A DNA stretch of 64,000 nt from Candidatus Gottesmanbacteria bacterium (GTDB lineage Bacteria > Patescibacteriota > Microgenomatia > UBA10105 > UBA927): assembly GCA_963790805.1 (NCBI GenBank), contig CAWBPL010000002.1:696-64695 (forward strand), written 5' to 3'. A program made the translations under genes and the position numbers. Shown here one piece after another: positions 1-64,000 of this stretch (position 1 is its first letter; each line of letters opens with the position of its first letter). Under the pieces are notes generated by a model. That model was given only the letters and a program-made list of their open reading frames with translations. It made no database searches and was not told the DNA's origin.

Positions 1-257
1 GAAAAGCTTAGAACGGTGGATACCCGAAGGGTACACATCCGTTCTTGCGTTTCCCAAAGGAATGCTGCGGCCACACGAAGACATTTACTGATTATTCAGC
101 GGCGTCCACCCATTGCATTTCAATCGGCGTTAACGGGCCGTTAATTTGCACTTCTCTCCTCCCCCACAAACCGGACGATGTAAAAAAGTGTTCCTTCAGG
201 TGAAATCGGATTTTCCGATATATACAGCCGCAAGCGGCGATGATCCGTCAATCGTTT

Positions 258-560
258 TTATAGCGGGGTTGTTCTTGCTCTATCTGTCTCGCTCGTTGTT
301 CCGGATTGCCCACGCTGGGAATTTCCCGCGGCGACCTGCAATTCAGCAATTGTTTTTGATATCCCGCTAACATCCCTGACTGATGTCACCAATTCAACTT
401 TTTTTGCCGATGGATACCCATTAAATCGAAGCACCCGCATATGATTTGGCGGAATTTCCTCTGGACTATCATGTTTAAACAAAAGCGTGGCATCCGCATT
501 AAACGAACGCCTATCCGTTAAAGGAACAGGATTGGTAAACGTATAGAGCTTTATTGCCAT
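258..560 (-). CDS. hypothetical protein (100 aa)
   Basis: ORF from the track. A TACAAT box on the minus strand (567-572) lies 6 nt upstream of the ATG. I recognise no motif. Confidence 0.35.
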   Translation of the reverse strand: MAIKLYTFTNPVPLTDRRSFNADATLLFKHDSPEEIPPNHMRVLRFNGYPSAKKVELVTSVRDVSGISKTIAELQVAAGNSQRGQSGTTSETDRARTTPL

Positions 561-635
561 ACGCGTATTGTAACCCTACAATACCCGAAAATAAAATGCG
601 TTCAGCGCCTGCATCCGTGACGTGTAACGTGTTCT

Positions 636-974
636 TTATTCCACCTCACTGTATCGCTTACCCGCAACCGAGGCCCGTATTTCCAAACATAAACCCCCTC
701 CGGCTATGTTATTGACACAACATTCCGGCTGATTTGGTAGCCCGTGCCAAACGCACAGCTTACCGTTTAAAAATATGCAATCTTCAGGCATGGTATATCC
801 CCCATCTGGTTGGAGAGTTAAAACAACTCCTCTTGCCGCAAACATACCGGCTTCTTGTTGGGTGAAATAGAATTCCACACGATAATTTGGGTGCTTTTTA
901 CAACAGAATGCTTTGCAATCCTTTAAACATTCAATTTGTCCCATAGAGGGCTCTATTATAACGCAAAAGCGCAT
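636..974 (-). CDS. YkgJ/UPF0153-like cysteine-cluster (Zn or Fe-S) protein
   Basis: N-terminal Cys cluster CLKDCKAFCC plus further C/CC residues downstream. The ~110 aa size is typical of the family. Confidence 0.5.
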   Translation of the reverse strand: MRFCVIIEPSMGQIECLKDCKAFCCKKHPNYRVEFYFTQQEAGMFAARGVVLTLQPDGGYTMPEDCIFLNGKLCVWHGLPNQPECCVNNIAGGGLCLEIRASVAGKRYSEVE

Positions 975-1186
975 TTTTTACGCTACGGCGACCAGTGGTT
1001 TTGTAGCGAGGCGGAAGCCCAAAAAGCGGGATTTATAAAAAAGTGAAATGCAAATAAGGTTTGCTAAATAGGAAGTATATCCTGAGTTTTATCGAAGGAC
1101 AAAATCGGAGGGAGAAAGTTTATACATAATTATTTTTGTACCTTTCTAAACAATTTCAATTTTTCTCCGGCGTGACGAGGTGGAGT

Positions 1187-3069
1187 TTATTTACTAGTAT
1201 CCATTCTTGTCCTCACAAATTTTTCTGTTTCCTTATCCACAAAATAGACATAACAGCCTTTAAGTGAACGACTAAGTAAAACTCTATATGTATTTTTTAC
1301 CATATCAAGAAATTTTACTTTATCTCTTTTAACCGTAGAATCAGAGGAATTCTCAGGGTGCCCTTCCCATTGATTTGTCTCGAAATTGTAAATGATGTCC
1401 TTTCCTACAATTACACCTACGTAATCAAATTCAAAGCCCTGCACAGTATAAATACTACCTATTTGATCTACGGCTCGAGGGTCATATGGCCAAAGTGAAG
1501 CCGGCGGGACACTTGGGGCTAATTTTCTGCCGGTTTCTTTACCTTCCCACGTCATTGCGAAATCTCCTATAACTACGTCTTTTACCAAAAATCCGTCTTC
1601 TTTTGGTTCACTCCACGGCCAACAAAATCCTGCAACTAGACGAGCGGAATTCGCCTCGAGATTGTTCTTTTCTTTTACTTTTTGGTAAAGTTCATATGGT
1701 GACTTCATTATCTGAAAATCAAAGTCTGTATTACTAGAATCCCAAATAGCTTGAGCAGTTTTCCTAATACCTAACGTGTTGTTTATCCACTGCACGAAGG
1801 TATCAGATCCCTGACATCGAAATTGAATTGCAAGATTATATTCATATAGATCACAGCCTAACCGAAGCGCATTTTCACGTATATAATTACTTGATCCTAT
1901 TTCTTTCGGGCTTATATTTTGACGATCATCAATAAAAAATACTGGCACTTTTGCTACGTTTATTAACTCCTCAATTTGAAATACTTTTGGATAATCAACT
2001 TTTTTCATATATCTAGTAATGCTTTTTTCTCTGATACGATGTGACTCATCTGCAACAAAGTACGTCAATTGTGTTTGGAGGAAGTTTGCTATAACTATTA
2101 AAATATTTAACTTGCGATTTTGCGATTGATCCTAAAGACTTTCTTAATGACTCAGTGAACGCTCTCGACCCTGTGGCGTACTGTGCATTTTTTCCTAAAC
2201 GGGATAATTCAGCTAATAGATTTATTGCTACAACAGATTTACCAGTTCCCGGACCTCCGTTTACGATTACTACGGTTTTTTTCTTATTCTGGGCACCGGA
2301 TTTTACTAAATTCACAACTCTATCAAATGCCAACAATTGGTCGTCTAATAATATATATCGCTTATTTTCCTTAACGACTTTAACAACTTCATCCAAAAGC
2401 CGTTTACTTGGACCATATTTACTCTCTTGTATTCTTTGTAATATAGGCATGCCATTTCCATTTTCTAGTTTCTGTCTGAGAAAATTACTTAATGCATTAA
2501 CATCTCTTTCGCAGTAGACAGGATATGATCTTAAATATGACGCATATTGTGCGGAGAATAACGCGTCTTCTTTAGTCGGTACGTAGTTATGTACGTACGC
2601 GCAAGCATGAAGCAAAACTGGATCTTTATCAAAAAAAGCTGCTCTGATTGTCTTCCAAATATAATTTATATTGTCCTACTTGGACTGACGGATGCAAAAC
2701 ATCTCTATTTGCGCCTCCAATCCAAGTGATTACATGCTCGCTAACCTGACTGGTTTGTGAAGCCTCCCATTGTTTGAGTTCTATAATAACGGCGTTGTCT
2801 CTGCCCTCATTGTCTCGCCCACAGATCATACAATCCAAGCGTTTTGAACTTAGTGGAAGTTGATACTCTAAAAAAATGCCATGATCTTTAAATCCCGAGT
2901 ATTCAAATACATCTTTTACTGCACGAAGTGAAGACCGCCACGATCTAATCTCGGAATCTGCTGGGTGAAATCCAAAGTATTCAAAAAATGCTTTATCTAG
3001 CTTTGTGGCAATCTCATTTTGAAGTGTATCTGAGACAAATTCCTGAAGCGAACCTGTATATAATTGCAT
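1187..3069 (-). pseudogene. DUF2075-family nuclease/P-loop ATPase (Schlafen-like helicase-related), broken by two frameshifts
   Basis: Three collinear ORFs (2629-3069, 2046-2615, 1187-2068) sum to ~628 aa. Motifs: PD-(D/E)xK-like D..IIELKQW, Walker A GGPGTGKS, VADESHRIR (DExH-like). Break 1 is at an A7 run (plus 2631-2637); removing one base reads SSFFDKDPVLLHACAY. Break 2 is near 2060 (IDV/FVADESH). Confidence 0.75.
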
Positions 3070-3072
3070 AAT

Positions 3073-3420
3073 TTATAATTCTGTGTACTTCTTGTGCGAT
3101 CCTTTAGCTTTTTCTATTGGATACTTTTTTTCTTGAATAATTAGTTTTTTCTCCATGGCTTCTTTTATATTAATGCCCAAATCATTGCTCATTAGAAGAA
3201 TCCAATAAAGAACATCTGCTAACTCTTCACCAATTTCGTGTTTGTGACTTTTTACATACACTTTCATTTCTTCAGGATTTTGCCATTGAAAATGTTCCAT
3301 CACCTCTGTAGCTTCTAAAACTAATGAAAGAGACATATCCTTGGGATTATGGAATTGTTTCCAATCACGTGAATCTCGAAATTTAGTGATCAATTTGGTT
3401 AGTTTTTTTATATCTGACAT
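3073..3420 (-). CDS. MazG-like nucleotide pyrophosphohydrolase
   Basis: 115 aa all-alpha protein with EATEVMEHFQW and IGEELADVLYWILLMSNDLGI, the EExxE/ExxD metal motifs of the MazG/dCTPase-like family. Confidence 0.8.
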   Translation of the reverse strand: MSDIKKLTKLITKFRDSRDWKQFHNPKDMSLSLVLEATEVMEHFQWQNPEEMKVYVKSHKHEIGEELADVLYWILLMSNDLGINIKEAMEKKLIIQEKKYPIEKAKGSHKKYTEL

Positions 3421-3467
3421 GTTAGATCAGCTCATGGTACTGCTAAATAGTAATGTTAGCAATCCTA

Positions 3468-4151
3468 TTACATTAACCCTTTTTCCTTAAAACTCATATA
3501 TCCCGACGAAGAAACTATAAAATGGTCTATAACAGGTATTCCTGTTAGTTCGCCGACCGATTGAAGGCGCTGTGTAAGTCTCAAATCTTCATCTGAAGCT
3601 TCCAAATCTCCGGAGGGATGATTATGTGCAATCATTATACGTGCGGCTAATAAGCGCACTGCTGGTTCAAACACCTCTCTCGGATGTACCAACGTTTCAT
3701 TAAGTGTACCTATCGAAATATCATTAATATGAATAAGATTGTTTTGAGAATCTAATAAAAGAACAATAAAATGCTCTTTCTTTTCTCTTCCAAGTTTTTC
3801 TCGAAGATAATCAGCAACTTTTTGAGACGAAGATAAAGAAATCTTAGTCGGCAATTTTTCTCTTGCATATCTCTCTGAAATAGCCTGAAAAAGCTTAATA
3901 CCAAAAGCGTTTGATGGTCCAATTCCCTTAATAGTTTGTAGCTCAACTAACGAAGCATCGAGAACACCTCTTAATCCTCTAAATTTTTGAATTGCCGCCT
4001 TAGCTATTTGTTTACAATCTTTACGTGGTGTGCCGAGAGTCAGTAAAAGCTCAATAATTTCGTAATCCAAAAATCCATCCAATCCCGACTGTAAAAATCT
4101 GTCTCTTAATCGTTTTCTATGACCAGCATTTTTATATAAATTCTTGGGCAT
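3468..4151 (-). CDS. radC: RadC-family JAB/MPN domain protein
   Basis: HhH-like N-terminus (GIGPSNA) and JAMM motif HNHPSGDLEASDED. I place the start at ATG 4151 (MPKNLYKN); the track uses TTG at 4163. Confidence 0.85.
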   Translation of the reverse strand: MPKNLYKNAGHRKRLRDRFLQSGLDGFLDYEIIELLLTLGTPRKDCKQIAKAAIQKFRGLRGVLDASLVELQTIKGIGPSNAFGIKLFQAISERYAREKLPTKISLSSSQKVADYLREKLGREKKEHFIVLLLDSQNNLIHINDISIGTLNETLVHPREVFEPAVRLLAARIMIAHNHPSGDLEASDEDLRLTQRLQSVGELTGIPVIDHFIVSSSGYMSFKEKGLM

Positions 4152-4163
4152 AAATACACTCAA

Positions 4164-4191
4164 ATTATACTCCCCTTGCCTGTGCAGGCAA
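4164..4191 (-). promoter_or_regulatory. sigma70-type promoter of radC (TTGCCT-N16-TATAAT) with embedded hairpin
   Basis: Minus strand reads cTTGCCTgcacaggcaaggggagTATAAT, then 12 nt to the ATG. The CTTGCC/GGCAAG stem lies between the boxes. Confidence 0.55.
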
Positions 4192-4923
4192 GCTCCCGCT
4201 TGAAAGACGAGCTAATATGGCTCTAAAAGAAGGACTTCCTAAATTTTTTTCGGACAGCGTGACATTAAGGCTGCTTCGCAGTTTTGCAATATTCGGATAA
4301 TTCCGCAGTTCGGGTACGTTTTCTAACCAGAAATGTTCCATACGCGTCATAACTACCCAAACGTTTTTTGCGAGTAATTGCCGCAGGAGAAAAAAAGTAT
4401 ATTGTTGCGACGGCGGTAAATATTCCGGATAGAGAAGTTTAATTGATCTGTACGGAAACATCTCCATATACATCAACCCGCTGGCGACAGCTTCCCAACC
4501 AACAATTTCTCGTAATTGTTTCGTCCGTTTCCAATACCAGCACGTCCCACTTCTGCCGTCTTTGTATGACCACTGGCGGTATTGCGGCATCATTGAATAT
4601 AGCGCCGGCCGCGGGGTATGGGTGAGATTCTGATAATCAAGCTCCAGCATATCTGCACATATAGACCATTGAAAGAAATCTCGGTCATAACCCGGATTTG
4701 CCTGAAGCACGACAACTTTTGCTGTAACGGGATTACCGTAGTACGGAAATGGAATAGCCTCCGTACGCAACCCGTGATTATCAATAATTTTTTTTATGGA
4801 GTCTTTATTGACCTTTCGGCGGACCTTTTTCTGTATTCGATTCTCATAGTCCGCCACCCATTGTTGATCAATATCTAATATATACGGCGCAACTTTCTTA
4901 AAATTAATCCACGGATTTTGCAT
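4165..4923 (-). CDS. hypothetical protein (252 aa), possible UDG-superfamily-like fold
   Basis: Long ORF with its own promoter. Weak resemblance to UDG motifs (KVVVLQANPG ... EMFPYRS). The stop codon lies inside the radC -10 box. Confidence 0.55.
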   Translation of the reverse strand: MQNPWINFKKVAPYILDIDQQWVADYENRIQKKVRRKVNKDSIKKIIDNHGLRTEAIPFPYYGNPVTAKVVVLQANPGYDRDFFQWSICADMLELDYQNLTHTPRPALYSMMPQYRQWSYKDGRSGTCWYWKRTKQLREIVGWEAVASGLMYMEMFPYRSIKLLYPEYLPPSQQYTFFLLRQLLAKNVWVVMTRMEHFWLENVPELRNYPNIAKLRSSLNVTLSEKNLGSPSFRAILARLSSGSLPAQARGV

Positions 4924-4929
4924 ACCGAT

Positions 4930-4957
4930 ACTATACTCCCCCTGCCGGTACGGGCAA
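4930..4957 (-). promoter_or_regulatory. duplicated promoter copy (TTGCCC-N16-TATAGT), 6 nt from the ATG at 4923
   Basis: Plus 4932-4966 is a near copy of plus 4166-4200 (tatactcccc..tgcc..ggcaagctccc). Confidence 0.55.
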
Positions 4958-5005
4958 GCTCCCCCTCCGTTTTAGCTTCAAATAGTAGGTTAATAGCCTA
5001 TAAAA

Positions 5006-5014
5006 TGGTACAAT
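5006..5014 (+). promoter_or_regulatory. extended -10 element TGgTACAAT
   Basis: Ends 10 nt before ATG 5025. The ATG at 5013 lies inside the box and so is unlikely to be the start. Confidence 0.45.
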
Positions 5015-5024
5015 GCGTATATAC

Positions 5025-5381
5025 ATGAGAAACTTTGGGAGAGACCATAAATTCGGCGGACGGCAGGACTTTGGCAAACGAAGGTTTGGCAGAGACGATG
5101 AACGCGGCCATGACAAACCCGTCATGCACCAAGCAGTTTGCAGCAAATGCGGAAAAGATTGCGAAGTTCCTTTTCGGCCCAGCGGCACCAAACCCGTGCT
5201 TTGCCGTGATTGTTTTAGGGCAGAAGGCGGCGGCGAATCCGGCTTTAAACGAAATAGTTTTGGGAGACCCAATCCCCCCATCCGGCTTCCCGATCCCCGA
5301 CCGGTTCAAAAAGAACTCGAGAAAGTAAATGAAAAACTGGATAGAATCCTTAAACTTCTGGAGCCTCCGGCAGAAAAATAA
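5025..5381 (+). CDS. CxxC-x17-CxxC zinc-ribbon protein with Arg/Gly-rich N-terminus
   Basis: CSKC, then 17 residues (GKDCEVPFRPSGTKPVL), then CRDC. The N-terminus is RNFGRDHKFGGRQDFGKRRFGRDDERG. Confidence 0.75.
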   Translation: MRNFGRDHKFGGRQDFGKRRFGRDDERGHDKPVMHQAVCSKCGKDCEVPFRPSGTKPVLCRDCFRAEGGGESGFKRNSFGRPNPPIRLPDPRPVQKELEKVNEKLDRILKLLEPPAEK

Positions 5382-5446
5382 TCCGGCCCCTCTCGACCAA
5401 CAATCCCCTGCTTATGCAGAGGATTGAAGTATAAAACGTTATCCGC

Positions 5447-6145
5447 TTACAAAATGTTTCCCGATGATCCCTCAAATGCGTTAATCCATGTCCCGTGCCC
5501 GCTGGCGGTATAAATCCAACCCCACCACGGCTGTGCGAAACCCGTATAACTCGGTCCAAAGTACTGCCCAATCCAATCGACGCGGCCCGCACCGCAAACT
5601 CCGGCTAAATTACAATCGTAATTAAACGTTCCGACATTTCCGGTTTTCGGCCATAACGTCGTTGAAAGAAGTGTCCCGTTAAATGTCGCTCTGTATCCGC
5701 CGTGCATTTCTCCCTCTACATCCGATCCGATAATTCCCGTTCCGGCCGGACCCGTCTGTTTGTAGAATGCATTGAAGTGCCCGTTGTCATACAAAACAAT
5801 CGCGCACCACGACGTATCTCCTGTTGACCACGCCTGTATATGGCGCGTGTACCCTTCGACGTTCCAGTAATTTCCTACAGGACTTGGAAAATAGACATTT
5901 GCTCCGAATCCGGAATCCGTATCGTTTTGCACTCTTTGCGTAATGTCGATAACCGGCTTGCCTAATTTGTCTCCGCAAGCTGATTTTGATAACTGGTTAT
6001 CCGGATTAAAATTACCGTTAAAATGTCTGCCGTTATCTCTGTGTCCGAAATTCGGCCAGTCAAATGCAAATACTTTTGAAGAATAGGAAGCAAACGCGAC
6101 AACTACTAAAGAAATAAGTGAAAGAGCTAAAAGAATCTTTTTCAT
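5447..6145 (-). CDS. secreted hypothetical protein (Trp/Gly-rich)
   Basis: Signal peptide MKKILLALSLISLVVVAFASYSSKVFA. AGGAGGTG lies 7 nt upstream of the ATG. Confidence 0.7.
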   Translation of the reverse strand: MKKILLALSLISLVVVAFASYSSKVFAFDWPNFGHRDNGRHFNGNFNPDNQLSKSACGDKLGKPVIDITQRVQNDTDSGFGANVYFPSPVGNYWNVEGYTRHIQAWSTGDTSWCAIVLYDNGHFNAFYKQTGPAGTGIIGSDVEGEMHGGYRATFNGTLLSTTLWPKTGNVGTFNYDCNLAGVCGAGRVDWIGQYFGPSYTGFAQPWWGWIYTASGHGTWINAFEGSSGNIL

Positions 6146-6216
6146 TTCATTTCACCTCCTTTCTTACCCCTCACATTACTCCGAATAGAAATAAGAATCC
6201 AGTAGCGATTTTAGGC

Positions 6217-6245
6217 TTGCATTTATCCTTTTCGTGTGCTATTTT
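6217..6245 (+). promoter_or_regulatory. promoter TTGCAT-N17-TATTTT
   Basis: The -10 box ends 8 nt before ATG 6254. Confidence 0.4.
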
Positions 6246-6253
6246 TTGGGTAT

Positions 6254-6916
6254 ATGAATAAAAAAATCGGTGCTCTTATCGTAATAGTAGTTCTCCTTCT
6301 TCTTGGCGGCGGGGCGTACGTCATGATGAATAAATCAAAAACGGCTCCGGCAGCAATGGTGCCTGCAACGACTCCTTCAGGAAATACAGAAACAGCCTCT
6401 CAGGTCAAAGGCACACTTAAAAGCCTTATAACCAGTGCGGTTCCGCAAACCTGTTCGTTCACCAACGATCAGGGCGCGAGCGGATCAGTTTTTGTCTCCG
6501 GCGGAAAGATGCGCGGAGATTTCAGCTCGACCAGTAACGGGAAGACATTTTCCGGCCACATGATTATCGACAACGGGTACAGCTATCTCTGGTCGGATGC
6601 GATGCAACGCGGAATGAAAATGGCCCTGAACGCTGTCGAAACGACCACAGCGCCAGCCCAAGGCGGCATGGACGTCAACCAGCAGGTATCCTATTCCTGC
6701 AAACCATGGATACCGGATGCGTCAAAGTTTGCACTTCCTGCTAACGTTACGTTTACGACATTCACCATGCCGAATGCAGCAGCTCCAAGCGGAGTTATGC
6801 CGACCGGAACATCAACGAATGGCGCAAGTGCGCCGTCAGCAGCATGCAGCGCATGTGACAATTTGCCGGCAGGTCCTGCTCAAACCGCCTGCAGAACGCA
6901 GCTTCACTGCCAGTAA
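6254..6916 (+). CDS. membrane-anchored exported hypothetical protein
   Basis: N-terminal TM MNKKIGALIVIVVLLLLGGGAYV and a Cys-containing C-terminus. An alternative GTG start is at 6236. Confidence 0.65.
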   Translation: MNKKIGALIVIVVLLLLGGGAYVMMNKSKTAPAAMVPATTPSGNTETASQVKGTLKSLITSAVPQTCSFTNDQGASGSVFVSGGKMRGDFSSTSNGKTFSGHMIIDNGYSYLWSDAMQRGMKMALNAVETTTAPAQGGMDVNQQVSYSCKPWIPDASKFALPANVTFTTFTMPNAAAPSGVMPTGTSTNGASAPSAACSACDNLPAGPAQTACRTQLHCQ

Positions 6917-7023
6917 GCGGGAAGCTTCCTCTTTTGGCAATATCTTGTGCCTGAATATGGCCTGATTACCATCAGGTAGCCTTCAGCTATTTATAAGCTC
7001 CATTTGCTATAATATAAGTCCTT

Positions 7024-7692
7024 ATGGAAAAGATTCCGGAGGAAAAGATTAACCCAAACCCGCAATCCGTCAAGCCGTCCGTCATAGACCGGATACGGAA
7101 CTGGTACCGCGCGCTGCCGGATAAAAAACAATATCTGGAATTTATAACAGCCCTTCTTACTATTCCGGTACTGCTCACCGTACTCATCAGCAATGTTTCC
7201 AATCTGCAAAACCAGAAACGAGCTGCTCAATCGACTGCTTCTCCCACACCCGTTATCGAAAAAATCGTGGTTACCCAACCTTCGACAACAAACCAGACAT
7301 CCGTTCAGTCAACGACACCAACGCCGACGCCCACAGCAACCCCGTCGCCTACACCGGGACCGCAGTGCGTACAACAGGTCGGACCAATTACGATCACCTA
7401 CCCGACTGAGGGATCAACCGTCAGCGAAAATCCGGTGTGCCTCATCATCACCCGCCAAAGCCAGAATTATTGCTCCGTTGTCTGGTCCTATCGCATAAAC
7501 GGCGGCGCATGGAGCGACTACACGAATAATTCAATCTGCATGTACGGCCTCACGCCCGGCGTGAAAAATCTGGATCTTCAGGTCAACAGCATTGTCGGAA
7601 ATGACAGCACTATGCTTTCACGCACGTTCACCGTCGCGGGCTCAACGCCCACGCCGACTCCTGCAACATCATCGGCAACACTCAGTAATTAA
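7024..7692 (+). CDS. membrane-anchored protein with Pro/Thr linkers
   Basis: TM LEFITALLTIPVLLTVLISNV, PT tracts (TPTPTPTATPSPTP; STPTPTPA) and an Ig-like-sized globular part. Confidence 0.65.
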   Translation: MEKIPEEKINPNPQSVKPSVIDRIRNWYRALPDKKQYLEFITALLTIPVLLTVLISNVSNLQNQKRAAQSTASPTPVIEKIVVTQPSTTNQTSVQSTTPTPTPTATPSPTPGPQCVQQVGPITITYPTEGSTVSENPVCLIITRQSQNYCSVVWSYRINGGAWSDYTNNSICMYGLTPGVKNLDLQVNSIVGNDSTMLSRTFTVAGSTPTPTPATSSATLSN

Positions 7693-7736
7693 ATTCTTGC
7701 TCCTTACGAGTGGAAAAGGTGTGATAGAATGGTGCG

Positions 7737-8558
7737 GTGACACAAAGAATACGTAAAACCATCTTCGCTCTTGCAATATTTTTTCTCTCCCCTCTCATTG
7801 CACAATCCGTCTATGCATCGGTCGTAATCAACGAAATACTTCCCAAAACTACGGATGTTACGAATGAATGGATCGAGTTATACAACACCGGATCCGATCC
7901 GGTAAACCTCAATACATGGACGCTGCAAAACACTCAAGGTACGCCGAAAACGTTTATCATACCGGCAAGCGGTATCATACAGTCTCACGGATTTTTACTC
8001 TTTGGTGAAACGCAAACGGGCATCCAGTTCAATCCGAACGGTGATACGGTAAAGCTATCGGACGCCAACAATGTAACGGTCGACACCGAAAGCTTTGACG
8101 GAACGCTCGGATTTAACACGTCAATGGGCAGGATCCCCGACGGAGCAGCTAACTGGGTTGTCTGCAATACCCCTGCAACCCCCAACGCTGCAAATAATTG
8201 TCCGATCCCAAGCCCGACGCCCACGCCAACTGTCACAAATACGCCGACTCCCACGACAAGCGATACACCCTATATACCTCCGGCTCCTCCTTCCGACAAC
8301 GCAACTCCCACCTCGCTGCCGCCCGTTCTCGGCGCAATGTATACGCCAAGCCCGACGCCCACGCCCACCATGTCTCCGGATGATCTAGTGAACGTGGAAA
8401 TCCCGAAAACCATCCATATAACCAAAACTATAGCAATCGAAACCATTATTGTTCTTGGGGTGTGGATATTACTTGCGATCGTAGCAATTGCAAACAGAAA
8501 CTCGAATCGACGACGCAAACAGAAGCCTCTTTCACCGCCGACCACAGGGATATCATGA
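7737..8558 (+). CDS. lamin tail domain (LTD) protein with PT linker and C-terminal TM anchor
   Basis: VVINEILPKT..NEWIELYNTG..VNLNTWTLQN is the LTD signature. Also has a signal peptide, long P/T region and TM IAIETIIVLGVWILLAIVAIA. Confidence 0.8.
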   Translation: MTQRIRKTIFALAIFFLSPLIAQSVYASVVINEILPKTTDVTNEWIELYNTGSDPVNLNTWTLQNTQGTPKTFIIPASGIIQSHGFLLFGETQTGIQFNPNGDTVKLSDANNVTVDTESFDGTLGFNTSMGRIPDGAANWVVCNTPATPNAANNCPIPSPTPTPTVTNTPTPTTSDTPYIPPAPPSDNATPTSLPPVLGAMYTPSPTPTPTMSPDDLVNVEIPKTIHITKTIAIETIIVLGVWILLAIVAIANRNSNRRRKQKPLSPPTTGIS

Positions 8559-8587
8559 ATTTCAGATTCTTGTGATACAATTTCTCC

Positions 8588-9523
8588 ATGTACCACGAGA
8601 GGCGTGTGAGTAAAAAAGGAAGTTGTTTTTCAAGAGTGTTATTTATTTTCATCCTTTTTGCGGCAATAACCATCTGCATTTTTTACATTAAAAGCCATTG
8701 GACCGAATTCGTTTCGCCTTTAGCAGAAGATCATGAAAAAAGCACGTCACTCATGGGGCTCATCCATCACGAAAAAGACCCCGATGAACTCAAAGAAAAA
8801 GTGAAAGCCATGGTCGGAAACGTATGGAACAACTATTCCGTTTACGTTGTCGATTACAAATCACCTTTTACGATGGGTATTAACGAATCGACAATATTCA
8901 CCGGAGCGTCCGTCAATAAAGTGCCGATTCTGGCCGCCGTCTATGCCGAAGCGAAAAAGGGAAACGTGGATTTCAACAAAGTTATTACGCTCCAGCAGGA
9001 TGACATACAGGACTACGGCACCGGAAGCATCCGCTATGACCCGCCGGGCACAACGTATTCCGTGAAAACTCTGGCACGGCTTATGATGCAGAAAAGCGAC
9101 AATACCGCGGCTCATTTGCTCGCGCTCTACATCATAGGGCTCGACGTCGTACAAAAGTACGTCAATGGCTGGGGCATGACGCAAACCGATATGGCAAATA
9201 ATCTGACGTCCAATAAAGACATGGAAATACTGTTCCGGAAAATCATGAACGGGCAGATATCAACGCCTGCTCTTAACGAGGAAATGCTGGGATTTTTGAA
9301 AGACAGCGATTTTGAAGACAGGATTCCGGCACTTCTGCCGAAAGACGCCGTTGTCTATCACAAGGTCGGCACCGGCACCGGCACCGTTCACGATGTCGGC
9401 GTTGTCGTTTACGGAAACACGGAATATTATATCGGAATATTTACTGACAGCATTACGGACGAAGAACAGGCGTCATCGCAGGCAGCACAACTTTCAAAAA
9501 TGATATTCGACTACATGAAGTAA
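8588..9523 (+). CDS. class A beta-lactamase-related serine hydrolase (membrane anchored)
   Basis: SxxK (SVNK), SDN (SDNTAA) and KxG-like (HKVGTG) motifs in the correct order. Confidence 0.75.
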   Translation: MYHERRVSKKGSCFSRVLFIFILFAAITICIFYIKSHWTEFVSPLAEDHEKSTSLMGLIHHEKDPDELKEKVKAMVGNVWNNYSVYVVDYKSPFTMGINESTIFTGASVNKVPILAAVYAEAKKGNVDFNKVITLQQDDIQDYGTGSIRYDPPGTTYSVKTLARLMMQKSDNTAAHLLALYIIGLDVVQKYVNGWGMTQTDMANNLTSNKDMEILFRKIMNGQISTPALNEEMLGFLKDSDFEDRIPALLPKDAVVYHKVGTGTGTVHDVGVVVYGNTEYYIGIFTDSITDEEQASSQAAQLSKMIFDYMK

Positions 9524-9527
9524 TGCC

Positions 9528-11942
9528 TTACGCGGAAAGCTTACGAGACGGCTTCAGGGGTTTTGCCAGAGCGAGGCTCAACACTTCATCCATATGTTCG
9601 ACGAAGTGAAACGTCAGATCTTTTTGAACGCTTTGCGGAATATCTTCTAAATCCTTTTTATTGTTCTTGGGCAAAAGTACCGTTTTTATGCCGGCTCTGT
9701 GTGCAGCGATAACTTTTTCCTTGACTCCGCCGATTTCCAGAACGCGCCCGCGGAGCGTAATTTCCCCAGTCATCGCGACTGTCCGTTTTACGGGAATTTT
9801 GGTAAGCGCCGAAACAAGCGCCGTGCCGATTGCCGCTCCGGCAGAGGGCCCGTCTTTGGGCACTGCTCCTTCCGGCACGTGCACATGGATATCAATTTTC
9901 TGGAAAAACTTTTCAGGAAGCCCGAACATCTGCCAGCGGCTGCGGACATAGGAAAGAGCGGCTTGAGCAGATTCCTTCATAACGTCACCGAGCTGTCCAG
10001 TGAGAGTAAGTGTTCCGCGTCCCGGCATAATGGCAACTTCAATAAAAAGTATCTCGCCGCCGGCTTCCGTCCACGCCATACCGGTCGACATGCCGACTTC
10101 ATCGGTTTTCTCCGCAAGATATGACGCAAACTGATACGGTCCTAAATATTCATGGAGAGATTTGGGCGTAATGGTATACGTAGTGTCTTTTTTATCATCA
10201 TCGGCAATTTTCTTGGCAATTTTACGAAATACCGTTGCAATTTCCCGCTCAAGGCTTCTGACTCCTGCTTCGCGCGTATAACGTCGGATGATTTCCTGAA
10301 TAGCCGGATCGGTAAGTTTCACGACGCCCTGCGGAATGCTGTGGATTTCGCGCTGCTTCTCATACAAAAAGTCTTTACCGATATGGAATTTCTCATCCTC
10401 GGTATAACCCGCAAACCGGATGATTTCCAGCCTGTCGCGAAGTGCCGGCGGAATGGTATCCAGCAGGTTACATGTCGTTATGAAAAATACGTCGGAAAGA
10501 TCAAACGCAACCTCAAGGTAATGATCGGAAAATGCGAAATTCTGCTCAGGATCCAGTGCTTCAAGAAGGGCCGATGACGGGTCACCGCGGAAGTCCGTGC
10601 CCACTTTATCGATTTCATCGAGCATAAAGACCGGATTTTTCGTCCCCGCCTGTTTTATGCCCTGAATAATGCGTCCCGGAAGCGCGCCCACATAGGTACG
10701 CCTGTGCCCGCGGATTTCCGCTTCATCGCGGATGCCGCCCAAAGACATTTTGACGAATTTGCGGCCAAGCGCTTTGGCTATAGATTTGCCGATGGATGTT
10801 TTGCCGACGCCCGGAGGACCCACGAAACAAAGAATGGTCGGTGATGCTTTGCCCTGACGGGTTTTTTTATCTTCCGGTTTTTCGTCTTTTTTTTCACCCT
10901 CATCTGCTTTCGATCGAAGCTTCATCACGGCCAGATACTCGATAATACGTTCCTTGATTTTTTTCAGTCCGTAATGGTCGTGGTCCAGAACTTTTTCGGC
11001 ATCATGAATATTAACGTTGTTGGGACTGGCTATTCCCCATGGAAGTTCAACGAGCATATCGAGGTATGTGCGCACATATGACGCCTCAGGATTATACGGC
11101 GACATCTGCGCTAGGCGGGAAAGCTCTTTTTCGGCTTTCGCGCGAACGTCCGAGGGCATACCGGATTTTTTGATTTTATCCGCGAGCTCTTTAATGTCTT
11201 TGTTTTCATCGTCTTCGCCCAGTTCCTTTTCAATTGTTTTCATCCGCTCCCGAAGCACCTGTTCGCGGACGTTTTTGTCAAACTTTTCCTGCGTCTTGTT
11301 GGCGATTTTTTTCTCCAGCTCCAGAATTTTGGTTTCTCGCGACAGATATGTGATTTCTTTTTCCAGCCGGTCTTTCACCGATGTCGTCTCCAGTAAATCC
11401 TGCCGTTCATTGGGTTTGATATCCAAAACTCCTGCGACGTGATACGAAAGAACAAGCGGCGACACTCCCGACATAATATTCATAAACGTCAGAAAATCCA
11501 TGGTCTTGCCCAGTTTCACGGCTGTGCGAAGTTCGTTGGTCAAATGGTTAAAAAGCGCTTTGGTTTCATCGGATTCATCTGACGCATCGGTAATGGGCAG
11601 CACGCGCGCGATAAAAAACGGTTCGACCGTTTCATAGGAAAGCACCTGTACTTTGGAAATACCCCGCACGAGGGCGTTAATTTCCCCCTCATTTTTCATC
11701 ATCTGGACGATCTCACCGACTGTTGCGATCTGGTAAAGATCAGAAGGCGTCGGGTCATTGATGTTGGGGTTTCGCTGCATGACGAGAACCACCTTTTTGC
11801 CTGTGGTTTCTGCTGATTCTATTGCAGAAACGGAACGCTGGCGGCCGAATGTCAAAATCATTTCCGTGCCAGGAAATACGATGCCGTCGCGGATCGGAAC
11901 TACCGGATACAGTTGACCATTTGATTGTTGAATTTCATCCAT
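9528..11942 (-). CDS. lon: ATP-dependent Lon protease
   Basis: 804 aa with LON N-domain, Walker [10 protein letters not shown], and catalytic-Ser context [10 protein letters not shown] with downstream K. Confidence 0.97.
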
Positions 11943-11966
11943 ATATGTTTAGCTAAATTTGTGCAA

Positions 11967-11993
11967 CTAGCACTCAAGTATACCAACTGCTAA
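11967..11993 (-). promoter_or_regulatory. CIRCE-like inverted repeat (possible HrcA operator) overlapping the lon -10 box
   Basis: Plus strand CTAGCACTC-N9-AACTGCTAA against consensus TTAGCACTC-N9-GAGTGCTAA (8/9 and 7/9 matches). Confidence 0.5.
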
Positions 11994-12005
11994 AACACAA
12001 GTCAA
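11977..12005 (-). promoter_or_regulatory. lon promoter TTGACT-N17-TATACT
   Basis: Read on the minus strand, with a 34-nt leader to the ATG. Confidence 0.6.
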
Positions 12006-12021
12006 CCCTTCAGTTTATGGA

Positions 12022-12879
12022 TCAAATAAATTCGTTGAGGACCTCGTCGAGGTTTGCCGTCCCCAACGGTTGTTTGGCAAGCGGGCCGGCAGCAAGGGCA
12101 GGTTCGTTTTCTTCGCTGGTTGGCCGTTCTTCTTTATAGAAAATCCCATAGGGAATCTTGTCTCCCCACTCCAGTGACCGTTCAATCGCTTTCAGTTTGT
12201 TATCCGGCGTATAGGTAGACTCAAGCTTATAGAGCCGCTGCCGGTACCAGTCGTACGTATGATCTTTATCAAACGTCACGCAGGGCTGCAAAATATCCAG
12301 TACGGCAAACCCTTTGTGGTTAATGGCTTCAACCATAAGCGAAATCAGGTTCGGCGTATCTCCGGCAAATGCGCGGGCAACGAATGTGGCACCTGCTGCA
12401 ATTGAAAAAAGCAAGGGATTAATCGGCGGATCAACGACTCCCGCGGGCGTTGACTTGGTTTTGAATCCCGGTTTGGCGGTTGGTGATGCCTGTCCGGTCG
12501 TTAAACTGTAAAGCTGGTTATCGTGTAGAACAACGGTGATGTCAGGATTTCTTTTGGCAGCATGAAGAAAATGATTTCCGCCTTCACCCAGACCGTCGCC
12601 GTCACCTGAAACAACGACAACGGGAAGTGAGTGATTGGCAAGCTTAATCCCCTGAGCCGCCGGCAACGTCCTGCCGTGGAGGCCGACAAACCCGTACATT
12701 TCCATCCAGTCGTACATATTGCCGTGACATCCGACGCCGTAAACGACGGCACCATCCGATGGCCCGATACCCAATCTTGCGAATGCTTCTTTGAGCGATA
12801 ACCAGATGCCGAAATCTCCGCATCCCGGACACCACGTGGGATTATACTTAGTTCGAAATACAGCGCTTGAGATTGCCAT
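12022..12879 (-). CDS. korB: 2-oxoacid:ferredoxin oxidoreductase beta subunit (TPP-binding)
   Basis: N-terminal WCPGCGDFG and TPP motif GDGDGLGEGGNH. Confidence 0.9.
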   Translation of the reverse strand: MAISSAVFRTKYNPTWCPGCGDFGIWLSLKEAFARLGIGPSDGAVVYGVGCHGNMYDWMEMYGFVGLHGRTLPAAQGIKLANHSLPVVVVSGDGDGLGEGGNHFLHAAKRNPDITVVLHDNQLYSLTTGQASPTAKPGFKTKSTPAGVVDPPINPLLFSIAAGATFVARAFAGDTPNLISLMVEAINHKGFAVLDILQPCVTFDKDHTYDWYRQRLYKLESTYTPDNKLKAIERSLEWGDKIPYGIFYKEERPTSEENEPALAAGPLAKQPLGTANLDEVLNEFI

Positions 12880-12883
12880 AAAT

Positions 12884-14617
12884 TTACCTCACTTTTTCTA
12901 CGATATCCTCCGGATAAAACGGTCTGCCGTCAAATTTCAGAACTTTTTCGCTAATGAGAATTCCCGTATGTTCACGAATAAGCGACGCCAACTGTCCCGT
13001 GGCGTTTTGTTCTACATCGATAATGCGCTTGGCGCCGCCCAGAAGCTCAGTCGCTTTATCGGTCGGGAACGGATACATCCAGGTAAAATGAACAAGCCGC
13101 GACGAGACGCCTTTGGTTTTGAGCATCTCCATAGCATCGATGACGGGTCCTCGTGAAGATCCCCAGCTGACGAATGTTATATCGGCATTTGCATCCCCGT
13201 ACACCATCGGAGCCCGTATGTCTTTTTTCATCGCTTCCAGTTTTTTCAGACGTTTTGAAGCCATCGCGATTCTTTCTTCACTTGAATCAACGACGTGACC
13301 TTTTTCATCATGTTCATAACCGTTATTGTAATACACGCCATTTTTCATGCCGAAATAGCTTCTCGGTGACACTCCGTCATCAACATCCAACCAGTACCGC
13401 TTGAATGACCCGTCATCTTTAAGATCCGATTCGCTTGCCACCTTACCGCGGTTGATTGCCACATCAATCTTAAATTGTGAAAGCGGCGCGCACCATTGCG
13501 TTTCGCATAAGTATTTATCCGTTAAGACAAAAACGGGAATCTGATACTTATCGGCAAGCTGAAACGCTTCGATCGTCATGGTATATGCTTCCGTTGCATC
13601 ACTCGGCGCCAAAACGATCCTCGGAAATTCTCCGTGTGCCGCGTGGATCACAAACTGCAATTCTCCCTGTTCTGTCCATGTCGGCATACCGGTAGCGGGC
13701 CCCACTCTCATTCCCAGATCAATAACGACAGGCGTTTCCGTCATGCCGGAAAGAGCCAGACTCTCTACCATAAGGGCAAATCCTCCTCCGGATGTTGCCA
13801 CCATGCTTCGGACACCGGCCACTGACGCTCCCAATGCCATATTGATACCAGCGATTTCATCTTCCGGCTGTTTATAGACAACTCCGAGTTTCTGCGCGTG
13901 ATCCGCCAAAAATGTAATAATCGAATTGATGGGTGTCATGGGATAAATGGCTGCGAATTTAAGCCCCGCTTTGACCGCTCCGAGACCCACCGCCTCGCTT
14001 GCGTTCAAAATGAGGTACGGTTCCTTTTTCTCAGCGGGAGAAAGATGCATCGAGGTTTCCTTAGGAAAATGTTCCTTGACGTAATCGTATCCGGCTTTTG
14101 CAATTGCTATATTGCCGTCAATAATTGCCTGTTTTTTACCTTTAAACTGATCATGGATAACACTGGAGAATGAATCCAGAGTCGTTCCAAGAAGAGCAAC
14201 CGTTACGCCAAGCGCGATGGTATTTCGCATGACCGGAGGACTTTTCGTTTGATTCACAATCTCAGAGAGCGGAACCGGCACGAGTGAAACTTTTGCGGTA
14301 AACTCGCTCGGTTTCCATTCATAATCTTTGGGGTCATAAACTATGACAGTTCCGTCCATAAGTTCCTTTTGATGAAGCGTGACCGTTTCCTTGTTGAGAG
14401 CAACAAGAATATGTAGATCTTTGTTCATTGATTCAAAATATTTTGAAGAGATGCGGGCGGTAACGAGATTATGTCCGCCGCGGATGAGGGAGGGATATTC
14501 ATTGGTGGACAATACATGATAGCCCATTCTTGAATACGTCCGGCACAGCATGATGCCTGCCGACATAATGCCGAATCCTGCTTCCCCGCCTATTTTCCAT
14601 GTCACACTTTCCTTCAT
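12884..14617 (-). CDS. korA: 2-oxoacid:ferredoxin oxidoreductase alpha subunit (gamma-alpha fusion type)
   Basis: 577 aa, GGEAGFGI start, YPMTP motif, adjacent to korB. Confidence 0.9.
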   Translation of the reverse strand: MKESVTWKIGGEAGFGIMSAGIMLCRTYSRMGYHVLSTNEYPSLIRGGHNLVTARISSKYFESMNKDLHILVALNKETVTLHQKELMDGTVIVYDPKDYEWKPSEFTAKVSLVPVPLSEIVNQTKSPPVMRNTIALGVTVALLGTTLDSFSSVIHDQFKGKKQAIIDGNIAIAKAGYDYVKEHFPKETSMHLSPAEKKEPYLILNASEAVGLGAVKAGLKFAAIYPMTPINSIITFLADHAQKLGVVYKQPEDEIAGINMALGASVAGVRSMVATSGGGFALMVESLALSGMTETPVVIDLGMRVGPATGMPTWTEQGELQFVIHAAHGEFPRIVLAPSDATEAYTMTIEAFQLADKYQIPVFVLTDKYLCETQWCAPLSQFKIDVAINRGKVASESDLKDDGSFKRYWLDVDDGVSPRSYFGMKNGVYYNNGYEHDEKGHVVDSSEERIAMASKRLKKLEAMKKDIRAPMVYGDANADITFVSWGSSRGPVIDAMEMLKTKGVSSRLVHFTWMYPFPTDKATELLGGAKRIIDVEQNATGQLASLIREHTGILISEKVLKFDGRPFYPEDIVEKVR

Positions 14618-14711
14618 ATAATCAGCGTATCACAAATGATAACTTTTGTGCAGTCCGCTTTTGAGGTATATATGTGGGTCGCGGGCAATTCTTTAATCAT
14701 TCGCGGGATTT

Positions 14712-14966
14712 TCAGGGAAAAACTTGTTTTCCATGAAGATCGGTTATGATAATTGCCATAACCGGACAGCTTTTTGCCGCTTCCAGTAGCGTTTCATCGG
14801 TTTCTTCAAGTGCTGTAGGTAAAATAATCGCCTTCGCTTCATCATCGAGAGCCCACGCTTTCGGGGCCACAGCAATACATGTGGCTGCGCCGATGCAAAG
14901 ATTTTGATCAATGCGCATAATATATTTCCGGATTTTTTGCTGAATTTGCGGGTTATCGTCGCTCAT
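14712..14966 (-). CDS. small ferredoxin
   Basis: MRIDQNLCIGAATC ... SCP is the single-cluster ferredoxin pattern. The start may be the internal Met at 14918. Confidence 0.7.
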   Translation of the reverse strand: MSDDNPQIQQKIRKYIMRIDQNLCIGAATCIAVAPKAWALDDEAKAIILPTALEETDETLLEAAKSCPVMAIIITDLHGKQVFP

Positions 14967-14982
14967 ATAGTTATCCTATCCA

Positions 14983-15369
14983 TTATAATAGGCCATTTTT
15001 ATGTTTCAACGAAAGAATCGCTTTCTGCAAAACCTCAAGCGGCAACGTCGCGCATTTCGTTCTTGACGGAGTGAGCGTCGTCCCGATCATTTCAAAAATC
15101 TGTGCTGAAGAAATATCCATAGCGTTTTTTAATGTTTTGCCTTTCACTTTTTCCGTCAGCATCGATGCACTTGCCTGACTGATTGCACACCCTTCGCCGG
15201 AAAAACGGATGTCTTCTATTACTTTTTTTTTATCCACCAGTATTTCCATGACAATTCTGTCGCCGCATGTGACATTGTCCTCTTCTATTTTTGCGCTCGG
15301 TTTCGTAAGGTGCCCGAAATTTCTCGGATGTTTGTAATGGTCAAGAATTATCTCTCTATAAATATCCAT
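14983..15369 (-). CDS. sufU: SUF Fe-S scaffold, SufU/NifU-like
   Basis: YKHPRNFG, CGD and GCAIS motifs. Confidence 0.9.
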   Translation of the reverse strand: MDIYREIILDHYKHPRNFGHLTKPSAKIEEDNVTCGDRIVMEILVDKKKVIEDIRFSGEGCAISQASASMLTEKVKGKTLKNAMDISSAQIFEMIGTTLTPSRTKCATLPLEVLQKAILSLKHKNGLL

Positions 15370-15372
15370 ACA

Positions 15373-16602
15373 TTAACCAAACAGTTTTATTACTTTCTGT
15401 AATCCCTGTATAAGCTTGTCTATGTCTTCTTTGGATGTATATATATAAAATGATGCCCGTGCAGTAGCCGCGATACCCATTGAAATATGAAGCGGCATGG
15501 CGCAGTGATTGCCCGAACGGATACAAATATTATCCTCATCAAGAATTTGCGCTATATCGTGTGCGTGAGTATGTGTCATGGTAAATGCAGCCACTCCGCC
15601 CTTCAGGTTGCTGTCTTTCGGACCATAAAGCGTAAGTCCGTCGATTTCCAGCAAACACTTCATAGCATAAGAAGTAATCGCCTCTTCATGTGACCGGACA
15701 TTGATTATTCCGAGTTTTGTCAGATAATCAACGGCGGCGCCCAGCCCTATCACACCTGCAATATCCGGAGTGCCAGCTTCAAACTTATGCGGAGCATGCT
15801 TAAAAATCGTTTTGTTTTCATGAACCTCGCTGATCATTTCTCCTCCGTATAAAAACGGCTGCATACGCTCCAAAAGGTCAAATTTACCCCATAAGACGCC
15901 GACTCCTGTAGGACCCAGCATTTTGTGCGAAGAAAATGCAACAAAATCCGCTCCCCAGTCAGCAACATTTACCGGCATATGCGGAACTGCCTGTGCCGCG
16001 TCGACCAAAACAAGACACTTGGGATTTATCGCTTTCACTCTTTTGACAATTTCGGCAATCGGATTAATTGTCCCTAAAACATTGGATACAGCAGTAATTG
16101 CGAGTAATTTTGTTCTTCGAGTAACTAATTTATCCAAATCATCAATAATCAATTGACCGGACGAATCATTTTTTAGTATATCAATTTTCCACCCAAATTC
16201 CTTACCCAATTGCTGCCATGGAACAAAATTCGAATGGTGTTCCATGACCGGCACGATAATCCTGTCGCCGGATGCGAGTTCTCTTCTTGCCCAAGCATAT
16301 GCGACAAGATTTATCGATTCACTGGTGTTTCGGGTAAACACAATTTCATCCGGATTGGTGCATCCGATAAATTTCGCAACTTTTTTCCTTACCTCTTCGT
16401 ACTCCTTAGTCGCTTCTTCGGAAATTGTATAGATGCCGCGGAAAATATTTGCCGTATATTTGGTATAGTAGTCGTTCATTTTGTCGATAACGAACTGGGG
16501 CTTAAGCGATGTAGCCGTAGAATCCAGATAGACCAGCGGCTTACCGTTTATCATACGCCGGAAAATCGGAAAATCACGCTTGATGGAATTACCGTCAATC
16601 AT
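15373..16602 (-). CDS. sufS: cysteine desulfurase SufS
   Basis: PLP Lys context SSHKMLGPTG and active-site RSGNHCA. Confidence 0.92.
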   Translation of the reverse strand: MIDGNSIKRDFPIFRRMINGKPLVYLDSTATSLKPQFVIDKMNDYYTKYTANIFRGIYTISEEATKEYEEVRKKVAKFIGCTNPDEIVFTRNTSESINLVAYAWARRELASGDRIIVPVMEHHSNFVPWQQLGKEFGWKIDILKNDSSGQLIIDDLDKLVTRRTKLLAITAVSNVLGTINPIAEIVKRVKAINPKCLVLVDAAQAVPHMPVNVADWGADFVAFSSHKMLGPTGVGVLWGKFDLLERMQPFLYGGEMISEVHENKTIFKHAPHKFEAGTPDIAGVIGLGAAVDYLTKLGIINVRSHEEAITSYAMKCLLEIDGLTLYGPKDSNLKGGVAAFTMTHTHAHDIAQILDEDNICIRSGNHCAMPLHISMGIAATARASFYIYTSKEDIDKLIQGLQKVIKLFG

Positions 16603-16910
16603 ACTGCAATAAATATTTGGTCCCCTTCAATTTTCGTGGGATAAGAAGCTATGTCAGAAACAGCAGGGAGCGCCAGTACTTTTCCGGTAGTCACATCAAA
16701 CTGAGCCCCATGGCATCCACAGATGATGACGTTTCCATCCAAAAATCCTTCAGATCCCAGCGAACATTGCTCGTGCGAACAGGTATCGTCGACCGCGAAT
16801 ATAACGCCATCGACATTGGCAACCGCAATCTTTTTCCCTGCAACGACCACGGTCTTCTTCGTCCCACTGGGGAGCTCTGACAATAATAATGCTTTCGTGA
16901 GTGTTGCCAT
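16599..16910 (-). CDS. Rieske [2Fe-2S] ferredoxin-type protein
   Basis: CSHEQC ... CGCHGAQF is the Rieske ligand pattern CxH..CxxH. Confidence 0.85.
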   Translation of the reverse strand: MATLTKALLLSELPSGTKKTVVVAGKKIAVANVDGVIFAVDDTCSHEQCSLGSEGFLDGNVIICGCHGAQFDVTTGKVLALPAVSDIASYPTKIEGDQIFIAV

Positions 16911-16921
16911 AGGTATCGTTA

Positions 16922-17563
16922 TTATAACGCTCCCTCAATAGATTGCCACACGTTATTTCTGATGGAAATATCAGAAACCCGCTCCAGCGCATTCCTGAAA
17001 AAACCTTCAATGATAAGCATTTCGGCTTCCTTCCGATTTATACCGCGCATCCGCAAAAACCATAAGTCTTCCTCAGAGACGGGGCCGACCGTCGCGCCAT
17101 GAGTACAACGTACGTCATTTGCCAGAATTTCAAGCGCGGGCTTACTTTCCGCATGAGCTTTTGCCGATAGTATAAGATTTTCATTCCGTTGATAGGCGTC
17201 AGTTTTTTGTGCTATTTTTTCGACCCGTATTCCCCCATCATAGAAAAACGATGCATCGCTTTGAAGTGCTGATTTTACCAACAAATTGCTTGTAGTGTTA
17301 ACAGCCTCATGAAGTTGCATAGTATGCAAACTCACCTTTGAATTTTGAGAACCGACAATAATGCCGACAATCGTCGCGTTTGCTCCGTTACCGGCAAGAT
17401 GGATGGATACATTTGCGTCGATTGTCTTCGGATGAAACGCAGTTATAATTAGCGTCAAATTAGCCCGAGCCCCCACCATGTAATCAAATTCGGATGCCTG
17501 TTCAATATCCGCGATAAGCGTCTTATTCGTTTCATCCTCAACATGGATCTTTTTCATAATCAA
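16922..17563 (-). CDS. sufD: SufD-like Fe-S assembly protein (short form, 213 aa)
   Basis: Beta-helix-type sequence ending in [15 protein letters not shown], positioned between sufB and sufS. Confidence 0.75.
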
Positions 17564-18978
17564 CCCACCGATCCCTCCATTTGTAATTGTATTAATCGAT
17601 TCATTTCGACAGCGTATTCAAGAGGCAATTCCTTAACGATAGGCTCGATAAATCCGTTGACGATCATAGATTCCGCCTGCGCTTTCGCAATACCCCTGCT
17701 TTGCAGATAAAATAACTGCTCATCGCCGATTTTTGAAACCGTCGCCTCATGTTCTATGGTCACTTGCTTCTCATCTATTTTCATAGTGGGATACGTGTCG
17801 GACCGCGACGCCTCATCAAGAATGAGTGCGTCACAGACAACTTTATTTTTTACCTGCGTCGCTCCCGGATATACCTGCACGAGTCCACGATAGGAAGTCC
17901 TTCCGCCTTTCGCGCTTATCGATTTTGAGATAATCTGCGATGTAGTCTCAGGAGCCACATGAACCATTTTTCCGCCGGCATCCTGATGCTGACCGGCTCC
18001 GGCGTAAGCTATGGAAAGCACTTCACCGTGAGCTTTCCGTCCCATGAGATAAACGCTCGGATATTTCATGGTCAGTTTGCTTCCCAAGTTACCATCAACC
18101 CATTCCATAATTCCTTCTTCTTCCACCCGAGCCCGCTTGGTGACAAGGTTATACACATTGGTGCTCCAGTTTTGAATGGTCGTATACCGGACGCGCGCTC
18201 CTTTTTTAACAATAATTTCCACAACAGCGCTGTGCAGCGAATCGGTTGTGTAAATGGGGGCGGTACATCCTTCAACATAATGAACATAGCTTCCTTCATC
18301 CGCAATAATGAGCGTTCGCTCAAATTGGCCCATATTGGCTGCATTGATACGGAAATATGCTTGGAGCGGCAGATCCACATGCACGCCGGGCGGCACATAC
18401 ACAAACGACCCGCCCGACCAAACTGAGCTGTTTAATGCCGCAAACTTGTTATCGGCCGGCGGGATAACCGTGCCGAAATATTGTTTCACGAGCTCGGGAT
18501 ATTCCCGCAGTCCTGAATCCATATCCAGAAATATAACGCCCTTTTTTGAAAGCATCGAATGGATACTTTTGTAAACTACCTCTGATTCGTATTGCGCACT
18601 GACTCCTGATAGAAACTTTTTCTCAGCCTCAGGAATCCCGATCCTGTCATAGGTATCTTTGATTTCGGCCGGAAGATCCTTCCATGATGCTGCCTTGTTC
18701 TGCGTCGGCTTTATGTAATAAAAAATTGAATCGAAGTTGATGGTCGACAAGTCTCCGCCCCACGTCGGAAGCGGTTTCTTTTGAAACATAAGGTAACTTT
18801 TTTGCCGGAATTCGCTCATCCAGCGAGGCTCGCTTTTATATCCGCTGATCTGGGCAACGACACCGCTGTCAAGCCCGCGTTTGGATTTAAAAACGTAATT
18901 CTCCGGCTTATGAAAGCCGTATTTGTACGTATCATCGATAACCTGATTTCTTTTCATATATAGGGAGGATCGGGACAA
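17560..18978 (-). CDS. sufB: Fe-S cluster assembly protein SufB
   Basis: 472 aa with YKYGF N-terminus and [24 protein letters not shown]. Confidence 0.93.
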
Positions 18979-19063
18979 AATTCTCGCAGATCGCTTCTCG
19001 AGCTTAACAATATAACGCTAGTAATCTGTTAGCATGTGCGAGCAGCGGATCAAGAAAATTTTG

Positions 19064-19876
19064 TTACGATCCGACATAGCGACCATATCCTTCTCTTTCA
19101 ATCTCTTTGGCAAGAATCGCCTTGCCTGTTTTCACAATCGTCCCTTTCACCAAAATATGCACGACATCCGGCTTCAAATATTTTAATATCCGCTGATAAT
19201 GGGTCACGATGATTATGCCGGTTCCTTTAGACGATAAAAGCGATATACCGCGTGCAACGAGCTTCAGCGCGTCAACATCCAAACCCGTATCAATTTCATC
19301 AAATATCGCAAATTTAGGGGCGAGAATAAGCGCCTGCAACATTTCCACTTTTTTCTTTTCGCCGCCGGAAAATCCGTCATGAATTCCGCGGGTCAGAAAA
19401 CTTTCATCAATTTTCAATGCTTTGGCGTGTTTATTCACAAGCTCCATAAAATCAGGAAGCGTTATATCCGTAGCCTTCCAGCGCCGCGCCAAAAGCGGAT
19501 TTTGCACCGATTCGCCTTTTTGGAGCTTCTGATCAGTATGAAGTTCCTGATACGAAGTGCGAAGAAGATTAATGACATTGACCCCTTGTATGGCAATCGG
19601 CGATTGCAACGCTAAAAATAATCCCGCTTTCGCACGATCTTCCACGGGAAGATCCAATATATTTATCCCGTTTACCCAAACGCGGGACCGTTTATCAACG
19701 TCATACGCCGGATGGCCCATGATGGCGTACGCGAGCGTCGATTTTCCGCTGCCGTTGGGCCCCATGATTGCATGAATCTCACCAGGTTTTACTTCTAATG
19801 TCACACCGTTGAGGATGTCTTTCTTGCCAACGCGTGCCCGAAGATTGATAACAGCGAGTTTTGTTTGATTTTTCAT
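19064..19876 (-). CDS. sufC: Fe-S cluster assembly ATPase SufC
   Basis: Walker A GPNGSGKST, signature FSGGEKKK, Walker B FAIFDEIDTGLD. Confidence 0.93.
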   Translation of the reverse strand: MKNQTKLAVINLRARVGKKDILNGVTLEVKPGEIHAIMGPNGSGKSTLAYAIMGHPAYDVDKRSRVWVNGINILDLPVEDRAKAGLFLALQSPIAIQGVNVINLLRTSYQELHTDQKLQKGESVQNPLLARRWKATDITLPDFMELVNKHAKALKIDESFLTRGIHDGFSGGEKKKVEMLQALILAPKFAIFDEIDTGLDVDALKLVARGISLLSSKGTGIIIVTHYQRILKYLKPDVVHILVKGTIVKTGKAILAKEIEREGYGRYVGS

Positions 19877-19936
19877 ATGCTGAAAAATTAAGCCCTCTTA
19901 AAACCATCCTATTATACAACAATTTTGTGAGGAATA

Positions 19937-20746
19937 TTACAGTTCTGAGGAAATTGCGTCGGTTTTACCCATAAATACCTCCCTGATACCGTGCAATCGC
20001 AAAATATAATATTCATGACGAATAAGCGGATTTTTCCAGAATGATAAAAACCGTCCGACATCCGCTTTTTGAGATACGTGGAGAAGGAGTGCTTTCTTTT
20101 TAATCATTTGATACCCGCGGATGCCGATAACCGTTGTTATAAACTTATCATCCGTACCTCTGCGTGGCTTACCGAATGATTCCGAGGGAATCACTTTCTT
20201 TTTCTTCAAATACTCAGTTATCGTTACCGGCATGCAAACATAATAAAGTTTTGGTTCTTGTTCTTCGGTAAAATCCTGTTTGCCCTCGAATTGGCCCCGT
20301 ATCCAATAAGCGTATTTCTGGAAGGCAAACGTGGTTGCGTAGCACATCTTAATGTGATCGGGGTGATTGCTTAAGCCCGTGGTATCAAACGTAATTACAC
20401 AATCCGGAACCGTTTCTTCCATTTTTTTATATATTACGTCCTCAAGTTCTCCGGAGTTAAGCCCTGAGAGCGTGCCGTCTTTATATCCTAAAAACGTGAT
20501 TGATGAAATTCCCAGTAAGGTTCCGGCCCGTTCGACTTCTTTCTGCCGGATTTTTCCAAGCTCTTCCTCGCTTACGTCTCCAAACGGTCCCGTATCTCCT
20601 ACTTCGCCGCGTGTCGCACAGATGAGGTCCACATGCCAACCGGCTTTCACATATTTTGCGATGGTTCCGGCACAGGAGAACGACTCATCATCGGGGTGGG
20701 CAAATACCAAAAGCATCCTCTTCATGCCCTCTATAGTATCAAACAC
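19937..20746 (-). CDS. PIG-L/LmbE-family N-acetylglucosaminyl deacetylase
   Basis: VFAHPDDESF and HPDH motifs. The probable start is Met 20725 (MKRMLLVF). Confidence 0.8.
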   Translation of the reverse strand: MFDTIEGMKRMLLVFAHPDDESFSCAGTIAKYVKAGWHVDLICATRGEVGDTGPFGDVSEEELGKIRQKEVERAGTLLGISSITFLGYKDGTLSGLNSGELEDVIYKKMEETVPDCVITFDTTGLSNHPDHIKMCYATTFAFQKYAYWIRGQFEGKQDFTEEQEPKLYYVCMPVTITEYLKKKKVIPSESFGKPRRGTDDKFITTVIGIRGYQMIKKKALLLHVSQKADVGRFLSFWKNPLIRHEYYILRLHGIREVFMGKTDAISSEL

Positions 20747-20831
20747 GGATCCCTATGACCAGTCTTTCTGCAATTTACTTGCACACTTGCCCAATATCTG
20801 CTTTCATAGAATTGAAGGGAGGTGAATATCT

Positions 20832-21029
20832 ATGACAAAGCTTATAAAGAAAACAAAAAAATATTTCGGCAAATACCCGTGTTTTAACGGTAGCGTGCAT
20901 TTGTTAATTGGAATTGGCATTGGGTTTCTTTTAACCTATCCGGTTGTCGGGTCTCATCCCGTCCGGTGGGGCGTAACATTCATCGTGCTGGGTGTCTTGG
21001 GACACGTGTGGGCCGTAATAAAGAAATAA
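20832..21029 (+). CDS. small membrane protein
   Basis: Two predicted TM segments. GGGAGGTG lies 8 nt upstream. Confidence 0.55.
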   Translation: MTKLIKKTKKYFGKYPCFNGSVHLLIGIGIGFLLTYPVVGSHPVRWGVTFIVLGVLGHVWAVIKK

Positions 21030-21039
21030 CGAGAAATTA

Positions 21040-21774
21040 TTACTTTTGAGCTACGACAATTAAGGTGTTGCTTGATTCTTTGGAGTAATCGCTCAAATCG
21101 TAGTCTCCGAAATATTGTACGTTTTTAAACGGAACTTTCGCGAAACATCGCTCCAGAACCGCTTTTCTCATGGCGTTATAGGTAACAGTTGTGAATCTAT
21201 GCTGCAGCCCTGAGTTACCGGTATATACATATATAATATTGAAGGTAAACTGCGCCTCGTTTGGATATTCAACTATGAAATAGAATGCCTCATTTTCCAG
21301 CTCTCGCGCAGGGATAAACTTGGGTTTGTTATCTAAGAGTGAATCTGTAATGCCATTTGTTATCACCAAAATACCACCATCGTGAATCCTGTCATACATG
21401 GACGTCAATGCCTTCACCACATCTTCATCCGTAAGCATGTGCGGCAGACTCGTCGTCAGGCAAACCACCATATCAAACGTATCTCCCCAACTGTTCCCGA
21501 GATTTCTGAAATCCTCCTGTTTCAGCGGAATATATTTTCCTTCCAGATTCCGCTTTGCGAGCGCTAACATTTCCGGCGATATATCAGATCCAAAACACGT
21601 AAGCCCCATGTCATGAAACATGGAAAGATGCCAGCCCGTACCGCAAGCGCAATCAAGACAGCGCGAAACAGCATAATCATTGATGAGTTTTTCGAAGAAC
21701 GGTTTCTGATCCAAAATTTCTTCTTTGGGGTTTAGGATATCGTAAACGTCAGCGATTACTTTGTATTCGTCCAT
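21040..21774 (-). CDS. class I SAM-dependent methyltransferase
   Basis: Motif I LDCACGTG, followed by GSDISPEML. Confidence 0.8.
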   Translation of the reverse strand: MDEYKVIADVYDILNPKEEILDQKPFFEKLINDYAVSRCLDCACGTGWHLSMFHDMGLTCFGSDISPEMLALAKRNLEGKYIPLKQEDFRNLGNSWGDTFDMVVCLTTSLPHMLTDEDVVKALTSMYDRIHDGGILVITNGITDSLLDNKPKFIPARELENEAFYFIVEYPNEAQFTFNIIYVYTGNSGLQHRFTTVTYNAMRKAVLERCFAKVPFKNVQYFGDYDLSDYSKESSNTLIVVAQK

Positions 21775-21783
21775 AGAAGAAAT

Positions 21784-22050
21784 TTACGTTATATCACCGT
21801 TTTCTTTAATTTTCTCGTCCTCATACGGACCCACCACGCGGCGGTATAATTCCTGCGTCACCGCGCTTAATACGCCGAGTGCCCTGTTTAAATGACGATA
21901 TCGCGTGGGATAAATTTTTCTGATCATCCGCGTGAAGGTATAGTTAAGCGCCCCGTCCTGCTCTTCAAACGGCAAAGCAGCTATGTGCTTAATGAGATCA
22001 TCCATTTTTTTATCGAGAACCGGCCGCTGATCCTTCGGTATGTATGGCAT
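21784..22050 (-). CDS. hypothetical protein (88 aa)
   Basis: ORF tightly packed upstream of the methyltransferase. No motif recognised. Confidence 0.5.
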   Translation of the reverse strand: MPYIPKDQRPVLDKKMDDLIKHIAALPFEEQDGALNYTFTRMIRKIYPTRYRHLNRALGVLSAVTQELYRRVVGPYEDEKIKENGDIT

Positions 22051-22105
22051 ATACGATTACTGTATCACGATACCAAACGTTTTCCTATGGTCCAAGGAAC
22101 ACCGG

Positions 22106-22558
22106 TCATTTTCGAAGCAGCTGCAGATCACGGAGGATTTCACCGGCATGGTTGACAGGGTTTACGTTATCGTAAATTTTGCGGATTTCACCTTCCCCGT
22201 CAATAAGATAGGTTTTTCTCAATGTTCCCTCAAATTCTTTCCCTAAAAACTTTTTCTTCCCCCATGCATCGTAAGCCATAATCATCTCTTTCGATTCATC
22301 GCTCAAAAGCGAAAAATTCAAGTGATATTTTTCCTTAAACTTCTTATGCGAAGCGACGGAATCTTTGGAAACTCCTACTATTGCCACGTTTAATGCCTCT
22401 AGCTCACCCAGTTTATCCCGCAGAGTGCACGCTTCCATCGTACACCCCGGCGTATCATCTTTCGGGTAAAAATACAGAACTAGCCACCTGCCCCGAAACT
22501 CATGTAACGTATGATTCTTCCCGTTTTCGTCGGGAAGAGTAAAATCTTTAGCTTTCAT
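22106..22558 (-). CDS. bcp: thiol peroxidase Bcp (peroxiredoxin)
   Basis: FYPKDDTPGCT active-site motif. Confidence 0.9.
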   Translation of the reverse strand: MKAKDFTLPDENGKNHTLHEFRGRWLVLYFYPKDDTPGCTMEACTLRDKLGELEALNVAIVGVSKDSVASHKKFKEKYHLNFSLLSDESKEMIMAYDAWGKKKFLGKEFEGTLRKTYLIDGEGEIRKIYDNVNPVNHAGEILRDLQLLRK

Positions 22559-22937
22559 GTTTTTCCAATAATTCTTTCAGCGGCCCAAGATAATATCGTT
22601 TCCATCCATCGGCGATATCTTTTGCTTCTGAATCAGGAATATTATTGTGCTGAAGAACAATTGTTGTTTGGTCGTTTTTTTCCGTCAACGTAAATGTAAC
22701 CTTCGACGGAGCATCCCAATCACCTCCATACCAATCCTGTTCGAGAATTTTATTCAGAATGACTTTTGTATTTATTCCGTGGATATCACCGCCCCATAAA
22801 GAAAATTTCGTTCCTACCTTATCATTCATTTTAGCCGGTCCGCCTCCCCATGAATTGATAATCACGGGATCGGTTAAAGCGGCCCATGTACCGGCAACCG
22901 GAGCATTAACGGTATACGTTTGTGTAATCGATTTCAT
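22548..22937 (-). CDS. SRPBCC/AHSA1-domain protein
   Basis: 129 aa with a pattern typical of activator-of-Hsp90-ATPase-homologue-like START-fold proteins. Confidence 0.6.
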   Translation of the reverse strand: MKSITQTYTVNAPVAGTWAALTDPVIINSWGGGPAKMNDKVGTKFSLWGGDIHGINTKVILNKILEQDWYGGDWDAPSKVTFTLTEKNDQTTIVLQHNNIPDSEAKDIADGWKRYYLGPLKELLEKHES

Positions 22938-23085
22938 AACAAAACAATACTGCTCTAGTATAAATCATCGTGATGCATTTGTGAAGTAGATTACAAATAT
23001 TTTCATTCCACTCAGATTCTTGTAGGGCGCGGCTATTCAATGTAATATTAAGCGCAGGGACGTTCTAAATCTTTCAATACATTCT

Positions 23086-23964
23086 ATGACCGAAAAAACC
23101 AAGGGAGAACTGGCTATAGTCGTCGCGGCAATGCTCTATGGATTCGTCGGCGTATTTTCCAGACTCATAAATTTTCAGATTCCTCTCTATTTCCAGCAGT
23201 GGGTGAGAAACCTCTTTGCGGTTGCCGTCTTCGGCATGCTCCTTCTGGTTACAAAAGACTGGAAAAAAATTCAAAAAAACGATATGAAATGGTTTTTCTT
23301 GCGAAGTATATGCGGATTTGTAAGCTTCGTAACCATATACATTGCATTCAACTTTATCAGCTTCAGTACTAATTATTTTGTATCCTATGCGGCGGCAACG
23401 ATAATGAGTTTTGCAATCGGCAGTTTCCTTTTCGGCGAAAGGATGAATAAAGTAAAATGGATTGCTCTCTTCATGTCTGTTGCCGGACTGTATTTAATTT
23501 ACGCTATCGCATTTAAACCGAACACATCGATCTATATTGGTCTATCGTTTCTTGGCGGGCTCGCATCTGCAGGATGGGACACATTATCGAAAAAGATTTC
23601 CGGAACGTATTCAAACATACAACTCAATTTTTTCGATTTTACCTTTGCCGCCACGTTACCGTTTATTATTTCGTTAATTTTGAAAGAAAAATGGACCCCT
23701 ATTTCGTTCACAACACCTTGGATTGCAACATTCTTTTTCGGCATTATGTATATAGCAACGGGAATTCTTATGGTTTATGGTTTTAAACGGGTTGAAGCCC
23801 AGATTGGCAGCGTTATTCTCCTCTTAGATGTGGTCATAGGAACGTTGCTCGGATTTTTCATATTTAAGGAGGACGTCTCGCTAACCGCGCTTATCGGTGG
23901 CGCCATGATTTTGTCCGCGATTATTCTTCCCAAAGTAATACCTCAAAAACAGGCAAAAAAATAA
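23086..23964 (+). CDS. DMT-superfamily (EamA-like) transporter
   Basis: About 10 TM segments arranged as two 5-TM halves. Confidence 0.7.
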   Translation: MTEKTKGELAIVVAAMLYGFVGVFSRLINFQIPLYFQQWVRNLFAVAVFGMLLLVTKDWKKIQKNDMKWFFLRSICGFVSFVTIYIAFNFISFSTNYFVSYAAATIMSFAIGSFLFGERMNKVKWIALFMSVAGLYLIYAIAFKPNTSIYIGLSFLGGLASAGWDTLSKKISGTYSNIQLNFFDFTFAATLPFIISLILKEKWTPISFTTPWIATFFFGIMYIATGILMVYGFKRVEAQIGSVILLLDVVIGTLLGFFIFKEDVSLTALIGGAMILSAIILPKVIPQKQAKK

Positions 23965-23987
23965 TTGAAGGCGTATAATTTTCAATC

Positions 23988-24551
23988 ATGGCAATACGGA
24001 AACGGTCATCGTGGATCATCAGTTTGATAGTTATCGTCGCGTTCGTTATTTGTATTCGGGAATGGGCCACATACAATACGAATGTATTAAGTGCGCAAAC
24101 GAAGCCTCCGCTTGAAAGTGACCAAGGCAGCGCCATTGTTCTTGATTTTAATACCCCAACCCCCACACCCACTCCAACCCCTACACCCACGCCGACAAAT
24201 ACACCGACTCCCACGCCGACGCCCAGTCCGACACCAACTCCCTACCCAATGACGCAACAACAATTAAATGACTGGTTTACCCAGTACGCCAATCACTACA
24301 GCGTCGACCGCTCGCTCTTGTGGCAAATTGCGGCATGTGAAACCGGATTCCGGCCGAATGCAATCGGTGGAAAAGGACTGTACCTTGGCATGTTTCAATT
24401 CGGCCGCGCAACATGGATTGCGAACAGATTTCTTATGGGGATGGATACCGATCCCAATCTTCGTCTTAACCCTGAAGAATCTATACGAACAGCAGCGTTT
24501 GTTCTTTCCACCCGAGGCCCCAAGGCGTGGCCCAATTGCAGTAAACGTTAA
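23988..24551 (+). CDS. exported transglycosylase-like (Rpf/SLT-type) domain protein with PT linker
   Basis: TM anchor, (PT)n tract, then IAACETGFRPNAIGGKGLYLGMFQFGRATW (catalytic Glu and GxxQF). Confidence 0.75.
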   Translation: MAIRKRSSWIISLIVIVAFVICIREWATYNTNVLSAQTKPPLESDQGSAIVLDFNTPTPTPTPTPTPTPTNTPTPTPTPSPTPTPYPMTQQQLNDWFTQYANHYSVDRSLLWQIAACETGFRPNAIGGKGLYLGMFQFGRATWIANRFLMGMDTDPNLRLNPEESIRTAAFVLSTRGPKAWPNCSKR

Positions 24552-25270
24552 CGCCGTTTTTCCTGCCAGTCATGGGCAAAGAGTTCTGCTTTACCTGTCT
24601 CAATCGCTTCAACAATCCTGTCAGCGATAAGCTCCGGCGGATCAATCTTGGGCATGCTGCCGCCGCCCTCCCACTCCATCGCCGGTCCGCTTTGCAAAGT
24701 ATTTTTTTCAAAATTCGTGTCGGTCATAGTCGGATAAACGACGCTTACGCTTATATGATCCTTCGCCAACTCTGCCCGTGAAGTTAATGATATCCCAACG
24801 AGCGCCCGCTTGAGCGACGAATATGCACCCATATGCGGGAACGCCATAAGCGCCGTACCGCTGCTGATATTGACAATCGCCCCCTCTTTTTGTTTCCGCA
24901 TAATCGGAATCACTTCCTGCGTAGCAACAACCGGACCGACAAGATTCAAATCAAACAAATAGTGGAATTTTTTTAAATCAATAAACTCCGTTGCCGCATC
25001 ATACCCCTGTCCGGCATTATTGACGAGAACATCAATTCGACCGAAATGTTTATAGGCGACCTCAATCATTTTTCTGACATCCTTTTCTTTCGACATATCA
25101 GTGACAATGACAAAAGATCCCGGAAGTTTTTTAGATAAGGCATCAAGTTTTGCTTTCGATCGCGCCGCCAAAACCACTTTCGCGCCTTTCTGAGAAAGAA
25201 GCGTCGCTGCAGCCATTCCTATACCGGATGACGCTCCGGTAACGATAACTATTTTTTCTTGTATATTCAT
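24548..25270 (-). CDS. SDR-family oxidoreductase
   Basis: TGASSGIG, NNAG and YSSLK motifs. Confidence 0.9.
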   Translation of the reverse strand: MNIQEKIVIVTGASSGIGMAAATLLSQKGAKVVLAARSKAKLDALSKKLPGSFVIVTDMSKEKDVRKMIEVAYKHFGRIDVLVNNAGQGYDAATEFIDLKKFHYLFDLNLVGPVVATQEVIPIMRKQKEGAIVNISSGTALMAFPHMGAYSSLKRALVGISLTSRAELAKDHISVSVVYPTMTDTNFEKNTLQSGPAMEWEGGGSMPKIDPPELIADRIVEAIETGKAELFAHDWQEKRR

Positions 25271-25295
25271 ATAAATAACATTATATCAACGGTGT

Positions 25296-25838
25296 CTATT
25301 TTTTAAACTTCGAAGAATACTTTTCCCGTAAATGGGCAAGTTTCGGCGAAATAATCAGTTGACAATAGGGAAGATTCGAATTTTTTCTGAAATATTGCTG
25401 ATGATATCCTTCCGCTTCATAAAACGTCATCTGCGGTTGAATCCCCGTAACAATAGGAATAGAAAATTCTTTGGATTTGTTCAATGCATCCCGTGATTCT
25501 TCTGCCATCCGTTTTTGTTCTTCCGAGGTATAAAAAATTACCGATCTGTACTGGACTCCCGCATCGGCTCCCTGCCGGTCGCGCGACGTCGGATCGTGCG
25601 TATGCCAAAAGATATCCAAAAGATCGCTGTACGGAATGACGTTCGGATCAAATTCGATTCTAATAACTTCTATATATCCTGTTTTTCCTGAACAGACATC
25701 TTCGTAGGTCGGATGTTCTTTCGTGCCTCCCATATAGCCGGCGGTAACGGAAGAAACGCCCTTGAGTTGGGAAAAAATCGCCTCCGTACACCAGAAGCAT
25801 CCGCCGCCGAACAGTGCTGTTTCGTATGTTTTAGCCAT
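25296..25838 (-). CDS. msrA: peptide-methionine (S)-S-oxide reductase MsrA
   Basis: GGGCFWC active site. Start taken at MAKTYE (25838); the longer track ORF overlaps msrB. Confidence 0.9.
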   Translation of the reverse strand: MAKTYETALFGGGCFWCTEAIFSQLKGVSSVTAGYMGGTKEHPTYEDVCSGKTGYIEVIRIEFDPNVIPYSDLLDIFWHTHDPTSRDRQGADAGVQYRSVIFYTSEEQKRMAEESRDALNKSKEFSIPIVTGIQPQMTFYEAEGYHQQYFRKNSNLPYCQLIISPKLAHLREKYSSKFKK

Positions 25839-26196
25839 CTTTTGGAATAAATTTAATGGATAAGGAATTGACGCAGTGACGTGTATTTTTCGCCGTGTAT
25901 CCTTCTCCCTCAAACACGTGACCGAGATGTCCGCCGCATTCGGCACAGGTGATTTCCGTTCTCATCCCGTCGGCGTCCGGCGTTCGTTTTACACTCTTGG
26001 GAAATTCTTCGTCAAAACTCGGCCAGCCGCATCCGGCATCAAATTTTGCTTTTGAGGAAAAAAGCTTATTGTTACATCGCCGGCAAACATAGGTACCTTG
26101 GGCAAATAATTGATCATATGCTCCGGAAAACGGGGGCTCTGTCGCTTTGTTCACAATAACTCTTTCTTCTTCTGCCGTAAGTTTGTTAAATTTCAT
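25831..26196 (-). CDS. msrB: peptide-methionine (R)-S-oxide reductase MsrB
   Basis: CxxC..CxxC zinc site (CRRC, CAEC) and the RHCVNS catalytic motif. Confidence 0.9.
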   Translation of the reverse strand: MKFNKLTAEEERVIVNKATEPPFSGAYDQLFAQGTYVCRRCNNKLFSSKAKFDAGCGWPSFDEEFPKSVKRTPDADGMRTEITCAECGGHLGHVFEGEGYTAKNTRHCVNSLSIKFIPKDG

Positions 26197-26203
26197 AAAG
26201 TTA

Positions 26204-27937
26204 TTACCCGAACGTAAAAGCAAATACTTCGGCATTTGCGTCTAAAAATTCCAACTGCAAAAGATGTCTTCCGGGTTTGGCAAGATGAATAAGCCGGTAT
26301 AAACGATCGTCGGCAACCGTCGCCACCCCGTTTTGCACATCGCTTCCGGCAGAATCGCTCCCGACGATTGCGCCGTCAAGTAAAACTTTCACTTTGGAAG
26401 GCGCCGTACTTTTCGGCCGCATAACGAGAAACACGTCCATCGAATCAAAGTTGAATGCAAGTGTACTACCAGTTTCCGGAGATGCCTGTTCACCGCCAAC
26501 AGTCCATGTACCGCCGTAGGCAAAACTGTCATCGGGGATACTGCTCGGTATGGTATAGGTTGCTGGTTGATCGTTTGCAATCTGCTGGGACGAAGCAAAA
26601 CTTCCTATCCTGTTATACCCCACATACGTTTCAGGGGTTTGGGCCATAACGTTGTATGTTTTTGTATCGACCGGTATGTTGGAAACGTTCGCGCCGGTTT
26701 CCGCTAATAACTGCTGAATCATTTTTTCCGACTCATCATAATTTCCTTCACCGAAATGCGTCGAGCGGATTTTTCCATTTTTATCTATAAAATATTTTGC
26801 CGGCCAGTACTGGTTATTGTATGCGTTCCACGTTGCGTAATTGTTATCCTGCATAACGGGATACGTGATGCCGAAATCGCGGATGGCTTTTGCAACATTA
26901 TTTGCGTCCTTTTCAAACTCAAATTCCGGCGTATGAACGCCAACAATCACCAACCCCTTATCCGCGTATTTTTTGTACCACTCCTCCACGTACGGCAACG
27001 TCCGGATACAATTAATACACGTGTATGTCCAGAAATCGACAACGACGACTTTGCCCCTGAGCGATGCCATCGTAAGAGGAACTTGCACTGATCCAGCCGA
27101 AGTGTTAAACCACTTCCCGCCGGCGATAAAATCCGGAGCGGTGGGTTTCAAACTATTTATAATATTGGAAATCCCACTGGATCCTGTTTGGGATTTGCGC
27201 GAATTTAATTGCTGGCGCACAAGCGGATTATCTTCCAGTACCGTAAGCCCTGTACCGTATTTCGGAAATGTCGTTAAAATATACGTCTGGAACGTTCTGT
27301 CAAAGTTAAAATACAAAGCTACCGCAACGACGATCATAATTATCCCGAACGCTTTCTGGATTTTGCCGGTATTAGCTACGAGTGCAGGGGCTTTATTCAA
27401 CAGCGCTCTGCCTCCCACGAGAATGAAAAACATCGGTATAGCCGTTCCAATAGCATAGGCAAGCATAATCGCCACCGATCCCGTGTCAACGGTACTTGTG
27501 GCGGCAAGGGATATAACGGAAGCTAAAATCGGACCAACGCAGGGAGTCCATAATAATCCGATCGTTAAACCGAGCAGTATCCCTCCAAAAAATCCGGACC
27601 TTTGCGGCTGACCCGAGGCCTTTGATGATAAAACGCCAAATACCCGCTCCGTCAATTTTTGGAATTGCGGGATAACAAGCGACAATCCGAAGAGCGCAAC
27701 CAATACAATGGAAACGATCCTGAGTGTATCGGCGGGTATTCCCGTTTGCTTCACAATCCATGAAAGCGCCAGCGTAAAAAACGTGAAACTGAAAATAAAT
27801 CCGATAACGATCCCAAAAGGTCTCTTTTTTCCCTCGGCGACACTTCCAGAGAGCACAATGGGAAGAACGGGTAAAATACACGGAGAAAGAATCGTGACGA
27901 TTCCGGCTAAAAATGCATAAAGAACAAGAAGTATCAT
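26204..27937 (-). CDS. dipZ: DipZ-like fusion: CcdA/DsbD membrane electron transporter + thioredoxin-like domain + C-terminal beta domain
   Basis: TM core with SPCILPVLP and WTPCVGP, followed by the redoxin motif WTYTCINC. Confidence 0.85.
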   Translation of the reverse strand: MILLVLYAFLAGIVTILSPCILPVLPIVLSGSVAEGKKRPFGIVIGFIFSFTFFTLALSWIVKQTGIPADTLRIVSIVLVALFGLSLVIPQFQKLTERVFGVLSSKASGQPQRSGFFGGILLGLTIGLLWTPCVGPILASVISLAATSTVDTGSVAIMLAYAIGTAIPMFFILVGGRALLNKAPALVANTGKIQKAFGIIMIVVAVALYFNFDRTFQTYILTTFPKYGTGLTVLEDNPLVRQQLNSRKSQTGSSGISNIINSLKPTAPDFIAGGKWFNTSAGSVQVPLTMASLRGKVVVVDFWTYTCINCIRTLPYVEEWYKKYADKGLVIVGVHTPEFEFEKDANNVAKAIRDFGITYPVMQDNNYATWNAYNNQYWPAKYFIDKNGKIRSTHFGEGNYDESEKMIQQLLAETGANVSNIPVDTKTYNVMAQTPETYVGYNRIGSFASSQQIANDQPATYTIPSSIPDDSFAYGGTWTVGGEQASPETGSTLAFNFDSMDVFLVMRPKSTAPSKVKVLLDGAIVGSDSAGSDVQNGVATVADDRLYRLIHLAKPGRHLLQLEFLDANAEVFAFTFG

Positions 27938-28009
27938 GTTATGTGATCTACATTACTATTTTACCCCATCTGTCTACCAATACTCAAGGAAAAATAGTAC
28001 GATATCACT

Positions 28010-28411
28010 ATGACCACATATTCGTGGTATAAAAAACTCAAAAAACCTTCATTTGCCCCGCCTTCGTGGCTTTTTGGTCCGGTTTGGAGTGTTCTTTATG
28101 TCATTATCTTTTTCACGTTCGGCTATGTATTTTTCCAATGGATCAACAGCAATCTCCCCAACTGGATCATCTGGCCGTTTGTCGTAAATCTTTTTTGTAA
28201 TCTCATATTTACCGCCATCCAGTTCGGTTTAAAAAACAACGAGGCGGCATTTGTTGATATTATTGCGGTGGACGCAACGCTTATCTGGGGAATGATTGCA
28301 ATATACCCATATCATCCGCTTGTCGCGTACGCTCTTATCCCCTATCTTTTGTGGGTGCTTTTCGCAACCGTTCTCCAATCCTCGGTTACCTATTTGAACC
28401 GGAAATGGTAA
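28010..28411 (+). CDS. tspO: TspO/MBR tryptophan-rich sensory protein
   Basis: WYKKLKKPSFAPPSWLFGPVWSVLY. 5 TM, 133 aa. Confidence 0.85.
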   Translation: MTTYSWYKKLKKPSFAPPSWLFGPVWSVLYVIIFFTFGYVFFQWINSNLPNWIIWPFVVNLFCNLIFTAIQFGLKNNEAAFVDIIAVDATLIWGMIAIYPYHPLVAYALIPYLLWVLFATVLQSSVTYLNRKW

Positions 28412-28420
28412 TAACGAAGG

Positions 28421-28873
28421 TCACCCGATTATTTTTACTATCGTAAGGGACGCGAACAATAGAATAATAAATGTACTCACAAACCAGCTTACGAGCAGTC
28501 CATACGGAACATTAAACATAAGAAGTGTTGGTAGGGTAAAAAAGATAAACGACGTTGCCACCATAAGATCCGCAAAATAGAACGCCCGCTTATAGAATCC
28601 TTTGGGTAACAAATCCCTGAGATAATAATAGACGATGGTAAGTGATATACCCGTTGTGAAGGTAATAATCGCCGAAACGATCATAAATTCCAATGGCGGT
28701 GGGCCGGCAGTCGGCATCATGAGCTTATTCCAGAGCCCGAAATACGCAGGATCCATATAATATTTTAAGGTAAACACCGCTTCGATCTGGCGGGTGAATA
28801 TGGCAATAAGGGTATAGACGAATCCGGCTAGTAACACCTTCCCCCAGTTAATTTTTGCAATCCATTTGACCAT
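28421..28873 (-). CDS. membrane protein (4 TM), hypothetical
   Basis: Hydrophobic ORF. AAAGGAGGTAAT lies directly upstream of the ATG. Confidence 0.6.
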   Translation of the reverse strand: MVKWIAKINWGKVLLAGFVYTLIAIFTRQIEAVFTLKYYMDPAYFGLWNKLMMPTAGPPPLEFMIVSAIITFTTGISLTIVYYYLRDLLPKGFYKRAFYFADLMVATSFIFFTLPTLLMFNVPYGLLVSWFVSTFIILLFASLTIVKIIG

Positions 28874-28935
28874 ATTACCTCCTTTGGTACATACCCGTTA
28901 ATTGTGTTTGGGCCAAAATTGACCTTTTATATCGT

Positions 28936-29397
28936 TTACCGCGTAACATTTTTTTGCGTTGTTGCATTCCAACACTCAGGAATCATGGCGTTGGGAAAGT
29001 CGGGATACGCCGTAAGATTAGAACAGTCGATCGTTCCGTTTCCGTCCCAGACAAGTTTCCAGACGCCGCCGGATTTTGCGGCAAACCACATGCCTCCGCC
29101 GGCTGATGCCGACGCCATGCCTTTTGCGTAGCTCCCCTGAATCACGGAAACCGTGACATTCAGGCTGTTTGCATCCGGTCCGTGCTTGGCAACAAGTCCC
29201 TGTTTGACTGCGGCAATGAGTGCTGCCGTCTCATCGACGGTCGGCGTAGCCGTTCCGGTTGCCGTATACGGCGTGGGCGTGGAAGTTATTGGCGTCGGTT
29301 GAGGGGTGACAACGGTATTTTTTGTACCGAGGTAATACCCGCCATAGGCTACCATCGCCACTAATATAACAATAAGTACCCATGTTTTTGCATTCAT
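28936..29397 (-). CDS. membrane-anchored exported hypothetical protein with PT-rich linker
   Basis: TM anchor, TPQPTPITSTPTPYTATGTATPT linker, SD GAGGAGG upstream. Confidence 0.65.
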   Translation of the reverse strand: MNAKTWVLIVILVAMVAYGGYYLGTKNTVVTPQPTPITSTPTPYTATGTATPTVDETAALIAAVKQGLVAKHGPDANSLNVTVSVIQGSYAKGMASASAGGGMWFAAKSGGVWKLVWDGNGTIDCSNLTAYPDFPNAMIPECWNATTQKNVTR

Positions 29398-29489
29398 ATG
29401 CGCCTCCTCATCAACTGTAGTCTCTTAATAAATCAAAATCAAACCAGACTCACTAAAACATCAACGGTATATAATAAAGTATTATTTCA

Positions 29490-30221
29490 ATGAAAACCCG
29501 ATCCCTTCATCTTTTAATCTATTTACTAAGTGCGCTTGTATCGCTTGCGTTTTTTTCACTGGCTCTCCCGAACGAACCAAGCCAATACGTCAGCATACCG
29601 TTAAAACTTCAGGGCACGACGTTTCGTCTCACCCAGTGGTACGCCGGTGTCGCAACGTTGTATCTGTATATCGCGCTTTTGATCAGCCCCCTTTATCACG
29701 TATTCCGGAAGCTCGCCGGCAAAACAATGGCGGTGAACGCACGGAAAGCCATCGGCGTCTCGGCATTTGCATTCGCCCTCCTCCACTCCTTTTTCGGCTA
29801 CGGATTGTTCGGCGGACTCGCAGCTCTCCCGTTTTTCGGACCTGCATACAACTGGTCGCTCGCCATAGGACTCGTTGCTCTTATTATTCTTACCGTCATG
29901 GCAGTAACATCCAATGATACGATTCACAAGAATCTCGGAGTTCTCTGGAAAAAAATCCATCAATGGGTATACGCGGCGGGAATATTAATCTTATTCCATG
30001 TATTTCTTATTACCACACATCTCGCGCCAAACGAATTTATACTTTCGGTCATCGGATTTGTTCTCTTGAGTTTCTTGTTTATTTTGGAATCGATCCGCCT
30101 GAATGACTATCTGCAAAAAAAGAAAAAACATCTTCCAAAGCATGCGGTTTCATGGGCAGGTTCAATTCTGAGTGTTGCCGTATTATTCTGGGCGTTCTTC
30201 ATCCTCTACCACCCGCATTAA
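29490..30221 (+). CDS. ferric-reductase-like transmembrane (MsrQ/YedZ-like) haem-b protein
   Basis: 6 TM with conserved His (ARKAIGVSAFAFALLHSF; ILFHVFLITTH). Confidence 0.55.
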   Translation: MKTRSLHLLIYLLSALVSLAFFSLALPNEPSQYVSIPLKLQGTTFRLTQWYAGVATLYLYIALLISPLYHVFRKLAGKTMAVNARKAIGVSAFAFALLHSFFGYGLFGGLAALPFFGPAYNWSLAIGLVALIILTVMAVTSNDTIHKNLGVLWKKIHQWVYAAGILILFHVFLITTHLAPNEFILSVIGFVLLSFLFILESIRLNDYLQKKKKHLPKHAVSWAGSILSVAVLFWAFFILYHPH

Positions 30222-30312
30222 CCTGAAAATCACGCTTTCGCGAGGCTAAAAAACAGGATTTGGAGTATAATAAGCTGTATTGCGGGATCGAAATTAATAT
30301 AGTGGGCAACGC

Positions 30313-30383
30313 TGCGGGATCGTATAATGGTAGTACGCATCCCTCTGGAGGATGTTATCTAGGTTCGAGTCCTAGTCCCGCAG
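30313..30383 (+). tRNA. tRNA-Gln (anticodon CTG)
   Basis: Manual cloverleaf: acceptor TGCGGGA/TCCCGCA (U1-A72, G73), D arm GTAT-AATGGTA-GTAC, anticodon arm CATCC-CTCTGGA-GGATG, T arm CTAGG-TTCGAGT-CCTAG. No encoded CCA. Confidence 0.85.
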
Positions 30384-30391
30384 CGTTGCCC

Positions 30392-30492
30392 AATACAAAT
30401 GGTAGTAAGTCCCGCTTTGCGGGATTATCTAGATTCGCCCGCCTGCAACGCTATGCGTAGCATTGCGGGCAGGAGTCCTAGTCCCGCAGCCA
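30392..30492 (+). other. degenerate tRNA-Gln-like copy with a 36-nt hairpin in the T loop and an encoded CCA
   Basis: Shares AATGGTAGTA, TTATCTAG and the 17-nt GAGTCCTAGTCCCGCAG with the tRNA. It lacks a 5' acceptor strand in register and lacks a 7-nt anticodon loop. Hairpin at 30438-30473. Confidence 0.45.
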
Positions 30493-30494
30493 AT

Positions 30495-30950
30495 ATGGAT
30501 ATTCAAATTAAAAAATCGACCGACACTGTCGCCGCATTAAGTATTGCCAAGAAAAATCCCCACTACTTCAATTCTCATGGCATAGAAATGATGGAAAAAG
30601 ATTTCAAAACAGCACTTCTCATAGGTGCCTATTCTGAAAATAAACTGTTAGGGTTAATCGCGTTTAAGGAGTTGAATGACAAGGCTGTAGAGCTCGCTTG
30701 GATAGCAGTAGATCCAGATTACCATGATGAAGGAATAGGTGCGCTCCTTGTAAACGAAGGCGTTAAATTACTCCCCAAAAAATATGTTGTTTGTGAAACA
30801 AAAACGTTATCGGAAATTGACCCCGATCCACAATACGCCAGAACGAGAAACTTTTACAAAAAGCTGGGATTTATACCATTAGAAACTATTAGTCCATATC
30901 CAGATTGGGGAAAAGACAATCCGTGTCAAATTTTTGTTAAGATTTTATAG
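30495..30950 (+). CDS. GNAT-family N-acetyltransferase
   Basis: ELAWIAVDPDYHDEGIGALLV (acetyl-CoA motif A). Start taken at MDIQIKK; upstream codons of the track ORF run through the tRNA-like DNA. Confidence 0.8.
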   Translation: MDIQIKKSTDTVAALSIAKKNPHYFNSHGIEMMEKDFKTALLIGAYSENKLLGLIAFKELNDKAVELAWIAVDPDYHDEGIGALLVNEGVKLLPKKYVVCETKTLSEIDPDPQYARTRNFYKKLGFIPLETISPYPDWGKDNPCQIFVKIL

Positions 30951-31059
30951 GATTAATTGGTGCTAGACCGGCACGCTCAGCACAACTTGAAATTCACGTA
31001 ACCGTACCCTCAAACTCCGCGGCTTTATAAAACCCGTTATTTATAATACACTCTTATCG

Positions 31060-32178
31060 ATGTTCAACAAGAAATTTCTGTTGTTGTTTACGTTTTATAT
31101 TTCGTACGTTTGGTTTACTACCTTTGGTACATCAATTCTTCCCACTCATTTCTTGGCACAGCATTTGAACCTGCAACAAATGATGTTCGGAGTAGTCTTA
31201 AAATTTGTTGCGCAAATAATATTAATAATTACATTAACAACGCTTACTGCAAAAAAATCTTGGCGGTTGGCTCTTATTTCATCACTGATCTATATTTTGC
31301 TTTCTATCTCGATTTACAATGCGTTTCAATTTTATGTCGCTTCCTTTATAAACGGTTTTACGATGTTTTTCTTCTATATCTTTTACAACATTGCCCATTT
31401 TGACCATACGCCTCGAGAAAAAAGAGGTCATAGTTCGGCATTAATGTTTATTGTCCCGAGTTTCATTGGAATTGTTGCCCCTCTTTTGGCTGGTTATATT
31501 GCTCAAATAAATCTCATTTCATTATGGATAATTTCTCTCGTTTCGTTCTTTATTTCCTTTTACATGGTCCGCTCGCAGGAAGATTTTCAAATATCATACA
31601 AGATTAAAACAGCAATAAAAGAAATAAAGGCAACGAGAGTATTTATTTTTGTGGAGGGAATTTGGGAAGCCTTGGTTTTTGGAGTTATTCCGATTTATAC
31701 TCTCTATTTTATAAAAACACCACTTAAATATGGTGCTTTTTTATCGTATCTCGCCTTCGTTAGCATTATAGCTAATTTTACCTTGGGTAAAATTACGGAC
31801 AAGCTGCAAAAGCGGACCATTTTTCTCTATCCATTAACAATTATTATGGCTTGTACGACTATACTGTTTATAGCGGTTAAATCAAATCTATTGAATTGGA
31901 TTATTTTGACGGGTATTATTCAGTTTTTATTACCTATATTTTGGAACGTATCAACGGCAATGGTAATAGATACACATTCCAATCTTCAGCTTGCAATACC
32001 CGGTAGGGAGTTTTTACTTGCGGCCGGTAGAATAGTAGGACTATTAATGGCATTTGCAAGTTTTACCATAGAGAAATCTCCGTATTATATTTTTATTGTT
32101 TTAGGCTTAATCTTTTTTTTATATCCAATCATGTTATTTTGGAATACAAAGATATCAAAAATGTATTCGTATCTATAA
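31060..32178 (+). CDS. MFS-like multi-pass membrane transporter
   Basis: About 12 TM, AT-rich, 372 aa. Confidence 0.55.
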   Translation: MFNKKFLLLFTFYISYVWFTTFGTSILPTHFLAQHLNLQQMMFGVVLKFVAQIILIITLTTLTAKKSWRLALISSLIYILLSISIYNAFQFYVASFINGFTMFFFYIFYNIAHFDHTPREKRGHSSALMFIVPSFIGIVAPLLAGYIAQINLISLWIISLVSFFISFYMVRSQEDFQISYKIKTAIKEIKATRVFIFVEGIWEALVFGVIPIYTLYFIKTPLKYGAFLSYLAFVSIIANFTLGKITDKLQKRTIFLYPLTIIMACTTILFIAVKSNLLNWIILTGIIQFLLPIFWNVSTAMVIDTHSNLQLAIPGREFLLAAGRIVGLLMAFASFTIEKSPYYIFIVLGLIFFLYPIMLFWNTKISKMYSYL

Positions 32179-32375
32179 TACAAATTCAAATTATTGTCTG
32201 AATCTGATTGAATTTTCTGGACGGTGACGCTAGGGAGAGAATCCATGTACAGCAGCCAACCGGACACCGTTCGGATTCACATCTTAAGAATCGCGGCAAA
32301 CATAATAAGTGAAATACTTATGTTTTGGTTTGCTGCGAAGTGGTCCCTTGACAACTGTTTTCTTGAAAGCGTAGG

Positions 32376-35300
32376 ATGGTAGAGATTGTGAGAAAACTAC
32401 TATACCTTCTCATTGTCTCGTTCTTTTTTATACCTCTCTCATCTGTTTTCGCCGCTACCGCTACCGTCCCTGTTACGTTCCGAAGCGTTGATTCCTGTTC
32501 ATCCAACAATGTCGCGTCCGGTAAATTCGGTGTTGATAACGGATGCACGTTTATAGCAATCGGCCAGCCGGATTTTAGCGCCATTCCATCAGGTTCGTTC
32601 ATAACTTCCGTAAGCATGAACTATTTAAACGGATCTAATCTCGTCCCTCCGTTTCCGCAGTCGAATTGGCCGGTAGCTGTATTTAGAAGTAAAAATAACA
32701 CATTAAATGATACGACCACGTTCGCTCAGGCAAATACGTCTAGCGATTTCACGCAATTCGGGACGGACCTTATTTTTAATGGTAATTTTTCGATTTCCGT
32801 TCCGGAATTTCAAAACCTGTTTAATTCCAATAAGGGATTTATTATTGAAAAAACAACATCAACCAATAATGAATTTTTATCATCGTTTGCTTCGTTTACG
32901 TTGAACGTAAGCTATTCACCTACCCCTACCCCCACACCTACGACCGGTTCCGTTACCGTTCCTGTTACATTCCGGAGCGTTGATTCCTGTTCATCCAACA
33001 ATGTCGCGTCCGGTAAATTCGGTGTTGATAACGGATGCACGTTTATAGCAATAGGCGAACCAGATTTTAGTTCGGTTCCGTCAGGGGTTACCATAACCTC
33101 CGTAAGTATGAACTATTTAAACGGTTCTAATCTCGTTCCGCCATACCCTCAATCGAATTGGCCGGTAGCAGTCTACAGAAGTACAAATACCATATTAAAC
33201 GACACTACAACATTTACCGAAGCGAATACCCCAAGTAATTTCGTTCAGTTCGGGACAGACTCTATTTTTAATGGTAACTTTTCGATTTCCGTTCCGGAAT
33301 TTCTAAACCTGTTTAATTCCAATAAGGGATTTATTATTGAAAAAACCACCACGACGAACAACGAATTTTTGTCATCGTTCGCTTGGTTTGCATTAACAGT
33401 GAATTATTCGATTTCAGAAACTCCCACACCGACACCAACGCCCACACCGACGCCTACTCCCACACCGACATTGACGCCAACTCCAACGCCCGCACCCTCT
33501 GTCACGTATACAAATCACATTCCTGCATTAGACGCTTCTCATGTAGTGAGCACCACGGATGCAGGCTATCCTGGCTATTCCGCTTTTAATTCATTTAACC
33601 CTACAGGTTCCAATATCGCCTCATGGGATATGAATATTGAATGGCTCACAAACCAGGCTACTTCCAATCAACGAATTAATGTTGATTTAGGAGACTCCTA
33701 TATTATTCGTAATATCTGGTACGTCAACGGTCACTACTTTAATGTGACTGATCCTGGTGCAAAAGACTTTACGTTTTGGGGTTCAAATTCACAATCTAGT
33801 TTTGCAACTGATTCATATAATAATGACACCGGATGGACCCAACTGCCCACCTCTGCCGATCATTTTGACGCGTATCCGCTTCCGGATACCGGAGAAAATG
33901 GAAACATAAACGTTTCCAATGATACGCCATACAGATATTATTCAATCAAAGTTGCCAACAACTATGGTAGTCCGTACTATATCGGTATTCGTCGGATTAT
34001 TTTACAAACCGAAGATGGATATGTTCCATCGTCTCCGACACCAACGCCAACCCTGACCCCGACGCCAACTCCAACGCCGACGCCAACGCCGACACTAACT
34101 CCAACACCCACACCGGCACCAGGCCACACGTTTACCGTCACGACAACCAACATGACCAATGACGGAGCATGTACGGACATCCTTTGTTCTCTTATTGACG
34201 CCATCAACGCAGCAAACGATGAAACGAATTATCCCGGGCCGAATACCATTAATTTAGCCACGGGCGCAACGTATAATTTTACGAACTATGACAATGCGTA
34301 TTACACGCCAACCGCGCTTCCCGTTATAACATCAACAATAACAATAAACGGTAATGGTTCAACACTGACGCGAGATCCATCGGCGTCTCCGTTTCGATTG
34401 ATTTATGAGATTTCACCAGGAAATTTGACGATGAATAATCTGACTGTTACGAACTTCTCTTCGACGAATTCAGGTGGAGCTATTTATAATTATCAGGGGC
34501 AATTGACTCTTAATAACACAACTTTTTCCAACAATTTAGTCCTTGGATCCGGAGGCGCAATTGCCAGTGATAACCTAACCGTCAGTCATAGTACATTTAC
34601 GGATAATGTTGCAAGGCCCGGAGGATTGGCTTGGGGTGGTGCCATTGCGACGGATGGAAACGGATCGATAAGTGACAGTACGTTTAGCGGAAATCTTGCA
34701 GATCGCGGCGGAGCGGTATCATATTGTGATGGAACGGAGACAGTGACGAATTCCACATTTAATAACAATACTGCGGTTAGCGGGGGCGGCTTCAGGAGTT
34801 GCGGAACATCAGCTATATCTAATAGCATATTTTCCAATAACTCAAGTACCGGAGGCGGAGGCGGAGCCATCGAGAACTACAGTCGACTCGATACGACGAG
34901 TGGCAACATGACCATTTCCGGATCGACGATTTCCGGCAATACTGCACCAAACGGCGACGGCGGAGCCATCCTAAATGAAGCCAATGGTATATTGACCATA
35001 TCTGACAGTATGGTAACGAATAACTCCGCCGGAAGCGCAGGGGTGCTTTATAATGATGCGTCCACTGCGACGATCACACATGTAACCATGACAAACAATT
35101 CCGCAACGAATCTCGCAGGGGCAATATTTACAAATCCTTCTAACACATTGGGAGGAATTTCCCTTTCAAACAGCACCATATCCAACAATACCGCCCTTAC
35201 CGCAGGAGCATTGTATGAGACAGGCGGGACCATCACTGTTTCTAATACCTCCATAACGAATAACGTGGCAACGTCCGGTAACGGAGGAGCGGTTCTCGTT

Positions 35301-36944
35301 CAATACGGTTTAAATGAAGGCGGTATGACGCAAATAAATAATAGCTGTATTTCGGGAAACAGTAATCAAAGCGTCAAAAATAATACGGGTGACACGTTGG
35401 ATTTCACCGGTAATTGGTGGGGCGCACCAGATGGCCCTTCTGGAGCAGGCTCAGGTTCGGGAGATTCCATAAGCAACAATGTAAACTATGCGTCCTTTTT
35501 AACCACGCCTCCGAATGGTTGTCCATACAACAATAATGTTACTCCGACCCCGACGCCAATACCTACAACACCAACCCCCACACCGACATCCTCCCCCACC
35601 CTTGCAATTGATACGGGTGGATCCGCAAGCGGCAATTTTCTTTCAGACACTGATTTCAGCGGCGGGCAACCATTTACATCAACGGCAAGTGTTGACACAA
35701 GTTCTCTCTCGAATCCCGCGCCACAAGCAGTCTACCAATCAGTCCGATACGGCAACTTTAGCTATACAATTCCAAATCTCACTGCGAATGCAGATTATAC
35801 CGTCCGGCTCCATTTCAATGAATTATATTGGGGAACATCGCTATCAGGTAACAGCGGAGGAATCGGAAGCAGGGTGTTTAATGTTTCAATGAACGGGCAG
35901 CAGGTTTTAAGTAACTTTGATATCTATCAGACGGCGGGAGGATCAAATATTGCAACCGTGCAGCAATTCCCGACAACCGCCGATGTAAACGGGAATGTGA
36001 CTATTCAATTCACGAGCGTTGTTGATAACGCTATGGTCAATGGAATAGAACTGTACAGCGGAATATTACCTTCTCCAACGCCAACTCCCACGCCGACACC
36101 TGTTTCCTCTCTTGCAATTGATACGGGTGGATCTGCAAGCGGCAATTTTCTTTCAGACACTGATTTCAGCGGCGGGCAAATGTATACATCTACAGATCCT
36201 GTGGATACCAGCGGAGTGTTAAATCCTGCTCCGCAATCAGTTTACCAGTCCGTCAGATACGGCAACTTTAGCTATACAATTCCCAATTTGTTTCCCAATA
36301 CAAACTATCTGGTAAAGCTTCACTTTAATGAGCTTTACTGGAATAGTGCAGGAAGCAGAGTATTCAATGTTTCGATTAACGGGCAGCAGGTTTTAACCAA
36401 CTTTGATATTTATCAGATGGCCGGCGGAAAAAACAAAGCGGTTGCAAGACAGTTTCTTGCCGCTTCAGATGCGACCGGCAAAGTCTCTCTCGTATTCTCG
36501 ACCGTTGTTGATAATGCCATGGTCAACGGTATTGAGCTTTCTTCGGCAAGTTCAATACAAACATATTCATTGACTGGTACCGTGTACGTCGATACGAATC
36601 AAAACGGCGTTCAAGATGCCGGAGAAAGCGGCTACAGTGGCGCTACGGTCACGCTGGATAACGGACAAAGCGCTGTGACAGATGCCGACGGTAATTATTC
36701 TTTTTCAAATCTGCCAACTGACATCTATACCGAAACGTTAACTCTTCCCGCAGGTTACACAACAACCACTACCGACCCTGCGAGCGTTACGTTAAACGCA
36801 AATACAACCCAAAATTTTGGAATAGCTCAGGGGAATATTGATATTAATGCCGGCGGAGCAAGTAGCGGCGATTTCCTCTCGGATAGGATTTTAGCGGCGG
36901 GCAACCATATACGACGACAAACGCTGTTGATACATCCGCCGTGA
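32376..36944 (+). CDS. giant exported multidomain surface protein
   Basis: Signal peptide, two ~150-aa repeats (one per 164-aa period incl. PT linker) of unknown type, discoidin-like region, Pmp-like beta-helix (GGAI/FxxN repeats), malectin domains (SVRYGNFSYTIPNL..HFNELYW..VDNAMVNGIEL) and an SdrD-B/CnaB-like domain (VYVDTNQNGVQD). The frame breaks near 36885. A GTG at 32388 is an alternative start. Confidence 0.85.
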   Translation: MVEIVRKLLYLLIVSFFFIPLSSVFAATATVPVTFRSVDSCSSNNVASGKFGVDNGCTFIAIGQPDFSAIPSGSFITSVSMNYLNGSNLVPPFPQSNWPVAVFRSKNNTLNDTTTFAQANTSSDFTQFGTDLIFNGNFSISVPEFQNLFNSNKGFIIEKTTSTNNEFLSSFASFTLNVSYSPTPTPTPTTGSVTVPVTFRSVDSCSSNNVASGKFGVDNGCTFIAIGEPDFSSVPSGVTITSVSMNYLNGSNLVPPYPQSNWPVAVYRSTNTILNDTTTFTEANTPSNFVQFGTDSIFNGNFSISVPEFLNLFNSNKGFIIEKTTTTNNEFLSSFAWFALTVNYSISETPTPTPTPTPTPTPTPTLTPTPTPAPSVTYTNHIPALDASHVVSTTDAGYPGYSAFNSFNPTGSNIASWDMNIEWLTNQATSNQRINVDLGDSYIIRNIWYVNGHYFNVTDPGAKDFTFWGSNSQSSFATDSYNNDTGWTQLPTSADHFDAYPLPDTGENGNINVSNDTPYRYYSIKVANNYGSPYYIGIRRIILQTEDGYVPSSPTPTPTLTPTPTPTPTPTPTLTPTPTPAPGHTFTVTTTNMTNDGACTDILCSLIDAINAANDETNYPGPNTINLATGATYNFTNYDNAYYTPTALPVITSTITINGNGSTLTRDPSASPFRLIYEISPGNLTMNNLTVTNFSSTNSGGAIYNYQGQLTLNNTTFSNNLVLGSGGAIASDNLTVSHSTFTDNVARPGGLAWGGAIATDGNGSISDSTFSGNLADRGGAVSYCDGTETVTNSTFNNNTAVSGGGFRSCGTSAISNSIFSNNSSTGGGGGAIENYSRLDTTSGNMTISGSTISGNTAPNGDGGAILNEANGILTISDSMVTNNSAGSAGVLYNDASTATITHVTMTNNSATNLAGAIFTNPSNTLGGISLSNSTISNNTALTAGALYETGGTITVSNTSITNNVATSGNGGAVLVQYGLNEGGMTQINNSCISGNSNQSVKNNTGDTLDFTGNWWGAPDGPSGAGSGSGDSISNNVNYASFLTTPPNGCPYNNNVTPTPTPIPTTPTPTPTSSPTLAIDTGGSASGNFLSDTDFSGGQPFTSTASVDTSSLSNPAPQAVYQSVRYGNFSYTIPNLTANADYTVRLHFNELYWGTSLSGNSGGIGSRVFNVSMNGQQVLSNFDIYQTAGGSNIATVQQFPTTADVNGNVTIQFTSVVDNAMVNGIELYSGILPSPTPTPTPTPVSSLAIDTGGSASGNFLSDTDFSGGQMYTSTDPVDTSGVLNPAPQSVYQSVRYGNFSYTIPNLFPNTNYLVKLHFNELYWNSAGSRVFNVSINGQQVLTNFDIYQMAGGKNKAVARQFLAASDATGKVSLVFSTVVDNAMVNGIELSSASSIQTYSLTGTVYVDTNQNGVQDAGESGYSGATVTLDNGQSAVTDADGNYSFSNLPTDIYTETLTLPAGYTTTTTDPASVTLNANTTQNFGIAQGNIDINAGGASSGDFLSDRILAAGNHIRRQTLLIHPP
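32466..33410 (+). repeat. tandem duplication of a ~150-aa N-terminal domain (period 492 nt)
   Basis: Copies start at 32466 and 32958 (VPVTFRSVDSCSSNNVASGKFGVDNGCTFIAIG). About 80 nt is identical, flanked by more diverged sequence. Confidence 0.9.
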
Positions 36945-37270
36945 CCGACCCTGCTCCGCAATCAGTTTACCAGTCAGTCAGATATGGCAACTTTGCCTAC
37001 ACAATTCCAAATCTGACACCGAACTCAAACTACACCGTCAGACTTCACTTTAATGAGCTTTATTGGAATAGTGCAGGAAACAGGTCGTTCAATGTCTCAA
37101 TTAACGGTTTACAGGTTTTAGCCAACTTTGATATCTATCAAGCTGTCGGAGGAGCGAATAAAGCAATCGTGGAAGAGTTTCCGGCAACGGTAGATGCAAA
37201 TGGGAATATTACCATTAATTTTGCTACGGTTACGGATAATGCCATGGTGAACGGCATAGAGTTAGTACCG
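35601..37270 (+). repeat. three malectin-domain repeats (starting 35601, 36111, ~36834)
   Basis: Recurrent cttgcaattgatacgggtgg..ggcaattttctttcagacactgatttcagcggcgggcaa blocks and matching protein repeats. Confidence 0.85.
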
Positions 37271-37273
37271 TAA
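36887..37273 (+). CDS. out-of-frame continuation of the giant protein (third malectin domain)
   Basis: In the +2 frame the sequence reads DFSGGQPYTTTNAVDTSAVTDPAPQSVYQSVRYGNFAYTIPNL.., collinear with malectin copies 1 and 2. Confidence 0.8.
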   Translation, partial: DFSGGQPYTTTNAVDTSAVTDPAPQSVYQSVRYGNFAYTIPNLTPNSNYTVRLHFNELYWNSAGNRSFNVSINGLQVLANFDIYQAVGGANKAIVEEFPATVDANGNITINFATVTDNAMVNGIELVP

Positions 37274-37297
37274 ATAAAAGTTTACTTCGGGGAAAAA

Positions 37298-37756
37298 CTA
37301 TTTCGTCACAATTATTTCGCCTGTTTGTGCGTGGTTTAGCTGATTGTGATATCCGTATGTGCCCGCCTTCGTAAACACATACACAACAGAAGAGCCAGTA
37401 TTGAACATTCCGAAGTTTAATTCTCGGTGTAACTGGTTGGTCGGATAATCATCAGAATTGACCGTTTGTTTGTCTCCACTCACGTTTTCCCACCTGACCG
37501 CTGTCCCTGTTTTGATTGTGACCAGTTTAGGAAAAAATCCATTCTTATCAAGCTTAACAATAACTTCCTTTGGCAAAACTGCGTTCGTTTTAAAGGATCG
37601 AGGAGATTTATTCTTAGCAAAGAAACCGAACCATGCCACTGCACCCAAAACGAACAAAATAATCACTGTTATAACAGGACGTATTTCCGTTTCATTCAAA
37701 AGGATTATAGCTTTTTTTCCAAAGAAGTAAATAATCACTCTATCAAACTCTATCAT
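37298..37756 (-). CDS. membrane-anchored cupredoxin-like protein lacking the Cys ligand
   Basis: V.IKTGTAVRWENVSGD..TKAGTYGYHNQLNHAQTGEIIV aligns with the plastocyanin-type pattern G.Y.Y.C..H..M.G, but Asn replaces Cys. Confidence 0.6.
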   Translation of the reverse strand: MIEFDRVIIYFFGKKAIILLNETEIRPVITVIILFVLGAVAWFGFFAKNKSPRSFKTNAVLPKEVIVKLDKNGFFPKLVTIKTGTAVRWENVSGDKQTVNSDDYPTNQLHRELNFGMFNTGSSVVYVFTKAGTYGYHNQLNHAQTGEIIVTK

Positions 37757-37828
37757 TTACTAAAACACATTTTTAAGGATCCTGACAGACAAACTCAACC
37801 AAAAGCGTCATTAAACAATCAGTACGGT

Positions 37829-38845
37829 TTACGCTATGACACTCAGTGTTGCATTTTGAAGCCTATTGAGAACCGATCGAACTGTTCGTACATTTACTCC
37901 TATTTCGTCCGCGATTATCCCTGCAGATCCTCTGCTTATGCTTCCTCTCCTTTTGATTTTTTCTAATACGGCAGCTTTTGTTTTATCTATATCAGATTGA
38001 GGATTAGCCAAATCTTCACGCTGCAGCAATTCGTAAATTTTTGAAATATTCTTATTATTATTAATAGTCAACCAGATCGACTTGAATATTTGACTCCATG
38101 TTTCAAAAGATTCTATTGTAAATCCATTATCAGCCGCTTTTGCCCGTATTTGATCAAAAGTCGGATAAAAATCATCAATCAACTCGACCGATGCTTTGTA
38201 TACAGCAATTTGCTTTGGAGTCAGGGCTGACAGTTGCATCATTTCTTCCGTATTTGAATGATTATTTTGAGTCCATTGAATTAATTTATACCAATCCGAG
38301 TCTGCTTTAATCCGCTGTTCTCTCGTAGCATACCGTGGTCTGGTAAAATCGTCTTCGAATAACACGTCAAGTACATTAGTCGTTTGCTTGTAGCGAAGGT
38401 TTAATGCATGAGATAATTCTTTTACAGTTGGAACTTTTTTATTTGAAGCGTAATAAGCGACAATCTCATTGACGACATATGATTCTTTTAAGGTCAACGA
38501 ACCTGCACAAAGCTTTCCATCCCGATGAAGTGTTATTAGCCGAAAAAATCTATTCCTTCGCTCATTAATCATGACACCTGAAGAATTTTCTTCCACGGAA
38601 AAACTATCAGCATCGTCAACGAGCTGCGCTATTGTTCTTTGTAATAACGGCGGTCGGCTCAGTTGACTCTCGATCTCTTTAAACGCTTTATTAAGATAAG
38701 TGAAAAAACTATCATTATTTATACCTATTGCAATTGCCCATTGCCTGATCGTCGAAAAATTTTGACCTAAATAACCATATCGGCGAAGGATACATTTTTT
38801 CTGAAGCGGCTCGAGAGTGTCAATGATTCCCATCAATTGCTCCAA
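37829..38845 (-). CDS. hypothetical protein with four sigma70-region-4-like HTH units
   Basis: Four units: LEPLQKKCILRRYGY..STIRQWAIAIGINNDSFFTYLNKAFKEI; LTLKESYVV..TVKELSHALNLRYKQTTNVLD; LTPKQIAVY..FDQIRAKAADNGFTIESF; SAGIIADEIGVNVRTVRSVLNRL. Confidence 0.6.
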   Translation of the reverse strand: MEQLMGIIDTLEPLQKKCILRRYGYLGQNFSTIRQWAIAIGINNDSFFTYLNKAFKEIESQLSRPPLLQRTIAQLVDDADSFSVEENSSGVMINERRNRFFRLITLHRDGKLCAGSLTLKESYVVNEIVAYYASNKKVPTVKELSHALNLRYKQTTNVLDVLFEDDFTRPRYATREQRIKADSDWYKLIQWTQNNHSNTEEMMQLSALTPKQIAVYKASVELIDDFYPTFDQIRAKAADNGFTIESFETWSQIFKSIWLTINNNKNISKIYELLQREDLANPQSDIDKTKAAVLEKIKRRGSISRGSAGIIADEIGVNVRTVRSVLNRLQNATLSVIA

Positions 38846-38989
38846 TCCTATACCGCTTTTAAAAATCCGACTCCGTAGTTCGTGATAAGAAGGTAAAGAT
38901 TCCGAATTGTGATTATTTTTTCCTTTGATTTCTGGCTCTACCCGTTCCCAATTAAACAGGGAAGCTCCCTCTTGGGATATTTCGCTTAA

Positions 38990-39739
38990 TTATCTTAGCA
39001 ATTGCTTCTTAACGGAATCGACGTTCATCGCATGATTCGCCGCAATTGATTCTATGGATTCGCCCAGCTGAAATTCTTCAATCAATGTTCCTCTTGATAA
39101 TTCAAGAAATTCATTTTCTCTCTCCCGATCTAAATAAGCGTCTTCTGCTGTTGCCACCGCAAGTTTTACTTCTCTACAGTGTTCATCGGAGGGTAGATCT
39201 TTTTCCATTCGTTGCATACTTATATATTGCGTTGCTTTTGTAAAATCAAGATTTGCTAATGTTTTTCCCAATAATGAGTCTACCAATCCGACGTTTTGTG
39301 ATTCCCACGGCAGCCAACTTTTCCATACGACGCGTCTGATAATTTTGCTGCGGGCATCAATGTCTTCAAGTCTGTCTTGATCAGTCCTTTTAATTAATGG
39401 ATTATTGTAAACAAAATGATCTAATAAAATAATCTCGGCTGATTCTAGACACCCAATAATTGTGTCAACCTGAGCCACAACATCATCCGGCTGTTTCATA
39501 AATGACCGTAAATCTATCTTGGAATTTTCTGCCAATTTTGTTCTTGGGATAGAACCCGCATCGCCGAATATTCGCTGAATTCTATGAAGACTCGGAAGAA
39601 TAGTTTCCAGAACCCCCGCAGGCATTTCGTTAAAAACATCAGTTAATTCCTGCACCGCTTCTGAGGAATTACCAAAATTATCCGGTTGAAAATCACCAGA
39701 ATAAACAGTTGAAACAGCCCTTACCTCCATTAGAGTCAT
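38990..39739 (-). CDS. hypothetical protein with C-terminal sigma70-region-4/LuxR-like HTH
   Basis: The C-terminus is LSRGTLIEEFQLGESIESIAANHAMNVDSVKKQLL. The remainder is unrecognised. Confidence 0.55.
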   Translation of the reverse strand: MTLMEVRAVSTVYSGDFQPDNFGNSSEAVQELTDVFNEMPAGVLETILPSLHRIQRIFGDAGSIPRTKLAENSKIDLRSFMKQPDDVVAQVDTIIGCLESAEIILLDHFVYNNPLIKRTDQDRLEDIDARSKIIRRVVWKSWLPWESQNVGLVDSLLGKTLANLDFTKATQYISMQRMEKDLPSDEHCREVKLAVATAEDAYLDRERENEFLELSRGTLIEEFQLGESIESIAANHAMNVDSVKKQLLR

Positions 39740-39749
39740 AGAAGAGTAT

Positions 39750-39778
39750 ATTATACTATAGGATTAAATACACTTCAA
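39750..39778 (-). promoter_or_regulatory. promoter TTGAAG-N17-TATAAT, 10 nt from ATG 39739
   Basis: Read on the minus strand: TTGAAGtgtatttaatcctatagTATAATatactcttctATG. Confidence 0.6.
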
Positions 39779-39877
39779 GCTCCTCTTTTACCCGATTCGA
39801 GCCACGATCCGATGGTAAAACCAATAACAATGATTTCGCGGGAATAAGCGGCGATGATATAATGAATTTAGACCGGC

Positions 39878-40522
39878 ATGTTCAGTAATATTCCTTCTTT
39901 GGAAATAAAAAAAATCATGCAAAACAGGATCCGATATATTTTTTTTGATTTAGGCGGTGTCTTCTTTGAATGGAATACGTATTTCACAAATGCTGCTGAT
40001 ACGTTTCACATTGACCGGCTGCAAATGGCCAAAATATTCGACAACTATGATGAGCAAATAACCAGAGGATTCATGACCCCGCAGAAATTTTGGGAAAAAT
40101 GTCAAGAAGAATTGCATGTAAACAATGCAGGAAATTTTAATTTTTTAGCACGTTGGGTAGATGATTATATACCGATAATGAGCACTCATATCTTCGCAAA
40201 AGAATTAAACAGAAAATACAAACTGGGAATCATATCGAACACCTATAAGGGGATGTACCCGTTGTTGATCGAAAAAAATAAGGTTCCAAATATTTCATTT
40301 GACGTTAAAATCTTATCCTGCGACGCAGGTTTCCAAAAACCTGAAAGAGAAATATACAGACTGGCTCAAAGTAAAACTCCGGCTAATAATAATGAAATAT
40401 TATTCGTTGATGATTCGGACAATTATTTAAAACCGGCGAAAAAGATGGGGTGGCAAACGTTTTTATTTGATACGAACAATGTAGACAAGTCTATTACGGC
40501 TATCCAATCCATGCTCGGGTAA
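39878..40522 (+). CDS. HAD-superfamily hydrolase (subfamily IA-like)
   Basis: Motif I FFDLGGV, motif II ISNT, motif IV FVDDS. An alternative start is at 39917 (MQNRIRY). Confidence 0.8.
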   Translation: MFSNIPSLEIKKIMQNRIRYIFFDLGGVFFEWNTYFTNAADTFHIDRLQMAKIFDNYDEQITRGFMTPQKFWEKCQEELHVNNAGNFNFLARWVDDYIPIMSTHIFAKELNRKYKLGIISNTYKGMYPLLIEKNKVPNISFDVKILSCDAGFQKPEREIYRLAQSKTPANNNEILFVDDSDNYLKPAKKMGWQTFLFDTNNVDKSITAIQSMLG

Positions 40523-40525
40523 ACT

Positions 40526-41230
40526 CTATTTGAATTTAGCCTTCAGTTTTTCCAGTTGTTCCTTCCGAAGAACCAGTCGTTCATCACGTAGAATAATATC
40601 TTCCGCATTCTTGAGGTGCTCTCTTGCGAGTGACGGATTGTCCGCAATAAGCATCTCGGCAATCCGAAGATGTGCGCCTGAGAGCCATACGTTTTTGTTA
40701 TATGTCGATGCTTCATCCGCTTTTTGTAAATCATCCAGTGCTCCCAGTGCGCGGTCGAGCGCTGTTTTATCGCCGGCATGATATTCTGCAGCATACTGGT
40801 GACCTTTGATGTCTTCGATCACGGAAGGCCTAGCGTGCCTCGCCGAAGGATATGTAGTTAAGTTTTCAACAGCTTTCTTAAACCAACCGACAGCTTCTTT
40901 GAATTCTTCAGCCTCAAAATAATATTTGCCGACATTGTGATACGGTATGCCGAGAGCTTCTTTGATGCCGCTTTGTTCGGCAATCTCAACTGCAGACAGA
41001 GCCGCATATTTTTCCAACGTGAGGTAAACAGCATCTCCCGTTTGCCGGTAGAGGTGTTTAAATGTGCTTTGCCGTGAGGACTGCACTTCGGAAAGCCCTA
41101 AAAGATCGTTATCGCACTGATAGATGATGGTTGCCTGATCGGTATACTCAAGAGCGCGAGCAAAATCCCCGCTTTCGCGCGCCTCCTCCGCCAATGCATG
41201 TATCCGTCTTCCTTCCTGTGAGTCTGTCAT
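40526..41230 (-). CDS. TPR-like helical repeat protein
   Basis: Recurrent A..Y...A/G..Y helical-hairpin pattern, 234 aa. Confidence 0.55.
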   Translation of the reverse strand: MTDSQEGRRIHALAEEARESGDFARALEYTDQATIIYQCDNDLLGLSEVQSSRQSTFKHLYRQTGDAVYLTLEKYAALSAVEIAEQSGIKEALGIPYHNVGKYYFEAEEFKEAVGWFKKAVENLTTYPSARHARPSVIEDIKGHQYAAEYHAGDKTALDRALGALDDLQKADEASTYNKNVWLSGAHLRIAEMLIADNPSLAREHLKNAEDIILRDERLVLRKEQLEKLKAKFK

Positions 41231-41319
41231 AGGAGTACCGAATTATTGACAATAAATTATATCATGCGCCGAAACGCTTCAGTTGGAAAAAAGTATTTCA
41301 TGCTATAATTTATTTCTCA

Positions 41320-42087
41320 ATGAAACTGAAAATTTGGCTGAAAGAAAGCGTTTTGCGGAAAGTTCCGGAAGTTACAGTCTACTTTTGGATCATCAAGTTG
41401 CTGACGACCGCGATGGGTGAAGTCACATCTGACTACCTCGTTCACCGGTTCGATCCCGTTATTGCGGTGGCGCTCGGTGGCATCGGTTTTATAATCGCGC
41501 TTGTCTTACAACTCTGGGTGCGTAAATATGTCGCGTGGATTTATTGGCTCGCTGTTGTCATGGTTGCTATTTTTGGCACGATGGCAGCAGACGTACTCCA
41601 TATAGGGCTCGGTATTCCGTATCTTTATTCAACGATATTTTTTGCCGCCTTATTGACGGTTATCTTCATATTATGGCAAAAGCTGGAAAAAACTCTGTCT
41701 ATCCATAGCATCAACACTCACCGGCGCGAACTGTTTTACTGGTCGACGGTCATGGCGACATTTGCACTTGGCACCGCCGCCGGCGACATGACGGCGATAA
41801 CGCTCAACTTAGGATACCTTTCCTCCGGCATCATGTTCGCTGTCATAATAGCCATACCGGCTATCGCATACTGGAAGTTCGGCGTGAACGAGGTTTTCGC
41901 CTTCTGGTTTGCCTACATCATAACGCGGCCGCTGGGGGCGTCACTTGCCGACTGGGTCGGAAAACCGCAAAGCCTGAGCGGACTTGGAATCGGAACGGGG
42001 TTGGTGAGTTTGGTTTTGACCGCCTTAATCGCCGGCTTCGTCGGATTTTTGACTATCACACACAAAGATATTAAATCACGGGGCTAA
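41320..42087 (+). CDS. conserved multi-pass membrane protein (COG4705-like)
   Basis: 7-8 TM with VPEVTVYFWIIKLLTTAMGEVTSDYL N-terminal region. Confidence 0.5.
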   Translation: MKLKIWLKESVLRKVPEVTVYFWIIKLLTTAMGEVTSDYLVHRFDPVIAVALGGIGFIIALVLQLWVRKYVAWIYWLAVVMVAIFGTMAADVLHIGLGIPYLYSTIFFAALLTVIFILWQKLEKTLSIHSINTHRRELFYWSTVMATFALGTAAGDMTAITLNLGYLSSGIMFAVIIAIPAIAYWKFGVNEVFAFWFAYIITRPLGASLADWVGKPQSLSGLGIGTGLVSLVLTALIAGFVGFLTITHKDIKSRG

Positions 42088-42095
42088 CGACTATC

Positions 42096-42452
42096 TTACT
42101 TTTTACCCGTAATTCTTTTGATACGATGGGTGATGATTTCCTCAAGGAGAGCTTCGGGAAACGGACTGTCAAACTGCACGCGGATGGCTCCTTTGGAAAA
42201 TCCGTAGTGAAGTTTCGTTAGTTTGTCCTTAAACACCGTTATTTCTTCACCACCGTACGGGTAAATACCGATGTGGTTGGTATGGATATTGAACCCCAAA
42301 AATGATTGCCCTTTGTGCTGCAATGTCGGCATGCCGTAGGAAATGACTTCGGCGGCATCGGGCACAACGCGTTTTGCAATCCTCCTAATCCTTTCCAGCT
42401 CCCGCCGTTTGGTGGGTTCTATTTTTTGAAGATAGTCGTCAATAACCGTCAT
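42096..42452 (-). CDS. DUF1801 (YdhG-like) domain protein
   Basis: IDDYL..P..RR.LE.IR..I....P.A.E.ISYGMP pattern. Start taken at MTVIDDY. Confidence 0.7.
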   Translation of the reverse strand: MTVIDDYLQKIEPTKRRELERIRRIAKRVVPDAAEVISYGMPTLQHKGQSFLGFNIHTNHIGIYPYGGEEITVFKDKLTKLHYGFSKGAIRVQFDSPFPEALLEEIITHRIKRITGKK

Positions 42453-42496
42453 GTATAAAGTATAGCAAATCGGGTTCACCGGACCGAAACCACACT

Positions 42497-42697
42497 CTAC
42501 ATGTGAAACATGCCTAAAACCTTATAGATAAGCAGGGCCGGCCAGACAGCGGCGCGAAGCACCCCTAAAACCCCTCCCCAGAACGTCGCTGCGTGCTGAA
42601 TATAATAGACGGCAGCACCCACAAATCCCAATCCGTACATTGCTCCCCCACCGGTAGTAACGCGGTGATGATGACATTCACATTTTTCATCTTTCAT
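42497..42697 (-). CDS. small membrane protein with N-terminal CxCHHH metal-type motif
   Basis: MKDEKCECHHHR followed by two TM helices. Divergent from arsR. Confidence 0.5.
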   Translation of the reverse strand: MKDEKCECHHHRVTTGGGAMYGLGFVGAAVYYIQHAATFWGGVLGVLRAAVWPALLIYKVLGMFHM

Positions 42698-42790
42698 ACA
42701 TTCACTCCTTCCCTCTCATTTTCTCACAACAATACTAGTCATTCTGTAACCCAAAATACAGGAGTCTGTATTACCAAACGAAATCCACTC

Positions 42791-42820
42791 TTGACAATAT
42801 ATTAGCAAGTGCTAATATAT
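42791..42820 (+). promoter_or_regulatory. arsR promoter (TTGACA-N16-TAATAT) overlapped by an 11-2-11 perfect inverted repeat operator
   Basis: ATATATTAGCA-ag-TGCTAATATAT at 42797-42820. The -10 box ends 6 nt before ATG 42825. Confidence 0.65.
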
Positions 42821-42824
42821 ATCT

Positions 42825-43091
42825 ATGAAACATAATGTGTATTCCGTGTTCGGCAGTGAGGTACGGGCAAAACTTATTCTCTGTCTTGCCCAAAAATCCA
42901 AAAATGTCACAGAAATGATACGTACATGCGGGTTATCCCAATCCGCAGTCTCCCAGCACCTGTGTAAATTAAAACAATCCGGCATTGTAGAAACCAAAAA
43001 AGACGGGAAAGAAGTCTGGTACTCGTTAAAGTATAAAAAAGCGGCTGACGTCAGCCGTCTCTTAGTGTCGTTAGAACAAGGGGTTCTATGA
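42825..43091 (+). CDS. ArsR/SmtB-family transcriptional repressor
   Basis: 88 aa winged HTH with NVTEMIRTCGLSQSAVSQHLCKLKQSGIV. Confidence 0.85.
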   Translation: MKHNVYSVFGSEVRAKLILCLAQKSKNVTEMIRTCGLSQSAVSQHLCKLKQSGIVETKKDGKEVWYSLKYKKAADVSRLLVSLEQGVL

Positions 43092-43297
43092 AATTACCAA
43101 AAAATGAAAGCAATGCGGATAGAATAATCCGTGTCATCGTAGGCATCGTGGCGCTTGTTGCCGGACTGTTCTTTCTAACCGGAACATGGCAGGTCGTCAC
43201 CTATGTCATCGGCGCAATCGCCATTCTTACCGGTGCTATTGGTTTTTGCGCAATCTATGCTATCTTGGGCATATCAACCAAACCAATAAAAAAATAG
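43088..43297 (+). CDS. DUF2892 (YgaP C-terminal-like) membrane protein
   Basis: N.ADRIIRVIVG..L followed by two TM and GFCAIY. Confidence 0.7.
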   Translation: MKLPKNESNADRIIRVIVGIVALVAGLFFLTGTWQVVTYVIGAIAILTGAIGFCAIYAILGISTKPIKK

Positions 43298-43315
43298 CAC
43301 AACGGAAGGAACTAT

Positions 43316-43660
43316 ATGATGTTCGGATTCAATGAGCCAAAGGTGCCGACTGTCGAACCGGAAATAGTAAAACAGGCCATGGATGCCCATGAAAAGTACA
43401 TCCTTCTTGACGTCCGCACGCCCGAAGAATTCGGACGGGGAAAATTGGCCGGAAGCATCAATGTACCGGTTGATGAAGTGAACGGAAAAATTAAATCCAT
43501 CATTGCCGATACCTCAGAGAAAATATATGTGTATTGTCTAAGCGGCGCCCGAAGTTCTGTGGCAGTCGAAACCATGATGAAACTCGGATATACGAACGTA
43601 TTTAATATGTCCCACGGGCTTCTTGCGTGGCGGGCAAAATACTTTCCCGTTGCACCGTAA
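43316..43660 (+). CDS. single-domain rhodanese sulfurtransferase
   Basis: LLDVRTPEEF and active-site loop YCLSGARS. Confidence 0.85.
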   Translation: MMFGFNEPKVPTVEPEIVKQAMDAHEKYILLDVRTPEEFGRGKLAGSINVPVDEVNGKIKSIIADTSEKIYVYCLSGARSSVAVETMMKLGYTNVFNMSHGLLAWRAKYFPVAP

Positions 43661-43767
43661 GCTCAATGGTCGTCATCGTTTATACTGCCAGTCACGCTCA
43701 CGGGCAGCATATCATATTCGGTGTGTGCAATATTTACTGCAGTATTTTCACGCAGTAAAGTAGCACT

Positions 43768-44004
43768 ATGTTGACGAAAGCAGATATTGATTGGCTTAAA
43801 TCGGAGTTCGTACCTGCGGTTAGCAACGCTGTGCAAAAAGGGTTAGCGAAAAAACTTGATAGCATCAGCACAAAACTCGATAAATTCACCGGCGACATCC
43901 AAGCAAAACGGGAAGAACAAACCCTCCACCAAGGAAAACACGAAGATCTTGAGGAGAGGGTAACTACAATCGAGAAACACCTTCATCTACCGGTCACTCC
44001 CTAA
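43768..44004 (+). CDS. hypothetical coiled-coil protein (78 aa)
   Basis: ORF only. Confidence 0.4.
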   Translation: MLTKADIDWLKSEFVPAVSNAVQKGLAKKLDSISTKLDKFTGDIQAKREEQTLHQGKHEDLEERVTTIEKHLHLPVTP

Positions 44005-44156
44005 AATCTGCTCTAGTAAGCGTCTTCTGGTCCGTTTTTCCCACAACCTCCAGCATTTTAGAATCTTTTTTGGTGATAGATAATTTCCTTTGCATAGCTC
44101 AAATTGGAACATGAAATAAAGCACAATAAGCCAAAAAAGCGTATGATTCAATCATC

Positions 44157-44537
44157 ATGGCAGAGTATGTGGCCGGAGTTTGCAATATTGGACCCTCTGA
44201 GATTGCCCGAAGAAAGATAGCCGGATGGGTTGGAGTAGCCGCAAGCGCCGTATTTCTTCTGCTTTTTATTCTGTTTCATACTGCACCAATATTCCGCCTG
44301 TTTATTTTTCTTCCGGCATCCCTTGCCGCATCCGGATTTTTACAAGCCTACTTCCATTTCTGTGCCGGTTTCGGATTTAAGGGAGTCTACAACCTCATGA
44401 AACGAGCCGGCCAAACCGAAACAGTAGAACAAGAAGCGTTCAGGAAGAAAGACCGCCAAAAAGCGCAACAAATTATGCTTTTTTCAGTACTCATTGGCCT
44501 CGCCATCGCCATCCTCATCTACTTTCTTCCGCTTTGA
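44157..44537 (+). CDS. membrane protein, hypothetical (3 TM)
   Basis: CNIGPSEIARRK N-terminus followed by hydrophobic helices. Confidence 0.5.
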   Translation: MAEYVAGVCNIGPSEIARRKIAGWVGVAASAVFLLLFILFHTAPIFRLFIFLPASLAASGFLQAYFHFCAGFGFKGVYNLMKRAGQTETVEQEAFRKKDRQKAQQIMLFSVLIGLAIAILIYFLPL

Positions 44538-44605
44538 AAAATTGAGTAGTATACATCACCCCGTGCGCCTCACACGACGAAAGAAGCATTGATTTTGGGT
44601 GTATA

Positions 44606-45106
44606 ATGGCTCCGAAGAGCTTTAAGAAAAATAATAGTATGAAAGATAATGTTGATAACATACGAGATCAATTTGTGGAATTTCAATTACTAATTCGAGT
44701 AATTGTTTTCTTATTAATGGTAATTGGATTCCTTCAATCTGCATTCTTATTGTTATTGTTAGCTTCAATAATTTCAGGATCTAACTACGGATTCAATAAT
44801 GACAGCTTCTGGGAATCGCCATATTTTCCAATTTTGGGGAATAGGAAAGTAAGCCATCCAAATAATCAGAAGTACAATAAAATTTTGTATGTGTCACATC
44901 AGGTGTGGGTGCATATACTTTGCGCAATTGTCGGAGCAATTGCATTATATCTACTTTCACTTAGATTTAATTCTTATATTTATTGGAATTATCATCTAAG
45001 TTGGATCGATTTAGTTTTATTAATTGTGGCATTACTTGGTTATACGGGTCTTTTACCTAGAACATTATGGTTCTTCGCCAGTCGTGGTGATATTAAAAAA
45101 TTATAA
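44606..45106 (+). CDS. AT-rich orphan membrane protein (4 TM)
   Basis: ORF in a sharply AT-rich ~0.5 kb patch. Confidence 0.45.
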   Translation: MAPKSFKKNNSMKDNVDNIRDQFVEFQLLIRVIVFLLMVIGFLQSAFLLLLLASIISGSNYGFNNDSFWESPYFPILGNRKVSHPNNQKYNKILYVSHQVWVHILCAIVGAIALYLLSLRFNSYIYWNYHLSWIDLVLLIVALLGYTGLLPRTLWFFASRGDIKKL

Positions 45107-45204
45107 TGTTTCCCCTGTCGGTGACGTGGCATTTGAATTGGGAGTTGCATAGGTCTTAAGCCAATCCTCAGTTTTGATTTATACGATAGACATCTGAAAA
45201 GGGG

Positions 45205-45771
45205 GTGATTTATATCGTAACAAAAACACAAATACTTTCAGCGGCCGCATCGATCCTTTTGGTAGGATCAGTCGTCGCTGTTCCTATGCCGGCGTATGCC
45301 GCAGGGAACGGCTGGTTTGGTGGTAACTTTTTTACCAATTTTGTCAACTTTTTCGCACAAAAGTTCGGCCTCGACAAAACGCAGGTCCAAAATGCCATGA
45401 CTGATTTCCATAATCAGCAAACGGCAAATACCACACCGCGTCCGACGCCGACCCAACAGCAGATGGATGCTCAGGAAAAAAAGAGACTTGATCCGCTCGT
45501 GACTTCGGGCAAAATAACGGCAGATCAGGAAACGGCAATCATTGCCGAGCTTGACGCATTGCACGCGAAATATCCGTTTACGCAGGGAGAAACGCAGGCA
45601 CAACGGCAAACGAACATGCAGAACATGCAAAATGACTGGAAAGCATGGGCTACTGCCAACAATATCGATCCGACCATCATAAGTCCCGGAGGAATGGGCA
45701 TGGGAGGAGGCAGAGGGTTTGGAAGAGGTCATCGGGGCAACAGTACACCAACTCCGACACCGACTCCGTAA
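45205..45771 (+). CDS. secreted Gln-rich hypothetical protein ending in a PT tract
   Basis: Signal peptide ..VAVPMPAYA and C-terminal [22 protein letters not shown]. The GTG start is uncertain. Confidence 0.55.
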
Positions 45772-45786
45772 TGAGAAAAGTGGTAG

Positions 45787-45821
45787 TTCAAAGCATCCCC
45801 AAACCTTGGGGGTGCTTTGAA
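45787..45821 (+). terminator. 16-bp GC-rich hairpin (3-nt loop) downstream of 45205-45771
   Basis: TTCAAAGCATCCCCAA-acc-TTGGGGGTGCTTTGAA with one G-U pair. No clear U tract follows. Confidence 0.4.
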
Positions 45822-45899
45822 ACGTACCCTTCCGCGGAATCTGTTATTGAGAGACATAGTTGATTATGAGTATAATGGCTCTGAAAAAGAGGTATACAC

Positions 45900-46454
45900 A
45901 TGAAATTATTGTATGGTGTAAGTTGCCTTGCGTGGATTCTTCTTGAAATCTGGATTTTCTATCGGGAACGCGGAAAAGTCCATAAAAATACGGACAATAA
46001 TACACGGTGGATCAACGTATTGGCGGTACTTCTTGCCATAGTTCTCGGCAATATGTTTGCAAACGTTCCCTACTACGCAATGCGAGGCGCAAATACACGA
46101 TTTTTCATCGGAACAATCGTCATCTGGCTCGGGTGGATCCTGCGCCTTTGGTCGGTTGCTACACTGGGAAAATTCTTCAGAACCACCGTCATGATCCAAA
46201 AAAAACACGTAGTTATTGAATCCGGCCCGTATCAAATCCTTCGCCATCCGTCCTATGCCGGAATGCTACTCATGCTTACCGGAGTTGGTATCGGCATGGG
46301 AAACTGGATCGGACTCGCGCTCATGGAATTCGTCGTGTTGATTGCATTTGTCAAAAGAATCGCGCTTGAAGAAAAGACGCTTGTTCAGTCCTTGGGCCGG
46401 AATTATCGGGATTACATGAAGCGCACGAAAAAGTTAATTCCGTTTATATATTAA
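45900..46454 (+). CDS. isoprenylcysteine carboxyl methyltransferase (ICMT/PEMT) family membrane protein
   Basis: GPYQILRHPSYAGMLL motif, 4-5 TM, SD AAGAGG upstream. Confidence 0.8.
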   Translation: MKLLYGVSCLAWILLEIWIFYRERGKVHKNTDNNTRWINVLAVLLAIVLGNMFANVPYYAMRGANTRFFIGTIVIWLGWILRLWSVATLGKFFRTTVMIQKKHVVIESGPYQILRHPSYAGMLLMLTGVGIGMGNWIGLALMEFVVLIAFVKRIALEEKTLVQSLGRNYRDYMKRTKKLIPFIY

Positions 46455-46456
46455 TG

Positions 46457-48434
46457 TTATCCTGTCTCCCCGTCGGTAACGTGGCCCCTGAACTGACTGT
46501 TGTAAAGGTCGGCGTAAAATCCTTTTGCGGCAAGAAGTGATTTGTGTGTCCCCTTCTCGATAATCGTCCCGTGATTCATGACAAGGATAAGGTCCGCGTC
46601 ACGGATGGTTGAAAGTCTGTGGGCAATGACGAAACTCGTCCGGCCTTTCATAAGCTTCTCCATAGCCTCCTGAATAAGTAATTCAGTTCTGGTATCGACG
46701 CTCGAGGTAGCTTCATCAAGAATGAGAATCTCGGGATCAGCCAGAAGCGCGCGGGCGATGGTGAGAAGCTGCTTCTGCCCCTGCGAGATATTTGTAGCAT
46801 CCTCGTTAAGCACCATTTTGTAGCCCTCCGGTAAGTGTCCTGATAAAATGATCGGCATAGGCCTCTTTTGAAGCCTCAACAATTTGTTCCTCCGTCGCAT
46901 CTTCGCGGCCATAGGCAATGTTATCACGAAGCGTTCCGTGGAAAAGCCACGTGTCCTGCAGTACCATACCGAACATTTTCCGCAGGTCAGCGCGTTTGAG
47001 TTTAGTGATATCAACACCGTCAACCAGAATCTGCCCGCCGTTGACTTCGTAAAACCGCATAAGGAGGTTGACCAGAGTCGTCTTCCCTGCTCCGGTGGGG
47101 CCCACAATCGCAATCATGTGGCCGGGGTCCACTTTGAAATTCATATCTTCCATGAGGATTTTGTCAGAGCTGTAGCCAAAATGGACATGCCGGAATTCGA
47201 CGGCCCCTTTGGGTTCTTTGATAACGACGGGATTTTTTACCTCTTTGACCTGCTCCTCTTCATCCAGAAGTTCAAAAACACGCTCGGCAGAAGCGATTGC
47301 CGACTGGATGACGTTTGCGATGTTGGCAAGCATGGTGATCGGCTGGGAAAACTGTGCGGAATACTGGATGAATGCCTGCACATCGCCGATGGAGATACTC
47401 CCCTGCGTCGCCATAACGCCTCCGACGACTGCAACGAGCACATACGCGATGTTGCCGACAAAGCGCATAAGCGGCATGATGATACCCGAGACAAACTGCG
47501 CCTGCCAACCTGCTTCATACAGATTATTGTTGAGCTCGTCAAACTGGGTAATGGCTTTATGTTCATGTCCGAATGCTTTGACGATTTTGTGGCCCGAATA
47601 CATTTCTTCCACGTGACCATTAAGCTCCCCCAGCGACCGTTGCTGTTTGCGGAAGAAATCCTGCGAACGCTTCGCAATACCCGTGACGACAAATACGCTT
47701 AAAGGAAGCGTCAAAAGCACGATGATCGTTAACAGCCAGCTTATCGAAAGCATCATGACGAGAACGCCGACAAGCTGGACTACTGAGGTAATAAGCTGCG
47801 TCACGCTCTGCTGCAGGGTCGAGCCGATGTTATCCATATCGTTGACCGCACGCGAAAGAATTTCGCCGTGCGTCCTGCCGTCGAAGTACTTGAGGGGCAG
47901 CCGCGAGAGCTTTTCATCCACTTCTTTCCGCAATTTATAAATCGTCCGTTGGGCCACGCCCGCCATCAGGTATTGCTGAATGAAGATGAATATCGAGCTT
48001 GCAACATACAATCCGATGAGGATGAGCATGATCCTTCCGATATACCCAAATTCGATGCCGGGAACCGGAGAGAGTTGCAAAGGAAGAGTCGGATTAGCAA
48101 GAAGTTCCTTCTGGACGATATTGTTTTTCACCTGTACGATGAAACTCGCAATGAGGTCATCGAAAAGTTTCGTCGTCGCAAGCCCCAAGATTTTGGGACC
48201 TACGATAGTAAATACCATTCCGAGGATTGCCGAAAGAACGACGATAGAAAGAAGAATTCGTTCCGGCAGGAAATACCGCAGGAGCCGCCCGAGCGTGCCT
48301 TTAAAATCCTTTGCCTTCTCAACCGGCCGGCCCATGGCGCCCCAGCCCCCTCTGTTCATGGGGTTTGCATGCACTTCGTCTCGCGGTTTACTTTTGAGTT
48401 TATCTGCTTCTTCACTCATGTGATTCTTCCTCAA
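46457..48434 (-). pseudogene. ABC exporter half-transporter (TMD-NBD), frameshifted before the signature motif
   Basis: ORF 46806-48434 (TMD, Walker [10 protein letters not shown]) ends ..[16 protein letters not shown]. The frame of 46457-47113 continues [36 protein letters not shown]. One extra base near 46838 (agg aca c tta ccg). Confidence 0.8.
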
Positions 48435-50154
48435 TTTCTGCAGCCGACAGCTGCGACGTGACTATTCCTTTATAGACATCGCACGTCTTCATAAGATCGT
48501 TATGGCGGCCTATTCCTGCAATTTTTCCTTCATCAAGGACGATAATCTGATCGGCATCTATAACGGTACTCACCCGCTGGGCAACAATAAGGACGGTAGA
48601 ATTTTTGGTTTCGCCTTTGAGCGCCGCGCGAAGACGCGCGTCTGTTTTAAAGTCGAGCGCTGAAAATGTATCATCGAATACGTAAATTTCAGGCTTCCGG
48701 ACGAGCGCCCGAGCGATTGAAAGCCGCTGCATCTGTCCGCCGGAAACGTTCGTGCCGCCCTGCGATATCTGGGAGTCAAACTTGTCCGGCATTTTTGAAA
48801 TAAATTCACTGGCCTGCGCGACCTCTGCGGCGTGTTTGATTTCAGATTCCGTCGCATCTTCTTTGCCATAGCGAAGGTTTGCATTGATCGTCCCTGAAAA
48901 AAGGATTGCTTTTTGCGGCACAAATCCGATTTTGGCCCGCAGTTCTTCCTGCGTCATGTCCCGTGTGTCCATGCCGTCAACAAGAACACGCCCTTTTTCC
49001 ACATCATAAAAACGCGGGATGAGGTTCACGAGCGTCGATTTGCCCGATCCTGTACCGCCGATGATTGCCGTGACTTCTCCGGGAAGGGCCTCGAATGTTA
49101 TATCGGTAAGCGCCGGTTTTTCCGCACCGTGATAGCTGAACGTCACGTGATCAAATTCCACATACCCGTGTTTCTTACTCGCTTTTTTGGCCCCTTTGGG
49201 ATCATTGATTTCAGGAGTGATTGCCAGCACTTCGTTAATACGTGTTGCCGATGCCTCTGCCCTCGGAATCATGACGAATGTGACAGCGACCATAAGAAGC
49301 GAAAAAAGAATCTGGAACGCATACTGCAAAAATGCAAACATGGCTCCCAGTTCCAGCTTATCGGCTGCCACTCGTTTGCTTCCGAACCAGATAATAGCGA
49401 CACTCGACATGTTAATGGTAAGCATCATAACCGGCATCATGGTAGCCATCAGCTGATTGACCCGAATAGCTACGTTTGTGACGTCGTGATTGGCAACGTC
49501 AAAGCGCTCCTCCTCGTGTTTAATCCGGTTAAACGCCCGCACTACCCTGACACCGGTGAGATTTTCATCAAGAATCAGATTCAGCTTATCCAGCTTGATC
49601 TGCATAACGCTGAAGAGCGGAATGGCTTTAATAAGCAGTACAACAATAACAGTGACCAGAAACGGCATAATCGCAACCAGCACCCACGCCAAGCCTACAT
49701 CTTCATGGAGGGCCAAAATAATGCCGACGACGAGCGTAATGGGAGCCGTAATAAGGAGGTTGAAAATCATCACCATGACCTGCTGGATCTGGTTTGTGTC
49801 GTTGGTTGTACGCGTAATAAGCGATGCTGTGCTTATGGTATCGAATTCATGGAGCGAAAAATGCTGGACTTTTTTAAAAATATCGGCCCGCATGAGGGTA
49901 CACATGCCTGTAGCTATCTGGGAGGAATAATAGATTCCGACGACCGCACATATGGTGCCCGCAATTGCCACAAGCGCCATATAACCGCCGGTCCTCCAGA
50001 TGAATGCCGTATCAAAGGTCGAAATGCCTTTATTGACTATGTCAGCCATGAGGGTGGGCAAATAGAGGTTGGCAACCGACTGTCCGATGGCCATGACAAA
50101 GACAAGAATGAGGAGATATTTATAAGGTTTTAAATACCGTAATTGTTTCAGCAT
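48412..50154 (-). CDS. ABC exporter half-transporter (TMD-NBD), partner subunit
   Basis: 6 TM, Walker A GGTGSGKST, signature VSGGQMQR, Walker B IYVFDDTFSALD. Overlaps the downstream partner by 23 nt. Confidence 0.9.
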   Translation of the reverse strand: MLKQLRYLKPYKYLLILVFVMAIGQSVANLYLPTLMADIVNKGISTFDTAFIWRTGGYMALVAIAGTICAVVGIYYSSQIATGMCTLMRADIFKKVQHFSLHEFDTISTASLITRTTNDTNQIQQVMVMIFNLLITAPITLVVGIILALHEDVGLAWVLVAIMPFLVTVIVVLLIKAIPLFSVMQIKLDKLNLILDENLTGVRVVRAFNRIKHEEERFDVANHDVTNVAIRVNQLMATMMPVMMLTINMSSVAIIWFGSKRVAADKLELGAMFAFLQYAFQILFSLLMVAVTFVMIPRAEASATRINEVLAITPEINDPKGAKKASKKHGYVEFDHVTFSYHGAEKPALTDITFEALPGEVTAIIGGTGSGKSTLVNLIPRFYDVEKGRVLVDGMDTRDMTQEELRAKIGFVPQKAILFSGTINANLRYGKEDATESEIKHAAEVAQASEFISKMPDKFDSQISQGGTNVSGGQMQRLSIARALVRKPEIYVFDDTFSALDFKTDARLRAALKGETKNSTVLIVAQRVSTVIDADQIIVLDEGKIAGIGRHNDLMKTCDVYKGIVTSQLSAAEIEEESHE

Positions 50155-50208
50155 ATCGATAGATAGATTCTATTTTATAGTACGTGAGACTTTACGTAAT
50201 GTCCTAAT

Positions 50209-50237
50209 TTGACACAGACTTCAAAATATATTATACT
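50209..50237 (+). promoter_or_regulatory. marR promoter TTGACA-N17-TATACT
   Basis: Followed by an AGATA-N9-TATCT inverted repeat before ATG 50268. Confidence 0.6.
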
Positions 50238-50267
50238 CTATAATAGTTAGATAATCAAACTATCTGT

Positions 50268-50702
50268 ATGAAAACTGACACTACCAACGAATTGGTTGAG
50301 ACAATATTTAAAGTCGCAAGACTTATGAAAGATGAGATGTCATATACGCACAACGTAACACATCTTAGTATATTACAGGTTCAGATGCTCTTTTTTCTCA
50401 ATCACAATAAGGATAAAAACATTTCCATGAGTGACATCGCGTCGTATTTCCGTATAGAATTACCCTCCGCAACAAGTCTCGTCAATAAGCTCTGTGAGCA
50501 GAAGTTTGTCGAGCGCCACGCTGACCAAAACGACAGAAGGCTTGTATTAATAACACTAACCAAAGAAGGGAGAACAATGTTTAATGAGGCTATGTGTGAA
50601 CGAAGAAAAAAACTCGAAAAAATTCTCTCGTACTTATCAGAAAAGGAAAAAGCAGACTTATCAAGCATCTTTAAAACACTGTATAATAAATTACAGAAAT
50701 AA
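50268..50702 (+). CDS. MarR-family transcriptional regulator
   Basis: 144 aa winged HTH (ISMSDIASYFRIELPSATSLVNKLCEQKFVER..DRR). Confidence 0.85.
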   Translation: MKTDTTNELVETIFKVARLMKDEMSYTHNVTHLSILQVQMLFFLNHNKDKNISMSDIASYFRIELPSATSLVNKLCEQKFVERHADQNDRRLVLITLTKEGRTMFNEAMCERRKKLEKILSYLSEKEKADLSSIFKTLYNKLQK

Positions 50703-50703
50703 A

Positions 50704-51801
50704 ATGAGAAATAAACCTCTATTGACGGTCCTTTGTGTTCTCGCTCTCATGGTGCTTGTTGGAATCGGCATACATTCAGCACAATCATTTAGTGGTTCAA
50801 ATTCAGGGCCGACCATAACGACATCGGTACGATTTGTCACTTCAACGATTACTGCTGACGGGTCTGTTACGGCCCAGAATCAGGCAAACCTTAATTTCCT
50901 GACAGCCGGAAAATTAGCGTATCTTCCTTTTAAAATCGGTGACAAAGTATATCAGGGACAAACCGTCGCATCGCTTGACACCTACGCGCTTCGACAGCAA
51001 TTGCAGCTGGCGGCAAACGCCTACCAGACGACCAAAAACAATATTGATCAGGCAATGGAAAATAATCAGGCCGGTGTCATAGAGGGACAGACACGGTATT
51101 CTCTGGATTACTACAATAAGCAGGGTTACGCGGCGGTCACCGAGGCTACTGTCGTGTATGATACAGTGCAGCGCATAGTAGACAATGACCTGTTAGCCGA
51201 AAATTCTGCTCAAATAAACGTTGATCTGGCCAACTACGCAGTACAACTGGCAAGCCTGACGACTCCCATTAACGGCATCGTCACCCGCGAGGACGTCACC
51301 GTCCAAGGAGTCAATGTAACGCCTGTTACCACTTTCACCGTTGAAGATCCGGATTCCATAGTCTTTCGAGCCAATGTTCCGACGGAAAATATCTACTACG
51401 TCTCCGAAGGGAGCACGGTCACCTTAGCCGTCGACGGTCTAACCAATAAATTACAGGGAACAGTTACACGCATATATCCGTCAAAAGTCATTTTACCGAG
51501 CGGTCAAGCCGTATATCAGGTTGATATTGCAAGTACTGACTTAAAAAAACAGGCGAAATTAGATGAAACAGGAACAGCAATAATCAATACGAATGCTCAA
51601 AACGTCGCGCTGGTTCCGGCATGGACCGTTTTAGCCGGCAAATATATATGGGTCGACAGCAATGGAACGCCCGAGCTTAAACAAGTCAGTGTAGGAAAAA
51701 CTCACGGAAATGAGATAGAAATCACCGGCGGGTTGTCCGAAAGCGACAAAATAATCATCGATCCGAAATTTATACCATCGCAAAAATATCAACTATTATG
51801 A
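50704..51801 (+). CDS. HlyD/efflux periplasmic adaptor (MFP) family protein
   Basis: N-terminal TM, barrel-sandwich hybrid (GDKVYQGQTVASLD) and coiled-coil hairpin. Start taken at MRNKPLL. Confidence 0.75.
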   Translation: MRNKPLLTVLCVLALMVLVGIGIHSAQSFSGSNSGPTITTSVRFVTSTITADGSVTAQNQANLNFLTAGKLAYLPFKIGDKVYQGQTVASLDTYALRQQLQLAANAYQTTKNNIDQAMENNQAGVIEGQTRYSLDYYNKQGYAAVTEATVVYDTVQRIVDNDLLAENSAQINVDLANYAVQLASLTTPINGIVTREDVTVQGVNVTPVTTFTVEDPDSIVFRANVPTENIYYVSEGSTVTLAVDGLTNKLQGTVTRIYPSKVILPSGQAVYQVDIASTDLKKQAKLDETGTAIINTNAQNVALVPAWTVLAGKYIWVDSNGTPELKQVSVGKTHGNEIEITGGLSESDKIIIDPKFIPSQKYQLL

Positions 51802-52436
51802 AAAAAATATTTTCCCGATTCAAAGATCCAAAATTTCTGAAAAAAGCCGGTAGCGTATTGGCAGTCGTTCTGCTTATTGGTTTCTATATTATTTTCCAGA
51901 AAGTAACAGGAAGAGTTTTTATTGATAACTCGCTGATTCAGACCCCCGTTATAACTATTTCCCCTTCCCTGTCGGGGAAGGTTCAGGAAATTGACGTCAA
52001 AGAAGGCCAAACGGTACAAACCGGCGACACGTTGGCAGTCGTCGGCTCGGAAACGCTTCGTGCCGATACGGACGGGCTTGTTATATCAGCTGCCGATCTT
52101 ACGGGATCAACGGTAAACCCGACATCGCAACTTATCCAGATGATCCGTCCTGTGAATATGAGAGTCGCGGGTACTATTGATGAAAATAAAGGATTAAATG
52201 CTATTCAGGTCGGACAGGTCGTTTCATTTACCGTCGATGCGCTGCCCGGCAAAACATTCTGGGGATATGTCGATGAAATTTCTCCAAGCGCAGTGGCCCC
52301 CGCTTTTTCTTTTTCCACGTCAACGGAACGGGCCACCCAGCAATTTACCGTGTATGCTAAATTTGACTCTACTCAGTACCCCGCTGTTAAAAACGGCATG
52401 TCTGCGAAAATGGTTGTCTATACCAAAACGCGTTAA
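51798..52436 (+). CDS. short HlyD-family/biotin-lipoyl-like adaptor protein
   Basis: TM anchor, ISPSLSGKVQEIDVKEGQTVQTGDTLA, 4-nt start/stop overlap with the upstream MFP gene. Confidence 0.65.
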   Translation: MKKIFSRFKDPKFLKKAGSVLAVVLLIGFYIIFQKVTGRVFIDNSLIQTPVITISPSLSGKVQEIDVKEGQTVQTGDTLAVVGSETLRADTDGLVISAADLTGSTVNPTSQLIQMIRPVNMRVAGTIDENKGLNAIQVGQVVSFTVDALPGKTFWGYVDEISPSAVAPAFSFSTSTERATQQFTVYAKFDSTQYPAVKNGMSAKMVVYTKTR

Positions 52437-52539
52437 TTAAACTTCATTTGCCTCAAAGGTCAATCCGCCATCAGGTATTCTTCCATAACAGAAAGAATTT
52501 ACTGCAAATTCGTGAGGTATGTGTTATAAGTAATTGGTT

Positions 52540-54387
52540 ATGAGTATCAGTGTAATCCTTGTCACAAAAGACAGAACAAAACAGATTCAAGCATGTGTTA
52601 AAGCATTATGCAGTTTGCCTGTTGCGCCGCAACAAATTATAGTTATTGACTCGAGTTCAAATAACCTGTCGGAAACAGCCGTAAAACGGTTGTCCCATAA
52701 AAAAACGACTGATGTTATCTATAAAAGGGTCCTTGATATATCTCTGGCCTATTCCAGAAATGAAGGAATGAGATTGGCGAAAAACGATCTTATTGCGCTT
52801 ATTGGTGACGATTGCCTTCCCGATAAAAAATGGATTACGGCTCTTCTGGACGAACATACCAAACATCCGGATATAGCTATCATTGGAGGCGCTGTATTGC
52901 CAATCCAGACGAATAATTACTGGTCAAATGTTGAACAGGATCTTCTTCAATTTTCTCTCACTTCTGCTTCTAAGGAACAAGCGACACACCTGTCTACTTA
53001 TAATCTTTCATATAAAAGGAAACCTGTGGAGGCAGAGGGAATCATTTTTGATGATAATATGCCCTCACTGGATGATGTGGATTTTGTCGTAAGGGCGAAA
53101 AATAGCGGTTTAAAAACGCTCTATAGTCCCGAAATAGAGATACGCCGTACGTATAGCACAACAGTCATGGAATTTATTACCCGTTGGTTTGTCAACGGAT
53201 ACGGCGTATACGAATTCACAAAAAAACATACTCTTCGAGGACGTCGGAAAAAATATATTCAAGATATTTTTTCGAATAACGAAGCCCGGTATTTTATTCA
53301 TACGCGCAACTATGCGTCGTTATTCGGATCGTATGTGGCCCATTTCAGCAGTGGAAGCGGGTTCCTCTTCTATTATTTTTATTGGAAGCTGTATCGCTTC
53401 CTTCTGTTACATTCTCGGAGAATCAATCGCCAGATAATCGAGCTCAGTCGAACATTAAAATTAAGTTCTTCCGTTGGTTTTCCTCTTGATGTATTTATAG
53501 AACCGACAAACCTATGTAACGCGAAATGCCCGTTATGCCCTACGGGTACGGGTACATTGAAACGGGAAAAAGGTTTTATGAGTTTTGAGTTATACAAAAA
53601 AATAATTGATCAGATTAAATGGTATACCGAAAATATTTACCTTTGGAATTTAGGTGAACCGTTTCTCAACCAAGAGATATACTCCATGATTAAGTATGCA
53701 AATAAGTTTGGTATTTTCCAGATGTCCAGCACGAACGGATATGTTTTATACACAAAAGCAACGACAGTAAAAATGATTGAATCCGGCCTAAATCGTCTGA
53801 TTATCGGAATGGATGGATTAGACGCAAAAACCCTAAATACGTACCGCGTTAATGTCGATTTCGATAAACTTATGAAAGGTTTATATGTCCTAAGAGACGA
53901 AAAGGCAAAACGGCACAGTCAAAATCCAAAGATTGATTTTCAATTTATTCTCATGAAACATAATCAACACCAGCTGGAAGAAGCACGTGCTCTGGCCAAA
54001 GAGCTCAATACCGACTTTCGAATCAAGTACGTTAGTCTAGAGATGGTTGACGCGGAAAATAAGCAGCGTTTTTTACCCGATCAGGAAAGTCACAGAATTT
54101 ATGAATTGGCAAAAAGACGCTTTGCATTAAAACGGCCGTTAGTAAATAAACCCTGCGTCGCATGGGACGGGCTGGTTATCAACTGGAGCGGAACAGTTAA
54201 CCCCTGTATTTTTGATTATTACAGCAAAATTGTCCTCGGTGATGTTACGAAGGAGGGGGTAATCCCTATTTGGAGAGGCAAGATAATGAAAAATTTACGT
54301 ACCCGAATTCTGCGAGGCCGCGCAAAAATTGACATTTGTATCCGCTGTCCTATTCAGGAAAGGCTTTCGGAAGATTATTTACTATAA
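52540..54387 (+). CDS. fusion protein: GT2 glycosyltransferase + radical SAM enzyme with half-SPASM/twitch auxiliary-cluster domain
   Basis: GT-A part: ISVILVTKDR, GDDC. Hydrophobic linker. rSAM part: CNAKCPLC (CX3CX2C), GEPFLN. C-terminus: C-x11-G-x4-C ... CIRC. Confidence 0.8.
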   Translation: MSISVILVTKDRTKQIQACVKALCSLPVAPQQIIVIDSSSNNLSETAVKRLSHKKTTDVIYKRVLDISLAYSRNEGMRLAKNDLIALIGDDCLPDKKWITALLDEHTKHPDIAIIGGAVLPIQTNNYWSNVEQDLLQFSLTSASKEQATHLSTYNLSYKRKPVEAEGIIFDDNMPSLDDVDFVVRAKNSGLKTLYSPEIEIRRTYSTTVMEFITRWFVNGYGVYEFTKKHTLRGRRKKYIQDIFSNNEARYFIHTRNYASLFGSYVAHFSSGSGFLFYYFYWKLYRFLLLHSRRINRQIIELSRTLKLSSSVGFPLDVFIEPTNLCNAKCPLCPTGTGTLKREKGFMSFELYKKIIDQIKWYTENIYLWNLGEPFLNQEIYSMIKYANKFGIFQMSSTNGYVLYTKATTVKMIESGLNRLIIGMDGLDAKTLNTYRVNVDFDKLMKGLYVLRDEKAKRHSQNPKIDFQFILMKHNQHQLEEARALAKELNTDFRIKYVSLEMVDAENKQRFLPDQESHRIYELAKRRFALKRPLVNKPCVAWDGLVINWSGTVNPCIFDYYSKIVLGDVTKEGVIPIWRGKIMKNLRTRILRGRAKIDICIRCPIQERLSEDYLL

Positions 54388-54449
54388 TCCACACCGGAAG
54401 CGCTGTTTTTCTTCATGTCCAATCCGTTGATATTTTTTTTCTGGACTTC

Positions 54450-54478
54450 TAGACAATATCTTAAACCTTACGTATAAT
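54450..54478 (+). promoter_or_regulatory. promoter TAGACA-N17-TATAAT upstream of the second radical SAM gene
   Basis: Boxes at 54450-54455 and 54473-54478. Confidence 0.55.
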
Positions 54479-54525
54479 GAAAAAGTACTAGCAGTGTTCG
54501 ATACCTTACAAATCGACAACATTGT

Positions 54526-55335
54526 ATGATGAAAATACGATTACTTGGCAAAAATTCAACGCTGTATGGAGTAGCTGAAGAACACTCTCTCACGAAAAAA
54601 TTTATTGATCGAATTAAATGGGGAGTAGATGATTTATTTACCAATGTTGAAATAGAAACATCTTCCAGATGTAATCGCGTTTGTGTTTATTGTCCGAACA
54701 GCTTTAATCACCGCGGCACTTTTTTCATGCGCGAATCATTATTTTTCCGTATAATTGATCAACTGAAGGAACTCGGCTTTTCGGGAATCATACGCCCTCA
54801 TTTCTATAACGAACCGCTTCTGGATAAACGGCTTCCTGCGCTGCTCAAATACACCAGAAACTCGCTAAAACACGCAACAATTCATCTCTATACAAATGGA
54901 GATTTTCTTACGGATGAATTATTTAGCGAATTGATTAGTGCAGGAGTAAATAAATTTATAGTAACCTCTCACGATGGAACAATACGGGATGGCATGAAAA
55001 CTCTTTTATCGACACCCATGGGAAAACAATATATCTACCATCAATTTATTACAAAAAAAACCCGCTTATTAAACAGAGGCGGCACAGTGAAGGTTAATAA
55101 TCAAATTATATTAAAAACCTGCGACATACCGACAACAAATATTACAATTAACTATAAAGGGCAGGTTGTGCTCTGTTGTAACGATGCTTTATCTCAAAAT
55201 GTCATGGGGGATCTCAATACTGAAACAATTCTTGATATTTGGAGAAATCCGAAGTTTAGACAAATTCGAAAAGAAACAATGGTCGGAGATTATAAGTTAG
55301 ACATATGCAAGAAGTGTACGTATAACAAGGCTTAG
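54526..55335 (+). CDS. radical SAM enzyme with half-SPASM/twitch domain
   Basis: CNRVCVYC (CX3CX2C), FYNEPLLD, C-x12-G-x4-CC ... CKKC. Confidence 0.85.
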   Translation: MMKIRLLGKNSTLYGVAEEHSLTKKFIDRIKWGVDDLFTNVEIETSSRCNRVCVYCPNSFNHRGTFFMRESLFFRIIDQLKELGFSGIIRPHFYNEPLLDKRLPALLKYTRNSLKHATIHLYTNGDFLTDELFSELISAGVNKFIVTSHDGTIRDGMKTLLSTPMGKQYIYHQFITKKTRLLNRGGTVKVNNQIILKTCDIPTTNITINYKGQVVLCCNDALSQNVMGDLNTETILDIWRNPKFRQIRKETMVGDYKLDICKKCTYNKA

Positions 55336-55471
55336 ATAAACCTCATATTTATATGAGACTTCCGCATTATTATTCTCCATATATAACAGAGCTGTGCAAA
55401 ATTAGTCTTGAAAAAATGAATAGAGCTCTATCCTCGCGCACAATTATCATGGTAGAATAAAGTAAACCACA

Positions 55472-56983
55472 ATGAAATTTCCAAAAGTACGGACTGGCTT
55501 TATGAAATTCTTCGGCGGGAAAAAAGAAACGGTTGCCTTCTTTCTTATCCTCATTTTGTCAATAATTCTCCGGTTTGCAAATTACGGTAACAGATTCGGG
55601 ATAGCCGCCGATCAGGCGCGGGACGTACTGGTGGCACGGGAAGCACTTCGCATGCATACGCTTCCCCTCATTGGCCCGTTTTCCGCTTCGGGCCCGTATG
55701 TTTTCGGTCCGTTTTGGTATTGGGCTTTACTCATTCCCGTTGCTTTGTTTCACAATACCCTGCTCGCGCCGTGGATTTTTATTACTTCTTTGTATGTCGT
55801 TTCAGTCTTTCTTATGTTTTTGATAGGCAAAAAACTCATCAACAGCCGCTTTGCACTTTTGCTTTCCCTTATAACCGCTCTGTCTCCGGCAGAGATTCAA
55901 CTCTCAACGAATCTTATTATGTCAGCGTTTGTAGGTTTTTTATCCGTTTGTATTTTTTATTTTTTTGTACGGTACATAAAGGACAAAAAATTAGCGGACC
56001 TTTCTTTTATGTCGCTTCTTATCGGCATCGCGATAAACACCCATTTCGAAGCAGTCCCCCTTATCGTGCTACCTCCCTTGGCAATATTTTTCGGCAAGCG
56101 AAGTTTTGCTCATTGTGTGACGGCTGCAGTATTGTGTCTGATACCCTTCATACCTTTGACAATATTTAATATGCAATCTCATTCTTACGAATTCACACAT
56201 ATATTCCTTACCAACGCACCCCCGCAGAAACTTTCGCTTCTTGACAGTATAGAAGGAATCGTCAGACGCGAGGGGACGTTTATCGGTATTACGTTGCCAT
56301 ACGACTGGAATCGGGTTATTACAAAATTCCGGCCGGAGGTGGGATATGCGATTCTAATACTATTTATCGGCACACTGTATTATGCGTTTCAGAAACACCT
56401 TTTGCAAAAAGAGATTACTATTCTTTATACCGCGGCCGCAATTATTTCGGTTATTGTCGGGTATTATAACGGCGTACTTTTTGGAAATTTTCTCGAGTTT
56501 TTGAATCCTTTGTTTTTTATCTTCACCGCATGGATGTGCTTGTTTATCGTGAGGTTTAATAAATATGCGGGTATTGCCGTAACTATCGTACTTTTGACGC
56601 TCACCATATATGCTGACATAACACTTATTACAACATCAACAAATGTGGATGCCGCCCAAGGACATAGGTTTGAAAATGCTCTTACTGCTAAATATCCCAA
56701 ACAACAATTCGCCGTATATGAACGGACCACAGCTACCAAAAATGAGGCTCTGACGTTAAGTTTATTTCTCGATGTTGACGGATACAGTAGCGATACCGGT
56801 CTGAAAATCGGCGTAGCCCATATTGGTGCTCCGGTGAACCATCAGGTAATATTTGATGACCTCACGACCGGCGTCAGAATCTATAATCTTGACGGTACAC
56901 CGGATACAGAACTTGCCAAAGAAAGTTTTACTCCCTACAACCAGAATAAGATATATGCATCAGTAGAGGATTGGTACAAATAG
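55472..56983 (+). CDS. GT-C fold glycosyltransferase (ArnT/PMT_2-like), ~12 TM
   Basis: 503 aa polytopic protein. The first extracytoplasmic loop carries acidic residues (IAADQARDVLVARE), and there is a soluble C-terminal domain. Confidence 0.6.
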   Translation: MKFPKVRTGFMKFFGGKKETVAFFLILILSIILRFANYGNRFGIAADQARDVLVAREALRMHTLPLIGPFSASGPYVFGPFWYWALLIPVALFHNTLLAPWIFITSLYVVSVFLMFLIGKKLINSRFALLLSLITALSPAEIQLSTNLIMSAFVGFLSVCIFYFFVRYIKDKKLADLSFMSLLIGIAINTHFEAVPLIVLPPLAIFFGKRSFAHCVTAAVLCLIPFIPLTIFNMQSHSYEFTHIFLTNAPPQKLSLLDSIEGIVRREGTFIGITLPYDWNRVITKFRPEVGYAILILFIGTLYYAFQKHLLQKEITILYTAAAIISVIVGYYNGVLFGNFLEFLNPLFFIFTAWMCLFIVRFNKYAGIAVTIVLLTLTIYADITLITTSTNVDAAQGHRFENALTAKYPKQQFAVYERTTATKNEALTLSLFLDVDGYSSDTGLKIGVAHIGAPVNHQVIFDDLTTGVRIYNLDGTPDTELAKESFTPYNQNKIYASVEDWYK

Positions 56984-57015
56984 CTTCTTTTCTGAACGCA
57001 TAACTCTTAGAATCT

Positions 57016-58023
57016 TCAATTCGAATTTCTGCGGAAAAACATATTTGGCATTCGAAACCTTCGCCAGTTCATAAATCCTTCTGATCCTGAAGCCGGTGAG
57101 ACAGCCGGTGTGGTCGTTATAGTTCCTTGAGGCGTCAAAGAACCCCCGCGAACCCTAAACCCTCCCTGTGGTTGAGTATATTGACCAATGCCAACACCCC
57201 TTCTTCTCCACCCCCTCGGGTTTTGATCAAACTCCGAAATGGGCGCATTCGATGTAGCGCTTGATCTTGTTACGGCAAAACTTGCTCCGTCAGCACCAAG
57301 TGACGAAGGGGTTGCAAGCGACTGATTGGTTGCGTTGACCATGACGATTGGAAAAGCGCCGCTACCCGCAATCGTAACGTTTGTGCCGTTTTGCACCGCT
57401 CCCCCGCCGCTAAACTGCATCGTACCAAAATTATCCAAAGGAAGAATATTTGTTCCATCACTTGGCGCTTCTTCAATCCATTCTGCCGAAGACAACGAAG
57501 ACGTATACGTTTCTACCGTTTGATATGTTTGACTCGTCGTATTATCCCTTATTGTCATAAGCCACTGATTTGTTGTTGATTGCTCAGTTATAGAGACCGT
57601 CATAGAGTCACCAGGCTTTACCTGCAGGCCAGTAATGTCCAAAGCGGTGTTGGGAAGTAACTCATAGAACGCCGAGGACGTCACCTGACCGGACGGGCTT
57701 ATAACGTTTTGTGTACCTGCCTGAATTAAATCAGTACTCTTGACGCCCCCGATGCCCACCCACGTCGCATCTGCCGACGTATGACCGCTGCCAGTTACCA
57801 GAGGAACAGTCCACGTACCCGTCACTGAAGTAAAATTTCCGTTTGTGGAAGCATATCCCGACCAGTTGTGAGATGCTCCCGCTGATCCAACGTTGACGGC
57901 ATTTCCGGCTGAGGCTTGTGTGGGTTGATTGGGAATGGAAGAAGGTGTAGGAGTAACCGTTATCGCCGCCGTGGCTAGGCTTGCAATAAATGTTTTCCAT
58001 ACAGTGGCAAATGATTCAAACAT
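57016..58023 (-). CDS. exported glutamic peptidase, family G1 (eqolisin-like) with Arg/Gly-rich tail
   Basis: NWSGY..FTSVTGTWTVP..ATWVGIGG..LIQAG (catalytic Gln) ..AFYELLP..SAEWIEE (catalytic Glu). Confidence 0.8.
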   Translation of the reverse strand: MFESFATVWKTFIASLATAAITVTPTPSSIPNQPTQASAGNAVNVGSAGASHNWSGYASTNGNFTSVTGTWTVPLVTGSGHTSADATWVGIGGVKSTDLIQAGTQNVISPSGQVTSSAFYELLPNTALDITGLQVKPGDSMTVSITEQSTTNQWLMTIRDNTTSQTYQTVETYTSSLSSAEWIEEAPSDGTNILPLDNFGTMQFSGGGAVQNGTNVTIAGSGAFPIVMVNATNQSLATPSSLGADGASFAVTRSSATSNAPISEFDQNPRGWRRRGVGIGQYTQPQGGFRVRGGSLTPQGTITTTPAVSPASGSEGFMNWRRFRMPNMFFRRNSN

Positions 58024-58153
58024 AAAAAGTTACGTCTGAGCACTCTTTATTTTACTCTTTTTAGAGTAAACATGTTTTCTGAAAATAAACTGAAAAATAG
58101 TCTACTTACTTGAATTTTTATCTGCCAAGACGATAATACGTACCAGATTATCT

Positions 58154-58348
58154 ATGCTGAGCTTTTGGTATTTTGTTCCGAAGTCAGGAGTCGCCTTTAT
58201 TTTTATAAGCGTTGCCATGATCACATTCTGGAATAGCCAGAAAAACGCACTTGATCACCCATACATTTTAATTTTTTGTGCTGAACTTATATTGTTTATT
58301 ATTTGTTTTTTCATTGCCGACAACGAAAGTAATAAGAAACGAAAATAG
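58154..58348 (+). CDS. small membrane protein (2 TM)
   Basis: ORF only. Confidence 0.35.
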   Translation: MLSFWYFVPKSGVAFIFISVAMITFWNSQKNALDHPYILIFCAELILFIICFFIADNESNKKRK

Positions 58349-58421
58349 CCGAGTCAACACGTCAGTAATTGAGATCCACACTAAACCTGTTCGTATATTT
58401 TCGCTATAATGCAATCATCAT

Positions 58422-59285
58422 ATGCTTACAAATCTTCAGGCAATAATTTTTGGTCTCATACAAGGATTTACGGAGCTTTTTCCCATATCAAGTCTCGGGC
58501 ACAGCGTCATATTACCCCGATTACTCGGATGGCATATACAGCAAAGCGACCCGTTTTTCCTGACATTTCTTGTCGCCACCCATACCGCAACAGCTATAGT
58601 ATTATTTTTGTTCTTTTGGAAGGACTGGAAACGGATTATCGCAGGGCTATTTCGGTCGTTGAAAGAGCGTGAAATCAAAGAATCCGATTCAGATGCCAAA
58701 TTAGCATGGCTCTTGGTTGTTGGTACCATACCTGCGGGAATTTTAGGTCTCCTTTTCCAGGATGCATTGCAAAAACTTTTTGCATCAGCGCAACTTGTTG
58801 CGTTTGTTCTTATCCTTAACGGCATTCTTCTCTTTGGCGCCGAACAACTGCGTCTTAAAAATGTTCAAACGAAACAAACGTCAGCGGGTAGTAACGAACG
58901 CATAGCAAAACTCAGTTGGTTCCAATCGGTGAAAGTTGGAATACTTCAATGTCTCGCGCTCGTTCCCGGGTTTTCGAGAACCGGATCAACGATAACGGGA
59001 AGTTTGCTTGTCGGTCTTTCCCATGAAGATGCTGCGCGATTCGCTTTTTTACTCGCAACCCCGATTATCGGCGCCGCTTCTATTCTTAAGCTTCCCGATT
59101 TAGCTACACCGCAGGGACACGCAGTACTTATACCGACAACCATCGGAGCCCTTGCTGCTGGAATATCTGCCTATTTATCCGTAAAATTCTTAACGAAGTA
59201 TTTCGAAACGAACAAATTGTCTCCATTTGCTATTTATTGCGCCGCAATCGGACTTTTTAGCTCAATCCTCTTTTTATTTCGATGA
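58422..59285 (+). CDS. uppP: undecaprenyl-diphosphate phosphatase
   Basis: GLIQGFTELFPISSLGHS and PGFSRTGSTI motifs. Confidence 0.93.
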   Translation: MLTNLQAIIFGLIQGFTELFPISSLGHSVILPRLLGWHIQQSDPFFLTFLVATHTATAIVLFLFFWKDWKRIIAGLFRSLKEREIKESDSDAKLAWLLVVGTIPAGILGLLFQDALQKLFASAQLVAFVLILNGILLFGAEQLRLKNVQTKQTSAGSNERIAKLSWFQSVKVGILQCLALVPGFSRTGSTITGSLLVGLSHEDAARFAFLLATPIIGAASILKLPDLATPQGHAVLIPTTIGALAAGISAYLSVKFLTKYFETNKLSPFAIYCAAIGLFSSILFLFR

Positions 59286-59504
59286 AGATTTTTTACCACT
59301 TTGAAACCATGCGAAAGCAAACAATCCTAAACCTAAAAATAACGATCCTATTGCATGTTTATAATGACGCTGTGCAAGACTTGGATCGAATCCCGGCACA
59401 AAGCTCGGCAATGATTTCGCAGGCTCTATAAAATATATCGCTGCAAGAACAACAAATAAAAGACCAACAATAACACTTAATGAAACCAACAATTTTTTAT
59501 TCAT
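59274..59504 (-). CDS. small membrane protein (2 TM)
   Basis: ORF with two hydrophobic helices. Confidence 0.45.
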   Translation of the reverse strand: MNKKLLVSLSVIVGLLFVVLAAIYFIEPAKSLPSFVPGFDPSLAQRHYKHAIGSLFLGLGLFAFAWFQSGKKSSSK

Positions 59505-59594
59505 AACGATTAGTTAATACTAAAAAACACATGCTGTCAACTCCTGTTACTTCACAAAACACTCTAACTTATTTACAATAGAGAAATCCTAAAA

Positions 59595-61022
59595 ATGAAA
59601 AAGGTAATTTTGACCGTTTCTATAATCCTTCTTTGCCTCGTCGGGGGAATTTCATATATGTGGGTTCACCGACTGGAAACAAAAATTTTTATTCAGCGTC
59701 CCAAAACGTCAACCCCCACCTATACCTCAGTGGCTGACAGGTTCAACGCAAAAGTGCCCATAGATGTTCTGCTTCTTGGATATGCCGGAGGAAATCACGA
59801 CGGGCCGTATTTAACGGATTCCATGATGCTCGTTCACGTAGATCCGAAAACAAAAAAAATATTTCTTATCTCCATTCCTCGGGATATCTGGGTAAAAATC
59901 CCGACTTCTGGAACAGGCGGATCGTATTGGAAAATAAACGCTTCGTATGAACTGGGGTTGGATGATGCTACCTATCCTAATAAACAAGCACAATTTAAAG
60001 GCCAGGATGGCGGAGGAAGACTCGCAGAATATATGGTATCGCAGATAACAGGTATCCCCGTTGAATACTTCGTCGGCGCGGATTTTTCAGGATTTACAAA
60101 AACAATCGATGCCTTAGGCGGCGTCGATGTAAACGTCGAAACAACCTTCGATGACTTTGCATACCCCAACGAAGCGAACGCAACGCAAACATGCGGACAC
60201 AGCGCGGATGATATAAAAGCGTTTACCGCAACCGTTTCTGCTGAAACACAGATTTGGGCGTATTTCCCCTGTCGATATGAACACTTGCATTTTGATGCCG
60301 GTATAACGCATATGGATGGAGCGACGGCACTAACCTATGTTCGATCCCGCCATTCCTCACAGGACGGTACTGATTTTGGGAGAGCAAAACGCCAACGAAA
60401 TTTATTGGTTGCAGTGAAAAATAAAATATTTTCTATTGGCTTTATTACCCGAGCAATTCCGTTTATGCAAAGTCTCGGCAGCGACGCAACAACCGACTTA
60501 TCGGTTAGTGATCTGCAAACATTTCTGTCAAACGCCTCCACGCTTAATACATATGAGATAACCACTCTGGCGTTGACGGACAAAAACTTCCTCAATGATT
60601 CGCTCTCAAGCGATAACCAGAATATTTTGATTCCGAAAGCCGGTATGGATAATTGGACAAACGTCCATAATTGGTTATCAGACGAATTTAGCGGCAAACA
60701 GGTGCCCATACCGGCCATTGTGCAGGTCGAAAACGGAACACACACCGAAGGATTGGCGTTAACCGCAAACGAAATGCTTCAAAAAAACAATATACAAACA
60801 TTAACTCCGCAAAATGCAACAAGCAGAAACATTAATACTACTCAGATTATTGTATACGACAAAAATGTCAGCACCACAGATTTAAATGTAGTACAAAAGG
60901 AATTTAACGTACCATCCGTTACCTATGAAGCATCAACGGGAGCAGATTATAACGTTCTGGTGATAGTCGGGACTGACTTCAGTCCGAAGGAAAACATAAC
61001 GCCAACCGGATCCAACCCTTAA
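59595..61022 (+). CDS. LytR-CpsA-Psr (LCP) family glycopolymer transferase with LytR_C-like C-terminal domain
   Basis: TM anchor, VLLLGYAGG..DSMMLVHVDPKTKKIFLISIPRDIWV..ALTYVRSRH. Confidence 0.88.
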   Translation: MKKVILTVSIILLCLVGGISYMWVHRLETKIFIQRPKTSTPTYTSVADRFNAKVPIDVLLLGYAGGNHDGPYLTDSMMLVHVDPKTKKIFLISIPRDIWVKIPTSGTGGSYWKINASYELGLDDATYPNKQAQFKGQDGGGRLAEYMVSQITGIPVEYFVGADFSGFTKTIDALGGVDVNVETTFDDFAYPNEANATQTCGHSADDIKAFTATVSAETQIWAYFPCRYEHLHFDAGITHMDGATALTYVRSRHSSQDGTDFGRAKRQRNLLVAVKNKIFSIGFITRAIPFMQSLGSDATTDLSVSDLQTFLSNASTLNTYEITTLALTDKNFLNDSLSSDNQNILIPKAGMDNWTNVHNWLSDEFSGKQVPIPAIVQVENGTHTEGLALTANEMLQKNNIQTLTPQNATSRNINTTQIIVYDKNVSTTDLNVVQKEFNVPSVTYEASTGADYNVLVIVGTDFSPKENITPTGSNP

Positions 61023-61049
61023 TTCAGGGACCGATGATATACGAAATTC

Positions 61050-61640
61050 ATGAAACCGCCAGATAAAATACTTTCTTTCATAAGCATTGTAATAACCATA
61101 ATGGTCGGAGTATTTTTGCTCTCAAATGGGCCGAAGAGTAATTCTCAAGTAACTCAGCAATCGGCACCTACCCCTATAAATGTTCTTTCTGCGAGTTCCG
61201 AAAGCAAATGCCACGCGATCCACGTCGACGTATCCGATCCGCAGGCGTATCTTCCGGATACGACGTGTACTCCAGGAGTAACCGATCCGACAGTAACCCA
61301 AGATAATATCGAGACAACTATTTGCCGATCAGGCTATACGCAAACCGTACGCCCGCCGGTCACGTACACAAACGCCCTGAAAAAACAACAAATCGCCGAT
61401 TACGGATACGAAGATACCGACATGAGAGATTATGAGGAGGACCATTTTATCTCTCTTGAGTTAGGCGGCAACCCGAAGGACCCAAAAAATCTATGGCCGG
61501 AACCACATGCGTCTATGAATGAAAAGGATGCGGTGGAAAACTACCTTCACGAGCAGGTCTGCTCAGGAGGTATGACGCTTAGCGTTGCACAGCAGGAAAT
61601 TACAAAAAACTGGTATGAAATTTTTAAACAAATTAAATGA
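61050..61640 (+). CDS. membrane-anchored HNH-nuclease-like protein
   Basis: EEDHFISLELGGNPKDPKNLWPEP resembles the DH..P...GG...NL HNH core. N-terminal TM. Confidence 0.5.
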   Translation: MKPPDKILSFISIVITIMVGVFLLSNGPKSNSQVTQQSAPTPINVLSASSESKCHAIHVDVSDPQAYLPDTTCTPGVTDPTVTQDNIETTICRSGYTQTVRPPVTYTNALKKQQIADYGYEDTDMRDYEEDHFISLELGGNPKDPKNLWPEPHASMNEKDAVENYLHEQVCSGGMTLSVAQQEITKNWYEIFKQIK

Positions 61641-61659
61641 AAGGAGAATTCCCGTTATT

Positions 61660-62811
61660 CTACGATCCCCGATTACGTTTTCCGCTCAATTCTGAAATAT
61701 AGAAAGAAGCCAATAGTGTGGTTAGCGGTACTGCGGCAACCAACCCGATACTTCCGGCCAGAGTTCGAACGATTTCCTCAACGATAAGTTCGCTGTTTAC
61801 AATCGACCAAAGGGGATAATTATTAGGATTAAGAACAAGCGTTAGAAAAATTGGAAGCGATGCGCCGGCATAAGCAAGAACCAGCGTGTTCACAAGAGAT
61901 GCAATATGTTCTCTGCCGATAACAAGGCCGGATTTAAATAATTGTCTAAATCGGAAGTTCGGATTTGCTTTTGCAAGTTCAAATACGGAAGCGGCTAATC
62001 CAGTAGTTACATCATCAAGAACACCCAAGGTACCAATAAGAATTCCCCCTAAAAGTAACCCCTGAAAATTAATTTTCGCCGTCGGTCCGAGTTGCAGGGA
62101 GTAGGCGTCATCACTCCCTAAACCCGACAAGAATGTCATATGTACAAATAAAGTTGAAAGGACACCCGTAAATATGAGGGTGATAAATGTTGAGATGAGG
62201 GCAATCGTCGTTTTCTTGGAAAATCCATGCGCTAAATAAATCGTGATAAACATAATGATGAAACACCCGACAATACTGATAAACAACGGGTCTTTATCCG
62301 CCAATATTTGAGGCACAACAAACTTTGCTATAACCGCGAGGCTCACGATCATCCCCAACATAGACCCTAATCCCTGCCATCCGCTTAATACTAAAATTGC
62401 AAGGAAAAAAACGATTAGGATAGGAACAAGTTTATTGAGGCGGTACTTATCGGCTATCTGATACGAAGGCTGACCGTCCGGACCGATTATTTTTGTCACG
62501 ACGATGGTATCTCTCTCGTTAACAAGCTGACTTTTATCAATATGAACGTCTTTCCCTGAATCGATAACGATTTCTTTTCCCTTCATATCACCATCAAGGA
62601 TTTTTACACGCACGTTCTGATAGGGATTTACAAATCCGTACGCCTGAACTTCACCCTGATCTAAAATTTCCTCAACGTACGCCTTATAAAATTGCTGCTG
62701 TTCCTGTTGTTGTGGTGGGAGCGCGTCGGACTGTGCGTGCACGTTTGATTGAGGAACAAATACAAGAAAACTAACGAGCAGGAAGAATGTCAAACCAATA
62801 ATTTTTTGCAT
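61660..62811 (-). CDS. YibE/F-family membrane protein
   Basis: Signal/TM, a soluble ~110-aa domain, then 7 TM. The family assignment is from memory of this architecture. Confidence 0.6.
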   Translation of the reverse strand: MQKIIGLTFFLLVSFLVFVPQSNVHAQSDALPPQQQEQQQFYKAYVEEILDQGEVQAYGFVNPYQNVRVKILDGDMKGKEIVIDSGKDVHIDKSQLVNERDTIVVTKIIGPDGQPSYQIADKYRLNKLVPILIVFFLAILVLSGWQGLGSMLGMIVSLAVIAKFVVPQILADKDPLFISIVGCFIIMFITIYLAHGFSKKTTIALISTFITLIFTGVLSTLFVHMTFLSGLGSDDAYSLQLGPTAKINFQGLLLGGILIGTLGVLDDVTTGLAASVFELAKANPNFRFRQLFKSGLVIGREHIASLVNTLVLAYAGASLPIFLTLVLNPNNYPLWSIVNSELIVEEIVRTLAGSIGLVAAVPLTTLLASFYISELSGKRNRGS

Positions 62812-62872
62812 GTGTGGGATATCATATCAAGAAAACGTAATCAATTCCACGATTTTTGTTTTCGTAGAACTT

Positions 62873-63712
62873 TTATTCAACTTCATGAGGTGTCGGGGCG
62901 TAATAATGAGGAGAAATCATATGAGCAAAGGGCACGGTTACCAAATAAGTGAGTGACGCTAATCCTGCAATAAAAAAACTTACCGGAACATGAAAGAATA
63001 ATCCCAAAAACATTCCTCCCCACATAAATCCTAATCCAAAACCAACAGACAGCAAAACGGATGTCATAGGTTTATTCGATAAATGTTGAGAAACTGCCGC
63101 TGGCGCAATAAGAAGGGAAAATACCAACAATACCCCGACGACGAGAATTGCTTCAGCAATTGTTAAGCCAACAAGCACCATAAAAATAATGCCCAGTAGT
63201 TGTATTGGTACACCACGAGCCTCTGCAACCTCTGGATCAATTGAAGAGAATAGTAAAGGTCTAAATATAATTCCAAGAACTGAGAGCGCGATTATACCGG
63301 TCACGAGCGATAAATAAAGATCTCCTTTCGTAACACTTAAAATCGAACCAAACAGTATTCCAACAGCCTCAGTTGCATTACTGGTATAGAGTTTAAGAAA
63401 TAATACTCCCAACCCCAAAGCAAAGGACAATACTATTCCTATCTCTATATCTCTTCCTTTTAACCTGTTGCTAAATACGCCGAACCCTAAAGCCACAAGC
63501 GTGGTAAAAATAAACGTTCCCATAAGGGAACTTAACCCGACAACTGCCGCTCCTGTCGCGCCTGTAAATCCGACACACGAGAGCGATTCCGCTGCAAACG
63601 CCTGTGCGCGAAGAACCACAAAGTATCCAACGATGGCGCAAATTACAGCAATGAGTGTCCCCGCGATAAAGGCATATTGTATAAATTGATGACTAAAGAG
63701 TTGCAACATCAT
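62873..63712 (-). CDS. metal (Zn/Mn/Fe) ABC transporter permease, ABC-3 family
   Basis: 8-9 TM with FMQRA-like FIQYAFIAG and the typical ABC-3 layout. Confidence 0.85.
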   Translation of the reverse strand: MMLQLFSHQFIQYAFIAGTLIAVICAIVGYFVVLRAQAFAAESLSCVGFTGATGAAVVGLSSLMGTFIFTTLVALGFGVFSNRLKGRDIEIGIVLSFALGLGVLFLKLYTSNATEAVGILFGSILSVTKGDLYLSLVTGIIALSVLGIIFRPLLFSSIDPEVAEARGVPIQLLGIIFMVLVGLTIAEAILVVGVLLVFSLLIAPAAVSQHLSNKPMTSVLLSVGFGLGFMWGGMFLGLFFHVPVSFFIAGLASLTYLVTVPFAHMISPHYYAPTPHEVE

Positions 63713-64000
63713 GTTTTTGTACTCCTACCCAATTTGGTTCTATCAAACGAACGATTATATACGTACTAAATGAGAATGTTGCGATAAAAAAACTTACAGG
63801 CAAATTTGTTAGAGCGGCAATAAATATTCCAAACCAGCTATATGCAATTCCCAAAACAATCGCAACACCAATAGAAAGGTAAGGATTTTTCACTATCCGC
63901 ATTGCTGTGGCCGCCGGACCGACAAGAAGGGTAAATACCAGTAATACTCCAACGACCTGCACTGACACGGAAACGGTTATTGCGACAATAACCAAGAATA
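63693..64000 (-). CDS. second ABC-3 family metal transporter permease (C-terminal part; gene runs off the window)
   Basis: Sequence parallels the C-terminus of the neighbouring permease. Overlaps it by 20 nt. Confidence 0.8.
   Translation of the reverse strand, partial: FLVIVAITVSVSVQVVGVLLVFTLLVGPAATAMRIVKNPYLSIGVAIVLGIAYSWFGIFIAALTNLPVSFFIATFSFSTYIIVRLIEPNWVGVQKHDVATL

Follow-up and report, generated by a model that had tools for sequence, protein, structure and literature searches.

In the window, i.e., the whole 64-kb stretch of DNA analysed here, a tRNA-Gln gene lies in fragments around an intact copy of the same tRNA, which is itself enclosed by a pairing leader and trailer (the clamp). 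The same nested arrangement recurs at tRNA-Gln genes of other, distant genomes of the CPR (ultra-small bacteria), un-invaded relatives retain the ancestral state and the clamp covaries across loci. We regard the locus as probably being the nuclease-less relic of a nuclease-driven invasion or duplication of a tRNA gene, in which the clamp would insulate the working tRNA and the downstream GNAT gene would be co-transcribed with it. The locus comprises the following features:

30266-30271, + strand: TATAAT, 9 nt before the outer 5' decamer; the ancestral tRNA-Gln promoter's -10 element
30281-30290, + strand: positions 1-10 of the outer (ancestral) tRNA-Gln, TGCGGGATCG, an exact repeat of inner positions 1-10
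30291-30312, + strand: inserted leader, of which 30300-30312 are the 5' arm of the clamp (inverted repeat, pair probability, covariation)
30313-30383, + strand: inner intact tRNA-Gln(CUG), the functional gene (ARAGORN; Rfam RF00005)
30384-30397, + strand: inserted trailer; G30383 and 30384-30395 are the 3' arm of the clamp (inverted repeat, pair probability, covariation)
30398-30409, + strand: outer D-loop and D-stem piece, AATGGTAGTAAG, positions 14-25 (direct repeat)
30410-30424, + strand: 15-nt GC mini-hairpin TCCCGC-TTT-GCGGGA in place of the outer anticodon arm (sequence reading)
30425-30437, + strand: outer variable loop, 5' strand of the T stem and the T loop's first 4 nt, TTATCTAGATTCG (direct repeat, 12/13 identical)
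30438-30473, + strand: GC-rich palindrome "Z" of 36 nt, from a dispersed family, interrupting the outer T loop behind TTCG
30474-30489, + strand: end of the outer T loop, 3' strands of T stem and acceptor stem, and discriminator, AGTCCTAGTCCCGCAG (exact repeat)
30490-30494, + strand: 5-nt spacer CCAAT, containing the "genomic CCA"; orthologous to CCCAT in L444 and L205
30495-30950, + strand: GNAT acetyltransferase gene, 151 aa (Pfam Acetyltransf_1, _7 and _10)
30959-30981, + strand: 23-nt repeat GGTGCTAGACCGGCACGCTCAGC, bounding the GNAT cassette on its 3' side; similar to the final 23 nt of tRNA-Gln

Of the two copies, the inner one is the working gene. ARAGORN assigns it to tRNA-Gln with anticodon CTG and Rfam RF00005 matches it with 60 bits (E = 1.8e-10, gathering score 29). 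By sequence reading, its ends are T30313, A30382 and G30383, corresponding to U1-A72 and G73, which we take to be the identity elements of bacterial GlnRS, and CCA is not encoded. The inner tRNA is identical at 69/71 positions to the tRNA of L204 and, when compared directly, likewise at 69/71 to that of L444.

The outer copy has lost its anticodon arm, and 36 nt interrupt its T loop. Furthermore, G53 is mutated to A, which abolishes the G53-C61 pair. Neither ARAGORN nor Rfam matches the broken copy (30392-30492), even at E <= 10. Its repeats exceed chance expectation: the 17-mer GAGTCCTAGTCCCGCAG at its 3' end occurs twice in 64 kb (0.05 expected) and, among the matches listed in an exact contig scan, is shared as a tRNA-Gln 3' end across phyla. 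The decamer at 30281-90 occupies the same place relative to the promoter as the tRNA 5' end in L444, and the same decamer followed by an insertion is found in L061. The 15-nt hairpin is the sole one of its kind in the 64-kb window; hairpins of the same format (TCCGCC-NNN-GGCGGA) occur in the broken tRNA-Gln copies of L204 and L443.

A preliminary description of this DNA had listed tRNA-Gln(CTG) at 30313-30383, a repeat of its 5' decamer, and a second copy keeping the D loop, another internal piece and the 17-nt 3' end, with the TCCCGC-TTT-GCGGGA hairpin in place of an anticodon arm and the 36-nt hairpin inside the T loop. Every feature of its list was recovered, displaced by 1 nt at most: the D-loop sequence AATGGTAGTA lies at 30398-407, the internal piece at 30425-37 with one mismatch, and the 3' end at 30473-89 as an exact repeat. 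A small correction concerns the end of the broken copy, where the acceptor 3' strand is 30482-88 and the discriminator G30489.

The broken copy is ancestral, because L444 carries an un-invaded allele (229-299) and nested loci recur elsewhere. In L444, TATAAT is followed after 8 nt by an uninterrupted tRNA-Gln, the 5 nt CCCAT and the GNAT ATG, and its GNAT belongs to the same 90% cluster as ACD_37. Both flanks of L444 align with the flanks of the window's outer fragments (30281-90 ... 30474-89), and TTTGGAGTATAATAAG around TATAAT in the window is orthologous to TTTGGGGTATAATACG in L444. The TATAAT at 30266-71 was left uncalled by the consensus scanner because it has no -35 hexamer. L205 shares the 3' tRNA-GNAT junction of L444 and has a normal tRNA there, the tRNA of L128 ends 3 nt before the GNAT ATG, and L202, L204, L206, L165 and L122 have only the 23-nt repeat and no tRNA before GNAT. 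Among close relatives, the insertion is polymorphic in its presence: L444 has none, the nest of the window contains no ORF, and that of L204 includes ORFs. T16 and G58 are common to both tRNA copies of the window, and L444 has C16 and A58, which points to a local copy or to gene conversion as the source of the inner tRNA. Judged by these sequence comparisons, the broken copy represents the tRNA-Gln gene that the locus had originally and not a purpose-built signal. Hence, the first of two readings in the preliminary description, a decayed duplication or the remnant of an insertion, was essentially right, the inserted part being the intact tRNA together with the clamp and the two GC hairpins.

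Its second reading took the broken copy for a minihelix that serves as an RNase P/Z signal. The ATG at 30495 had been noted correctly: the product matches Pfam GNAT families, and 151-aa homologues begin at the same ATG (68 homologues, mostly 151 aa). Likewise, no sigma-70-like promoter is called between tRNA and GNAT, in line with the absence of a separate promoter noted earlier, no terminator is called on the + strand between the tRNA and the GNAT ATG, and there is no Shine-Dalgarno sequence at the usual distance from the ATG. An exact look-up of the GNAT protein in its 151-aa and 183-aa forms gave no match. Judging from this layout, GNAT shared, and probably still shares, a transcript with tRNA-Gln, and the 5' end of the GNAT mRNA is probably set by processing of the tRNA. 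Such tRNA-mRNA co-transcripts and tRNA punctuation are known from the E. coli thrU-tyrU-glyT-thrT-tufB operon, mitochondria, plant t-elements and mascRNA. In the un-invaded relatives, the GNAT ATG comes 5 nt (L444, L205) or 3 nt (L128) after a true tRNA, so 3' processing of the tRNA plausibly sets the mRNA 5' end there, as in these known systems.

We consider it unlikely, by comparison, that the broken copy itself has been kept as a substrate of RNase P and/or RNase Z that frees a GNAT mRNA whose leader measures 2-5 nt. The missing promoter and Shine-Dalgarno sequence would fit such a role, and an acceptor-like helix of TGCGGGA (30418-24) with TCCCGCA (30482-88), ending in a 3' G-CCA tail, has an ensemble probability of 0.58. 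However, a competing fold of the outer 5' decamer with the same 3' strand reaches 0.40, the universally conserved G53-C61 pair is broken by A53, and the T loop, which is read by RNase P, RNase Z and the CCA-adding enzyme, is split by the 36-nt insert. Moreover, the element is not conserved, as either an ordinary tRNA or none lies upstream of the closest GNAT orthologues, and in L442 and L443 no gene begins shortly after the corresponding 3' fragments on the same strand. In this respect, the ORF-adjacent element of the window differs from t-elements, being a wrecked tRNA with a disrupted T arm. The genomic CCA does follow only the broken copy, as had been observed (30490-92, none on the intact tRNA), but it reads CCC in L444 and L205, and many tRNA-Gln genes of the same type are directly followed by CCAA. 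As read from these alignments, the CCA and its 2-nt distance from the ATG were inherited from the original tRNA-GNAT junction rather than designed. The minihelix reading therefore lacks comparative support, since a real tRNA stands at this place in L444 and L205; what we keep of it, as probable, is the co-transcription of GNAT with the tRNA.

The leader and trailer of the inner tRNA pair to form the clamp. The nine extra perfect pairs counted previously are all paired, leader GGGCAACGC (30304-12) with GCGTTGCCC (30383-91). The first of them is C(-1)-G73, G30383 being the discriminator base, and with one mismatch allowed the helix comprises 30300-30319 and 30376-30395 (20 nt, 95% complementary). 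In silico, the clamp has a base-pair probability of 1.0, and the inner acceptor stem forms with a probability of 0.975 in its presence versus a mean of 0.445 when leader and trailer are randomised; the 223-nt region has a folding z of -6.7. Across eight loci, twelve clamp pairs are 89.6% paired (slid controls 33-47%) and seven of them show changes on both sides, figures which are inflated because four of the eight loci were picked for having a helix; this criterion played no part in finding the remaining four (L204 A and B, L442, L443). Among the non-Watson-Crick cells, G·U outnumbers A·C by 14 to 3, which is what pairing of RNA transcribed from the tRNA strand should give. The common pattern is CA..GC, tRNA, GC..TG with covarying pairs between, and in L204 a single leader pairs with two different trailers.

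The clamp is almost confined to nested tRNA-Gln genes. At least 8/10 leader-trailer pairs are present in nine of 97 tRNA-Gln genes of the same sequence type, and pairing in the remaining 88 is at chance level (3-4/10 positions). Fragments of the own tRNA accompany 7/9 of the strongly paired genes versus 10/88 of the others (Fisher p = 4e-5). Phage contigs with the same tRNA-Gln have no clamp, and in L037, which is nested, the inner tRNA is without one. The preliminary description had considered that the extended helix might prove unconserved in orthologous loci; the opposite is the case, as it covaries across the nested loci (L037 excepted) and is missing in the un-invaded L444. The folding and covariation suggest that the clamp may act at the RNA level by insulating the working tRNA.

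The 36-nt palindrome Z belongs to a dispersed family. A copy in L424 is 34/36 identical, both differences forming one compensatory pair, and further copies are present in L326 and L037, where Z lies inside a Z-like hairpin. At least 14 distinct 36-nt variants occur in unrelated contexts in IMG/VR contigs and L037, those in viral contigs having been found by a two-arm pattern; a scan of viral contigs with 14-mers of the hairpin arms returned mostly chance matches. A BLAST search with the palindrome against annotated plasmids and phages gave no meaningful match, no second copy was found within the 64-kb window, and no GIY-YIG genes were found beside the palindrome in viral contigs. A fully paired 16-bp hairpin model performed no better than shuffles; a model with a 9-bp outer and a 4-bp inner stem fits better, with one covarying pair only. 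Neither a transposase nor a clear target-site duplication was identified for Z. Some copies are flanked by similar short repeats (GGACACAGA on both sides in L257) and others are not. Targeting of a TCG tetranucleotide of the IS200/IS605 type was rejected, as there is no transposase and the flanks are inconsistent in other contigs. In the CPR sample, GC hairpins were seen only inside dead tRNA-Gln fragments.

The nested layout is shared by seven other tRNA-Gln genes at six loci of other CPR genomes, and a GIY-YIG nuclease gene of 78-93 aa lies inside the nest of four nested genes at three loci. Systematic sampling covered tRNA-Gln loci. The nests are built as follows:

L061 (Vogelbacteria): decamer, Z-type hairpin, clamped tRNA, 3' copy
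L037 (Saccharibacteria): 5' half with Z-type hairpins, GIY-YIG ORF, intact tRNA, 3' fragment
L086 (Giovannonibacteria): broken pieces, GIY-YIG ORF, clamped tRNA, 3' fragment
L204: broken pieces, GIY-YIG ORF, clamped tRNA, 3' fragment, in two such units (ORFs at 2072-2344 and 3593-3835)
L042, L442 and L443: nest also present

Z-type hairpins occupy the same tRNA positions in different loci, either behind G10 or within the D or T loop. In both L204 and L086, G21 is followed by TCGCCTC...GAGGCGG. Depending on the locus, insertions lie after positions 10, 21, about 25, 36-38 and 57, and breaks recur in the T loop (window, L042, L204-B, L443). The varied insertion points fit repair-mediated events rather than one fixed homing site. 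In the nested loci (window, L037, L042, L061, L086, L204, L442, L443), no Rfam family other than tRNA was detected.

Within the 64-kb window, an HMM search of six-frame ORFs found no GIY-YIG ORF, and the link to a nuclease thus rests entirely on the relatives; it is from the GIY-YIG genes in their nests that we infer the window to be a nuclease-less relic. PF01541 covers nearly all of the CPR GIY-YIG ORFs of 78-93 aa and no DNA-binding domain is recognisable in them, which makes them at most putative site-specific nucleases. In L075, an un-nested tRNA-Gln is likewise closely followed by a GIY-YIG ORF, and the jumbo-phage contig L447 has a Seg-like ORF after tRNA-Gln.

Taken together, the locus started as a promoter, one tRNA-Gln(CUG), 5 nt and the GNAT gene, and the original tRNA gene is left as the four fragments 30281-90, 30398-409, 30425-37 and 30474-89. 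In the proposed course of events, a nuclease would have broken the tRNA gene, and repair would have copied in a cassette together with a replacement tRNA. Three inserts are now found inside the original gene: a full copy of the same tRNA with pairing leader and trailer after G10, the 15-nt GC hairpin replacing the anticodon arm, and the 36-nt GC-rich palindrome of the dispersed family in the T loop. The leader-trailer helix lengthens the acceptor stem by 9-12 bp. As the transcript would contain three copies of each acceptor strand, the clamp might force the right strands together, and it may also be an entry site for an RNase III-type enzyme. GNAT would be read through from the tRNA promoter, and the wrecked copy would be at most a hairpin-rich 5' UTR of GNAT.

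A rival history, in which a plain tandem duplication decayed neutrally without any mobile element and DNA template switching at the acceptor inverted repeat left a functionless clamp, appears to us improbable. It would explain that inner and outer copies share lineage-specific bases (T16 and G58 in the window; a variant acceptor and T stem in L442), that the trailer stands exactly for the first 13 nt of a directly abutting second copy, and that the window contains neither a nuclease nor an integrase gene. It does not predict that several CPR classes have this architecture in common, with hairpins of the same families at matching tRNA positions, nor does it predict the foreign, dispersed Z palindrome. 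Furthermore, a covarying clamp with its excess of G·U over A·C is not expected from palindrome formation at the DNA level, and the L204 leader paired with two different trailers likewise speaks against a mere duplication.

A third history, very improbable in our view, would see the fragments as scars of tyrosine-recombinase islands that integrated at tRNA-Gln, each bringing a replacement tRNA piece and displacing the old one, and have since been deleted. Partial 3' tRNA-Gln copies downstream of the gene are indeed common in the sampled genomes. Moreover, the GNAT cassette is bounded by the tRNA 3' end (30467-89) and a diverged repeat of it (30959-81), reminiscent of attL/attR; the 23-nt motif comes after the GNAT stop codon in 7 related loci, in 4 or 5 of which it is also found ahead of the start, and its consensus agrees with the tRNA end at 14/23 positions (ungapped count). 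GNAT synteny is not conserved, and most of 80 metagenome loci are uninformative for the tRNA. However, no integrase or recombinase domain is found in nine ORFs (26.2-42.1 kb) or in the three ORFs nearest the tRNA, the fragments include 5' pieces, break points vary by locus without a single crossover site, and GC hairpins and a covarying clamp are foreign to att sites. The inserts also measure tens of bases, not kilobases. What the nested loci share with tRNA-targeted islands is that partial tRNA copies flank inserted DNA and that a replacement within the insert preserves tRNA function; they differ in having no integrase, inserts of tens to hundreds of bases, both 5' and 3' pieces and variable break points.

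That the outer pieces are exons of a split or intron-containing tRNA, joined by archaeal-type bulge-helix-bulge splicing or a group I intron once the hairpins and the inner tRNA have been removed, is barely conceivable: the inserts lie in loops as self-contained helices, a cloverleaf-like outer fold is possible (acceptor p = 0.40) and the L037 break falls in the anticodon loop directly after the anticodon, but the window's outer copy has no anticodon arm, no bulge-helix-bulge geometry is seen at the junctions, no group I or group II intron model matches any nested locus, and in L037, L086 and L204 the ORF is followed by a complete tRNA, not a 3' exon. Three further candidates were rejected. 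A tmRNA or YrlA-like tRNA mimic has no ARAGORN or Rfam match, and an integron attC site is excluded by missing R'/R'' core sequences. A circularly permuted tRNA had been suggested by the resemblance of TCCCGC-TTT-GCGGGA to a 3'-to-5' acceptor junction; the 15-nt hairpin is not acceptor-derived, because the same format occurs with other stems (TCCGCC...GGCGGA).

Returning to the nuclease-driven invasion, the closest known system is SegB, a GIY-YIG enzyme of phages T4/T6, which cuts within tRNA genes with an enriched site motif RAWTSGAAC and whose breaks lead to recombination-dependent segmental amplification of the full tRNA gene and segB (PMC13096335). By our own reading, RAWTSGAAC is the reverse complement of the T-loop consensus. 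As with SegB, a GIY-YIG gene lies beside or inside tRNA genes of the CPR loci, and the T loop is a recurrent break point. Unlike SegB, the CPR loci are on cellular chromosomes, their ORFs of 78-93 aa comprise the catalytic domain only, and what remains of the old gene is a set of fragments nested around the clamped replacement tRNA instead of tandem units; in the window, the nuclease gene was lost or never present.

More tentatively, the loci might represent hitherto undescribed selfish elements of CPR/Patescibacteria which invade tRNA genes and carry a clamped replacement tRNA, with a minimal GIY-YIG nuclease driving their spread and palindromes disabling the leftovers. Searches of the literature on CPR tRNA introns or intervening sequences and on GIY-YIG in Patescibacteria yielded no account of the arrangement. 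For such elements, the 78-93 aa GIY-YIG protein could be structure-specific for cruciform or cloverleaf tDNA, the clamp could be a folding insulator and/or RNase III-type site amid decoy tRNA fragments, and the GC-rich palindromes could disable what is left of the old gene. On this view, the window would be a survivor, domesticated and without its nuclease, in which the only tRNA-Gln(CUG) of the locus is the copy of the element.

Mobile GC-rich palindromes are familiar from AT-rich genomes, e.g., the GC clusters of yeast mitochondria, Rickettsia palindromic elements and REP/MITE-like hairpins. By description, the CPR hairpins resemble these elements in being short (15-60 nt), dispersed, GC-rich and of foreign composition, in inserting into RNA genes and into each other's loops, and in occurring where homing-endonuclease genes are found. 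They differ in that, in the CPR sample, they were seen only inside dead tRNA-Gln fragments. Leader-trailer helices are likewise known, as RNase III stems of bacterial 16S/23S rRNA and as archaeal bulge-helix-bulge stems of rRNA and tRNA. The clamp shares with the rRNA processing stems that a long covarying helix of 5' leader and 3' trailer encloses a stable RNA, and its 16-20 bp correspond to the lower limit for RNase III. Unlike the archaeal stems, it continues the acceptor stem without a bulge-helix-bulge. To our knowledge, a leader-trailer helix around a single bacterial tRNA has not been described previously.

If this interpretation is true, mobile DNA can take over an essential tRNA gene without loss of function by a "bring your own replacement" strategy, distinct from self-splicing introns and from the att-site repair of integrases, and a single bacterial tRNA would be enclosed, by the clamp, in an RNA helix that is conserved and covaries. 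This would raise the questions of how RNase P and 3'-end enzymes reach tRNA ends locked in a 16-20 bp duplex and whether CPR bacteria use RNase III in tRNA maturation. Moreover, it would suggest a possible, testable role for the many tiny stand-alone GIY-YIG genes beside tRNA genes in the sampled CPR loci.

Nested repeats also affect assembly and annotation: assemblies break at them, with Logan contig L001 and the ACD_37 contig L205 ending inside this tRNA, and ORF callers predict spurious proteins across them, which were used to find relatives.

The intact tRNA-Gln(CUG) placed at 30313-30383 by the preliminary description is borne out by ARAGORN and Rfam (60 bits), two of the searches suggested there (region inspected, 30240-30500), and is the sole tRNA of the 64 kb window. 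The extension of its acceptor stem by nine perfect pairs (30304-30312 with 30383-30391) likewise holds, the first pair involving the discriminator G73, and the surrounding inverted repeat is 20 nt long if one mismatch is allowed. Repeat analysis recovers the second 5' decamer, and direct repeats recover those parts of a broken downstream copy that had been described as retained, namely its D loop, a variable/T-stem segment and the 17 nt at its 3' end; the 17-mer of the tRNA 3' end occurs twice in the window (0.05 copies expected). Both hairpins, the CCA (30490-30492) and the ATG of a GNAT acetyltransferase gene, assigned from Pfam, are present as reported. The region folds far more strongly than shuffled sequences (z = -6.7), and an Rfam search of both strands down to E ≤ 10 returned nothing besides the tRNA. 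The locus is organized as follows:

Anatomy of the nested tRNA-Gln locus (window coordinates, forward strand)
30281-30290, outer tRNA positions 1-10
30291-30312, inserted leader
30313-30383, inner tRNA
30384-30397, inserted trailer
30398-30409, outer tRNA positions 14-25
30410-30424, 15-nt GC hairpin in place of outer positions 27-43
30425-30437, outer tRNA positions 44-57, with G53 changed to A
30438-30473, 36-nt palindrome
30474-30489, outer tRNA positions 58-73
30490-30494, CCAAT spacer
30495 onward, GNAT gene

Each of the old cloverleaf's three loop regions carries self-complementary inserts.

GNAT homologues bear the names Roizmanbacteria, Daviesbacteria and an "ACD" aquifer bin, which places the window in a Microgenomates-type CPR/Patescibacteria genome. 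Synteny around GNAT is poorly conserved, but the ancestral arrangement is revealed by two close relatives. An ACD_37 contig (L205) starts within a tRNA-Gln that leads directly into GNAT (...TCCCGCAGCCCATATG). A longer contig (L444), whose GNAT belongs to the same 90% protein cluster, holds the complete un-invaded arrangement: GGGGTATAAT, 8 nt, one ordinary tRNA-Gln (229-299), CCCAT and ATG. Window 30259-30274 aligns with the promoter segment of L444, and 30474-30497 matches its tRNA-end/GNAT junction. Hence, 30281-30290 and 30474-30489 sit exactly where the original gene began (5') and ended (3'). By this comparison, the broken copy is the original tRNA-Gln, within which the intact tRNA and the hairpins lie; the earlier reading as a remnant of duplication or insertion was right with its polarity reversed. 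Both copies in the window carry T16 and G58, against C16 and A58 in L444, indicating that the inner copy was derived from, or homogenized with, the resident gene. A Logan contig (L001) ends at about window 30349 and L205 starts in the D loop; independent assemblies thus break within this type of tRNA-Gln gene, probably because of the nested repeats. Nested tRNA loci would accordingly be under-represented or truncated in short-read assemblies.

The second earlier reading, in which the broken copy is a tRNA-like RNase P/Z processing signal for the GNAT mRNA, has a lower probability and lacks comparative support. The "CCA" falls in the 5-nt spacer before GNAT. L444 and L205 both have CCCAT as this spacer; loci that bear the repeat described below have TAAAT (L204), CAAAC (L206) or CAAA (L165) next to ...CAG/TAG, and CCAA follows many tRNA-Gln genes of the window type. 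The spacer is therefore inherited rather than designed as a tail. As had been stated, no separate GNAT promoter was called, and there is no Shine-Dalgarno sequence at normal spacing, which makes co-transcription with the tRNA the likely mode of GNAT expression. A direct repeat of 21-23 nt (GGTTCTAGACCGGCATGCTCAGC in consensus) marks the limits of GNAT orthologues. In the window (30959-30981), as in every close relative, it lies behind the stop codon; loci lacking the tRNA also have it ahead of the start codon. A manual ungapped count gives 14/23 identities between the repeat and the final 23 nt of tRNA-Gln, the ends being identical, and the distance from ...CAG to ATG is equal whether ...CAG comes from the tRNA or from the repeat. 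Given this likeness of the repeat to the tRNA end, GNAT resembles a small cassette that sits at the tRNA-Gln 3' end. Copies of the repeat also lie at window 39866-39886, L202 395, 774 and 1265, L204 2976, 3467 and 4692, and L165 629, 1477, 1969 and 2479, delimiting small gene cassettes (GNAT, GIY-YIG, HAD hydrolase and others), always in gene orientation; candidate roles are an att-like site, a site of processing and a 5' UTR element.

Comparison across genomes identifies nested tRNA-Gln genes with a conserved leader-trailer helix (clamp), GC palindromes and minimal GIY-YIG genes as a recurrent CPR architecture, of which we found no description in the literature. A 17-mer scan of one genome per species yielded at least 112 full tRNA-Gln genes; among the matches listed, only the window and three others have a leader-trailer extension of at least 6 bp, and all three are CPR genes accompanied by fragments of their own tRNA. 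In Vogelbacteria (L061), TGCGGGATCG is followed by a hairpin (CCCGCCCGCAACGCC...GGCGGACAGG) after G10, the same point as the window insertion; next come the D loop, an intact tRNA in a clamp and a 3' copy of 44 nt. In Terrybacteria (L042), a clamped tRNA inside a long helix is inserted after TCCG of a diverged outer T loop, the site of the window's palindrome. The Giovannonibacteria locus (L086) comprises outer positions 1-21, a hairpin, a piece reaching the anticodon stem, a GIY-YIG ORF, the clamped tRNA and a 3' fragment. A Saccharibacteria locus (L037) has a hairpin-studded 5' half ending at the anticodon, a 78-aa GIY-YIG ORF, an intact unclamped tRNA and a 3' fragment; one of its hairpins equals the window palindrome at 26/36 positions, both 9-nt arms included. 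L204, whose tRNA differs from the window tRNA at 2/71 positions, carries two units of hairpin-bearing broken pieces, GIY-YIG ORF, leader, tRNA-Gln and pairing trailer, one of which terminates in a 3' fragment 14 nt upstream of another GNAT gene. Two further loci were retrieved from a protein database with a spurious ORF spanning the window nest (L442 and L443); in L442, outer and inner copies have a variant acceptor stem in common. Group I introns are excluded, since tRNA is the sole Rfam match in the nested loci.

To assess the clamp, eight loci, four of them picked independently of having a helix, were aligned without gaps over leader, tRNA and trailer. The 12 extension pairs are 89.6% paired (slid controls, 33-47%), and seven have changes on both sides, a covariation reached by no shuffle. 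A constant pattern, CA..GC before and GC..TG after the tRNA, encloses the covarying pairs. Non-Watson-Crick cells comprise 14 G·U, 3 A·C and 7 others, and this G·U excess is the bias expected of RNA pairing on the tRNA strand. In L204, a single leader sequence pairs with two different trailers. Over the first 10 leader-trailer positions of 97 tRNA-Gln genes of the window type, pairing is at chance level in 88 and reaches at least 8 in 9; fragments of the gene's own tRNA accompany 7/9 of the strongly paired genes versus 10/88 of the others (Fisher p = 4e-5). We conclude that the clamp helix is genuine and that it probably functions at the RNA level. Because a nest transcript would contain three copies of each acceptor strand, the clamp was folded in silico: the inner acceptor stem has a probability of 0.975 with the native clamp and a mean of 0.445 with randomized leader and trailer, where mispairing with the extra acceptor strands appears. 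This modeling supports, but does not prove, an insulating role; the helix may, in addition, serve as an RNase III site.

In the cellular loci retrieved, every hairpin of the 36-nt type sits within a tRNA-Gln fragment, namely in L037, in L061 and in the window; the palindrome has no other copy in the window and none in annotated plasmids and phages. A two-arm pattern scan of IMG/VR revealed a clear family of 36-nt elements outside tRNAs in unrelated contigs of 48-64% GC. The L424 copy differs from the window palindrome by two changes that form a compensatory pair (A11-T21 to T11-A21). Support for the structure is modest. The search pattern itself imposed the 9-bp outer stem and its fixed C·A mismatch, and covariation in the 4-bp inner stem is limited to one pair. 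Members of the family (CCCGCCTGC..GCGGGCAGG) lie at L257 4250-4285, L424 5081-5116, L326 1619-1654 and in other IMG/VR contigs, are multi-copy in several of the 48-64% GC contigs and are often flanked by similar short direct repeats, e.g., GGACACAGA on both sides. Broken copies in L204 and L443 contain hairpins of the same format as the 15-nt one (TCCGCC-NNN-GGCGGA), and L204 and L086 share a third type, inserted behind G21 (TCGCCTC...GAGGCGG). We regard all three as putative mobile GC-rich palindromes, resembling in behaviour mitochondrial GC clusters and Rickettsia palindromic elements. Their confinement to dead copies might serve to lower recombination with the live one or to hold decoy RNA inactive; it might also simply reflect lethality of insertions in a live copy.

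GIY-YIG genes lie inside four of the eight nests, at three loci (L037, L086 and both units of L204), and just downstream of an un-nested tRNA-Gln in L075. The phage GIY-YIG enzyme SegB cleaves within tRNA genes (enriched motif RAWTSGAAC), drives recombination-dependent segmental amplification of the tRNA gene together with segB, and has homologues strongly enriched beside tRNA genes (PMC13096335). We read the motif as the reverse complement of the T-loop consensus. By analogy with SegB, a break in a CPR tRNA-Gln gene would be repaired by copying a cassette and a full tRNA in between the broken ends, and the old gene would remain as flanking fragments. The window might represent a later state in which the nuclease ORF was lost: a search of its 64 kb revealed no GIY-YIG ORF, and the twelve ORFs scanned contain no recombinase domain. 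We infer such a nuclease-driven origin of the nests by analogy; against it, the CPR GIY-YIG ORFs consist of the catalytic domain only and break points differ among loci.

A second GIY-YIG subgroup has a conserved structured 5' region (TTCGACTCGCTNCGCTCGCTCA...; L075 6629-6730, L202 416-496, L442 120-190), a remnant of which persists in L442 with the ORF gone. On a 175 kb IMG/VR jumbo-phage contig (L447, minus strand, reverse-complement ~9516-10000), an unclamped tRNA-Gln of the same sequence type is followed after ~80 nt by a Seg-like GIY-YIG ORF (IYRITNKLNGKTYVGKH...). Genes other than tRNA-Gln can also be partially duplicated, as a tRNA-Ser(GGA) in L161 has a copy of its own 5' half ~75 nt upstream that ends in the anticodon loop (1248-1283, 1356-1445), with no ORF in between and no clamp. 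Several Saccharibacteria and Parcubacteria genomes have a conserved element (CCAACTCGTGCTAGGGTATCGCGCTCGAGACGCGTCGATAAAC...) directly 3' of tRNA-Gln (L029, minus strand, reverse-complement ~6529-6600; L026, L108, L117, L032, L042), with a second TTCGAGTCCTAG ~65 nt further downstream in L026, L029 and L108; Rfam gave no family match for it in L029, L042 and L117. Another element of ~210 nt follows tRNA-Gln in L099 (2381-2590) and, in Campbellbacteria CP011215 (L094, minus strand, reverse-complement 5588-5850), the tRNA 3' half, the only half at that site; it begins with CAACGATAA and a hairpin, contains an antisense T-arm copy (CTAGGACTCGAA) and ends in a tRNA-Gln 3' fragment. Window 32376-36944 encodes a secreted-looking protein of 1522 aa with long Pro-Thr linkers; its N-terminal module is duplicated internally and its C-terminal domains are repeated. 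Across window 1-64000, GC skew is negative in nearly all 2-kb bins and the cumulative skew falls steadily to -2.19, which recalls the one-directional skew reported for some Microgenomates in a study of a different genome (PMC7143001).
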